DNA from: Raja brachyura
Lineage: Eukaryota
Assembly: GCA_963514005.1 (NCBI GenBank)
Contig: OY740795.1
Coordinates: 1,488,001 to 1,552,000, forward strand
DNA: 64,000 bases
Reading direction: 5' to 3'
Shown: piece by piece, positions 1 to 64,000 of the stretch
How the letters are laid out: each line of letters starts with the position of its first letter
How positions within the stretch are numbered: position 1 is the first letter of the stretch
The notes under the pieces: model-generated
Told to the model about the DNA's origin: nothing
What the model saw: only the letters and a program-made list of their open reading frames with translations
Database searches by the model: none
Position numbers and translations under genes: made by a program

Positions 1-660
1 TTTCTTGAAGTTGGAGACATCAATATTCATACCACTGGGTTGTAAGCTCCCAAGCAAAATATGAGGTGCTAGTTCTGTAATTTGCATGTGGCCTCAGTCT
101 GACAGTGGAGGAGGCCCACGATGGAAAGGTCAATGTGGGAATGGGAAGGGGAGTTAAAATGTTTGGCAACTGGTAGGTCTCGAAGGTCAAGGCGGACTGA
201 GCAATGGTGTGCCAGCAAAATGATCGCCCAGTCTGTGCTTAGTCTCGCCGATGCATTGGAGTCCACACATAGAACAGATACAGTAGACGAGGTTGGAGGA
301 GGTGCAAGTGAACCTCTGCCTCACCTGAGAGGACGGTCGGGGTCCCTTGCAATCCATCTCTCTCCGTCCCTCCACCACCCTACTCAACTTGCTAGTTTCA
401 CTGTTTGTATCCCTCCGTTATCACTTCATCCACAGCCAACAATGGACTATTGTGGGCTCTACCTTTCCTGACTCATCAATGCTGGCTCTCATTTGTTCTG
501 TACCTTTTCGTACCTCTAGTTTCCCTGTCCCCGACTCAGTCTGAAGAAGGGTCTTGACCCGAAATGTCATCTATTCCTTTTCTCCAGAGATGCTATTTGA
601 CCCACTGTGTTACAGCAGCATTTTGTGCCTATTTCGGTGTAAACTAGCATCTGCAATTCC
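1..660 (-). mobile_element. Penelope-like retroelement fragment (GIY-YIG endonuclease C-terminus) with an inverted terminal-repeat segment
   Basis: Minus-strand frames give YCICSMCGLQCIGETKHRLGDHFA and DLPVAKHFNSPSHSHIDLSIVGLLHCQ. These are followed by the 'ctgaagaagggtcttgacccgaaa' terminal motif that recurs throughout the window. Confidence 0.75.
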
Positions 661-1034
661 TATCAATACTCCCCTCACCTCTATCCACCTATTACTTACC
701 AGACTTTGTCCAACCCCCCCTCCCCCACCAGCACCAGCACCACAATCAATTATGAAGAATCCCAACCTGAACCCCAACCCACAGACCATCTTCTCCAGAG
801 ATGCTGCCTGACCCATTGTTACTCCTGCACTCTATTTTTTAGCACATCTTCAGTATTTTTAGTTTGAAGTAACAAAGGAAAGGTTATTGGTATTGAAAAT
901 ACCTTTATTTTTAAAAATCCTGTCGGAAAAGTAATGTTCTTATTGCGAGTCTGAAACACTCTAGCCCCGAAACCCCCTGTTCCCCATTGGTATCACTGTC
1001 TTTACAAAGTGATTTTGCACAATATGATGTTTAA

Positions 1035-1480
1035 GGAGAGGGGGGAGGGGAGGGGAGTGGAGGAGGGTAGAGGGGGGAGGGGAGGAGGGTAGAGGGGGGA
1101 GGGGAGGGGGGTTAGAGAGGGGAAGGCGGTAGAGGGGGGAGGGGAGCGGGAGGGAGAGAGAGAGGAGGGGGGGGAGAAAGACCGGGGAAGAGTGGAGAGG
1201 GGGGTGGAGGAGGGTAATGGGGAGGGGGGGGCAGAGGGTGGGAGGGGGAGGGGGAGAGAGAGTAGGGGAAGAGAGGGGAGGAGGGTGAGGGGGGAGAGAG
1301 AGCAGGGGGGAGAGAGGGGGAGGGGGAGAGACTGGGAGGGAGGAGAGAGGGGGGGGAGGAGAGGGGAGGGGGAGAGTGGAGAAGAGCACGGGGGAGAGGT
1401 GGAGGGGGGCCGGGCGAGTGAGCAGGCTGTGAAAAGTGGAGAGAGCCCGGGGAGAGAGAGGGGGGGGGGGTGGGAAGAGG
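1035..1480. repeat. G/A-rich low-complexity tract
   Basis: Nearly pure purine sequence; it explains the spurious Pro/Leu/Ser and Gly/Glu/Arg ORFs. Confidence 0.9.
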
Positions 1481-2979
1481 GTGTCCCCCCTCCCATTGGT
1501 ACGGAACTTTTGCATTTTTCAGCTTGAAATTGTGTAATATGGTGCATACTGTAGCGAGTCTTTTAACTTACACTTGAATGCAATATATATGCTTTAAATT
1601 GGATTAGCTATAAATGAGGTTAGAGTAAATTACATTCCCAATTACATTCCACAGTAGAGCCCAGGCTCCGATCCATACGTGCAGCACATGAATGATCTTA
1701 GTGTATTCATGTATGGAAATCAGATTATAATCAAACACTTGGCCCATGTTGACCAACCTGGGTCTCACTGCACATCTGGTACTACTCCTGACCCTGACTC
1801 CAGTTGCATACCTTCTCTCATTCCTGTCCCTGAGTCCAGCCTTACACCTGGCCCCTTATTCTACCCTGATCATAGCTGCTTATCTGCTTAGGTTCCCAGT
1901 GCTGAACACACCCCTGGTCCCAGCTTTGACTGCACACCTAGTACTATTCCAGACCTTGACTCTGGATGCAAACCTGGCCTTGCTCCTAGCCCCTTTGCAC
2001 TGACAATATATCTGGCCCACACATAAAGCCCCATATCTGACCCCCTGGACGTAACCTATTACGTTCAAGTCCACAGGTGCTTAGCTAATGCAGTAATCCT
2101 TTATGGGGCACTTCACAGACCAAATTATGGATAACAAAATTTGCTACATTCATTGGCTTCCTTATTATCTAACATGCTAGTCACTATGTCTAATAAGTCA
2201 TCAATTGGTTGAACACAATTTCCATCCATAAAATTATACTCACTCAGCTGTATAAGTATTCTGATACCATTTATTTCATTTTCGTAACAAACTGTCCTGA
2301 AGTCATCAGGCTAATTACAAATCAATACATTAGCCAACTCCAAAACATGAAGCGCTGAGCATTGGGATCCAAACATCATGGACAACTGGCCTCAGTTCCC
2401 CGCTCACATCTGGCAGTGATCTCCATCTGAACCAGGGGCCGTGGAGCGTTTTTGAAAGTGGGGAAGCTGAGCGATCACTGATCACTGGCCTTGGGGGTAC
2501 CCGGTGAGGGAGTGGGGAGAGGGTGTGGAAAGGTGTCCCCTCTCCCAGGGTAGGACCTTTTGAAATTTGATGTATTAAAATCATGTTTTAGTGCATTGTA
2601 GAAGTACGATTTCAATGTTTTTTGTATGAAGTATTTTTAAGAGGTATCGTTTTAAGGGGTAACGTTATTCATACAAAGGGTGGTGGGTGTATGGAACCAG
2701 CTGCCAGAGGAGGTAGTTGAGGCAGGGACCATCCCAACATTTAACAAACAGTTAGCCTGATCCATGGATAGGACAGGTTTGGAGGTATGGACCAAAAGCA
2801 GGTAGCGTAGCTGGGACATGTTAGCGGGTGTGGGCAAGTTGCGCTGAAGGGCCTGTTTTCACACTGTATCACTCTATGACCACATTATACCTCCACCATG
2901 CATGAATGCTTCAAAATCAAGTGATCGAGTTTTATTGCCATACTCAATTTATGGCAATAAGAGACAAGGAGAGAGGGGA

Positions 2980-3190
2980 TCTCTTGTCCCCTCTCTCCTC
3001 TCTCTCCCCTTCCCCTCTCCCCCTCTGCTCTCTCCCTCCCTCTCCCCTAACTCTCTCTCCCCCTCACTCTCCCCCTCTCTCCCTCCATTCTCTCCCTCTC
3101 TGTCTTTCCCCTCTCTCTCCTCTCACCCCCTCTCTCTCTCCCCCCTGTCTCCCTCCTTCCCATCTCTCTCTCCCTCTCCACCTCCCTTTG
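2980..3190. repeat. C/T-rich low-complexity tract
   Basis: Nearly pure pyrimidine sequence. Confidence 0.9.
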
Positions 3191-3920
3191 AGAGTCTCTG
3201 TCCCATCGGCACAGAGACTCTCGCGGCAGCGGTGCAATGCTTCTGACACCTCCGATCGGCCCGGGACTCTTGCACTGCTCCATGGCCGGAGCTGCAGCGA
3301 GCGACTCGCCAGCCCCGCAAACACTCGGCATTCCGTCCGCGTCCGTCTCCGCTGCTGCTTGTGCTTCCATCCCTCCCTCAGCCCCGGCTCTGCAACACCC
3401 GCGGACCATGCAGTTTATCTGAGTTTTGACATTTTCGTTGATCACAGAATTTCTCACCACAGAGTGTGAGAAATTTCTGATCAGCGTGAGGGCGTGAGAA
3501 TTTGTTAAAATGCGTGATTCTCACACTCAAAGTGTGAGAGTTGGCAGCCCTGAGAGAGGGAGAGGGGGGGGGTGGGGAAAAGTTTGAGGGGTTGGGGGGG
3601 AGCGTCGTCAGAGGTGAGGGCCGGTTCTCAAACGCAATAATCACTCGCTCCCGGCAGCGCGAGCAAGAATACAGCGTGGTTTCTTTCAAAGGTCTTGCGA
3701 GCGGCGTGGCCGGGCGAGTTCTTCAAGAGCAAGCTGGTGACCTCCGTTGACCTCGGGATCTGCAGAACTTCCTCGTTCTTTCTGCAATAACGACCGCTGC
3801 AGCCATGTTGTTGAACTTCAAGAAGCCCAGCGGAGTGCGCTGGACGACTTGATCACGTGCTCACGGGCTTCAATCCACGTAACTGGCTGCGCATTGAAAA
3901 TCTGCGCAGCTGGTCGCGAG

Positions 3921-4557
3921 ACAATAGAGAATAGGTTAAGGAGGAGGCCATTCGGCCCTTTGAGCCAGCACCGCCATTCAATGTGATCATGGCTGATCAT
4001 CCCCAATCAGTACCCCGTTCCTGCCTTCTCCCCATATCCTCTGACAGCTATTTTTAAGAACTCTCTCTTGAAAGCATCCAGAGAACCAGCCTCCACCGCC
4101 CTCTGAGGCAGAGAATTCCACACTCTCAACTCTCTGTGAGAAAAAGTGTTTCCTCGTCTCCGTTCTAAATGGCTTACTTCTTATTCTTAAACTGTGGCAC
4201 CTGGTTCTGGACTCCCCCAACATCGGGAACATGTTTCCTGCCTCTAGCGTGTCCAAACCCTTAACGGTCCTATACGTTTCAATGAGATTCCCTCTCATCC
4301 TTCTAAACTCCAGAGTGTACAAGCCCAGCCGCTCCATTCTCTCAGCATATGACAGTCCCGCCATCCCAGGAATTAACCTTGTAAACCTATGCTGCACTCC
4401 CTCAATAGCAAGAATGTCCTTCCTCAAATTAGGGGACTAAAACTACACACAATACTCCAGGTGTGGCCTCACTAGGGCTCTGTACAACTGCAGAAGGACC
4501 TCTTTGCTCCCATATTCGACTCCTCTTGTTATAAAGGCCAACATGCCATTTGCTTTC
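3921..4557 (-). mobile_element. CR1 LINE 3' fragment, interrupted at ~4558 and resuming near 5400
   Basis: RKDILAIEGVQHRFTRLIPGMAGLSYAERMERLGLYTLEFRR plus the CR1 3' UTR. Confidence 0.9.
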
Positions 4558-4558
4558 T

Positions 4559-5400
4559 AGGGGGCGTCGTCCAGTTGGTATGGCTGCCCAGCCTGCAGCT
4601 GTCTGTCTTTTAACTTCTTTCTAATATTTTTAGTGAGTTAGTGTTTTGTCTTGGAGTCTATTATTTTTTTATGTGGGGGGGGGGGGATGGGGAAGGGGGA
4701 GACTGCTTTTCCTGGTCGCTACCTGGTCGGAGGCAGCTTTTCTCCAGCTGCAACTTCAACCCGTTCTCGTGGCCTACCAGCGGGCCTGGAGCAGCGTTTC
4801 CTGAGGGGGCCGCCCAGAACCCCGGCTTCGGCGGCGGCTCAGCGCTGGAGCGCCGTCGCGGAGCGGAGCGGGCGATACCTTGCCTGGGTCGCCGCACTGG
4901 AGCTCCGGTATGCTGAGACCGCAGGTGAACATCGCGGAGCTGCGGGACTGTGGGGCGGCCGGCTGCGGGCGGCAGCGCTGAACTTTAACATCGGGAGCCT
5001 GGGATCTCTCGGCGAGGTCACCAGTTGTGGAGCTCCTTCCGGCGCGGCCTTGTCGGCTTCGGAAGCCACGGACTCTGGTAAGGATGCGGCCGTTCCAGGT
5101 GTCCCAAGCCGCTGTGAGGACTCTCCCGACGCCAGAGCACCATCACCCGGCAAGAAGGCCTAAAACATTGAGCCGCCGTAGCGCCGACTGCGGAGGCCTC
5201 AATAGGCCCGTCTATGGATGGACATGGGGATGGGACTGGACTTTGTGCCTTCCCCCACAGTGGGAACCATTGTGGCGGGATGTTTTTATGTCCATTGTTA
5301 ATTCCTTAGTGTTGGGTCTTATCTTTACCTGTGTGCTGCATGGCAAGACAAATTTCACTACACCAACTGGTGTATGTGACAATAAATGTCCTTTGTCCTT
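4559..5400 (+). mobile_element. GC-rich non-autonomous interspersed repeat with a LINE-like 3' tail; related copy at ~6120-7220
   Basis: Inserted into a CR1. Ends in gtgacaataaatgtcctttgtcc and shares blocks with 6120-7220 (cacagtggga, catgtgacaaataaatgtc). Confidence 0.6.
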
Positions 5401-5516
5401 TGCGTTCTTCACTGCCTGCTTTACCTGCATGCTACGAGAAGCAAAGGCATTGTGACGTCATGCAGCAGTTATATTTTAGTAAAAAACCTGGGAAATAGTT
5501 AACCAAATTTTCAGAT

Positions 5517-5935
5517 GAGGGAATTTTTGAAAATATGGATTTCCATATTTCAAGCTCCTGTACCTTCTTCCCGATGGCAACGGAGAGACGAGTGCGTGGC
5601 CAGGATGATGTGGGTTTTTGATGATGTTGGCAGCCTTTTTGAGGCAGCGACTGTGATAGATCCCTTCGATGGTGGGGAGGTCAGAGCCGATGATGGACTG
5701 GGCAGTGGTCACAACTTTCTGCATTCTTTTCCGCTCCTGGATGTCCAAGTTACCGAACCAAGCCACAATGCAATCAGTCCGTATGTTCTCTACTGTGCAC
5801 CTGTAGAAGTTCGAGCGAGTCCTCCTTGACATACCGACTCTCCGTAATCTTCTCAGGAAGTAGAGGCACTGATGTGCCTGCTTTATGATTGCATCAGTGT
5901 GCTGGGACCAGGAAAGGTCTTCGGAAATATGCACG
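5517..5935 (-). mobile_element. Rex1/Babar-type LINE ORF2 C-terminal fragment
   Basis: DLSWSQHTDAIIKQAHQCLYFLRRLRR...RCLKKAANIIKNPHHPGH...LPSGRRYRSL. Confidence 0.75.
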
Positions 5936-7309
5936 CAGCTGTCAGACAGTGATTCCTGTAAGGAAATGACCAATTGCATTGGGTTACAAGAGCAAAGCAG
6001 GAAGGTTTGCTTTGTGTAGAGAGGCCACTGGTAGGTTTGGATTGATCCTGACCTTGAATTTAAACCAATGCTCTTGACGTGCCGCAGTTGATGGGAAACG
6101 CTGGGAAGCAAAGGACTTTTTTTTTTTTTAATTTTAGTTTGTCTCAAAAGTTTGTTTTGGGGATTCTTTAGTTTCTCTATGTGGGGGAAGGGGCAGGGTA
6201 AGGGGGAAACCATTTCCAGTCACTTTGTGGGGAGGATGCGACTATTCTCTGAGTTGTGTCCTCGCCCCCCCCCCCCCCCCCCCTCCTCGCAGCCTAGCAT
6301 CTGGATTGGAGCGGCCTTTCCTGCCGGGGACCCAGACCAGAGCTTCAGCAGCGGAGTCGCAGCGCTGGATTCACCGCGGAGCTGGACTCGCTCGAACTTC
6401 TACAGGTGCACAGTAGAGAACATACGGACTGATTGCATTGTGGCTTGGTTCGGTAACTTGGACATCCAGGAGCGGAAAAGAATGCAGAAAGTTGTGACCA
6501 CCGCCCAGTCCATCATCGGCTCTGACCTCCCCACCATCGAAGGGATCTATCACAGTCGCTGCCTCAAAAAGGCTGCCGACATCATCAAAAACCCACATCA
6601 TCCTGGCCACGCACTCGTCTCTCCGTTGCCATCGGGAAGAAGGTACAGGAGCTTGAAATATGGAAATCCATATTTTCAAAAATTTCCTCGTGCCTGCCTG
6701 GATCGCCGTTTGAAGCTCCAGAGTGCTGGGCTCGCTGCTCCAACATCACGGAGCTGGGGTTTGAAGAGCTCCCGGTGCGGGCGATGCTGACCAACATCGC
6801 GGAGTCCTGGGACCCTTTGCCGAGGGCCGCCAGCGTTGAATCTCCGCTCAGCGCGGCCTGTGGACTTCGGGTAGGAAGTGGCTGATTCGGAGGTCCAAGC
6901 CACTGAGGTTGTCCTCCCGTTCCGACGTCGGAGCTCCAGCATCCCGGTGAGCGGGCCTGAATATCGGGCCATCCATAGCGGCGACTGCGGAGGGTTCGAG
7001 AGGCCCCGACCGCGGGGGAACATCAAGAACAACAGAGGAAGAGGACTGACTTTGGTGCATTCCCTCACAGTGGGAAACTTTGATTCTGCTGTGTGGGGAT
7101 GTTTTATGTTGGAGCCTATCGTGTGCTGTGTTCTATATTTTATTTGTATGGCTGTATGGTGACCACACATTTCACTGTACCAACTGGTACATGTGACAAA
7201 TAAATGTCTCTTGTATCTTGGGGTGGGCTTTATGCTGCTGTTTAATAGAGCTCTGGTTAGACCACATCTGGAGGTCTGGGTGTGATTCCGGGCAGCACTG
7301 CTCATGAAG

Positions 7310-10300
7310 GATAGACAATAGGTGCAGGAGTAGGCCATTCGGCCCTTCGAGCCAGCACCGCCATTTGCTGTGATCATGGCTGATCATCCACAATCAGTAC
7401 ACCGTTCCTGTCTTCTCCCCATACCCCTTGACTCCACTATCTTTAAGAGCCCTATCTAGCTCTCTCTTGAAAGTATCCAGAGAACCGGCCTCCACCGCCC
7501 TCTGAGGCAGAGAATTCCACAGACTCACAACTCTCTGTGAGAAAAAGTGTTTTTGCATCCCGTTCTAAATGCCTTACAACCTTATTCTTAAACTGTGTCC
7601 AAACCCTTAATAATCTTATATGTTTCAATAAGATCCTCTCTCATCCTTCTAAATTCCAGAGTATACAAGCCCAGCCGCTCCATTCTCTCAGCATATGACA
7701 GTCCCACCATCCTGGGAATTAGCCTTGTGAACCTACGCTGCACTCGCTTAATAGCAAGAATGTCCTTCCTCAATTTAGGGGACCAAAACTGCACACAATG
7801 CCCCAGGTTTTGGATCACTAGGACCCCGTACAACCGCAGAAGGACTTCTTTGCTCCAATAGTCAACTCCTCTTGTTATGAAGGCCAACATGCCATTCGCT
7901 TTCTTCACTGCCTGCTGTACCTGAATGCTTACTTTCATTGACTGATGTACAAGGTCCCCCAGATCCCGTTGTACTTCCCCTTTTCCCAACTTGACCATTC
8001 AGATAATAATCTGCCTTCCTGTTTTTGCCACCAAAGTGGATAACCTCACATTTATCCACATTACACTGCATCTGCCATGCATCTGCCCACTCACCCAACC
8101 TGTCCAAGTCACCCTGCATTCTCATAGCATCCTCCTCACAGTTCACACTGCCGCCCAGCTTTGTGCATCTGCAAATTTGGTAATGTAACTTTAAATCCCC
8201 TCATTTAAACAATTGATGTATATTGTAAATAGTCGAAGTGAATAACCTCACAATTATCCACATTATACTGCATCTGCCATGCATCTGCCAACTCACCCAA
8301 CCTATCCAAGTCACCCTGCTGCCTCATAGCATCCTCCTCACAGCTCACACTGCCTCCCAGCTTTGTGTCATCTGCAAACTTGGAGATGTTATATTTAAAT
8401 CCCTCGTCTAAATTGTTAATATATATTGTAAAGCACTGCGGTCCCAGCACCGAGCCTTGCGGTACTCCACTAGTCACTGCCTGCCATTCTGAAAGGGACC
8501 CGTTAATCCCTACTCTTTGTTTCCTGTCTGCCAACCAATTTTCTATGGATGTCAGCAGTCTACCCCCAATACCATGTGCCCTACTTTTGCTCACTAATCT
8601 CCTATGTGGGACCTTATCAAATGCTTTATGATTGACTCCAGCATCTACCCCACCACCGATGTCAGGCTAACTGGTAGATAATTCCGTTTTCTCTCTTCCG
8701 CCGTTCTTAAAAAAGTGGAATAACACTATCCACCCTCCAATCCACGGGAACTGATCCTGAATCTATAGAACATTGGAAAATGATCACCAATGCGTCCACA
8801 ATTTCTAGAGCCACTTCCTTAAGTACCCTGGGATGCAGACCATCAGGCCCTGGGGATTTATCAGCCTTTAGTCTCATCAGTCTACCCAACACCATTTCCT
8901 ATCTAATGTAGATTTCCTTCAGTTCCTCCGTCACCCCAGATCCTCTAGCCACTAGTACACCAGGAAGATTGTTTGTGTCCTCCTTAGTGAAGACGGGTGT
9001 GTGTCCTTGGAGGTGGTGCAGCGGGTGCGTCCCCTCCAGGGGCAGTGGCAGTGCGAGAGAACTAGTTGGAATATCAGGTCTGGTTCTATGCTCCCTAAGG
9101 TGTGGAGAATTGAAGGTGTAATTGGGGAGATTAAAATAACCACTGGATGCACTGGAGCAGACGAAGAATCTGCTTCCTCTGCTGTGGATCCAAACGAGGA
9201 CAAAAAACATAAACATGGCATCCAGGATATTGAGGGCACTGGAAGCCCAGAACTGCCCCTGGAAGCTGTCAAGACTGGGGTTCAGTTGAAAGTTTCCACA
9301 TGGACAGAATGTTAGAAACATAGAATCGTAGGCCATTCAGCCCTTCGTGCCAGCATTGCCATTCAATATGATCATGGCTGATCATCCAAAATCAGTACCC
9401 TGTTCCTGTTTTTTTCCCATATCCCTTGATTCCGTTAGCCCAAAGAACTATATCTAACTCCCTTGAAAACATCCAGCGATTTGGCCTCCGTTGCCTTCTG
9501 TGGCAGAGAATTCCACAGATTCACAACTTTATGGGTGAAACGGTTTTTCATCATCTCAGTCCTAGGCCTACCCCTTATTCTGAAACTCTGGTTCTGGACT
9601 CCACAAACATCGGGAACATTTTTCCTGCATCTAGCCTGTCCAATCCCTAAAGAATCTTATATGTTTCTATAAGATCCCCTCTCATCTGTCTAAATTCCAG
9701 TGAATATAAGCCCAGTCGACCCATTCTTTCATCATATGTCAGTCCTGCCATCCTGGGAATTAACCTGGTGCACCTACGCTGCACTCCCTCAATAGCAAGA
9801 ATGTCCTTCCTCAAATTAGGGGACCAAAACTGCATTAATAATACTTTAGGTGCGATCTCACGAGGGCCCTGTACAGCTGCAGTAGGACCTCCTTGCTCAT
9901 TTCCTCAAATCCTCTCGGTATGAAGGCCAAAATGCCATTCGCTTTCTTTATGCCTGCTGTTCCTGCATGCTTACTGTCAGTGATTGATGTACAGGGAAGC
10001 ACAGGTCTCGCTGCACTTCCGCTTTTCCTCATCTGACACCATTCAGATAATAATCTGCCTTCCTGTTCTTGCCACCAAAGTGGATAACCTCACATTTATC
10101 CACATTACACTGCATCTGCCATGCATCTGCCCACTCACCCAACCTATCCAAGTCACCCTACAGCCTCATAGCATCCTCCTCGCAGCTCACACTGCCACCC
10201 AGCTTTGTTACATCCGCAAACGTGGAGATGTTACATTTGATACCCTTGTCTAAAATCGTTAATATATATTGTAAATAATTGGGATCCCAGCACCAAGCCT

Positions 10301-11340
10301 TGCGACACCTCACTCGTCATTGCCTGCCATTCTGAAAAGGACCCGTTAATTCCTACTCTTTGCTTCCTGTCTGCCAACCTGTTTCTAACCATGTCAATAC
10401 CCTATCCCCAATACCGTCAGCTCTCATTTTGCACACAAATCTCTTGTGTGGGACCTTGTCAAAGGCTTTTTGAATGTCCAGATACACCACATCCACTGCC
10501 TCTCCCTTATCCATTCTACTTGTTACATCCTCAAAAAATTCCAGAAGATTAGTCAAGCATGATTTCCCCTTCATAAATCCATGCTGGCTGACCGATCCTG
10601 TCACTGCTTTCCAAATGCGCTGCTATTACATATTTAATAATCGACTCAAGCATCTTCCCCACTACCAACGTAAGGCTAACTGGTCTATAATTCTGTTTTC
10701 TCTCTCCCTCCTTTCTTAAAAAGTGGGGTTATATTAACTACCCTCCAGTCCACAGGAACTGATCCAGAGCCTATAGAACATTGGAAAATGATCACAAATG
10801 CATCCACGATTTCTAGGGCCACCTCCTTGAGTGCTCTGGGATGCAGACCATCAGGCCCTGGGGATTTATCAGCCTTCACCCAGGGCCTGATGGTTTACCC
10901 AACACCATGTCATGACTAATGTCAATTTCCTTCAGTTCCTCCATCACGCCACATCCTCGGTCCCCTAGTATTTCTGGGAGGTTGTTTGTGTCTTCCCTAG
11001 TGAAGACAGAACCAAAGTACTTGTTTAACTGGTCTACCATTTCCTTGTTTCCCATTATAAATTCATCTGTTTCTGACTGTGAGGGACCTACATTTGTCTC
11101 ACTTAATCGTTTCCTCTTCACATACAGCACAGTATCAAAAAATGTTTTTACGGTCAGTTTTTATATTCCCCACAAGCTTTCTTTCATACTATTTTCCCCT
11201 CTTAATTAACCCCTTTGTCCTCCTCTGCTGAATTCTAAATTTCCCCCAGTCCTCCGGTTTGCTGCTTCCTCTAGCCAATTTATACACCTCTCCTTGGATT
11301 TAACACTATCCCTAATTTTCCTCGTTAGCCACGGTTGATC
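7310..11340 (-). mobile_element. Cluster of decayed CR1 LINE ORF2 fragments
   Basis: RT motifs GVPQGSVLGP, FADDTKL, KSPGPDGLHPRVLKE and QHGFMKGKSCLTNLLEFFE across several broken frames. Confidence 0.9.
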
Positions 11341-13319
11341 CGCCTTCTTTGGTGATTGAAGGACATAGAACCAAGGTGGATAAATGGAGTTCCAACACAG
11401 AGCAGCAGAGAGTGGGGATGGGCTGGAGGGCTGAAGAACCGTTTTAATGATCCTCTATGCATGGGACAAATTTGAACACAATCTCTGCGTGCAGCTGTTG
11501 ATTTACCAGAAGCACGTTTCATATTTTGACTGTCGACGGGCGTGTGAAACTGGACAGTGATGTGGGGACTATTCCCTTCACCTCCGATTTCCGGTAGGAG
11601 ATGGCAGCTTGTCTTAATCTGAACAGGGGGCCTCCCACAGGGAACAGACTTGCTAAAAAGAACAAGCAGGCTGCTTGACATATGGAAATATGTTCCTGAC
11701 TTAAGGACCAACATCTATAAACAATTCTTACATTACTGAAAAGATAACTGACCAATAGGACTGAGTCTGAAGAGAGAGGACGATGAAGAGATGAGCTTCA
11801 TGCAAGTGTGGAGAACATTGATTTTTAGAAAAACAACTCAGCATTTGGTCGGATTAAACCTCATTTTCCATTTCCCGTGCCCATTTCTGAGCTGATCTAT
11901 ACCCTCTATACTTTAGTGTGCATCTGCCCACTCACCCAACCTATCCAAGTCACCCTGCAGCCTCATAGCATCCTCCTCACAGACCTATACTCTATCATCC
12001 TTGTTCACTGCCCGCAGATCCCTGCAGAACTCAGCTGGTCACAGACTTCCAGTCTGAATAATGCCCTTCACCACAACCCTCCATCTTCCAACAGTAAGCC
12101 TGTATTGAAGCAGACGACAAAATCACTATGAATGCCGTGCATTTTGACCTTCTTGGGCCAACCAACCATGGAGAACTTTCACAAATGCCTTACTAAGGTC
12201 CATATAGACAACATCCACTGCCCTAACTTCATCGATCACCTTTATCACCTCCTCAAAAAAAATCATTCAAGTTAGTAAGACATGATCTGCGGCGTACAAA
12301 GCCATGCTGATGGTCCCTAAATAGGCCATCGTCTTCCAAATGGTAGTAAATCCTATCCCAACGAATCCTCTCCAATTGCTTCCCTACCACTGATGGGAGG
12401 CTCAACAGCAAAGCATACTTTGGAATACAAGTGGAACCAAAACATTCATACCCCGGGAGAAAGAAAATACTGAATGTGTAATCTATCTCTGTCGTCTGTA
12501 AATTAGTATTGCCTGTGTATATGTCTAAATGCCTTTTAATTATTGCTGTTGTATCCGCTTCCTCAACTTCCCCTGCTAATGCATTCCAGACATCAATGTT
12601 TTATACAATCTTCATAGGCCTTATCTACTGTCTTATGCCTGAGGACATCGAGCACCTCCATGTCCATAATACACACCATCCTCAAGACGTCTCCATTAAC
12701 TGTCCCTCGTTCCTGTAAAAGGACAAATGGCAATGGTAAAAGTGAGGTTGAAAGGGAAACAGGACATCTGTTCAGCTGCCATGGGAGTTGGATTGGGCTG
12801 CGTTTGTTGCTCTATGTCTGTTAGAGGAGCACGATTTAGAACTGTTGTGAAACCATTCTGAAGAAGGAACAGATGCTCCGCAGAACGTCTCTCCCTGGGA
12901 TCTCCTGCCATTGACCCGTCCAGCAGCACTTGGCTGCTCCCTTGACTGGGCAACCTCCCGTCTCTCAGTACAACCACTTCCCTTAGTGTTGCACTTCCTG
13001 TTCTTGAAAACGTGGATCAAATGACCCATGGCTGACACAGATCAAAGGGTTTTCTAAGTAGTGATGGCACACCTGTCCAGTACTGAAACTCTTTTTTAAT
13101 CTCTGGGAGAGAAAATTCCTCAACAATATATAATCCTCCTTCCACCCAAGAAATTCTGGTTCACATTGATTTTTCCAAGGTTGGTGGAGGCAGAAGATTC
13201 TGCAAATTAGTTTTGATCAATTCAGTCCCTTTCCCTCACTGCATGGGTTCTCTCAGTCAATCTCTCTCAGGGGGCTAACTTTACACTGCTCATAGTTTCT
13301 CTGCAGCTTTCAGTCTCTC

Positions 13320-13353
<34 letters not shown>

Positions 13354-14092
13354 AGAGGGTTATCTGTATACTGACCGGTGAACCTCACTCCCTCTCTCTC
13401 AGCTTGATATCTGTACACTGAGTTGTGAATCTGTGGAATTCTCTGCCACAGACAGCAGTGGAGGCCAATTTGCTTGATGTTTTCATGTGAGAGTTGATAT
13501 AGCTCTTAATGCTAACGGAATCAAGGAATATGGGGGAAAAGCAGGAACGGGGTACTGATTTTAGATGAACAGCCATGATCAGAAGGGCCAAATGGCCTAC
13601 TCCTGCACATATTTTTCCGTTCTACAGTGACCAGTGTCTCCCAATCCCTCTCTCTTGGGATATTTGTACACTGACAGCTAGTGCTCTCTCTCTCTCCTCC
13701 CCACCCCCCCTCTCTCTCTCTCTCCCCCCCATCTCTTTCTCTCCCCCTCCCCCTCTTTCCCCCTCTTTCCCCCTCGCTCCCTCTCTCCCTTCTCTAAACG
13801 GATCGGTCTCCCTCATTCCCTCACTCTTGGGACATCTACACTGTCCAGTGTCCCACTGTCAGGGGTATATCTGTACACTCTTTCATGGGATATCTACAGT
13901 CTGACACCATTATACCAGCCAAGCTCATCACCAAACTCGAGGGACTTGGAGTCAGTACTCACCTCTGCAAATGCATCATTGACTTCAGTTCAATTCAGTT
14001 TATTCTCATGTGCACCGAGGCACAGCGAAAAGCTTTTGTTGTGTGTTAATCTGTCAGCAGAAGGACAATGCGTGATTACAATCAAGCCATTT

Positions 14093-14830
14093 AAGGGCCT
14101 GTCCCACTTGGGCGACTGCCTGCGACTGTCATAGTCGTAGCAGGTCACCGAAAAACCGGCGACTGGACCCCCCCTACAACAATGTCTACCACAAAGCTAC
14201 AACAAGCTACCACCTAGTCGACGTCAAGCTGAGGCGAGCTACCGCCAACACAATCATCGCGACTTGGGATGTCCACCTACGGCAGCCAACGCCGACACAT
14301 ACGACAATCTACGACTACACAGGCGACAACCAAAGTCAAACCTACGTCCACCCGCGACAGGCCACGACAAGTTACGACTGTCGGAGACAACGGAAGACAA
14401 TTCATGCCATTTTGGCCTCCAAAACAATGGAATCACCCAGTTCTAAAAGGGGATGTATTGTTCCCAACATCTGAGGGCATCGCTCTCACATGAAGAAGCC
14501 CTGCTGCTTGCAGCAGCCCTCGTGCTTAAAGATCAGCAAGACAGAAGGACAAGAAGGATGGGAAAGAGGAATCCCAAGAAGAGGTGTGTGTGGTTGAAGC
14601 CCTTGTCCCTGTAGAGTCCCAGGTTGGGCCAGTATGACAACCTGATGACTGAGCGCCAACAAGAAGATGAGGCTGCCTTCAGAAACCTCACCAGGCTCCC
14701 CCCTGAGCTGTTTCAGGAGCTGAAGACACGGGTTGGGCCCTCTCCTGGAGAAAAAGGTGACCCACGGAGGAGCTACTGTCGTAGCCTGGTGTAGCTAGTC
14801 GTGTCAACTGTTGCCAATGGACAACTCAAC
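14093..14830 (+). mobile_element. PIF/Harbinger DNA transposon fragment
   Basis: Terminus aagggcctgtcccactt, whose reverse complement occurs at ~31404-31419. Bases ~14570-14740 translate to KKRCVWLKP...LGQYDNLMTERQQEDEAAFRNLTRLPPELFQELKTRVGP, like the N-terminus of a Harbinger transposase. Confidence 0.65.
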
Positions 14831-14834
14831 TCAA

Positions 14835-15330
14835 ACTGACCGGTCTCTCTCAGTCCCTCTCTCTCAGGGGGATATCTGTACACTAACTGGTCTCTCTCAG
14901 TCCCACTCTCTCACCAGGATATCTGTACACTAACTGGTCTCTCTCAGTCCTCTCATTGATGTGGATATCTGCACGAACTTGTGTCTCTCAGTCCCTCTCT
15001 CTCAGGGGGATATCTGTACACTAACTGGTCTCTCTCAGTCCCACTCTCTCAGGGGGATATCTGTACACTAACTGGTCTCTCTCAGTCCCACTCTCTCACC
15101 AGGATATCTGTACACTAACTGGTCTCTGTCAGTCCTCTCATTGATGTGGATATCTGCACTAACTTGTGTCTCTCAGTCCCCCTCTCTCAGGGGGATATCT
15201 GCACACTGAGCGGTGAACCTGAGCCCCTCTCCCCCAAGGGGATATCTACATTGACAGGTGTCCCCTCTCTCTCAGGGGGGACATCTGTACACCGACTTTT
15301 GACTCAGCCCCTCACTGGGGTATCTGAGGG
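14835..15330. repeat. 47/44-bp minisatellite with a 185-bp higher-order repeat, just upstream of the promoter
   Basis: Unit actaactggtctctctcagtcccactctctcagggggatatctgtac. Units start at 14835, 14882, 14929, 14973, 15020, 15067, 15114, 15158 and 15205. Confidence 0.9.
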
Positions 15331-15473
15331 TCCTCTTGCTCCACAAAGTGTTCAGCATTGTAATGATTGGGTGATCAATCTTTAAACCGGATCTCATCAT
15401 TGCCCCTGCACCCGCCGCCTGTTGTGGAGACAAACATCTTTTGGGGAATTGAACTGGGTGCTGGGGGCAGGGA

Positions 15474-15543
15474 CAGGAAGCCGAGCCTCTGGTTCTCTCT
15501 ATCTCTCTCTCACACACACTCACAGCTCACTTCCCTATTTAAG
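15474..15543 (+). promoter_or_regulatory. Putative IgW VH core promoter
   Basis: TATTTAA at 15536-15542, about 110 bp 5' of the ATG. ETS-like sites CACTTCC (15528-15534) and CAGGAAG (15474-15480). No ATGCAAAT octamer seen. Confidence 0.55.
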
Positions 15544-15649
15544 CAGCGCTGACTGCTGCTCCCGACAAAGCCGGCCTGAGCTGAAGCCGCCCATTCCTGG
15601 AGTGTCCAAGTGTGTGTGTGTGTGTGTGTGCCAGTCAGTGCTCAGAGTG

Positions 15650-15695
15650 ATGGGGGTCGCTGCGTATCTCTGTCTCCTTCTGTCCTGTCTGCCAG
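15650..15695 (+). CDS. IgW: IgW VH leader exon
   Basis: MGVAAYLCLLLSCLP(G), a hydrophobic signal peptide. Phase-1 donor G|gtgggt followed by an 83-nt intron. Confidence 0.95.
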
Positions 15696-15778
15696 GTGGG
15701 TGTGTGTGTGTCCCCGCAACTCTTTGACCCTCTGCCCCGTCAACTGTTTACTCAACTTGTGTTCCCTTTTATTGGCAG

Positions 15779-16070
15779 GCGTTCGATCCGCGGTCGTGCT
15801 GAATCAGACCCCGACCGCGGTGGCAAAGCCCGGAGGGTCCCTCAAACTGACCTGTGCAACCAGCGGGCTCAACGTCAACGCCAGCACCATGCACTGGGTG
15901 AAACAGGGCTCCGGGAAAGGGCTGGAGTGGGTGGGGAGGGCGTACAAAGGCGACAAAAAATACGCGCCTGCCTTCAGCGGCCGATTCGAGGTTTCCGTGG
16001 ACAGCAGCAACGCCTATCTCCAAATGAACGGCCTGAGACTGGGCGACACGGCCACCTATTACTGTACCAC
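15779..16070 (+). CDS. IgW: IgW VH gene segment (germline, unrearranged, open)
   Basis: Acceptor ttttattggcag. (G)VRSAVVLNQTPTAVAKPGGSLKLTCATSGLNVNASTMHWVKQGSGKGLEWVGRAYKGDKKYAPAFSGRFEVSVDSSNAYLQMNGLRLGDTATYYCT has the canonical C, W, GLEW and YYC, and resembles skate IgX V as I recall it. Confidence 0.97.
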
Positions 16071-16109
16071 CACAGTGAGAGGAAGCGGGGCCGGGCCGCT
16101 TCAACAACC
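16071..16109 (+). promoter_or_regulatory. VH 3' RSS (23-bp spacer)
   Basis: CACAGTG (16071-16077), 23 nt, TCAACAACC (16101-16109). Confidence 0.92.
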
Positions 16110-16309
16110 CAGGGGAGAGAGAGTCTGCCCTCAGCTTGGAGCCCAACGCCGTGGGTGGAACTGGAGCCACGGGTCGATCACTCCCGGTGTCCCGTCTGTG
16201 AGACCCGGTCAATGGTTGGGCGAGAAGGGACATCGATGAGCCTTGGGCTCCAAGTTGACAGTCGGACGTGCGGAGTGACTGGGCTCGGAGACAGTGAGAG
16301 AGGATGGGG

Positions 16310-16389
16310 GGTTATTGTGCGGCGGTGAATCACAGTGACCATATGGGTGGCACAGTGTGAGAGATGGGACTCCCCTCCATACAAAAACC
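16310..16389 (+). other. DH1 segment (coding 16338-16350, ACCATATGGGTGG) with 12-RSS 5' and 23-RSS 3'
   Basis: GGTTATTGT-12-CACAGTG, then D, then CACAGTG-23-ACAAAAACC (perfect consensus). Confidence 0.95.
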
Positions 16390-16692
16390 TGCCGCAACCA
16401 AACGCTTTAAATCGCGTCTCCCCGGGACCCGTGGATAAAAAGCAGATCCCGAGTGCATCATCTGGCACAGGGAACAAGTTCCACTGGAGATGTGGGGACA
16501 CAAGCAGCGAGGGGCCGCTGTGGGTCGAGGCACGGTGACAGTCCCGGTGGGTGATCTCCTGTCCACTACAGGGCTGCAATGGCCGAGACTGGACGCTGCT
16601 GTGTGGGACACACGGACACAGATGGATGGGGCTTTAATGAAGCCGCTGCCCACTCTGGCCACCGTTGGATTTCGGGCTGGATGTGGCAGAGC

Positions 16693-16757
16693 AGTTTGTG
16701 AGCGGCGGTGAATCACCGTGATACTGGCCCACGGCGGCGGAGAGGTGAACCAAAACT
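16693..16757 (+). other. DH2 segment (coding 16721-16729, ATACTGGCC) with 12-RSS on both sides
   Basis: AGTTTGTGA-12-CACCGTG, then D, then CACGGCG-12-ACCAAAACT. Confidence 0.88.
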
Positions 16758-17085
16758 GCCCCCCGACAAATGAGCGTCCGCAGCGCAGTCTGCCTCCACC
16801 CATTGTGCATTGCTGCGTCCCACAGTCAAATCCCTGAAGCCTGGCTCGCACTGCAGGGAGGAACTGGCCATTTTTGGCCGGTGAAAAGCCCGAAAGGAGG
16901 CGATTGTGTTTGTGAGGGGCGGCCAGAGCCGGTGGCAGCAGGCGGCAAAAATGCCTCTTGTATTCAACACCAGAGGTTGAACAAGGACGGAGATTGGGAT
17001 GGAAATGCAGGAAGCGGCTGCTCCTGGTCCGGGCAAAGTTCACGTTGACACTTTGCTGAGATTATTGGGCGTGGAGGGCGAGTGG

Positions 17086-17124
17086 AGTTATTGTACTGAC
17101 TGAGTGGGAAGATGGAGCAGTGTG
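17086..17124 (+). promoter_or_regulatory. JH 5' RSS (23-bp spacer)
   Basis: AGTTATTGT (17086-17094), 23 nt, CAGTGTG (17118-17124). Confidence 0.92.
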
Positions 17125-17167
17125 CTTGACTACTGGGGTGCAGGAACCTCGCTGACAGTGACTTCAG
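17125..17167 (+). CDS. IgW: JH segment
   Basis: LDYWGAGTSLTVTS with the WGxG motif. Phase-1 donor G|gtaaga. Confidence 0.96.
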
Positions 17168-17254
17168 GTAAGACCAATTTCCTCAATTCCATTTTACCCA
17201 GTTGTGTTTCATTAATTTATGGTCTTTGCGAAATCTGTAAATCTGTAAATCTGG

Positions 17255-17765
17255 AAAGACATCCTTGCCATAGAGGGGGTACAGAGAAGATTCACCAGAC
17301 TGATTCCTGGGATGTCAGGACTTCCATATGAGGAAAGACTGGAAAGACTCGGCTTGTACTTGCTGGAATTTAGAAGATTGAGGGGGGATCTTATAGAAAC
17401 TTACAAAATTCTTAAGGGGTTGGACAGGCTAGATGCTGGAAGATTGTTCCCGATGCTGGGGGAGTCCAGAACAAGGGGTCACAGTCTAAGGATAAGGGGG
17501 AATTCCTTTAGGACCGAGATGAGGAAAACATTCTTTACACAGAGAGTGGTGGGTCTCTGGAACTCTCTGCCACAGAAGGTAGTTGAGGCCAGTTCATTGG
17601 CTATATTCAAGAGGGAGTTAGATGTGGCTAAAGGGGATCAGAGGGTATAGAGAGAAGGCAGGTACGGGATACTGAGTTGGATGATCAGCCATGATCACAT
17701 TGAATGGCGGTGCAGGCTCGAAGGGCCGAATGGCCTACTCCTGAACCTATTTTTCTATGGTTCTT
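17255..17765 (+). mobile_element. CR1 LINE 3' fragment about 90 bp downstream of JH
   Basis: GLPYEERLERLGLYLLEFRRLRGDLIETYKIL, CR1 3' UTR and tttctatg tail. Confidence 0.9.
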
Positions 17766-18234
17766 TCTATCTTTCTAATTGACCTGAACTCGGTCAGATA
17801 TTTGGAACAATTGCACGGATTTCCCGGAGACAGGCGGGTTTCTCCAGAGTTAGAATCTACCCAGCAACAGTACATTCCCCACCGCGTTGAACTGCCCCAC
17901 AAGCTGTTCTTTCCATGAGTCTCGCCATCATCTGCTTTCAGTCCATCTTGTGCATGCCGACCAAACTGGCATTCTGGGCTCGTCCCATTGGCCACATATC
18001 CTTCTCATCCATATACCGGATGTGTTTGATAATTGGGGTTCTATCTGCTGTTATAGTTTCCCCTGGCAACTCATTCCAGATAATTCCTACCCAATGTGAA
18101 TAAAAATGCCCCTGAAGTCCCCTTTTAGATCTCTCCCCACTCACCTTATGCCTGTGCCCTCCTGTTTTAGAAACCTCTATCCTGGGAAAAAGACTGAGCA
18201 TGCACCTTATCCATGCTCCTCGTAATCTTGTTCA

Positions 18235-18600
18235 CATAGAAACATAGAAAATATGTGCAGGAGTAGGCCATTCGGCCCTTCGAGCCTGCACCGCCATTCA
18301 ATATGATCATGGCTGATCATCCAACTCGGTATCCTGTACCTGCCTTCTCTCCATACCCCCTGATCCCTTTATCCACAAGGGCCACATCTAACTCCCTCTT
18401 AAATATAGCCAATGAACTGGCCTCGACTACCTTCTGTGGCAGAGAATTCCAGAGACCCACCACTTTCTCATCTCGGTCCTGAAGGAATTCCCCCTTATCC
18501 TTAGACTGTGACCCCTTGTTCTGGACCTCCCCAACATCGGGAACAATCTTCCTGCATCTAGCCTGTCCAACCCCTTAAGAATTTTGTAAGTTTCTATAAA
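18235..18600 (-). mobile_element. CR1 LINE 3' fragment
   Basis: catagaaa tail; IETYKILKGLDRLDAGRLFP. Confidence 0.85.
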
Positions 18601-19387
18601 AGCCACCTCAGCTCCCTGTCCACCTAACTCACCACTCTCACCGAACCATGCCCCTGTATTTCCCCATCTGTCTGTTCTACAACACTCTCCAGGATCCACC
18701 ATTTACTGTGTAAGTCCAGCCCTGGTTTGATCTACCAAAGTTCAACACCCCCCCCCCCCCCCCCCCCCCACTTGTCAGAGTTAAATTCCATTTGGCTCCC
18801 CTTCCCAACTGATCTCGATCTTCTTGTAAACTTATCCATCTCACTGTCCACTCATGCACTGATTTTGGGGTCATCTGTAAACTTACTATCAATGTCCACT
18901 ATATTGTGTGGCAAACTGTTAATGTAGATAACCAACAACAGTGGTCTCACCACTGACCCCTGCAGCAGTCCACTTCCTCCAAGCTAATTTAGCTCATGTT
19001 GGGTTCCATGTGATCCAACCGTCCACACCAGCCCACCATGCCAGACCTTGTTGAACCCTATCAGGTTCATGAGGCACGATTTCCCAAACACAAGCCATGC
19101 TGTCCCTAATCCTTGGCCCACCCTCCCAAGTGAAATAGATCTTGTAAATTTAGGACTATCCCTAATCAGTCTGTGCCTATCCAAATACTGGCAGTTCCTG
19201 TCCCTAAGGACATTCCCACCAATGACGTCAGGCTCACTGGTGTAGATCCCTGGCTTGACCCTAATGTCCTTCTGCAATTACACTTCAGTATCAGCCACCC
19301 TCCAGTCTTTTGGAGATTAATCTGCCTGTTTCCACACTGTATTAATCTATAACTCTATGACTCCAGTACCTGCTCCCGCAAAGAGAT

Positions 19388-19745
19388 CCCATCAAACACA
19401 TCCAGGGCAGACAGAGCACGAGTCAAATGCTGAATCAATCTCCCCGTGTCACTGTGCTGTCAGCTACAGATTAGATACAAAGTTCCATCTGTCCTGTCCC
19501 AACACTCCCAGGAAGGGACAGCACAGGTTAGACAAAGAGTGAGGCTCCCTCCAACCTGTCCCCACACACCCAGGGTACGGGTTAGTCTCTGAGTGAAGTT
19601 CCCTCCAACCTGTCCCCACACACACCCAGGGTACGGGTTAGTCTCTGAGTGAAGTTCCCTCTACACCGTTACGTACTCTCAGTGCAGGGACAAGTGTTTG
19701 ACACAGAGTCAAGCTCCCTCGATATTGCTCTGTCAAACACTCCTT
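19388..19745. repeat. Degenerate ~55-65-bp tandem repeat
   Basis: Recurring aaacactcccagg...gttag...gagtgaagttccct...ctgtcccca. Two near-identical units lie at ~19547-19660. Confidence 0.7.
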
Positions 19746-20656
19746 GTGTAAATGCTTCAGAACACAGAACATTCTCTAGATTGTAAAACAAATTGATGCT
19801 GTTTGGTTCAAAAACAAAGGTTCACAATAATGAATGATTTGAACATAATGAGAGTATGTTGTACATGGTTCTAAATGTGGGCTTTAGTACACCAGGTTTT
19901 CTTTGTGTCTTGTATTAAATTTCAACATTCAGAAATCCTTAGTGTCAATACCTTTTATTCTCCATTGTGAATTCACTGATGCTCGTAGTTTAGATTCTGA
20001 ATCAAGTTGCTTGGTGTTTTTGACGTGAGTTTTGCTGCACAAAAGAACTGCTTTTTCCCAGTTCACAGGCGGAGGAACTGCTCTAATGTCCTGCCCTCCT
20101 CCACCAGCCGACAGGGTTTGTCCAACAAGTGCTTTGCTCCGTTAACCAGGGCTGCTGGTGTCTCAGTGAATGTCAGTGGTCATTCACAGAGCACCTTTCA
20201 TGGTGTCCCCGAGCCCTTCACAGACAGTGAGGCATGTTCACAGTAGAGCCGTGTTGTGAAGGAGGGACTGTGGATCCACTCTGCTCACAGCAGAATCGTA
20301 AACCGCAGGTGAGGGGGAAATGTTGTCCGAGACTCCACAGATACACTGATCCAATGGACGGGCATCAGGCTGCAATCAGACCCCAGTTTAATTCCGCAAC
20401 AACTGTGGGATTTAAACTCTGCTCATATTCTGGGACAGATTGGACCTGTGTCAGATTCTCTTTTGTTAGTAACCTGGATTTTGTACACAAATCCACAGTA
20501 ATGATGGCCTCTCAGTTTCCCTGCTGTCCCTCAGCAGAGGAGATCTGTTGTCCTTACCCAGTTGAGCCGACTTCTGACCCCTGACCCAGCAATGCAATTG
20601 GCACTAAATGCCCCCAGGATGGCAACCCAGGCGGGCAGTTTATTGCCCCTCCTCAC

Positions 20657-21549
20657 CCGGCACCCAGCTCCTCGCCCCGGCACCCAGCTCCTCGCCCCGG
20701 CACCCAGCTCCTCGCCCCGGCACCCAGCTCCTCGCCCCGGCACCCAGCTCCTCGCCCCGGCACCCAGCTCCTCGCCCCGGCACCCAGCTCCTCGCCCCGG
20801 CACCCAGCTCCTCGCCCCGGCACCCAGCTCCTCGCCCCGGCACCCAGCTCCTCGCCCCGGCACCCAGCTCCTCGCCCCGGCACCCAGCTCCTCGCCCCGG
20901 CACCCAGCTCCCCGCCCCGGCACCCAGCTCCCCGCCCCGGCACCCAGCTCCCCGCCCCGGCACCCAGCTCCCCGCCCCGGCACCCAGCTCCCCGCCCCGG
21001 CACCCAGCTCCCCGCCCCGGCACCCAGCTCCCCGCCCCGGCACCCAGCTCCCCGCCCCGGCGCCCAGCTCCCCGCCCCGGCACCCAGCTCCCCACCCCGG
21101 CACCCAGCTCCCCACCCCGGCACCCAGCTCCCCACCCCGGCACCCAGCTCCCCACCCCAGCACCCAGCTCCCCACCCCAGCACCCAGCTCCCCACCCCAG
21201 CACCCAGCTCCCCACCCCAGCACCCAGCTCCCCACCCCAGCACCCAGCTCCCCACCCCAGCACCCAGCTCCCCACCCCAGCACCCAGCTCCCCACCCCAG
21301 CACCCAGCTCCCCACCCCGGCACCCAGCTCCCCACCCCGGCACCCAGCTAAACCCACCCCAGCACCCAGCTAAACCCACCCCATCACCCAGCTAAACCCA
21401 CCCCAGCACCCAGCTAAACCCACCCCAGCACCCAGCTAAACCCACCCCAGCACCCAGCTAAACCCACCCCAGCACCCAGCTCCCCGCCCCATCACCCAAC
21501 TCCCCAACCCAGCACCCAGCTGCTTCACCAGCTCCTCGCCCCAGCACCC
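20657..21549. repeat. 20/22-bp AGCT-containing minisatellite in the JH-CH1 intron
   Basis: 34 units of cacccagctcc(t/c)c(g/a)cccc(g/a)g (20661-21340), then 6 units of cacccagctaaacccaccccag (21341-21472), then degenerate units. Confidence 0.98.
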
Positions 21550-23877
21550 TGTGCCAGTGTGATGTGTTTTCCAGTCTCTGATCCACCTCCTGACCACATT
21601 AGGAACATTGATCCAAATTAAACTGCACTCACCACCTGCTGATCCCAGGATGGAAAACACTGTGAGCTGCAAATCCCGCCGCCTGACATTGTTGAGCCTC
21701 CTGCACGAAACACTCGGCAGCTGGAGCAGCATCTGTGGGGAGAGAAGCAGAGTCACCCTTTCACTTCACTGCTCTTTCATCAAACTCTTTCAGTACAGTT
21801 TCGGACAAACACGCTATTTCCACTTTTATTTGATGTTTTTTTATTTTGTTGAAGGTTTCCACAACCCCAGGACATCTCTAAGCATTTCCCAGCCCATTAA
21901 TAACTGAGAGACATCGAGTCAGTCATACAGCACGGAAACAGGCCCCTCAGCTCAGCTCGTGCAAGGCAGCCCTGATGCCCCATGTACGCTAGTCCCACTT
22001 GCCCATATTTACCTCATGTCCTCTAATCCTTTCCTATCCATGTATCTGTCCAAGTGTCTTTTAAATGCTGTTATCGTACCTGCCTCAACTGTTTCCTCTG
22101 GCAGCCTTTCCATATACCCACCACCCTGTGAGTGAGAAGGTTCCCCACACATTCCCATTAAACCTTGTTCCTCTCATCTACACCTATATCGTGATTCCCC
22201 TATCCTGTGTAAAAGACTGTGCATTCACCTTATCTATTCCTCTCATGGTTTTATACGCCTTTATCGGATCACTCTTCTGCCTTCTAGACGTATAAATGAG
22301 TAAAGTCCGAGCCTGCCCTACTTTTCCCTCCAGCTCAGGCCCTCGAGTCCCGGCAACATTCCCTGTAAATCTTCTCACCACTCTTCTAGCCTAATGATAT
22401 CTGTCCTAGAGTAGCTCGATGAAAGCTCAACATTCCCAATTCAGCCTCACCGATTTCTTGTAACACTCCAGTACAACATCCACCTTCTGAACAGTAAACC
22501 CTCATTTTAACGGACCACGGTGTGGGGGGATAGTATCCGTTATTGCCGAATGTCCGCTTTAAACGAGTAAGGTTTCACCCATGTATGTAGTTGAAACAAA
22601 GAATGCAGATGCTGGTTAATACACAAAAAGACACAAAGTGCTGGAGTAACTCAACTGGCCAGGGAGCATCTCTGGAGAAGATCGATAGGTGAGGTGGGGC
22701 CTCTTCTTCAGATGGATTCAGCCAGCTGGGTTACTCACGCACTTTGTGTTGTTTCACCTTAAAACCAGGCGCCAATGCCTCTGCTCTGCACCAGCGAGTC
22801 CTTCTTCATCCACCGCATGGTCCGGTGACACGGCTGTGGTTGTGGCTCACATTGTAGCCTCTGGCTGGCAGTGCTTTCTTCAGGCCGCTGCCACTGACGG
22901 TGCACGGTCACCATGGGGCACCCTCTCCTCTCACCAGCTGCTGCTTTCAAGGTGCAGTATGTTGGTGACTCCAGGGGGGGGGAGGAGGAGGAGAAGATGG
23001 CGGTGGAGGGGGGAGGGGAAGAGGCAGAGTGGACAGAGCGAGTGGGGAGGACGAGGGGGAGATGGCGGTCGAGCAGTAAGTGGACAAAGTGAAGAGCCGA
23101 CAGGTTGAAGCAGCAGCAGGTGGGAGGGGAGGGAGCCTCATGGTGACCACGCGCATCCTGTCGAGGACGGCAGCTTGAAGAAAGCGCTCATCTCGGGGGC
23201 TCCGTGAGCCGCAACAACAGCAGCATCACGGACCATACGGTGGGTGAAGAAGGGCTCACTTGCAAGTCGGGGATGGAGTTGGAAGCCGGGGCTCTAAGCG
23301 GTCAGGAGCCATGCGAGGCAGGGTGGTATCGGCACGTCCGTCCGCTATATCCTGGATCTGTTATAAAGGGGTCCGTTAAAACGAGTGATTACTGTATCAA
23401 TTCCCTGACTCATAAAGAGCTTTTTTTACCAACCTATTTACCAGTGACAATGCTTCCTGGGATCTGTGTACTTGTACTCCAAGATCCCTTAGTTGTACAA
23501 CACTCCCCAGGGCCCAGCGTGAGGAATGTCCACAACAGGCCAGATACTGCACCATTTGGCCCGGTGGTTGTGGATATGGAGCATTTGGCTCCGTACCATG
23601 TGCTTCCTGACCTGGGACACATCACCCACAGCACAGGCTGGTTTGTCCCTCTGGTTGGCAGAAGTTGCCTCCCCAGTGGCCGGTGTGAGATCAGCATTTC
23701 ACTGCTTGGTCATGCACAGTGTGAAAGGCATTGGGAAAGGAACCAATTCTCTGCTCTGCCTGGCCTTCTCTCCGCCTGAATCACCTGTATTTACTCAGCA
23801 ATCAGCATGAACCTGTTGCACGCGCTGGTAATAATCCATTTACTACAGAACCAACTGTTAATTTATTTACATTTCAG

Positions 23878-24186
23878 AGGTTGAGACCTTGCCTTCAGTC
23901 CACATCACCTCTTCCTGCAACACAGAATCTGACCAAGAGATCAGCATCCTCTGTCTGGTCAAGGACTACGAGGCTGAGATCATCAGTCAGACATGGTCCA
24001 CCAGCAGTGGGGACATCACCACTGGAATCACAAAGTACCCACCAGTGTTGGGACAAAACGACAAGTACATAATGAGCAGCTTGCTGCGAGTCCCTGTGGC
24101 AGATTGGAACAGGAATAACGTCTACTACTGCAAGGCAGGATACAAGCCGGACAACATGGTGCTAACGGAGTTCCCGAAGCCTCAAG
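23878..24186 (+). CDS. IgW: IgW CH1 exon
   Basis: Acceptor atttcag. (E)VETLPSVHITSSCNTESDQEISILCLVKDYEAEIISQTW...SSLLRVPVADWNRNNVYYCKAGYKPDNMVLTEFPKPQ. Donor G|gttagt. Confidence 0.95.
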
Positions 24187-25272
24187 GTTAGTATCAGATT
24201 TTGTTGTCTATTTAAAGCTGACGATAAAACTGAAGTGGAAGCCTTTGTCGAACAATGTAGGAGGAAGCAAATTAATTATTTTGCTCATCCATTCTCATCC
24301 TATCTGTCCAGAGCGCTGCTGCTCAAGGAAAAAGCCAGTGAGAATTTATGTGGAAGGAGATAATGGTGGGAGGAGGGGGGGGGGTTCAGAGAGGAAGCAT
24401 CTCGTCTTGATCTGCCTCCATTCTATCCACTGCTTTGTCTAATTCCTGCAGCTCTCTACCACCCCAAATACCTCCCTGCAGATCAGCTGCTGTGCACAGA
24501 GCCACGCCTATTGTACCCGTGCACAGTGTGGTGATTTAACCCTCCTCACTCTTCCTGCGCTTTCCTCTTGTCCATCTGACCTCCTTTCCCATTAAACTTA
24601 AAGTTGTGTCAGAAGGAACTGCAGATGCTGGTTTAAAGCAAAGATAGACAGCAAAAGCTGGAGTAATTCAGCGGGTCAGACAGCATCTCTGGACAAAAGG
24701 AGTAAGCGACGTTTCGGGATGAGGTCCTTCTTCAGACAGAGCCGGTGAAAGGGAAAAGAGAGATATAGACGGTGATATCGAGAGAGATATAGAACTAATG
24801 ATGAAAGATATACAAAAAAGTAATGCAGATAATGGAAACGGGCCATTGTTAGCTGTGGGCGAGGTGAAAACGAGTTACAGACAAAGTAGAGGTGATTCCC
24901 AAACCTCCTGTCAGTAGAAACGGTTGTCTCATCTGTTCCTGCTCACTGGAACCAGTGATGGCCATGCTGTTCCTGTGCCTGCTCCAGCGCACACTGAGAT
25001 CACGGATGGTCTGTACGCCACTTACCCACCTCCACCCTTACCACTGCAGAGTGGCCCACACTGCTGGGGAAGCCTGGGTTCTAACCCAGCCTCCCAATCG
25101 CAGCTCTGACCAGCATCTGACTGTGGGACCCACCGTATCAACACATCACCGGCATATCACCAGCATTGTGGGGAGGGCTGGTACTGGGGCACTTGTCCCA
25201 GATGCTGGGAGAGTGGAATCCTACACTGTGGCTGAAGGAATCATGTAATAACAGGTATTAAATATGTTACAG

Positions 25273-25572
25273 CTCCACAGCTCATCCCCCTTGTTCCATC
25301 CCCGGAGGTTCTCCACAATCAAACAACTGCTGTCCTGGGCTGCATGATATCCGGATTCTTCCCTGACAATATTAAAGTTTCCTGGAACAAATCTGGACGT
25401 AATCAAGCGGGCATTGTTCTCCCATCTACTCGGGGAACTAACGGTAGAGTTGAAACAGTTGCTTACCTGCCGTTGCCTGTGGAGGAATGGACCAACAAAC
25501 AGGAATATACTTGTGAAGTGACCCACGCGCCTTCCGGCTTCAGCGACAGGATCAACATGAGATATCAAGAGG
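25273..25572 (+). CDS. IgW: IgW CH2 exon
   Basis: Acceptor gttacag. (A)PQLIPLVPSPEVLHNQTTAVLGCMISGFFPDNIKVSW...EEWTNKQEYTCEVTHAPSGFSDRINMRYQE. Donor G|gtgagt. Confidence 0.95.
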
Positions 25573-25654
25573 GTGAGTGGTGTCTGTTAATTTACTTACA
25601 GTATTAAACAATCTTACTGACATTTCCAACTAATTCCTGTCCCTGAGATCAGTC

Positions 25655-28072
25655 GATTTTATTTTTGTTGGAAGTAAGTACAATAGTGTGGTACTTGAGT
25701 ACCTAATACATACATACATATTTCCATTCTTGTACAACTTTGTATTTTTGATTTAATAATAAAAGAACAGTGGAAGAAAAAAGAAATAAAGAGCGTGGGA
25801 ATAGATAGACGAGCGAGTAGAGACAGACAGCAACATAAATAAAGGGCAGAGAAGAGAAGCTGAAAAGATTGAGATAGAAGGAGAAAGTAAAGAAAAGAGA
25901 GATTAGGAGAGATCGACCTATTTCGTATTTTTGCCCATCCGTCACCCGGTTCTAAACCATTTAATTTCTGAGGTTATGTTATGTTGCACCATGTGCTTGC
26001 AAAAAGTTGATAAAAGGAGACCAAGTCTTTGAGAATTGGTCTACTTTGCCTAGTAGGAGAAATCTCATTTCTTCAAGATGTAGCGTTTCAGACATGTTTG
26101 AAATCCACATTTTGAATGTCGGCGTGGTTGCGTTTTTCCAAAGTTTGAGTGTAAGTTTTTTTGCTGTCATTAGACCGTAATTAAGAAAAGCTTCTTGGAA
26201 TATAGTTAGTTTAATTCCCTCTTCCATTGATCCAAAGAGAATCAGTTCTGTATTGGGGTTCCATTTTGTGTTAAATAGTTTTGTAAAAATTCCAAAAGTT
26301 TCATTCCAAAATTTATACAGTTTTATACACGAGACAAAGGAATGTGCTATAGTGGCATTTTGAGTTAGACATTTGTCACAGATGGGGGAAACATTTGGGA
26401 ATATTTTATTCAGTCTAGTTTTAGAATAATATAATCTATGTAAAATTTTAATTGAATTAGGTTGTGTCTTACATTAATTGAACATTTATTTACATATAAT
26501 TTTTTTTCCCCATCTATCGTTAGGAATTTTTATCAATAACTCTTGTTCCCAGTCCCTTCTAATTGCCTCTGTCGTTGGCGTTTCTATATTTAAAATTATA
26601 TTATATAAGTAAGATATTAAATTGCTTGATTCTGCCTTTCTATTCATTCCTTCCTCCAATAAATCTGGGGTTAGGGTTTGATATCCTTGTATATATTTCT
26701 TCAAATAATCTTGAATTTGAAGATATTTGAAATATTGATTATTTTTCAAATGATATTTTAGTTGTGATTGTTGGAATGATAAAAGTTTTCCCATATTGTA
26801 CACATCTCCCATTGTTTTAATTCCTAATCTTTCCCAATGGATAAACGTTTTATCAATAATGGATGGTTTGAATGAGGGATTATTAGTTATTGGAGAAAGA
26901 AGCGATAATTTTCTTAATTTTAAAGATAATTTTATTTGATTCCAACTTCGTATTATACTGTGAATAATTCAATTCTTCTTATATATTATATTGTTCAGTT
27001 TCATCGGGGAAAGAAGGATCGCTCCTATATTATAAGGGGAACAATCCTCTTTCTCCATTCTTATCCAATCTACCTGTTGGGCAGAACTGTCCAACCAGTG
27101 GATTATATTTTTTAATATTCACGGCCCAATAGCAATACAATAAGTTAGGGAGTGTCAGTCCCCCTGATTCTTTAGATTTACACAAGTGTTTTTTCTTAAT
27201 TCCATGTGATTTATAATCCCATATGAAGTTTAGAATATCAGAGTCTAATTTTGTAAAGAATTTGTTAGGTAAGTATATTGGTATTGATTGAAATAGGTAC
27301 AGTATTTGTGGTAAGAAGATCATTTTTATCGCGTTTATTCTACCTATTAAGGACATCGGCAGTGTTTTCCAGAATTTAATCAACCCATTTAATTTAGTTA
27401 TTAAAGGCATATAGTTTGCGTTGAGTAATGATTTATATTTCCTAGTCATTTGGATGCCCAAATACTTAAATTTTTCTGTTGCGATTCTAAAGGGGAATTT
27501 CAACAGACGTAGCGGCTCTTGAGGTTTTATCGTCATAATTTCGCTTTTGTTCCAGTTTATTCTATATCCTGAAAAAGAACCAAATTCCTCTATTAAATTT
27601 AGTATATTTGGTATGCTAATTTGTGAATATGTAATATATAATAATATGTCGTCTGCATATAATGAAATTTTATTATTTGAGTGTTTGGTATTGTATCCAT
27701 GAATATTCGGATGACTTCTTATACTTTCTGCTAAAGGCTCTATCACTAGTGCAAATAGCAGAGGTGATAGTGCGCACCCCTGCCTATTGCCTCTTGCCAA
27801 TTGGAATTTCGGGGATAATATATTATTAGTCAGTATTCTAGCCGTTGGCTTATCATATAATAATTTTACCCATGAGATAAAGTTATCTCCCATGTTAAAT
27901 TTTTGCAATACTTTGAATAAATATTGCCATTCTACTTGATCGCAATATTTATTCAAAGTATTGCAAAAATTTAACATGGGAGATAACTTTATCTCATGGG
28001 TAAAATTATTATATGATAAGCCAACGGCTAGAATACTGACTAATAATATATTATCCCCGAAATTCCAATTGG
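25655..28072 (-). mobile_element. 5'-truncated L1/Tx1-clade LINE (AT-rich) with a fold-back at its truncated end
   Basis: RGNRQGCALSPLLFALVIEPLA, LYADDILLY, FKYLGI and GRINAIKM, followed by frameshifted C-terminal segments. Confidence 0.9.
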
Positions 28073-28585
28073 GCGATGTATTATGTTCAGATTTGGCTTT
28101 TGCAATTTAAGCCAATGCTTTCCATCAGTAATTCTAACTCATTCGACAGGGAATGGAGAGAGGAAGGTCACCAGTGTGTTTACTCTCACTCCTCTAGTTG
28201 TCTTTATGTGCAGTGGTAAGAAAAATGGGACAGTGAATAAACCACAGGTCCCATCCGATATCTGGAGAAAATCTCCCTTCCCTTCTCACTGTCTTCATTG
28301 TGTTAGTTTCTCCAAATCCTTCTTTTTCCACTGTTTCCGGAGAGTCTGTTCTGTAGATTTCCCTTTCATTGAAATGTCGGTGCCCTGGATTGTTTTTGAA
28401 CTCATCTCCACCCTGTTTAAAGTGTTGTCTGATCCTGGACAAAGTGAAGCAGTTTATCGTGGTCGGCATAATCTCATGCTGATAAATACTGTGGACACAG
28501 ACTGGGAATATGTGGATCTCCTGTTTCCTCAACACAGGAAGTGAAAATCTCTTAACATTTAAACCAATTAATCTTCCAGTTCCAG

Positions 28586-28713
28586 GTGGAAAATGTCCCG
28601 GCTGTTCGAAGTGTCTGCCGAAGTTCTTCTACCAGAGTAATCTCAATGTGACCTTCTCAGATGGTTCTACCCAGCAGTATCATTGTTGGGCAGGAAAGTG
28701 TGAAATAAAGTAA
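28586..28713 (+). CDS. IgW: Short-form secretory tail exon (Cys-rich), spliced to CH2
   Basis: Acceptor ttccagttccag. (G)GKCPGCSKCLPKFFYQSNLNVTFSDGSTQQYHCWAGKCEIK* matches the recalled skate IgX short-form tail. AATAAA at 28704-28709 and 29036-29041. Confidence 0.93.
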
Positions 28714-31081
28714 TTGGCTGTGTATGGAATTTGTCATTCTATTATTGCAACCCATTTATAAGATTCAAATCCAACCCCTGGTGTCCATTGGGATCAAAGT
28801 GTACCAGAGTGGGGAAAATACCCAATTCAAGCCGCCTCCCTCTCCCCTCCACTCGTTGCCCGTATACTCATTCATTTGCAGACATTGCTGCTTCACATCC
28901 CAGTGCCACTGGCCAGATTTATCCATGCTCAGACTCTAGTCAGCAAGGACCACCCAGAGATTGCAAGGCAGGAGATGTTTAAGGTGAACGATGTGAAATG
29001 TCAAAGTGGCTCAGTAAAAAATTGGGTGACCCTTTAATAAAGGCAAACTGGTGAGGCAAGATCCAGGGCTCTAACCGGTCTCCTGTCCTGTACTGGCTTT
29101 GAGTGGTTAGCTCAAATTGTCACAGATTTATTAACCCACCTTCCGGACACAGACCTCAGTCTAAAGGAGAAACTCAATGAATGGAAGGAATGTTGCAAGG
29201 AATGGACGTGTTTGGTTATAATCATCCAAGGACAAGCAATACAAAACGTCTCTTGTGGAAGATACCAACATTTGACAGCATGGAGAGTATCCATACTCTG
29301 CCAGGTTTCATATGAGGCGATTCCCCCCAACACCGCGCTGGTGGAACTACACGACTGTCACTGATATGGGACGGGATTGAGCATCTTGCAAAACCACATG
29401 TTTAACAATATCACATTGCTGACTAAAACAAGATTCACAAAGCAAGAACAATGCACACTGTTAAACGAGGCGTACAAATTTCTGATGACACTGCAACAAC
29501 TGTCATCCACACTAATATCACGCACATAACTATTTGTGAAAGGAATTTGCTCGCCATTTTGCTTAAGGAAGGAGGGGTTGTGAAATAGGCAACATCGTAC
29601 ATTGACAAATGTTATGTCTCCTGTCAGACAGACACAGTGTACATGACTCTTGTTTAAGAAGGAACTGCAGATGCTGGAAAATCAAAGGTAGACAAAAATG
29701 CCGGAGAAACTCAGCGGGGGAGGCAGCATCTATGGAGCGATGGAAATGGGCGACGTTTCGGGTTGACACCCCTATGACTGCGTTCTACGCAGCTGAAGGC
29801 TTTGATCTCCAGGCTCACTGAAAGTTTCAATTCTGACACAAACATAATCACCCACCACAATAAGTGTTTGAGAGCAAAAACAGCTCATGTGGCCCAAGTG
29901 ACTGAGTGTGTAAACAGTGCACACACGAGAGTGAGCTGAGTGGAACTAGACTCATGATGCTGCTTCAGAAGATAAGTGGCAGTGCAGATCAGTCCGGGGC
30001 AATGAATGAATGAATCATTCCCTTCCTCACCCAATGATTCTGAAGTGAAACGGGAAAATAAATCTAATGCAGAATCTCATCCCAATCTGCAGCAGGAGGA
30101 GGACCTTGACACTTCTAAACATTTATGATTTGCTCTGCTGTCGCTGGAGACTGAGAGTCAGCCACTAATTTATTTCAGATAGTTTCTATCAATTACTGAA
30201 ATGCCTCAAAGTCTTCACTGGAGCACAGTCCCACTAAACGGACACCAGTCTGTAGCCATTTTGCTACAGGTGTGGAGTTGTGTACTGGCCAGAACAGATA
30301 GATGCCACATTCCCTTCCGTGAAGTGCAGCAGTGAACTATCGACATGCGTCACCACCAACGCAAGCGTTTTACGTCAGAATGCATTTATTAATAGAATTG
30401 AAATTCCCAGATCACCGGTTGGAATTTGGAGCTCATGTCACCAGATCGACAATTTCTGGGTTGACATTCACCGTCTCTTCGTTTCAAGGAGGAGAGGTGG
30501 TGGTGGTGGGGGAGGGGAGAGTTTAGGTGCTTGTGAGCAACACTGCAACGTGACACAGCAAGTGGTACAAAGGTGAAAGGAGTGCAGGCTTACGAGTGCC
30601 CAGAGTTGCAAGAATGCCACCTTTACTGAAGGTTGTGTTTGTGGTGAAAGTTTCAGAGATGGTGAGACACATGGTCAGAGTAAGACTGCGATATCAGCAT
30701 GTGACATTTTTAAACTGAGGGCATCCCAGGCTTGGCCCCACAGGGAGAAAAGCTGCTTTTCTCATTCATGTTGCTCAGTATTACTAATCGATGCTGCGGG
30801 GTTCCAAGCAAAACACATATCAAATTGTGCCCCTGTAATGTACCAGCTGATCATGGTGATGGGGAAGAGAGTCAAATCCCAGTTGACGGCTCCTGTGTTC
30901 TGTTATTTTCAGTCAAAACACCCAACCTGCTATTTAACACGGGTCTTTCTGCTATTCTGCTTGTAATAAATCTAGCCAGTGTATCTCTGATCTGCCATGG
31001 ATCAGTCTTTTATGTGATGACATAAACATCTTAAAGTTATTTTATAAGACACCTGTTTGGATTTCTGCCCTGGCTTTCCTT

Positions 31082-31420
31082 AAAGAGCCTGAGCCTGACG
31101 CAATGTTTTTCGGCGACCTGCTGTGACTATGACGGGTGCCGGCAGTCGCTGAAAAAAATTGCGTAAGTGGCTCAGGCTCTTTAAGGAAAGCCAGGGCAGA
31201 AATCCAAACATGTTGAAAATTCAACGGCGACCAGAAAGACGCTACGACTCTTTGGGCAACTGATGAGGCTACTCACGACCATACAGGCGACACCCTGTCG
31301 ACATGTCGCGGGGTGAAGACTGTATGGTCGTTAGTAGTCGCCCAATGAGTCGTACCTTGTTCTGGTCGCCGCTGGATTTTCAACATGTCGTGTAAGTCGT
31401 GTAAGTGGGACAGGCCCTTT
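31082..31420. mobile_element. Harbinger-related MITE remnants directly upstream of CH3
   Basis: Ends in aagtgggacaggccct. The internal segment at 31106-31149 is the reverse-complement homolog of 14112-14155. Confidence 0.6.
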
Positions 31421-31473
31421 AGTACAGATAAGTCTCAACCAAAATTCAGAACTTTTCCATTTCTGATCCACAG

Positions 31474-31776
31474 AATTGTCCGTCTTCATTCAAAACCCTG
31501 GCATGAAAGAGATTTGGATCAACAAGACCGCTACGCTGGTGTGTTCAGTGATCTGTAGTGATCCGAGCCAGGTCCATCTCACCTGGAAGGTGGGAGGAAC
31601 GGGGAGAAGCGGAGGAGTCGTGACCCGTACACCGAGCCATGAAGGCACCCGAAACGCAGTGATCAGTGAACTGCGGACCAGCGTGGAGGAGTGGACCAGC
31701 GGGGTGGAGTTTGTGTGCTTCGCCCAACAATCCCCATCATCCTCACCAGTGTCAGCGCGGACCAACCATAACAAAG
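31474..31776 (+). CDS. IgW: IgW CH3 exon (long form)
   Basis: Acceptor gatccacag. (E)LSVFIQNPGMKEIWINKTATLVCSVICSDPSQVHLTW...EEWTSGVEFVCFAQQSPSSSPVSARTNHNK. Donor G|gtgggc. Confidence 0.92.
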
Positions 31777-31807
31777 GTGGGCAACAGATCAGTGATTAAA
31801 TGGCCAT

Positions 31808-31849
<42 letters not shown>

Positions 31850-31884
31850 AGAGAGGATTTACAAGGATGTTGCCAGGGCTAGAG

Positions 31885-33315
31885 AGCTATGCCACTAAGC
31901 TGGGGGGCAGTGTTAGCTGTGAGGAGGATGCTAGGAGGCTGCAAGGTGACTTGGATAGGTTGGGTGAGTGGGCAAATGCATGGCAGATGCAGTATAATGT
32001 GGATAAATGTGAGGTTATCCACTTTGGTGGCAAAAACCACCAAAAGAACCACTGAAGAAGGGTCTCGACCCGAAGCGTCGCCTATCTCCTTCGCTCCTTA
32101 GATGCTGCTGCACCCGCTGAGTATCTCCAGCTTTTTGTGTAACCCTATTATTTGAATGGTGGCCGATTAGGAAAAGGGGAGATGCAACGAGACCTGGGTG
32201 TCATGGTACACCAGTCATTGAAAGTAGGCATGCAGGTGTAGCAGGCAGTGAAGAAAGCGAATGGTATGTTGGCATTCATAGCAAAAGGATTTGAGTACAG
32301 CAGCAGGGAGGTTCTACTGCAGTTGTACAGGGTCTTGGTGAGACCACACCTGGAGTATTGCGTACAGTTTTGGTCTCCAAATCTGAGGAAAGACATTCTT
32401 GCCATAGACGGATTACAGAGAAGGTTCATCAGACTGATTCCTGGGATGGCAGGACTTTCATATGAAGAAAGACTGGATAGACTCGGCTTGTACTCGCTAG
32501 AATTTAGAAGATTGAGGGGGGATCTTATAGAAACATACAAACTTCTTAAGGGGTTGGACAGGCTAGATGCAGGAAGATTGTTCCCGATGTTGGGGAGGTC
32601 CAGGACAAGGGGTCACAGTTTAAGGATAAGGGGGAACTCTTTTAGGACCGAGATGAGAAAAACATTTTTCACACAGAGAGTGGTGAATCTGTGGAATTCT
32701 CTGCCACAGAAGGTAGTTGAGGCCAGTTCATTGGCTATATTTAACAGGGCGTTAGATGTGGCCCTTGTTGCTAAAGGGATCAGGGGGTATGGAGAGAAGG
32801 CAGGTACGGGATACTGAGTTGGATGATCAGCCGTGATCACATTGAATGGCGGTGCAGGCTTGAAGGGCCGAATGGCCTCTACTCCTGCACCTATTTTCTA
32901 TGTTTCTATTGGGAGAGGTTGAGTGGGCTGGGACTCTACACCTCGGAGCGTAGGAGGATGAGGGAATATCTTATTGAGGTGTATAAAATCATGAGAGAAA
33001 TAGATTGGATAGATGCACAGAGTCTCTTGCCCAGAGTTGGTGAATTGAGTGCCAGAGGACATAGGTTTAAGGTGAAGGGGGAAAGATTGAATAGGAATCT
33101 GAGCGGTGACTTTTTCATGCAAAGGGTGGTGGGTGAATGAAACAAGGTAGTTGAGGCAGGGACTATCATAACATTAAAAAAAACAGACAGGTACATGGAT
33201 AGGACAGGTTTGGAGGGATTTGGATCAAACACGGCAGTGTAGCTGGGACATGTTGGCCGGGGTGGGCAAGATGGGCTGAAGGGCCTGTTTCCACACTGCA
33301 TCACAATGATTCTAT
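31885..33315 (+). mobile_element. CR1 LINE 3' segments with a small nested Penelope terminal fragment (~32050-32145)
   Basis: CR1 ORF2 C-terminus (KKANGMLAFI...RPHLEYCVQFWSP) and 3' UTR. Confidence 0.9.
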
Positions 33316-33349
33316 GAGAGAGTTTAACAGTTATTTTCCTCTATTCCAG

Positions 33350-33667
33350 TTGAGCCAAAGAAACCTGAAGTCAGACTGCTGCTTCCAGCACACGAAGAGA
33401 CCGAGCGTAGCCACAAGGTCACCCTGGAGTGTGTGGTCTCTGGATTCTACCCAGACCTCATCAACGTCACTTGGAGTAAAGACGGTGCCCTGATCTCCAA
33501 CAACACCAGCGCTGCACCAACTGCCCTGGAGCAGGGGGGCACTTTCAGTGCCAGCCACTTCCTGACCACGAGTACCGAGGATTGGAAGTCTGGCTCACGC
33601 TTCAATTGTACAGTGCATCATGGCGCCTCCAACACCATCATCACGAAGGATGTGAAGAACATCCAAG
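33350..33667 (+). CDS. IgW: IgW CH4 exon
   Basis: Acceptor ctattccag. (V)EPKKPEVRLLLPAHEETERSHKVTLECVVSGFYPDLINVTW...EDWKSGSRFNCTVHHGASNTIITKDVKNIQ. Donor G|gtaggc. Confidence 0.94.
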
Positions 33668-34663
33668 GTAGGCTCCTGGGATTCACTCCATTCTCCACAT
33701 TGTAAACTGTGCCACACATGGGCAGCACAGGAACACGGTGCAGTCCTGTTGTGGGCTTGTAAGTGAGTCTGGCCACAGACATATGTGTATCTTTGACATT
33801 GCTTTATTAGCTTGAGGGCAATCCAAGCCAGTCGACAGGCCAGACACGGTGGAGATCCACGATACTCTTCTTCAAAACGGTCTTTCCCGCTGCCTTTGTA
33901 CTTAATGCCAGCGGGTGCCTCAGCTGTGACAGAGTGTCCAGCAGAGCAGCTCTCTCCCCGCCCCAGCGTGGCAACAGTCAGTCTGGGCAATGTGTAGCAG
34001 CCTCTGGGACAGGCCGGTTGCAACACACAACATTCTGACAAAGCAGCAGGAGAGTTTAGTTACACCTCATGGATACAAACTGCTTTCAAACAGTTGTGAC
34101 TAAATGAAAGGACACAAAGCGCTGGAGTAACTCAGCAGGTCAGGCAGCATCCCTGGAGGACATGGGGAGGTGAGGTTTGGGGTCGAGACCCTTCTTCATC
34201 CCACTCTGGACCACTCGCGACTAAATAAAATATTGCCGCTGCTTCTATTTTATAATATAAAGTGAAGAACTTCCCGCTGACTGGTTAGCACGCAACAAAC
34301 GCTTTTCACCGTACCTCGGTACACGTGACAATAAACTAGACTGAACTGAACATTTTGACCTCGAACATTAGCTCGATTTGTCTCTCCACAGAGGGAATTT
34401 TATACATTTGATTCAGTAAATAGCTGGTTCAGTGATCACAAAACTGTCAAATAATGTAAAAGTCAACGTGTTAATTCACATTGTTCAGCAAGGTTTCCTT
34501 GTGGGATCAATAGGAAGCTTCATTCCTACACCAATGTAGATAAATCTCCCTGATGTTGATGGGACCGGCATATCATTCGGTGGAGTTGAGATGAGCACAA
34601 AATGTTTGAGTGACAAGCTGCCCCATCGGGGAACGATGACTTAATAATTGTGATTTCTCCCAG

Positions 34664-34984
34664 ATGAATGTTCAGTTACCCGCCCCTCGGTCTCTTTAAG
34701 CAAACCTTCCTTCGAAGAGATCTGGATCAACAAGACAGCCACCATTCTGTGCAAGGTGGTTCACGGTGATTTAGAGGGATTCAGGGTAACCTGGCAAGTG
34801 AATGGAATGAAGAGAGAAGACGGGGTGACAACTCGTGGCGCAGAGAGGATCGGAGGTGCAGACACCATCACCAGCGGACTGACGGTCCCCGCTGCAGAGT
34901 GGAACAGTGGGGATCTGTACACCTGTGTTGTGGAGGACAAGAGTTTGCCAACACCGGAGAGGAGATCCTTGGAGAAGCCGACAG
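34664..34984 (+). CDS. IgW: IgW CH5 exon
   Basis: Acceptor tttctcccag. (D)ECSVTRPSVSLSKPSFEEIWINKTATILCKVVHGDLEGFRVTW...EWNSGDLYTCVVEDKSLPTPERRSLEKPT. Donor G|gtacgt. Confidence 0.93.
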
Positions 34985-36063
34985 GTACGTGTGGACAGAG
35001 GTTGGTGCCAGTCTGATCTGAGCAAATGGACAGACTTATCACATCCAGCATAGAAAATCATTGCAGGAGTAGGCCATTCAGCCCTTCAATCCTGCACAGA
35101 CATTCAATATGAGCACGGCTGATCATACATATTCAGTACTCGCTTCCTGCATTCTCTCCATATCCCTCGATCCCTTTACTATCCCTTTGCTATATTTAAG
35201 AGGGCGTGCTATATTTAAGAGGGCGTTAGATGTGGCACTTGTGGCTAAAGGGATCAGGGGGTATGGAGAGAAGGCAGGTACGGGATACTGAGTTGGATGA
35301 TCAGCCATGATCACATTGAATGGCGGTGCAGGCTCGAAGGGCCGAATGGCCTACTCCTGCACCTATTTTCTATGTTTCGATGTTTCTATGTTTACCCTAA
35401 GAACTGGATCCAACTCATTCTTGAATATATTGAATAATTGGGCGTCAGTGCTGTCTGTGGCAGATAATGCCCAGGTTCACCACTGTCTGGGTGAAGACAT
35501 TTCTCCCCCTCACACCTACACACCTTCACCTCAGACTGTCATCTCCTGGTCTGGATTCCCCAATATCTGAAACATTCTTCCTCCGCCTCACCTGTTCATA
35601 GAAACATAGAAATAGGTGCAGGAGGAGGCCACTCGGCCCTTCGAGCCAGCACCGCCATTCATGTGATCATGGTTGATTGTCCTCAATCAATAACCCGTGC
35701 CTGCCTTCTCCCCATATCCCTTGATTCCACTAGCCCCTAGAGCTCTATCTAACTCTCTCCAAGTTGCGGCCCCAACACCGAGCCTTGCGGCACTCCACTC
35801 GCCACTGCCTGCCATTCTGAAAAGGACCCCTTCACTCCTACTCTTTGCTTCCTGTCTGCCAACCAATTTTGGTTGGCAGACAGCCCTGTAAAATGCACCA
35901 GAGGCATGATTTATATTCCAGACGTCCCTACAATGAGCAGAAAGGGAAAGCTGAGGTCCCTCAGGATGTAAACAGTGTCCATGTCAGTATAAGATTGGAA
36001 TGTATTGGGTAAGTACAGAAATACCGACAGATTCAGTCTAACTCGGGTTCTCCCTGTTCCCAG

Positions 36064-36449
36064 ATGGAGTTGAGAGTCGACCTCAAGTCTACCTCCTCCC
36101 CCCTTCATTGGATGAGGTGGAGACGGATGAGACGGCCACCTTGACGTGCCTGGTCACCAGATTCTCTCCTGCAGACATCTATGTGGCCTGGATGGCCAAC
36201 GACGCCCTTCTGAAGACGGGGATCGTGAACCAGCCCGTGACCAAGGACACCAGGAATGGGTTGAACACCATGACCAGTCAGTTGAAGGTTTCTCCAGAGG
36301 AGTGGAACAGTGGCACCACCTTCTCCTGTGTTGTGGGGCACGGCTCCATCACAAGCAGCCTGTTCAGAAGCATCAATAAATCTCACAGCAAACCCACCCT
36401 GGTCAATGTCTCACTTGTTCTGACTGATAGCTTTAAATCTTGTGTGTAA
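36064..36449 (+). CDS. IgW: IgW CH6 exon with contiguous IgM-like secretory tailpiece
   Basis: Acceptor tgttcccag. (D)GVESRPQVYLLPPSLDEVETDETATLTCLVTRFSPADIYVAW...EEWNSGTTFSCVVGHG...INKSHSKPTLVNVSLVLTDSFKSCV*, with an NVS sequon and penultimate Cys. Confidence 0.95.
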
Positions 36450-36741
36450 CATGATTCATTTCTCAAACACTTGTTTTGTTCATTTCTGGATTAATTAACT
36501 GACCCAGAGGATGATGGGTTAGCTTCCTAATACATCATCAAAATGTGAACCTTTGTAAATCATTAAAATCATAATTCCACACGAGATACAAATTAAGCCA
36601 CAGCCATGATTCACCACAAATGCCTGCGCTTGTGGATACATTTACAGAACTCTTTCTGCCATGCTTGATCAGATTTCAACCCTGTATGGGATCACACGAG
36701 GTATTAAATCTATGTATGTGTCAATGTACCAATACAAGTTC

Positions 36742-36790
36742 AATAAATGTGATGTGAAAAAGGTTTTGTGTCTGTGCTTGGTGTGTTTTG
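36742..36790 (+). terminator. Poly(A) signal of the long secretory form
   Basis: AATAAA at 36742-36747, followed by GT-rich ggttttgtgtctgtgcttggtgtgttttg. Confidence 0.8.
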
Positions 36791-38541
36791 GGTGGCAGTA
36801 CATGAGTAAGTTGGGATGTGAGGTGCGCACGTTCTAGGAGAAGCACATTCTGGGAGAAATATGTGTTGTTGGATCAATGTGTCCAAAACCTTCCACCATT
36901 GGGTGTTCTGACAGCCACGCCTGGACCAGTTGAAGACTAATGGACAGAGATTGATTGTGGTCGTTGGTCGTTAACTCCATTATCACTGTGTCATGCGACT
37001 GTCAGAGTGACACAAGATGAACTGATTGGACCATGGTCTTTCCTAACCCAGCTGTGACAATGTACCTGATGCAAGCTCCCACAGGTCAAACCAAATCTGG
37101 CCAGATCTCCTGCGTCAGGTAGTCCTTGCTTTCTCCCTCTTTCCCCTCCCCTTCCCAGCTCTCCCACAGCCCACCCGTGTTTAGCTGTTTTGTTTCAGGC
37201 TAAATATTAGAGCAGAACTCTGGTGGTCATGTCATGCCATTGCTGACATCTACCTGAGAAGCACCTCCTTAAAGCCTCATCCCAAAGACAGCAGCATTCA
37301 TGAGGTGACATTGTTCACCACTGAGCCACACATGACATCTGTGTCGAACAAGGGGGATGGTTGTTTGAGGAGTCTCTGTCCTCAGTGGGTGTGCATGGAT
37401 AATGTTGAATACAAGAGACAACTCATCATTGGTAACTCTTCTATTCCAATGTTACAATTAAACATCTGCCTGTCGGTGCTGAAAGTAAATGTTCTTGAAT
37501 CTGCTGCCTCGTGCTTTCAAGCTTCTTGTATCTTCTGGAGAGGGGAGAAGAGACAATGACTGGGATGTGAGGGTTCCTCGATGATGTTGGCTGCTTTCCT
37601 GAGGCAGCGTGAAGTGTCGATGGTGGAAGGAGTATTGGTCTAGGGTGGGGGATGCAATGCCCATTGTGTGGGCCGAGGGTTGTTTAGTTTAGTTTGTTGT
37701 CACATAGACCGAGGCACAGCGAAAATGCTTTTTGTTGCGTGCTAACCAGTCAGCGGAAAGACTATATAATTACAATTAAGCCTTCCACAGTATACAGATA
37801 CATGATAAAGGGAATAACATTTTGTGCAAGGTAATGTCAGATTAAACATAGTCCGAGGGTCTCCAGTGAGGTAGATGATAGCTCAGGACTGCGCTCTAGT
37901 TGGTGAGGGGATGAATATGTTCAGTTGCTTGATAACAGCTGGGAAGAAACTGTCCCTGAATCTGGGGGTGTGCGTTTTCACACTTCTACGCCTTTTGCCT
38001 GATGGGAGAGGGGAGAAGAGGGAGTGGCCAGGATGCGACAGGTCCATGATTATGCTGCTGGCCTTGCAGAGGCGGCGTGAGATATAAATGGAGTCAGTGG
38101 AAGGGAGGTTAGTTTGTGTGGTGATCTGGGCTGCAACCACAATTCTCTGCCAGTTCTTGGATGGAGCTGTTCCCAAACCATGATGTGATGCATCCTGATA
38201 AAATGCTTTCTATGGTGCACTAAAATTAAATACCAATAAAGAATTTAACAGCATGTAGTTTTATTTATGTTAGTGTTATTGTACATGTATAAGTGTTGTG
38301 GAGAATGTATAGTGTTCGATTATAAGAAATGTGAGTGTGCGGATAATTTCAAGGGTCAAACTCTGTATAAATGCTAAGTGGAATTTCAGAGCAGCAGGTA
38401 ACTGGGACTGTGCTGCTCTCCTTATGCATGAGTCAATAAAGTGAGTCTGGAAAATGAATGCAAGTCGTCAGAGTCCAGTTGATCGGTGACGACCACACCA
38501 GACCTTGTCCGGTTTGTAAGCTTCCTAGTTCTCATCTGCAG

Positions 38542-39736
38542 AATTGTCCGTCTTTATCCAAAACCCCTCCACCAGTCATTGAAAGTAGGCATGCAGGTAC
38601 AGCAGGCAGTGAAGAAAGCCAATGGTATGTTAGCTTTCATAGCAAAAGGATTTGAGTATAGGAGCAGGGAGGTTCTACTTCAGTTGTATAGGGTCTTGGT
38701 GAGGCCACACCTGGAGTATTGCTTACAGTTCTGGTCTCCAAATCTGAGGAAAGACATTATTGCCATAGAGGGAGTGCAGAGAAGGTTCACCAGACTGATT
38801 CCTGGGATGTCAGGACTGTCTTATGAAGAAAGACTGGATAGACTCGGTTTATACTCTCTAGAATTTAGGAGATTGAGAGGAGATCTTATAGAAACTTACA
38901 AAATTCTTAAGGGGTTGGACAGGCTAGATGCAGGAAGATTGTTCCCGATGTTGGGGAGGTCCAGGACAAGGGGTCACAGCTTAAGGATAAGGGGGAAATC
39001 CTTTAGGACCGAGATGAGAAGGACTTTTTTCACACAGAGAGTGGTGGGTCTCTGGAACTCTCTGCCACAGAGGGTAGTTGAGGCCAGTTCATTGGTTATA
39101 TTTAAGAGGGAGTTAGATGTGGCCCTTGTGGCTAAGGGGATCAGGGGGTATGGAGAAAAGGCAGGTACGGGATACTGAGTTGGATGATCAGCCATGGCGG
39201 TGCAGGCTCAAAGGGCCGAATGGCCTACTCCTGCACCTAATTTCTATGTTTCTATGTTTCTTCCTGGTGGCAATGGTGAGATGACTGTGTGGCCAGGATG
39301 GTGTGGGTCCTTGATGATGTTGACTGCCTTTTTGAGGCAGCGACTATGATAGATCCCTTCGACGGTGGGGAGGTCAATGCTGGCGACGAACTGGGCAGTG
39401 CTCACAACTTTTTGTGGTATTTTTTCGCTCCTGGACATTCAAGTTGCCGAACCAGGCCACGGTGCAACCGGGACTAGGCCACAATGCTATATATTTCTGC
39501 GCTTTCACAACTTCAGTTTATTCCAAAACACCTCAGTGGCCAGGACACTGAGAAGACCAAGCCTGCTGTTCTTCAAAATTAGTGTCACTGGGTCAGCCCA
39601 CTCATTGTTGTCGGCCCACTGTGTGTGGCATCTCAGACTAGTTGTCTTGCTGCTACTTTGAAGAGTGGGGTCAAGTATTTGTATTTGTACAATTGTTTGT
39701 TGACACTGGAAAAGAGGTCCATCAGAAAGCCCATTG
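38542..39736 (+). pseudogene. Relic CH3/CH5-type constant exon split by CR1 (38570-39260) and Rex1/Babar (~39260-39470) insertions
   Basis: The 5' piece cag|aattgtccgtctttatccaaaaccc is 23/25 identical to the CH3 start. The 3' piece reads ...AATLKSGVKYLY..NCLLTLEKRSIRKPI versus CH5 AAEWNSGDLYTC...SLPTPERRSLEKPT. Confidence 0.7.
38570..39260 (+). mobile_element. CR1 LINE 3' fragment
   Basis: HQSLKVGMQVQQAVKKANGML... through the tttctatg tail. Confidence 0.92.
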
Positions 39737-40729
39737 TGTGGATGGAGCTGGGTACAAGCGTGTTGGCATTGGAGTGATCATGGAGTCACAGATTTATACA
39801 GTACGGTAACAGGCCCTTCGGCTCAGCTTGTCTTTGCCAACCAAGGTGCCCGATCTACACTAGTCGCGTCTCCCCATGTTTGGCCCAAATCACTAATCAT
39901 CTCATGTTCATAAGTGAGAGATGCAGAATTAGGCCATTCGGCCCATCAAGTCTACTCTGCCATTGAATCATGGCTGATTTATCTCTCCTTCCTAACCCCA
40001 TTCTCCCCTTGACACCAATACTAATCAAGAATCTATCTATCTCTGCTATAAAAATACCCATTGAGTGGGCCTGCACAGCCTTCTGTGGCAATGAATTCCT
40101 CAGATTCACTACACTGTGACTAAAGAAATTCCTCCTCATCTTCCTAGAGGAACATCCTTTAATTCTGAGATTATGGTCCTCGACTCTCCCACCAGTGGAA
40201 TCATCCTCTCTACATCCACTCTATCCAGGCCTTTCACTATTGGTCCTGTCCATGTACCTGTACATATAGCTTTTAAACATTGTTATAGTTTCTGCCTCAA
40301 CTACCTCTTCCCGCAGCACATTCCATGCACCCAGTGCCCTCAGTGTGAAAAAGTTGCCCCTCAGATTCCCATTAAATCTGTCCCCCCTCAGCTTAACCCC
40401 ATGTCCTCTGGTTCTTGATTGCCCTACCATGGGTAAAGGATCCTGGACATCTGTGTGCCTAACCATCTCCTGCACTCTGTCAAATCTGGTTATTTCCTCT
40501 TGTGATATTGGGCCGATAGAAACAAGACCATGTTGTGGTTAGTTGAACAGTTGGTACTCTTGAGGAAAGGGAATGTCTCCTCAGAAAGTCACTGCTATTC
40601 AGTGTCTCGTGCAGATTGGTGTTCCAGGGTTCACATCGGTGGACATTACTAAGCCAGGGAGAGAACGTCAACTGAGAATGAAAATGGATTCCAGACCAAA
40701 TCCATATCAAACATAACTTTTTGTTTAAA

Positions 40730-41070
40730 CATAACTGGTTGTATCTTGGCTTGGTTCGGCAACTTGAATGTCCAGGAGCGGAAAATAATGCAGAAAGTTG
40801 TGACCACTGCCCAGTCCATCATCAGCACTGACCTCCCCGCCATCGAAGGGATCTATCGCAGTCGCTGCCTCAAAAAGGCTGCCAACATCATCAAAGACCC
40901 ACACCATCCTGGTCACACACTCATCTCTCCGTTGCCATCGGGAAGAAGATACAGGAGCTTGAAATCTGGAACATCCAGGTTCAGGAACAGCTTCTTCCCC
41001 ACAGCCATCAGGCCATCAAACAAACTCTGAACAATAACAGCCTATTGCACTTTATCTGTTTATTTATTGT
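40730..41070 (+). mobile_element. Rex1/Babar-type LINE 3' fragment
   Basis: AWFGNLNVQERKIMQKVV...LPSGRRYRSLKSGTSRFRNSFFPTAIR. Confidence 0.75.
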
Positions 41071-41071
41071 G

Positions 41072-42549
41072 TACTAAAAGTCTGATCTTGACCACTTCCT
41101 GTTGTTCTGTATATTGATTTTAGAAAAAAACACTACCACTTACGGCTGTGATTTTTGGCCATCTTACTCAGAGTCCCATTCCGCTGTGCAGGATAAGAGG
41201 ATTTTTCCCATCGATAAAAAATTAAAAAGTTATTAGTGTTTTAAAAATGTTGAGATACTCCCTCCTGAAGGCCACGCCGCTTCCGAAGGGACTATAAAAC
41301 CCGGAAGTGTTGAGTGCCTTAGTCAGTCTCTGCAAGATGGGGGAGCGAGGGGGTCACGACTCTCAGTCTGAGCTGTGAATAAGGTGCTGAGGATGTTTCC
41401 CATCGATGGAAAAAAAAGAGTTATTAATGTTTTAAAAAATTTGAGATTTCTCTCCTGTCAATCATGCCATGAAGGCCACGCCCTTTCTGGTGGGAGGGGG
41501 AGGGACTATAAAACCCAGAAGTGTGGGCGTGGCTCAGTCTCTGCAAGATGGAGGAGGAAGAGGTCACAACCTGCTGTCTTTAGTGGCCTTGCACCCTGCT
41601 TGAAATGGCATGAAACTGCACTTGAATTTGGTGGCCTTGCACCCTGCTTGTGGTAAGTTTTTGGTCCCCTAATTTGAGGAAGGACATTCTTGCTATTGAG
41701 GGAGTGCAGCATAGGTTTACAAGGTTAATTCCTGGGATGGTTGGACTGTCATATGCTGAGAGAATGGAGCAGCTGGGCTTGTACACTCTGGTGTTAAGAA
41801 GGATGAGAGGGGATCTTATTGAAACATATAAGATTGTTAAGGGCTTGGATACGCTAGAGGCAGGAAACATGTTCCCGATGTTGGGTGAGTCCAGAACCAG
41901 GGGCCACAGTTTAAGAATAAAGAGTGAACCATTTAGAACAGAGACGCGGAAACACTTTTTCTCACAGAGAGTGGTGAGTCTGTGGAATTCTCTGCCTCAG
42001 AGGGCGGTGGAGGCAGGTTCTCTGGTTGCTTTCAAGAGAGACCTAGATAGGGCTCTTAAAAATAGCGGAGTCAAGGGATATGGGGAGAATGCAGGAACGG
42101 GGTACTGATTGGGGATGATCAGCCATGATCACATTGAATGGTGGTGCTGACTCGAAGGGCCGAATGGCCTACTCCTGCACCTATTGTCTATTGTCTATTG
42201 AAACTGCACTTGAATTTGGTGGCCTTGCATCCTGCTTGAAATGGAATTTCAAGGAATAGCTGTGAGTCAACTGCCAGCCCACCAGCCGTGAGTAAGTGAG
42301 CTGCCAGCACAACAGGCTTGAGTGACCGAGCCGCCAGCCCAAGAATCCATTCGGCACACAATGTCCATACTAGTTCTCTGGAAACCAGTCCCTTTGGCCC
42401 ACAACATCCATACTAGCGCTCCAGAAAGCCCCCCCCCCTCCCGCCCCCACTGGTCACCAATATTGGATTTGGTGGAGAGGTGGAATATTGCGTTGGGGGA
42501 CCAGCCCTCCCGTGTGATGTTGGGACCCAACGGATCCCACTTAGTCTAG
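41072..42549 (+). mobile_element. Non-autonomous Helitron-like element with a nested CR1 (~41654-42200)
   Basis: 3' hairpin tgggaccc-aac-ggatccca (42521-42539), then terminal CTAG (42546-42549) followed by T. The sequence gaaactgcacttgaatttggtggccttgca is repeated on both sides of the CR1. The 5' end is uncertain. Confidence 0.6.
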
Positions 42550-42812
42550 TATATATATATGGTCTATGGTCTATAGTCAAACTGAACTTTTATCTCCTGT
42601 TCTGTATTATGCTTACATGTTCTGTTGTGCTGCAGCAAGCAAGAATTTCATTGTCCTGTCTGGGACGCATGACAATAAAACTCTCTTGACTCTTGAAACA
42701 TCAATTACCAAAGAACGTGCAGTTACTATGGTAATATCTTTGTGTCAGGTCTGATCCTGCATGAAACCTGCAGAGACCCCACGAGAGGCTACATGTGTGT
42801 TTGTGTCAATGT

Positions 42813-43845
42813 AGCAATGTTACAAAATTTTGAGATTTTAAAAATCAAGTCTGCAATTTATCCCATCAGATAAAGCATAAAAAGAAGTTTAATTTGACAC
42901 CTAATTTACTTTCATATCTTCAGTATTAAGAAAGTTATGGCCATTTTCATACTCGGAAATTAGCATCTTGCTCCCCATTGCCTTTCAATTGACTTAACTC
43001 AAAAGCTGTGATCTGGAAAAGTTAAAAGTCTGTAACATTCTTAAAAATTAAGAGAACTCAATGAAATTTTCAGTTATTATAGATTGAAGCATTCTGAAAC
43101 AAATATTAAACAATCTTACTTGGATGACCTGAAATTAAAGCATATAATTAGTTAGTTATCTAATTGTAGCTAATTACAAAATTCAATGAGTAGATCTAAA
43201 CATCTATCAATTTCTTAAGAAAAGATAAACTTTTTTTAAATTGCCTAAGTGTCCAAATAACATTCACACAATAATCCACAATATAACATAATTTTTAAAT
43301 TTCATTTTCATGAATTTCTGGGCCAAATGGAAGGAATTTAGTGTTTTATGCCTGTAAATTAATGGCCATTTAAATCAACTAGCGAGTGGGTTTTAGAGAA
43401 ATGCGGTGGATTGGAACGTTGCGGTTTGAGGTGAAGTCGGGGGGGAAAATACTGGGGGTTCATACATGTTTTGGGGACCCCATTTCGCAACATCAAAATA
43501 TTATTAAAGCCTCCCGAAAAACCAACTTTTAATATAAAAATAAAGTATTTACCTTTTTTTCTCCCCTACGCAAAATGCTTCCGGTTGTCTGCGCTCACGG
43601 CTTTTGAAGGTGATTTTTAAATTACTCTAGTTAATAAATAATCTAGAGTAATTTAAAAATACCACCATTCATGAAATGTCGGAGCGATTTTTCTTCAGCA
43701 ACCAAATCGCCCGACATTCATCGATTATCCAGGCCTGTGGAAAAACGGCACTTTAAGCCCGCCCCCCTCTGCAAGGCGCCAAAGTCGCGCACACGGGGAG
43801 CGGCAGAAGTGCAGCGCCGCTAAAGGTAAGTTTTGTAACATACCT
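42813..43845. mobile_element. Non-autonomous DNA transposon with short TIRs and an 8-9-bp TSD
   Basis: Termini agcaatgttacaaaa and ttttgtaacatacct. Flanks tgtcaatgt (42804-42812) and ggtcaatgt (43846-43854). Confidence 0.7.
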
Positions 43846-44459
43846 GGTCAATGTAACCTATCAATGTTCAATAAAGAACATACATGTAGTGTTGGTGTTC
43901 CCTGTTGGTGCGTTTTGGGAGGTGTTGCCAAGTTGGTGAGGATCAGGTGACCTGGATCTAAGATTGCACATTGACTTTCACTCTATATATTTCTGCACAT
44001 TATGTAAATATACATTGTATTAGTCTCCTCCGTCCAAAGAATACAACATTCTGAAGGAGGGTCTCGACCCGAAACGTCACCCATTCCTTCTATCCAGAGA
44101 TACTCCAACAATTTGTGTCTATCTTCGGTGGAAACCAGCATCTGCAGTTTCTTCCCACACATTCCTGATGAACCTTTCTGGTCTTTAAAATATTCAAAGC
44201 TAATGAAGAGTGAAAGGAGTTTTGATCATCTTTGTGAATACATTTGATAAACGCATGTCAGTCATGATCACAATGAATGGCGGTGCTGGCTCGAAGGGCC
44301 GAATGGCCTCCTGCAGCACCTAGTTTCTATTTTTCTATGTTTCTACAAAGTGAATGGGCAAATCTGTGGCAAGAACCAGCTCTTTAAATGTGTGTGAACC
44401 ACACCCAAATAGACAATAGACAACAGGTGCAGGAGTAGGCCATTCGGCCCTTCGACGTT

Positions 44460-45050
44460 TGCTTGGAGGATGTGGAATCGATATGGGTAGAGCTGCGAAA
44501 CACCAAGGGGCAGAAAACGCTAGTGGGAGTTGTGTACAGGCCACCTAACAGTAGTAGTGGAGTTGGGGATGGCATCAAACAGGAAATTAGAAATGCGTGC
44601 AGCAAGGGTAAAACAGTTACAATGGGTGACTTCAATCTACATAAAGATTGGGTGAATCAAATTGGCAGGTGTGCTGAGGAAGAGGATTTCTTGGAATGTA
44701 TGCGGGATAGTTTTCTAAACCAACATGTAGAGGAACCAACGAGAGAGCAGGCTATTCTAGACTGGGTATTGAGTAATGAGGAAGGGTTAGTTAGCATCCT
44801 TGTTGTGCGTGGCCCCTTGGGCTAGAGTGACCATAATAATATGGTTGAGTTCTTCATTAGGATGGAGAGTGACATTGTTAATTCAGAAACAATGGTTCTG
44901 AACTTAAAGAAATGTAACTTTGAGGGTATGAGACGTGAATTGGCCAAGATAGACTGGCAAGTGATTCTTAAAGGGTTGACAGTGGATATGCAATGGAAGG
45001 TATTTAAAGACTGCATGGATGAACTACAATAATTGCTCATCCCAGTTTGT
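44460..45050 (+). mobile_element. CR1 ORF2 AP-endonuclease fragment
   Basis: VGVVYRPPNS...MGDFNL...EEPTREQAILDWVL. Confidence 0.85.
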
Positions 45051-45606
45051 TACACGTGACATAAACTAAACTAACTAGATAGGAGGAATTATGTTTTACT
45101 TGTGTACAGTGCTTCCTGGGTTACAAATGATCTCCCTGATTTATGGAAATCCAACTTCATACAAAGTACAGGGTCTAAAAGTTAGAGGCAGCCAAGCTGC
45201 ACGGAAGAGGGTCATGGCGTCTGAAGAAGGGTCTCGACCCGAAACCTCACCCATTCCTTCTCTCCAGAGATGCTGCCTGTCCCGCTGAGTTACTCCAGCT
45301 TTTTGTGTCTATCAGAGGCTCGTGGAAGTTTGGAATTGCATTCTACAGTTGGCATTTGGTTCCAGGTCTGAAGGTGATTTTAAATCTGAGATTGCAGAGT
45401 TTGACTACACGAGATGTTAAAGGATGTGGGGGAAAGTGCACTCAGTGGAGCTGATGATAGATCTCCACAATATCATTGAACGCTGGAACTGACCCGAGCC
45501 TCCTGTCTTCCTGTCCTCCTGTTGTCTTCATTTTGTTCACACGTTGTTGATCTTCACAAAACATCCGCAGCAAACTAACTGTCTCCCCTTCTCATTCGTC
45601 CTGAAG

Positions 45607-45746
45607 CCGGCACAGACTGGACAGGAGAGGAAGGGACGGAGGAACCGGGGGACTTGGATGGAGATGAAAATGTGTTGGCAGTTGCTGTCTTCGCCATCCT
45701 GTTCATTATCAGTTTCCTCTACAGTACCTTCGTCACCGTTGTCAAG
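45607..45746 (+). CDS. IgW: IgW transmembrane exon TM1
   Basis: Pyrimidine tract then ctgaag| (an in-frame alternative acceptor cacag| lies at 45616). (A)GTDWTGEEGTEEPGDLDGDENVLAVAVFAILFIISFLYSTFVTVVK has an acidic spacer and the CART motif LF..S..YST.VT. Phase-0 donor AAG|gtaacg. Confidence 0.93.
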
Positions 45747-45899
45747 GTAACGTTGACCAACGACAGAGATACTTTGTGACCCCCCCCCCCCCCCCCCCCA
45801 CACTGTGACCGTCCATTCCTCACTACACTGTGTTCTCTGACCCTCCAATCCTCACCACACCACGGCCCACAGATGATGCAGTCTGGGACAATAAGGGGG

Positions 45900-47520
45900 G
45901 GGGTTGGTGTCAAATGGAACGGAGTTAAAGGGAAAAGAGAGTAAAGGGACAGTTAATGACCCCAGAATTAACAGTAAAGAAAGCTCACAAAGGGATAGGA
46001 GAGTCTGGACAAGTGTAATAGGGATCGATGTGAAAAGTGAGATGCGTAAGGAATTAACAGTATTGTATATGAATGCACAAAGTATAAGAAGTAAAGTAGA
46101 TCTTTATTCTTTGGAGCGCAGAAGGTTAAGGGGGGACTTGATTGATGATGAAAGGGATAGACAGAGTTGACGTGGATAAGCTTTTCCCATTGAGGGTGGG
46201 GAAGATTCAAACAAGAGGGCATGACATGGGAATTAAGGGACAGAAGTTTAGGGGTAACATGAGGGGGAACTTCTTTACTCAGAGAGTGGTGGCTGTGTGG
46301 AATGATCTTCCAGCAGAAGTGGTGGAGGCAGGATCGATTTTAACATTTAAAAGTAAAGTGGATAGGTATATGGACGGGAAGGGAATGGAGGGGTATGGTC
46401 TGAGTGCAGGTAGATGGGACTAGGGGAAAATAAATGGTCGGCACGGACTGGAAGGGCCGAGAAGGCCTGTTTCCGTGCTGTAATTGTTATATGGTGATAT
46501 GAGCTTGAGGCTCAGTTAGAGGTTGGTAGATATGACATTGTGGGGATTACTGAGACGTGGCTGCAGGAGGATCGGGCCTGGGAACTTAATATTCAGGGTT
46601 ATACATCCTATAGAAAGGACAGGCAGGTGGGCAGAGGAGGGGGGGGTAGCTCTGCTGGTGAGGAATGGAATTCAGACCCTTGCGAGGGAAGACATAGGGA
46701 CTGACGAGGTAGAGTCATTGTGGATTGAGTTGAGGAATTGTAAAGGCAAGAAGACACTAATTGGTGTTATCTACAGACCCCCAAATAGTAGCCCGGATGT
46801 AGGGTGTAAGTTGCAGCAGGAGTTAAAACTGGCATGTAACAAAGGTAATACCACTGTGGTGATGGGGGATTTCAATATGCAGGTAGACTGGGAAAATCAG
46901 GTTGGTTCAGGACCCCAAGAAAGAGAGTTTGTAGAATGCCTCCGAGATGGATTCTTAGAGCAGCTTGTAATGGAGCCGGCCAGAGAAAAGGCAATTCTGG
47001 ATTTAGTGTTGTCCAATGAACCAGATTTGATAAGAGAACTAGAAGTAAAGGAACCGCTTGGAGGTAGTGATCATAATATGATTAGTTTTAATCTGCAATT
47101 TGAGAAGGAGAAGGTTACATCGGAAGTGTCAGTGATGCAGTTGAACAAAGGGGACTATGAAGCCATGAGAGGGGAGCTGGACAAGGTAGACTGGAAAGGG
47201 ATCCCAGCAGGAATGACGGTGGAACAGCAATGGCAGGAATTTCTGGGCATAATCCGGAAGACGCAGGATCATTTCATTCCAAAAAGGAAGAAAGATTCTA
47301 AGGGGAGTAGGAGGCAACCGTGGCTGACAAGAGAAGTTAGGGATAGAATAAAACTAAAAGAAAAGATGTATAACACAGCAAAGAGTAGCCGGAAGCCAGA
47401 GGATTGGGAAACATTCATAGGACAACAGAAGGAAACAAAATGGGCAATACGGGCTGAAAAGAAGTTCAAGGGGAAGCTGGCCAGGAATATTAAGAAGGAC
47501 AGTAAAAGCTTCTTTAGATA
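45900..47520 (+). mobile_element. CR1 ORF2 N-terminal (endonuclease) portion with a nested CR1 3' fragment (~46100-46495)
   Basis: LYMNAQSIRSK, then GGVALLV, IYRPPNS, MGDFN, AILDLVL and SDHNMI. Confidence 0.88.
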
Positions 47521-50500
47521 GAAACATAGAAATTAGGTGCAGGAGTAGGCCATTCGGCCCTTCGAGCCTGCACCGCCATTCAATATGATCATGGCTGATC
47601 ATCCAACTCAGTATCCCGTACCTGCCTTCTCTCCATACCCCCTGATCCCTCTAGCCACAAGGGCCACATCTAACTCCCTCTTAAATACCTTCTGTGGCAG
47701 AGAATTCCAGAGACTCACCACTCTCTGTGTGAAAAATGTTTTTCTCATCTCGGTCCTAAAAGATTTCCCCCTTATCCTTAAACTTCTGGTCTTCCTAAAC
47801 ATCGGGAACAATCTTCCTGCATCTAGCCTGTCCAACCCCTTAAGAATTTTGTAAGTTTCTATAAGATCCCCCCTCAATCCTCTAAATTCTAGCAAGTACA
47901 ATCCAAGTCTATCCAGTCTTTCTTCAGATGAAAGTCCTGACATCCCAGGAATCAGTCTGGTGAACCTTCTCTGCACTCCCTCTATGGCAATAATGTCCTT
48001 CCTCAGATTTGGTGATCAAAACTGTACGCAATACTCCAGGAGTGGTCTCACCAAAACCCTGTACAACCGCAGTAGAACCTCCCTGCTCCTACACTCAAAT
48101 CCTTTTGCTATGAATGCCACCATACCATTCACTTTCTACACTGCCTGCTGCACCTGCATGGCTACTTTCAATGACTGGTGTACCATGACACCCAGGCTCG
48201 TTGCATCTCCCCTTATCCTAATCGGCCACCATTCAGAAAATAGTCTACTTTCCTGTTTTTGTCACAAAAGTGGATAACCTCACATTTATCCACATTATAT
48301 TGCGTCTGCCATGCATTTGCCAACTCACCCAGCCTATCCAAGTCACCTTGCAGTCTCCTAGCATCCTCCTCACAGCTAACACTGCCCCCCAGCTTAGTGT
48401 CATCCGCAAACTTGGAGATGTTGCATTCAATTCCCTCGTCCAAATCATTAATATATATTGTAAATAGCTGGGGTCCCTGCACTGAGCCTTGTGGTACCCC
48501 ACTAGTCACTGCCTGCCATTGTGAAAAGGACCCGTTTACTCCTACCCTTTGCTTCCTGTCTGCCAGCCAGTTCTCTATCCACATCAATACTGAACCCCCA
48601 ATACCGTGTCCTTTAAGTTTGTATACTAATCTCTTATGCGGGACCTTGTCGAAAGCCTTCTGAAAGTCTAGATATAACACATCCACTGGTTCTCCCTTAT
48701 CCACTCTACTAGTTACATCCTCGAAAAACTCTATAAGATTCGTCAGACATGATTTACCTTTCGTAAATCCATGTTCACTTTGTCCAATGATTTCTCTACT
48801 TTCCAAATGCGCTGCTATCCCATCTTTAATAACTGACTCTAGCAGTTTCCCCACTACCGATGTTAGACTAACTGGTCTGTAATTCCTCGTTTTCTCTCTC
48901 CCTCCCTTTTTAAAAAGTGGGGTTACATTAGCTACCCTCCAATCCTCAGGAACTACTCCAGAATCTAAAGAGTTTTGAAAAATTATCACTAATGCATCCA
49001 CTATTTCTGTGGCTACTTCCTTAAGTACTCTGGGATGCAGCCTATCTGGCCCTGGGGATTTATCGGCCTTTAATCCATTCAATACCTAACACCACTTCCC
49101 GGCTAACCTGGATTTCACTTAGTTCCTCCATCTCATTTGACCCCTGGTCCCCTGCTATTTCCAGCAGATTATTTATGTCTTCCTTAGTGAGGACAGAACC
49201 AAAGTAGTTATTCAATTGGTCTGCCATGTCCTTGTTCCCCATGATCAATTCACCTGTTTCTGACTGCAAGGGACCAACATTTGTTTTAACTAATCTCTTT
49301 CTCTTCACATATCTGTAAAAACTTTTGCAGTCAGTTTTTATGTTCCCTGCCAGTTTTCTTTCATAATCTATTTTCCCTTTCCTAATTAAGCCCTTTGTCC
49401 TCCTCTGCTGTTCTCTGAATTTCTCCCAGTCCTCTGGTTGGCTGCTTTTTCTGGCTAATTTGTATGCTTCATCTTTTGTTTTTATACTATCCCTGATTTC
49501 CCTTGTTATCCATGGATGCACTACCTTCCCTGATTTATTATTTTGCCAAACTGGGATGAACAATTGTTGTACTTCATCCATGCAGTCTTTAAATGCCTTC
49601 CATTGCAGATCCACTGTCAACCCTTTAAGAATCACTTGCCAGTCTATCTTGGCCAATTCACTTCTCATACCTTTAAAGTTATCTTTCTTTAAGTTCAGAA
49701 CCCTTGTTTCTGACTTAATTATGTCACTCTCCATCCTAATGAAGAACTCAACCATATTATGGTCACTCTTGCCCAAGGGGCCACGCACAACAAGACTGCT
49801 AACTAACCCTTCCTCATTACTCAGTACCCAGTCTAGAATAGCCTGCTCTCTCATTCCTCTACATGTTGGTTTAGAAAACTATCCCGCATACATTCCAAGA
49901 AATCCTCTTCCTCAGCACCCCTGCCAATTTGATTCACCCAATCTATATGTAGATTGAAGTCACCCATTATAAGTGTTTTACCTTTGTTGCACGCATTTCT
50001 AATTTTCTGTTTGATGTCATCCCCAACTCCACTACTACTGTTAGGTGGCCTGTACACAATTCCCACTGGCGTTTTCTGCCCCTTAGTGTTTTGCAGCTCT
50101 ACTCATATCGATTCAACATCCTCCAAGCAAATGTCCTTCCTTTCTATTGCATTAATCTCCTCTCTCACCAGCAACTCTACCCCACCTCACTTTCCTTTCT
50201 GTCTATCCCTCCTGAATATTGAATATCCCTGGATGTTCAGCTCCCAGCCTTGGTCCCCCTGGAGCCACGTCTCCGTGATCCCAATTATAGCATAGTCATT
50301 AATAGCTATCTGCTCGTCCACCTTATTACAAATACTCCTTGCAATGAGACACAAAGCCTTCAGGCTTGTTTTTACAACACTCTTACTCCTTATACAATTA
50401 TGTTGACAAATGGCCCCTTTTGATTTTTGCCCTGGACACCCACCACCTCTTATTCTCTGTTTATTATTTTTTTCTTCTTTTCCCCCATACATGTTGGGTC

Positions 50501-50900
50501 TGAGTGCTTCCCTTCTCTGCCTCCTGCCTCAGACCCTGTCTACTGGCTTTCTCTATTTGAGTCCCTCCCCCCAATCATTCCAGTTTAAAGTCCCCCCAGT
50601 AGCCTTCGCAAATTTCCCTGCCAGGATACTGGTCCCCCTTGGGTTCAAGTGCAACCCGTCCTTTTTATACAGCTCACTCCTTCCCCAAAAGACGTTCCAT
50701 TGATCCAGAAGCTTGAATCCCTGCCCTCTGCACCAGTCCTTCAACCACGCGTTTATCCTCCACCTCGCTCCATTCCTACTCTCATTGTCGCGTGGCACAG
50801 GAAGTAATCCTGAGATTGTTATCTTTGCGGTTCTTTTCCTTAACTCTCTTCCTAACTCCCTAAATTCTCCTTTCAGGATCTCTTCTCTTTTTCTACCTAT
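47518..50900 (-). mobile_element. Near full-length decayed CR1 LINE (ORF1 SGNH-esterase part, endonuclease, RT, 3' UTR)
   Basis: ISGLLPVPR...INAWLKDWCRGQGF...KDGLHLN (ORF1); YRPPNS/GDFN; NYRPVSLTS; GVPQGS; FADDTKL. Frameshifted. Confidence 0.92.
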
Positions 50901-50924
50901 GTACTGGAGGACAGAGGATCTAAG

Positions 50925-52665
50925 GCGGCAGAGTATCTGAAAGAAATTTTCATTAGGCAAGAAATAGTATTGGGTAGGGTAAGGGGACTGAAGGATGATA
51001 AATCCCCTGGACCTGATGGTCTGCATCCCAGGGTCCTCAGGAAGGTGGCTCTAGAAATAGTGGAAGCATTGGTGATCATTTTCCAATGTTCAGTAGATTC
51101 AGTAGCGGTTCCTGTGGATTGGAGGATAGCTAATGTTATCCCACTTTTCAAGAAAGGAGCGAGAGAGAAAACGGGGAATTACAGACCAGTTAGCCTGACT
51201 TCGGTGGTGGGAAAGATGCTGGAATCAATTATAAAAGAGGTAATAATGGGGCATTTGGATAGCAGTAAAAGGATTAGTCCAAGTCAGCATGGATTTATGA
51301 AAGGGAAATCATGCTTGACTAATCTTCCGGAATTTTTTGAGGATGTGACAAGTAAAATGGATGAAGGGGAGCCAGTGGATGTAGTGTATCTAGACTTTCA
51401 GAAAGCCTTTGATAAGGTCCCGCACGGGAGACTGGTGACTAAAAATAGAGCACATGGTATTGGGGGTAGGGTGTTGACATGGATAGAGAATTGGTTGGCA
51501 GACAGGAAGCAACGAGTAGGAGTGAACGGGTCCTTTTCAGAATGGCAGGCAGTGGCGAGTGGAGTGCCGCAAGGCTCGGAGTTGGGGCCGCAACTGTTTG
51601 CCATATATATTAATGATTTGGAAGAGGGAATTAGGAGCAACACTAGCAAGTTTGCGGATGACACAAAGCTGGGTGGCAGTGTGAACTGTGAAGAGGATGT
51701 TAGGAGGTTGCAGGGGGACCTGGACAGGTTGAGTGAGTGGGCAGATGCGTGGCAGATGCAGTATAATATCGATAAATGTGAGGTTATCCACTCTGGCGGC
51801 AAAAACAAGGGGGCAGATTAGGGGTTAGGTTAGGTAAGGGGGAGGTGCAGCGAGACCTGGGTGTCCTTGTACACCAGTCACTGAAAGTTGGCGTGCAGGT
51901 ACAGCAGGCAGTGAAGAAAGCTAATGGGATGTTGGCCTTCATAACAAGAGGATTTCAGTATAGGAGTAAAGAGGTTCTTCTGCAGTTGTACAGGGCTCTG
52001 GTGAGACCACATCTGGAGTATTGTGTACAGTTTTGGTCTCCTAATTTGAGGAAGGACATCCTTGTGATTGAGGCAGTGCAGCGTAGGTTCACGAGATTGA
52101 TCCCTGGGATGGCGGGACTGTCATATGAGGAAAGATTGAAAAGACTAGGCTTGTATTCATGAGTTTAGAAGGATGAGGGGGGATCTTATAGAAACATATA
52201 AAATTATAAAAGGACTGGACAAGCTAGATGCAGGAAAAATGTTCCCAATGTTGGGTGAGTCCAGAACCAGGGGCCACAGTCTTAGAATAAAGGGGAGGCC
52301 ATTTAAGACTGAGGCGAGATAAAACATTTTCACCCAGAGAATTGTGAATTTGTGGAATTCCCTGCCACAGAGGGCAGTGGAGGCCAAGTCACTGGATGGA
52401 TTTAAGAGAGAGTTAGATAGAGCTCTAGGGGCTGGTGGAGTCAAGGGATATGGGGAGAAGGCAGGCACGGGTTATTGATTGGGGATGATCAGCCATCTTC
52501 TTCGTCTTCTGTCGTGTGTCCTTTAGACCTGTAGCTCCGTTAAGGCGAGCCAGGCCAATGTGTCATCGTCCAGGTCAATCAGACCTCGTTCACCATTTGG
52601 TGAATGGCGGTGCTTGCTCGAAGGGCCGAATGGCCTCCTCCTGCACCTATTTTCTATGTTTCTAT
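50925..52665 (+). mobile_element. CR1 LINE RT and 3' end
   Basis: KSPGPDGLHPRVL...FADDTKLGG...RPHLEYCVQFWSP. Confidence 0.92.
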
Positions 52666-52822
52666 GGGACCCTTCACATCCCCCTGGTCTTCGAACCTTT
52701 CCTCTTTACTCCTGTCCTCTGGGCCTTGATACAGAAAACATTCATCGAACGTTGGGTATTTGGGGCAATGACCCTGGGCTCAAACAAGGAAATCAAACAA
52801 ACGTTGTATTAATGTCAAATGT

Positions 52823-53135
52823 TGGGCGGCACGGTGGCGCAGCGATAGAGCTGCTGCCTCACAGCGCCAGAGCCCGCGTTCCATCCCGACTACGGATGCT
52901 GTCTGTATGGAGTTTGTACGTTCTCCCCGTGACCTGCGTGCGTTTTCTCCGACATCTTCAGTTTCCTCCCAAACTCCAAAAATGTCCAGGTTTGTAGGTT
53001 AATTGGCTTGGTGTAAATGTAAACAATTGTCCCTAGTGTGGGTAGGGTAGGGTAGTGTTAATGTGCAGGGATCGCTGGTTGGCACCGTCTCGGTGGGCTG
53101 AAGGGCCTGTTTCCATGCTCTATTACTAAACTACA
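52823..53135 (+). mobile_element. tRNA-derived SINE (HE1/V-SINE-like); a partial copy lies at ~63763-63880
   Basis: A-box-like ggtggcgcagcg and B-box-like gttccatccc, central ggagtttgtacgttctccccgtgac, and CR1-type tail gaagggcctgtttcc. Confidence 0.75.
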
Positions 53136-53438
53136 CCTAACGGGGTACTCAGTATCTGAAACCTGAGCCCAAGTGTGGGACCTCTCTTCAGCCCACAACT
53201 GGTATTCAGGCTGTGTTAGAGATGTCCCTTAGAGATGACCTCAGCCACTAATGAAAGACCACCTGTCCATGAGGGGCCATCTACAAACATGCACAGCCAA
53301 CCAATCCTCGAGGGTAGACCCCCCTCTCCATGAGGGTCCATCTCCGAGGTCTGTTATTTAGTTTGCCTGACACTACAGATCACCATCTGTGCTGCCCCTT
53401 GCCACACACGATATCTAACTTTCCTGTGTATATTACAG

Positions 53439-53450
53439 GTGCAGCAATGA
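53439..53450 (+). CDS. IgW: IgW TM2 exon (VQQ*, giving cytoplasmic tail KVQQ)
   Basis: ctaactttcctgtgtatattacag|GTG CAG CAA TGA is phase 0, matching the TM1 donor. It lies in the first unique sequence after the CR1-filled intron and is followed ~600 nt later by tandem AATAAA. Confidence 0.75.
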   Translation: MQQ

Positions 53451-54047
53451 CCAGCCGATACACACACATACGCCACATTCACTCAAGAGATCGCCATGCA
53501 GCTGCTGATGTTGGCGAATGGAGTCTCCCTGTCTCTTGCTCACTCACTCACTCGGCAATCCGAGGCTACTGCTCTGCAAACGCTCATTTCAGGAGATAAA
53601 CTTGGAAATGCACTGGGGATGCTGGGGAAGGAACAGGTTGGGACTGAGGGGGCGTGGGGGGGGGGGGGGGGATGACAGGATAGGACATCACTGTGGGGAA
53701 ATGTCAGGGTATGAGACACTGGAGTGGGTGGCATTCAGGAGTGGGAGAGGAAGGCAGGATTAATGTTTGGGAAAGGGGAGCAGGGGATGGGAATGTGATG
53801 AGTGAAGGAGAAGAGGGGAGTGTGGGAGGGGGAGGGAGGGGTGCGCTGATATTGTGGAGCCAGAAGGGGGCATGGGGAGGGGAGAAGGACCAGGAAGCAA
53901 TGTGGTGGAGGGGGGGAGGGTGGGGGGCGATGCTCGGGGACTTGCTCAATCAGATTTTGTGAATCAGATGTTGTTTAACTCATTGTCTGCAGCTTATTTT
54001 ACACTTTTCTGCTGAACTGCATGTTTTGATTTGAAACGAGATACATA

Positions 54048-54095
54048 AATAAAAGAAAATAAACTCCAAACATTACATGTTCTTGTTGTCATCAC
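54048..54095 (+). terminator. Poly(A) signals of the membrane form
   Basis: AATAAA at 54048-54053 and 54058-54063, with downstream tgttcttgttgt. Confidence 0.7.
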
Positions 54096-55934
54096 TTTAC
54101 TCATCACCTTAGGGACTTCAGCTGAGGATGTTGCCAGGACTTTTACGAGGATGTTGCCAGGACTCTATGAGGATGTTGCCAGGACTCGAGGGTGTGAGCT
54201 ACAGGGAGAGGTTCAGTAGGCTGGGTCTCTATTCCATGGAGCGTAGGAGGATGAGGGGTGATCTTATAGAGGTGTACAAAATCATGAGAGGAATAGATCG
54301 GGTAGACCCAGAGTAGGGGAATCGAGGACCAGAGGACATGGGTTCAAGGTGAAGGGGAAAAGATTTAAAAGGAATCCGAGGGGTAACTTTTTCACGCAGT
54401 ATGGGTGTATGGAACGAGCTGCCGGAGGAGGTAGTCCATCGTTTAAGAAACAGTTGGACAGGTACATGGATGGGACAGGTTTGGAGGGATATGGACCAAG
54501 CGCAGGCAAGTGGGACTAGGGTAGCTGGGACATTGTTGGCTGGTGTGGGCGAGTTGGGCCGAAGGGCCTGTTTCCACACTGTATTAATCTATCACTCTAT
54601 GAGTGCACCAAATACACCAGATACTGGGCTAAAACGCATCAGGAGAGGAGGACATGGACAGGTTCAGAATGGGATACAACAGATACTGAGGGATCAACAT
54701 CAGCACCCGATCCAAATGGCGTAAGTCCGAGGGCCAGACATTGGAGGAAAGCCCAAGGGGAAAAAGACATTGGGGACAATGGTAGGCCTCCGGGGAGTGT
54801 TGTAGAGCAGAGGGATCTAGGAGTACAGATGCATTGTTCCTTGAAGGTGGAGTCGCAGGTAGATAAGGTGGTCAAAAATACTTTTGACACATTGGCTTTC
54901 ATCAGTCAGAGTATTGAGTATAGAAGTTGGGAGGTCATGTTCGAATTCTCTGCCTCAGAGGGTGGTGGAGGCCGGTTCTCTGGATACTTTCAAAAGATTG
55001 CTAGATAGGGCTCTTAAAGATAGCGGAGTCAGGGGATATGGGGAGAAGGCAGGAGCAGGGTACTGATTGGGGATGATCAGCCATGATCACATTGAATGGC
55101 GGTGGTGGCTCGAAGGACCAAATGGCCTCCTCCTGCACCTATTGTCTATTGTCTATTATATGTCATTGATGGGACCACATTTAGAGTATTGTGTTCAGTT
55201 CTGGGCACAATGTTATTGGGAAGATGTCAACAGGCTGGAAAGGGTACAGAGAAGTTTTGTATGTTGCCAGGATATCAGGGTCTGCTATAGGGAGAGGTTG
55301 AGTAGGCTGGGTCTCTAATCCTTGGAGCGCAGGAGGACGAGGGGTGACCTTATAGAGGTGTACAAAATCATGAGAGGAATAGATTGGGTAGATGCACAGA
55401 GTCTCTTGCCCAGAGTAGGGGAATCGAGGACCAGAGGACATAGGTTGAAGGTGAAGGGGAAAAGATTGAATAGGAATCTGAGGGGTAACTTTTCCACACA
55501 GAGGGTGGTGGGTGTATGGAACGAGCTGCCGGAGGAGGTAGTTGAGGCTGGGACTATCCCAATATTTAAGAAACAGTTGGACAGGTACATGGAAGGATGT
55601 GGGCCAAACACAGGCAGGTGGGACTAGTGTAGATGGGACTTGGAAACAATTAATGAAATCAATATTCATACTGCTGGGTTGTAAGCTGTCCAAGTGAAAT
55701 ATGAGATGCTCTTCCTCCAATTTGTGTTTTGTCTCACTCTGACAGTGCAGGAGTCCCAGGACAGAGAGGTCAGTGTGGGAAGTGGAAGCGGTTCTTGAGC
55801 CTGCTGGTCCGGCAGCTGAGGGACCTGTAGCGTCTCCCGGATGGGAGGAGGGTAAGCAGTCAATGGTTGGGGTGTGAGCTGTCCCTGGCGACGCTGTGCG
55901 CCCTGCGCAGGCATCGTTTACTATGGACAGACTC

Positions 55935-56365
55935 AATGGGGGGGGAGTGAGGAGCCTGTGATGCGTTGGGCGATCTTCACCACCCTCTGCAGAGCGTTCC
56001 GGTCGGCGACAGAGCAGTTGCCGTCCCGTACTGTGATGCAGTTGGTAAGGATGCTCTCGATGGTGCGGCGGTAGAAGTTCACCAGAATCTGGGGAGACAG
56101 GTGGACCTTCTTGAGTCTCCTCAGGAAGAAGAGACGCTGGTGAGCCTTCTTGATCAGCGAGGATGCGTTGTGGGTCCAGGAGAGGTCATCGGAAATGTTG
56201 ACCCCCAGGAACCTGAAGCTGGAGACACGTTCCACCTCCGTCCCGCTGATATGGATGGGGGTGTGCGTGCAGCCTCTCGATCTCCTGAAGTCCACAATGA
56301 GCTCCTTGGTCTTCTTGGAGTTGAGGGCCAGGTTATTGTTGGCACACCATGCTGTTAGCAGCTGA
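55935..56365 (-). mobile_element. Rex1/Babar-type LINE fragment
   Basis: VERVSSFRFLGVNISDDLSW...KKAHQRLFFLRRLKK. Confidence 0.78.
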
Positions 56366-57798
56366 ACCTAACAGATGAGGTTGGAAGAGGTGCAAGTGAA
56401 GTGAACCAGCATTTATTTCCTGTCCACAACTGCTTTTTGAACTGGGTGTTTCCCTTGGCCATTTCAGAGATGAGCCTGGAGTCACATAACGAGACCAGGT
56501 AAAGTCAGCAGATGCTCTTCCCTGAAGCTTACAGTCATGGGTTTAGACACCAATGGTAGACATAAATGCTGGAGAAACTCAGCGGGTGAGGCAGCATCTC
56601 TGGAGCGAAGGAATAGGTGACGTTTTGGGTCGAGACCCTCCTTCGGACTGATGCGTGGGTTCGGGAGGGCGGCAAGAAAAAAGGAAGAGGCGGAGATAGT
56701 GTTTGCAGTGGGAGAGCTGGGAAGGGGAGGGGAAAGAAGGAGAAAGCAAGGACTACCTGAAATAACGGGATGAACCTTGACTTCTCCAATTTCAGGTAGT
56801 CCTTGCTTTTTCCATCTTCCCAGCTCTCCCACAGCCCACTGCCTCCGCCTCTGCCTTTGTTTTACCCACCTCCCCCCGATCCCCACATCAGTCTGAAGAA
56901 GGGTGTCGACTTCCTTCTCTCATTAGATGCTGCCGCACCCGCTGAGTTTCTCCAGCATTTTTGTCTACCTTCGATTTTTCCGGCATCTGCAGTTCCTTCT
57001 TAAACAATCTCTTTCCCAATGTCACAGCTACAGACACAGGCCTTTAATTTCACAGATTTAAGGAACTGAGTTTAAACTCCTCACCGCTGTGGTGTGGTGG
57101 GAACACAGTCTCTAGATCACAGACCCAACTTCTGAATTACATCATTCACTTGAACATTGTGCCAGTGTACCCCAACTGAACCACAATACAGAGAGGCCAA
57201 CAACAACTGTGCTAATACCACATACCACACCCAGCCCACTCACACTGCCTTCGTTCCATCTACCTCCTTGTCCTCTCTCTTTCTCTCTCCTGCTCCACAC
57301 ACTGATTCCTCTGCCTTCCACTTTATAACACACTGCAACAATCTGCCTTTCGCTCGATTATACATCATTTTTTACCTATCTCCTCTCTCTCCGTGCTTGT
57401 CTCTCCCTGTCTATGTCTCTCACTGTCTCTGTCTGTCTCTCTCACTCTGTCTGGTTCTGTCTCTCTCTGTCCCTCACTGTTTCTCCCCGTCTCTCTGTCT
57501 TTGTCTCTCTATTTTTGTCTCTCTCTTTCTGTCTCAACAAGACGACATCTTCCATGTTCCACAACAGCACGGTGACAGCAGCCAAAGTCAAAGTCAAAGT
57601 CAAAAGAGTTTATTGTCATGTGTCCCTGACAGGACAATGAAAATCTTTCTTTGCATAGCACAACAGAACATAGAAGGCATTGACTACAATTATATACGTA
57701 AATACACACATGAATTAATAAATTAATAAAGTGCAAATAACAGATGGAGGGATATTAATGTTCAGAGTTTTGTCCGAGCCAGGTTTAATATCCTGATG

Positions 57799-59552
57799 TT
57801 CAAAGCTTGGGATATTTTTTTATAACCTAACCCTGCTTTAAACTTCTCCACAACTTTATCCCTGACCTGTCTGGTGTGTTCCTTGGGCTTCATGATGCTG
57901 TTTGTTCACTAATGTTCTCTAACAAACCTCTGAGGCCTTCACAGAACAGCCTGATTTATACTGAGTGTTACACAAAAAGCTGGAGAAACTCAGCGGGTGC
58001 AGCAGCATCTAAGGAGCGAAGGAGATAGGCGACGTTTCGGGTCGAGACCCTTCTTCAGACTGGTCAGGGATCAGGGAAACGAGAGATATAAACAGTGATA
58101 TGGAGAGATAAAGCAAGAACAATGAGTGAAAGATATGCAAAAAAGTATTGGTGATAAGGAAAGCAGGCCATTGTAAGCTGTTTCTGGTGTGAAAATGAGA
58201 AGCTAGTGCGACTTGGGGGGGGGGGGGGAGATGGAGAAGGAATGTCAGGGCCCGAGGGCTGAGGGAGAGGTGGGGGGGGTGGGGGGAAGGGAGCAGTCTG
58301 GGTTAACAGAATTGAGAAAATTCAATGTTTAAGCCCAGAGGATGCAGACTCCCCAAGCGGAATATGAGATGTTGTTCCTCAAACTTGCGGTGTTGCTCAC
58401 TCTGGCCATGGAGGAGGCCCAGGACCGAGAGGTCGGATACGGAGTGGGAGGGGGAGTTGAAGTGCTGAGCCACTGGGAGGTCGGGTTGGTTATTGCGGAC
58501 CGAGCGGAGGTGTTCGGCGAAACGATCGCCCAGCCTCCGCTTGGTCTCACCGATGTAGATTAGCTGGCATCTGGAGCAACGGATGCAGTAAAAGGTGCAG
58601 ATGCTCCAGATGCCAGCTAATCTACATCGGTGAGACGAAGCGGAGGCTAGGCGATCGTTTCGCCGAACACCTCCGCTCGGTCCGCAATAACCAACCCGAC
58701 CTCCCGGTGGCTCAGCACTTCAACTCCCCCTCCCACTCCGTATCCGACCTCTCGGTCCTGAGCCTCCTCCATGGCCAGAGTGAACAACACCGCAAGTTTG
58801 AGGAACAACATCTCATATTCCGCTTGGGGAGTCTGCATCCTCTGGGCTTAAACATTGAATTTTCTCAATTCTGTTAACCCAGGCTGCCTCCTCCCCACCT
58901 CTCCCTCAGCCCTCGGGCCCTGGCATTCCTTCTCCATCTCCCCCCCCCCCCCCCCCCAAGTCGCACTAGCTTCTCATTTTCACACCAGAAACAGCTTACA
59001 ATGGCCTGCTTTCCTTATCACCAATACTTTTTTGCATATCTTTCACTCATTGTTCTTGCTTTATCTCTCCATATCACTGTTTATATCTCTCGTTTCCCTG
59101 ATCCCTGACCAGTCTGAAGAAGGGTCTCGACCCGAAACGTCGCCTATCTCCTTCACTCCTTAGATGCTGCTGCACCCGCTGAGTTTCTCCAGCTTTTTGT
59201 GTAACCCTCGATTCTCCAGCATCTGCAGTTCCTTCTTTAACACTGATTTATACTGAGATTAGATTACACACAAGTGGACTCTATTTACTAATTAGGTGAC
59301 TTCTGAAGGCAATTGGTTACACTGGATTTTATTTAGGGGTATCAGAGTAAAGGGGGCTGAATACTTATGCACGCCACACTTTTCAGTTTTTTATTTGTAA
59401 AATGTATCATTTTCCTTCCACTTCACAATTATGCGCCACTTTGTGTTGGTCTATCACATAAAATCCCAATAAAATACATTTACGTTTGTGGTTGTAACGT
59501 GACAAAATGTGGAAAGGTTCAAGGGGTATGAATACTTTTGCAAGCCACTGTA
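57799..59552. mobile_element. Truncated Tc1/mariner element with one TIR, containing the Penelope insertion
   Basis: Ends in gaatacttttgcaagccactg|ta, the reverse complement of a Tc1-type terminus ta|cagtggcttgcaaaagtattc. Confidence 0.75.
57966..59242. mobile_element. Penelope-like element inserted as a ~610-bp inverted duplication with a 15-bp TSD
   Basis: GIY-YIG peptide IYIGETKRRLGDRFAEHLRSVRNNQPDLPVAQHFNSPSH on both strands. TSD ctgatttatactgag at 57951-57965 and 59243-59257. Confidence 0.88.
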
Positions 59553-60050
59553 CGTAAATACACACATGAATTAATAAATTAATAAAGTGCAAATAACAGA
59601 TGGAGGGATATTAATGTTCATAGTTTTGTCCGAGCCAGGTTTAATAGCCTGATGGCTGTGGGGAAGTAGCTATTCCTAAACCGGGTTGTTGCAGTCTTCA
59701 GGCTCCTGTACCTTCTACCCGAAGGTAGCAGGGAGATGAGTGTGTGGCCAGGGTGGTGTGGGTCCTTGATGATGCTGCCAGCCTTTTTGAGGCAGCGACT
59801 GCGATAAATCCCCTCGATGGAAGGAAGGTCAGAGCCGATGATGGACTGGGCAGTGTTTACTACTTTTTGTAGTCTTTTCCTCTCCAGGGCGCTCAAGTTG
59901 CCGAACCAAGCCACGATGCAACCGGTCAGCAAGCTCTCTACTGTGCACGTGTAGAAGTTAGAGAGAGTCCTCCTTGACAGACCAACTCTCCGTAATCTTC
60001 TCAGGAAGTAGAGGCGCTGATGTGCTTTCTTAATAATTGCATCTGTGTTC
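59553..60050 (-). mobile_element. Rex1/Babar-type LINE 3' part; its tail continues at ~57585-57798
   Basis: IIKKAHQRLYFLRRLRR...TRFRNSYFPTAIRLLN. Confidence 0.78.
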
Positions 60051-60064
60051 TCGGAGCAGGAACG

Positions 60065-62855
60065 ATAGAAACATAGAAACATAGACAACAGGTGCAGGAG
60101 TAGGCCATTCGGCCCTTCGAGCCTGCACCGCCATTCAATATGATCATGGCTGATCATCCAACTCAGTATCCCATACCTGCCTTCTCTCCATACCCTCTGA
60201 TCCCCTTACCCACAAGGTCCACATCTAACTCCCTCTTAAATATAGCCAATGAACTGGCCTCAACTACCCTCTGTGGCAGAGAGTTCCAGAGACCCACCAC
60301 TCTCTGTGTGAAAAAATTCTTTCTCATCTCGGTCCTAAAGGATTTCCCCCTTATCCTTAAGCTGTGACCCCTTGTCCTGGACTCCCCAACATCGGGAACA
60401 ATCTTCCTGCATCTAGCCTGTCCAACCCCTTAAGAATTTTGTAAGGTTCTATAAGATCCCCTCTCAATCTCCTAAATTCTAGAGAGTATAAACGGAGTCT
60501 ATCCAGTCTTTGTTCATAAGACAGTCCTGACATCCCAGGAATCAGTCTGGTGAACCTTCTCTGCACTCCCTCTATGGCAAGAATGTCTTTCCTCAGTTTT
60601 GGAGACCAGAACTGTACGCAATACTCCAGGTGTGGCCTCACCAAGACCCTGTACAACTGAAGTAGAACCTCCCTGCTCCTATACTCAAATCCTTTTGCTA
60701 TGAATGCTAACATACCATTTGCTTTCTTCACTGCCTGCTGCACCTGCATGCCTACTTTCAATGACTGGTGTACCATGACACCCAGGTCGCGTTGCATCTC
60801 CCCTTTTCCGAATCGGCCACCATTTAGATAATAGTCTGTTTTCCTATTTTTGCCACCAAAGTGGATAACCTCACATTTATCCACATTATACTGCATCTGC
60901 CATGCATTTGCCCACTCACCCAGCCTATCCAAGTCACCTTGCAGCCTCCTAGCATCCTCCTCACAGCTAACACTGCCCCCCAGCTTAGTGTCATCCGCAA
61001 ACTTGGAGATATTGCCTTCTATTCCCTCATCCAGATCATTTATGTATATTGTAAATAGCTGGGGTCCCAGCACTGAGCCTTGCGGTACCCCACTGGTCAC
61101 TGTCTGCCATTGTGAAAACGACCCGTTTACTCCTACTCTTTGCTTCCTGTTTGCCAGCCAGTTCTCTATCCACATCAATACTGAACCCCCAATGCCATAT
61201 GCTTTAAGTTTATATACTAATCTCTTATGTGGGACCTTGTCGAGAGCCTTCTGGAAGTCCAGATACACCACACCCACTGGTTCTCCCCTATCCACGCTAC
61301 TAGTTACATCCTCGAAAAATTCCACAAGATTCGTCAGACATGATTTACCTTTCGTAAATCCATGCTGACTTTGTCCAATGATTTCACCACTTTCCAAATG
61401 TGCTGCTATCCCATCTTTAATAACTGACTCTAGCAGTTTCCCCACTACCGATGTTAGACTAACTGGTCTGTAATTCCCCGTTTTCTCTCTCCCCCCCCTT
61501 CTTAAAAAGAGGGGTTATGTTTGCTACCCGCCAATCCTCAGGAACTACTCCAGAATCTAAATAGTTTTGAAAGATTATCACTAACGCATCCACTATTTCC
61601 GGAGCTACTTCCTTAAGTACTCTGGGATGCAGCCTATCTGGCCCTGGGGATTTATCGGCCTTTAATCCATTCAATTTACCCAACACCACTTCCCGACTAA
61701 CCTGGATTTCACTCAAGTACTCCTTTGACCCGCGGTCCCCTGCTATTTCCGGCAGATTATTTGTCTTCCTTAGTGAAGACGGAACCAAAGTAGTTATTCA
61801 ATTGGTCCGCCATATCCTTGTTCCCCATGATCAACTCACCTGCTTCAGACTGCAAGGGACCTACATTTGTTTTAACTAATCTCTTTCTCTTCACATATCT
61901 ATAAAAACTTTTGCAGTCAGTTTTTATGTTCCCTGCCAGTTTTCTTTCATAATCTATTTTTCCTTTCCTAATCAAGCCCTTTGTCCTTCTCTGCTGGTCT
62001 CTGAATTTCTTCCAGTCCTCTGGTATGCTGCTTTTTCTGGCTACTTTGTACGCATCATCCTTTGCTTTAGAAACATAGAACCATAGAAAAATAGGTGCAG
62101 GAGTAGGCCATTCGGCCCTTCGAGCCTGCACCGCCATTCAATGTGATCATGGCTGATCATCCAACTCAGTATCCCGTACCTGCCTTCTCTCCATACCCCC
62201 TGATCCCTTTAGCCACAAGTGCCACATCTAACGCCCTCTTAAATATAGCCAATGAACTGGCCTCAACTACCTTCTGTGGCAGAGAATTCCAGAGACTCAC
62301 CACTCTCTGTGTAAAGAATGTTTTCCTCATCTCGGTCCTAAAGGATTTCCCCCTTATCCTTAGACTGTGACCCCTTGTTCTGGACTCCCCCAACATCGGG
62401 AACAATCTTCCAGGATCTAGCTTGTCCAATCCCTTAAGAATTTTGTAAGTTTCTATAAGGTCCCCCCTCAATCTAAATTCCAGCGAGTACAAGCCGAGTC
62501 TATCCAGTCTTTCCTCATATGAAAGTCCTGACATCCCAGGAATCAGTCTGGTGAATCTTCTCTGTACCCCCTCTATGGCAAGGATGTCTTTCCTCAGATT
62601 TGGAGACCAAAACTGTACGCAATACTCCAGGTGTGGCCTCACCAAAACCCTGTACAACTGCAGTAGAACCTCCCTGCTCCTATACTCAAATCCTTTCGCT
62701 ATGAATGCTAACATACCATTTGCTTTCTTCACTGCCTGCTGCACCTGCATGCCTACTTTCAATGACTGGTGTACCATGACACCCTGGTCTCGTTGCATCT
62801 CCCCTTTTCCTAATCTGCCACCATTCAGATAATAGTCTACCCTCATGTTTTTGCC
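60065..62855 (-). mobile_element. Two tandem or nested CR1 LINE copies
   Basis: A 362-aa RT ORF (QHGFTKGKSCLTNL...FADDTKL) and two 3' UTRs with catagaaa tails. Confidence 0.92.
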
Positions 62856-64000
62856 ATTGAGGGTTTTACCCATTGAGGGTAGGGAAGATTCAAACAAGAG
62901 GGCATGACATGAGAATTAAGGGACAGAAGTTTAGGGGTAACATGAGGGGGAACTTCTTTACTCAGAGAGTGGTGGCTGTGTGGAATGATCTTCCTGCAGA
63001 AGTGGTGGAGGCAGGATCGATTTTAACATTTAAAAGTAAAGTGGATAGGTATATGGACGGGAAGGGAATGGAGGGGTATGGTCTGAGTGCAGGTAGATGG
63101 GACTAGGGGAAAATAAATGGTCGGCATGGACTGGAAGGGCCGAGAGGGCCTGTTTCCGTGCTGTAATTGTTATATGGTTATAGCATCTCTGGAGAGAAGG
63201 AATGGGTGATGTTTTGGGTCGAGACCCTTCTTCTCAAGAGAGAGTTAGATTTAGCTCTTGGGGTCAAGGGAACCAAGGGATATGGGTAAAAAGCAGGAAC
63301 GGGGTACTGATTTTAGATGACCATATTCAATGGCTGCGCTGGCTCGAAGGGCCGAATGGGGGTGGAAGGATGTTTTTCTAATGTTAAAACAATTACTGTG
63401 GTGGGTCTCTGGAACTCTCTGCCACAGAGGGTAGTTGAGGCCAGTTCATTGGCTATATTTAAGAGGGAGTTAGATGTGGCCCTTGTGTCTAAGGGGATCA
63501 GAGGGTATGGAGAGAAGGCAGGTACGGGATACTGAGTTGGATGATCAGCCATGATCACATTGAATGGCGGTGCAGGCTCGAAGGGCCGAATGGCCTCCTC
63601 CTGCACCTAATTTCTATGTTTCTATGTTTCTACTGGTATATTTTGTGCTGATTCAGATTATAACTGTGGCAATTTGGTAAGGCAACTGTGCCAACTTTAA
63701 CATCTTGTAAACAAAGATCACAGGTTCAAATCCCGTCAGTGCCCACATTTACTTCCCTTTAGCAGGGTGGCACAGTGGTGCAGCAGGTAGAGCTGCTGCC
63801 TCATAGACACGGGGTACGATCCTGACCTCAGGTGCTGTCTGTCTGTCTGTCAAGTTTGCACGCTCTCCCTGTGACCAGGAACAGTCTGAAGAAGTTCCAC
63901 ACCCACATCGAGCAACTGGGAGCACGTTGCACTGGACGGACAGGCGCACCTGGAGGAAATCCGTGCAGGAAGGAGCTGCTCGTCACGAAACGGAGCTACG

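Follow-up and report, generated by a model that had tools for sequence, protein, structure and literature searches.

A 31-nt exon stub in a skate IgW cluster marks the place of a pair of constant exons, C7 and C8, which in sister loci lie between the secretory tail and the transmembrane (TM) exon. The account favoured here with good confidence is that the stub is the start of C7, that the pair was lost at this locus and is intact in five sister loci, where it likely feeds the membrane form, and that a CR1-type LINE is the likely cause of the loss. The cluster was analyzed in a stretch of 64,000 nt from Raja brachyura (the window). A preliminary description had taken the region for one old seventh exon of about 295 nt, split by two LINE insertions; this single-fossil reading was wrong, yet it pointed to a real and wider feature.

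The IgW cluster and the C7-C8 exons of its paralogs

The window holds one IgW cluster, with V near 15.8 kb and with V, CH1-CH6, the tail, and TM1 all open. On the + strand, CH1 (23878..24186; open frame, AG/GT ends) is followed by CH2 (25273..25572), CH3 (31474..31776; the paralog of C7, 64% at the amino acid level), CH4 (33350..33667; the paralog of C8, 72-74%), CH5 (34664..34984; the paralog of a decayed C5 remnant), CH6 with the long secretory tail (36064..36449), and an intact TM1 (45607..45746). The six C1-set exons and the long tail are homologous to IgW and place the cluster there. Identity of CH1-CH6 per domain reached 83-94% with a Leucoraja model, skates providing the closest named proteins, and 50-68% with nurse shark IgNARC/IgW. 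TM1 shares a motif with named IgW TM proteins, which makes it an IgW-type TM exon, and exons of this type were found in seven loci of the skate genome, the window and six paralogs. At what we take to be the position of the IgM-type internal GT donor, CH6 of the window reads GC. Between V and CH1, a G-rich tandem repeat (20534-21391) stays open in a number of reverse frames.

When the genome was searched with the flank of the stub, copies in tandem turned up at a spacing of about 2 kb. In five of the seven IgW loci, a C3-like exon (C7) and then a C4-like exon (C8) are intact between the secretory tail and TM, in one to four pairs per locus. One pair follows the tail on contig C8 and one, together with a C7 stub, on contig C9; the two loci of contig C10 carry three and four, and contig C283 carries four. 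Extra C exons 3' of the CH6 tail, perhaps for a membrane form, had been suggested in the preliminary description, which named a look for intact counterparts in other clusters as a check; such counterparts exist in these five loci, and what had to be given up is the single split exon. The remaining paralog (C1553:18043-29393) is degenerate, with a stop in CH4, a partial C8, and a TM exon, and no C7, CH5, or CH6 was found within the 50 kb examined.

All 17 C7-C8 pairs of the five loci have AG/GT ends and are free of stops, and C7 measures 303 nt in 16 of 17 copies. The other copy (C10:5311971-5312271) has 302 nt and a shifted donor frame, either a real lesion or an assembly error. Intact C7 and C8 passed the Pfam C1-set cut-off of 21 bits with 35.4 and 74.7, respectively. 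Two further pairs lie between CH4 and CH5 in the four-pair C10 locus (C10:5008251-5011038) and in C283 (C283:92452-95553), flanked by a repeated piece of CH4 intron of about 195 nt. These internal pairs would permit a 10-domain secreted IgW; the parts of the reviews available to us list at most 8 domains. C283 is 99.7% identical over 32 kb to C10:4988000-5020000, the four-pair locus, and is likely its second haplotype or an unplaced duplicate. Because of this identity C283 was left uncounted, and four loci with intact pairs are regarded as independent. An element of about 340 nt with terminal inverted repeats (L089:6430-6766) occurs in the C7-C8 intron and is highly repeated in sequencing runs.

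The stub, the deletion, and the C5-derived remnant

The intron flank with the intact C7 acceptor (38305..38541, + strand) is collinear with the paralogs at about 92%, and its last 123 nt score 92 against the C7 flank and -17 against the CH3 flank. The stub (38542..38572, +) comprises the first 31 nt of the 303-nt C3-like exon, 30 of them matching C7 at the contig C8 locus and 25 matching CH3. Stub and flank are thus nearer to C7, a batoid paralog of C3, than to CH3. The intact acceptor (38521-38541) in front of ELSVFIQNPS and the start with 23 of 25 nt identical to CH3, both reported in the preliminary description, were confirmed. Splicing into the stub leads to a stop after 13 codons.

At the deletion junction lies a 5'-truncated CR1-type LINE of 692 nt (38570..39261, +) with a 201-codon open frame, a complete repeat-bearing 3' tail, and one 5' truncation. 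Its family is presumably CR1, judged from the end of ORF2 and the tail; Pfam gave no relevant match for the element. It is followed by the remnant of an older LINE (39258..39469, - strand), which is longer in all six paralogous loci and for which Pfam names no family. Both LINEs had been recognized previously, the older one as an insertion into the exon; in the paralogs it lies in the intron after C8, outside any exon. A C7 stub of 20 nt also occurs in the contig C9 locus (C9:82583070-82583091; L006:1040-1061), after its one intact pair. It joins the same older LINE directly, without CR1, and breaks 11 nt from the break in the window.

The window and its paralogs are collinear as far as 38572, and collinearity resumes at 39258. 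Between these anchors the paralogs hold 1437-7505 nt and the window holds the 692-nt element, which stands in place of at least 1.4 kb that contained C7 beyond the stub and the whole of C8. Microhomology amounts to 3 nt with C7 at the 5' end of the element and 4 nt with the older LINE at its 3' end, and a target-site duplication, sought at the element's junctions, was not found. Insertion-mediated deletion by the retrotransposons L1, Alu, and SVA is marked by a 5'-truncated element, microhomology, lack of a target-site duplication, and loss of target DNA. All of these features were found in the window, together with a single truncated element; unlike the L1, Alu, and SVA cases, the element is of CR1 type and sits in an antibody gene of a cartilaginous fish. 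Taken alone, the broken stub is a transposon lesion of an ordinary kind.

The junctions argue for one CR1 integration as the origin of the C7-C8 loss in the window, which we consider quite probable. Recombination between two CR1 copies, or break repair capturing a piece of CR1, appears rather unlikely. It gains some weight from the contig C9 deletion, which meets the older LINE 20 nt into C7 without CR1, so that the region also breaks by other routes; however, no CR1 lies at either junction in any of the six paralogs, and the element combines its one 5' truncation with a complete 3' tail.

The sequence beyond the older LINE (the 3' piece) is present at full length in all seven loci with 91-100% identity by genome search. 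Upstream of the older LINE and the 3' piece, five of the six paralogs have a C4-like exon and the sixth has a short C7 stub. Among 26 comparisons (13 targets on both strands, with shuffle controls), two were clear of the rest: CH5 at z 6.7 and the CH4 intron at z 6.5, with none of 500 shuffles reaching the score in either case. Positions 39477..39578 (+) align to 103-210 of the CH4 intron (score 129, 0 of 500 shuffles) and hold the reading ATMLY, in which the first Cys had been seen as TAT. This claim is unsupported because ATMLY aligns to the CH4 intron and because five paralogs read otherwise at this position (DTMLN, DTMLN, DSLLN, DTMQH, and GTMVY).

Positions 39649..39764 (+) are a decayed C5 copy, consisting of the last third of the exon and the donor flank, with a Cys to Tyr change, two missing codons, and a lost donor. 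Against CH5 with its donor flank the copy scores 131 (0 of 1000 shuffles), the top of 1066 window tiles. The likeness to C5 that had been noted at the 3' end holds for this part, including TAT at the second Cys position, and fails for ATMLY. In all 18 copy-by-target tests of the remnant, at most 4 of 1000 shuffles reached the score. A profile of 21 C5 sequences matched the remnant in six of six copies (E 0.002-0.02, C283 left out), and the window's own remnant had an E of 0.02 with the C5 HMM. Pfam gave no match for the window remnant, while nhmmer found the remnant in five paralogs (E 0.004-0.28) and not in the window at E<=10. In two models of Pristis (sawfish), a short pre-TM exon aligns to the remnant without gaps (16 of 24 identical, E 2e-7) and matches the C5 profile with E 8e-8 and 7e-7; the alignment places the same two-codon loss in skate and sawfish. 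With significant similarity, collinearity with C5, and occurrence in another order, the remnant is a C5-derived pseudo-exon. The Pristis models (XP_051882954-6), which belong to two sawfish genes and splice it as a short exon to TM, may represent a sterile transcript.

Two other assignments of the 3' piece were rejected. As part of C7 it reached z 2.1 (21 of 500 shuffles) and a best E of 0.3 with the C3/C7 HMM, and on the reverse strand stricter scoring gave no match (best z 2.7).

Given the C5 evidence, C7, C8, intron, and dead C5 follow one another in the same sequence as C3, C4, intron, and C5. The anatomy is very probably that of a recently lost C7-C8 pair, of which 31 nt persist as the stub, and of a C5-derived remnant that is distinct and far older. 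Beside this anatomy, a single old seventh exon of about 295 nt with two LINE insertions is hardly credible. Both ends do derive from Ig exons, which that model would require, but the stub belongs to C7 and the 3' piece to the CH4 intron and the end of C5, with C8 between C7 and the C5 copy in the five loci with intact C7. The middle of the joined sequence aligns to intron DNA, and the intact 303-nt C7 of the paralogs refutes a single exon. The agreement of about 295 nt with one Ig exon length is a coincidence because of the far greater length held by the paralogs at the CR1 site. Alignment of the joined sequence to CH1-CH6 gave z of at most 2.5 with loose gap costs, a scoring that is uninformative.

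Age, constraint, and probable use of the C7-C8 pair

When 71 rows of C3-like domains were placed in a tree, the C7 domains of skates, Pristis, Mobula, and Narcine grouped as one clade (99/96), which spans four batoid orders and was kept in a 27-row subset tree rooted on sharks (98/96). None of the domains of three Hemitrygon proteins fell inside this clade in the 71-row tree. A clade of skate C3 with skate C7, which would represent a skate-only duplication, was rejected (p-AU 0.0017). In the C4/C8 trees, skate C4 and C8 grouped together (96/92; 80/86), for which gene conversion is a possible cause; a single C8 clade was absent from these trees, yet it was not rejected (p-AU 0.18). dN/dS was 0.51 for C7 versus CH3 and 0.40 for C8 versus CH4. 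Among 10 of the 17 copies (those of C283 and the 302-nt copy left out), pN/pS was 0.35 for C7 and 0.39 for C8, both enclosed by the range of CH3-CH6 (0.17-0.57).

Dissection of 44 proteins into domains yielded seven predicted batoid gene models with a C7-C8-TM end, namely four Mobula birostris isoforms and models of M. hypostoma, Pristis, and Rhinoraja. The fifth of the five dissected M. birostris isoforms has the same upstream domains and ends with C5-C6-tail, and all Mobula models that have a C7-clade domain end in TM. Two Narcine models end with C7-C8 and a non-TM tail, and secreted models of Rhinoraja and Pristis carry internal C7-C8 pairs. Shark TM forms have ordinary C3-C4 (Mustelus, Squalus AES92979, and Chiloscyllium); the domains of Mustelus X7 are identical to those of X3. 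The path from C6 to C7 through read-through sequence in the Pristis and Rhinoraja models looks artefactual. With tail read-through doubtful and GC in CH6, splicing from C2 or C4 is the likely natural way of reaching C7.

Six matches were found for short proteins with C7-C8-TM, none of them a skate transcript. In one contig of run X1, from a relative (234 nt, depth about 5), the last 68 nt of C8, up to the donor, are joined to the first 166 nt of C7. Provided that the run is RNA, which is a guess, this single spliced contig from one of four runs shows spliced use of the C8 donor and the C7 acceptor in a relative, although internal copies may be its source. Contigs of X2 and X3 continue from C8 into the intron, X5 had no contig on C8, and a C8-to-TM junction was absent from all four runs. 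As no C8-to-TM transcript was seen, we infer a membrane-form role of C7-C8 from position and predicted gene models, which make it fairly probable.

An ancestor of skates and rays may have copied C3-C4-C5 to between the CH6 tail and TM. Alignment shows that the C5 copy decayed to its last third. C7 and C8 have kept open frames and canonical splice sites and have increased to one to four tandem pairs, and one locus, along with its near-duplicate, has a further two pairs between CH4 and CH5. Transcripts are predicted to end with C5-C6-tail (secreted) or, spliced from C2 or C4, with (C7-C8)n-TM (membrane). In the window locus, one CR1 integration, judging from the junctions, would have removed at least 1.4 kb, which would leave C2-TM and C4-TM, the layout of sharks, as the sole ways of making membrane IgW, and use of the surviving acceptor would run into the early stop. 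The stalk of batoid membrane IgW and the Fc of the secreted form would then be encoded by mutually exclusive exon pairs, (C7-C8)n-TM versus C5-C6-tail, with a receptor whose C domains number from 4 to over 10 depending on the locus and with single loci, such as the one in the window, returning to the layout of sharks through transposon-linked deletion. We rate the chances of this wider proposal as about even.

The post-tail C7-C8 could also be a reservoir or a by-product of tandem duplication, serving mainly as internal copies of long secreted forms or in a secreted form that terminates by read-through after C8, with membrane IgW made as C2-TM or C4-TM as in sharks; this seems improbable to us, though worth weighing. 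The internal pairs upstream of CH5 in C10 and C283 and in the Rhinoraja and Pristis secreted models would fit such a use, as would the ordinary C3-C4 in TM forms of Mustelus and Squalus, the window locus, which keeps CH1-6 and TM open without the pair, and the X2 and X3 contigs, whose reading from C8 into the intron is consistent with a read-through form. However, in three of the four chromosomal loci with intact pairs every pair lies after the tail and is still open with low pN/pS, and the C7-clade domain of Mobula is confined to TM-ending models. If the batoid-wide pair is indeed reachable only by the membrane form, the constant domains of the B-cell receptor would differ from those of the secreted antibody. 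The exact C7 and C8 junctions are now given for RT-PCR, and the window locus offers a natural loss-of-cassette control. Gene models labelled "uncharacterized" or "titin-like", or reading through the tail, can be corrected accordingly.

Comparison with known antibody genes

What IgW and IgD do is described as an open question in the accessible parts of two reviews (PMC4279169, PMC6795676). According to the sections available, IgW has 6-8 C exons (PMC4279169, PMC5192425, PMC6795676), and nurse shark IgW has 2 or 4 C domains in its membrane forms and 2, 4, 6, or 8 in its secreted forms (PMC4279169, PMC5192425). A batoid post-tail pair was not described in the portions seen of PMC12227049 and of two preprints, and literature searches on IgW brought up no paper on it; an earlier description may exist among the primary IgW papers, and RefSeq models already contain the C7-C8 exons. 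The skate loci share with elasmobranch IgW clusters the V, CH1-CH6, long secretory tail, and TM, and a diversity generated by exon duplication and splicing. Unlike known elasmobranch IgW, they carry C3/C4-like pairs 3' of the tail exon, from 0 to 4 per locus and up to 6 pairs in all, and the predicted skate membrane forms would exceed the 4 C domains of shark membrane IgW.

Tandem two-exon repeats are reported for sturgeon and teleost IgD and for shark UrIg2 (PMC5192425, PMC12227049, as far as available). The skate pairs are likewise two-exon units that are tandemly duplicated and homogenised, but IgD and UrIg2 are different genes, and in the parts of these sources at hand no secretory tail exon is described upstream of their repeats. 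In coelacanth IgW1, as given in the available part of PMC5192425, after the secreted exons come four tandem C3-C4-C5 units and then TM. The skate loci share with it tandem C3-C4(-C5) copies between the secreted end and TM, whereas their repeats comprise C3-C4 alone, the C5 copy being dead. This likeness is probably convergent, since both trees of batoids and sharks put the copies inside batoids with sharks outside. C7-C8 is a variation on the known exon-duplication plasticity of IgW and IgD, and it is coelacanth IgW1 that it resembles.
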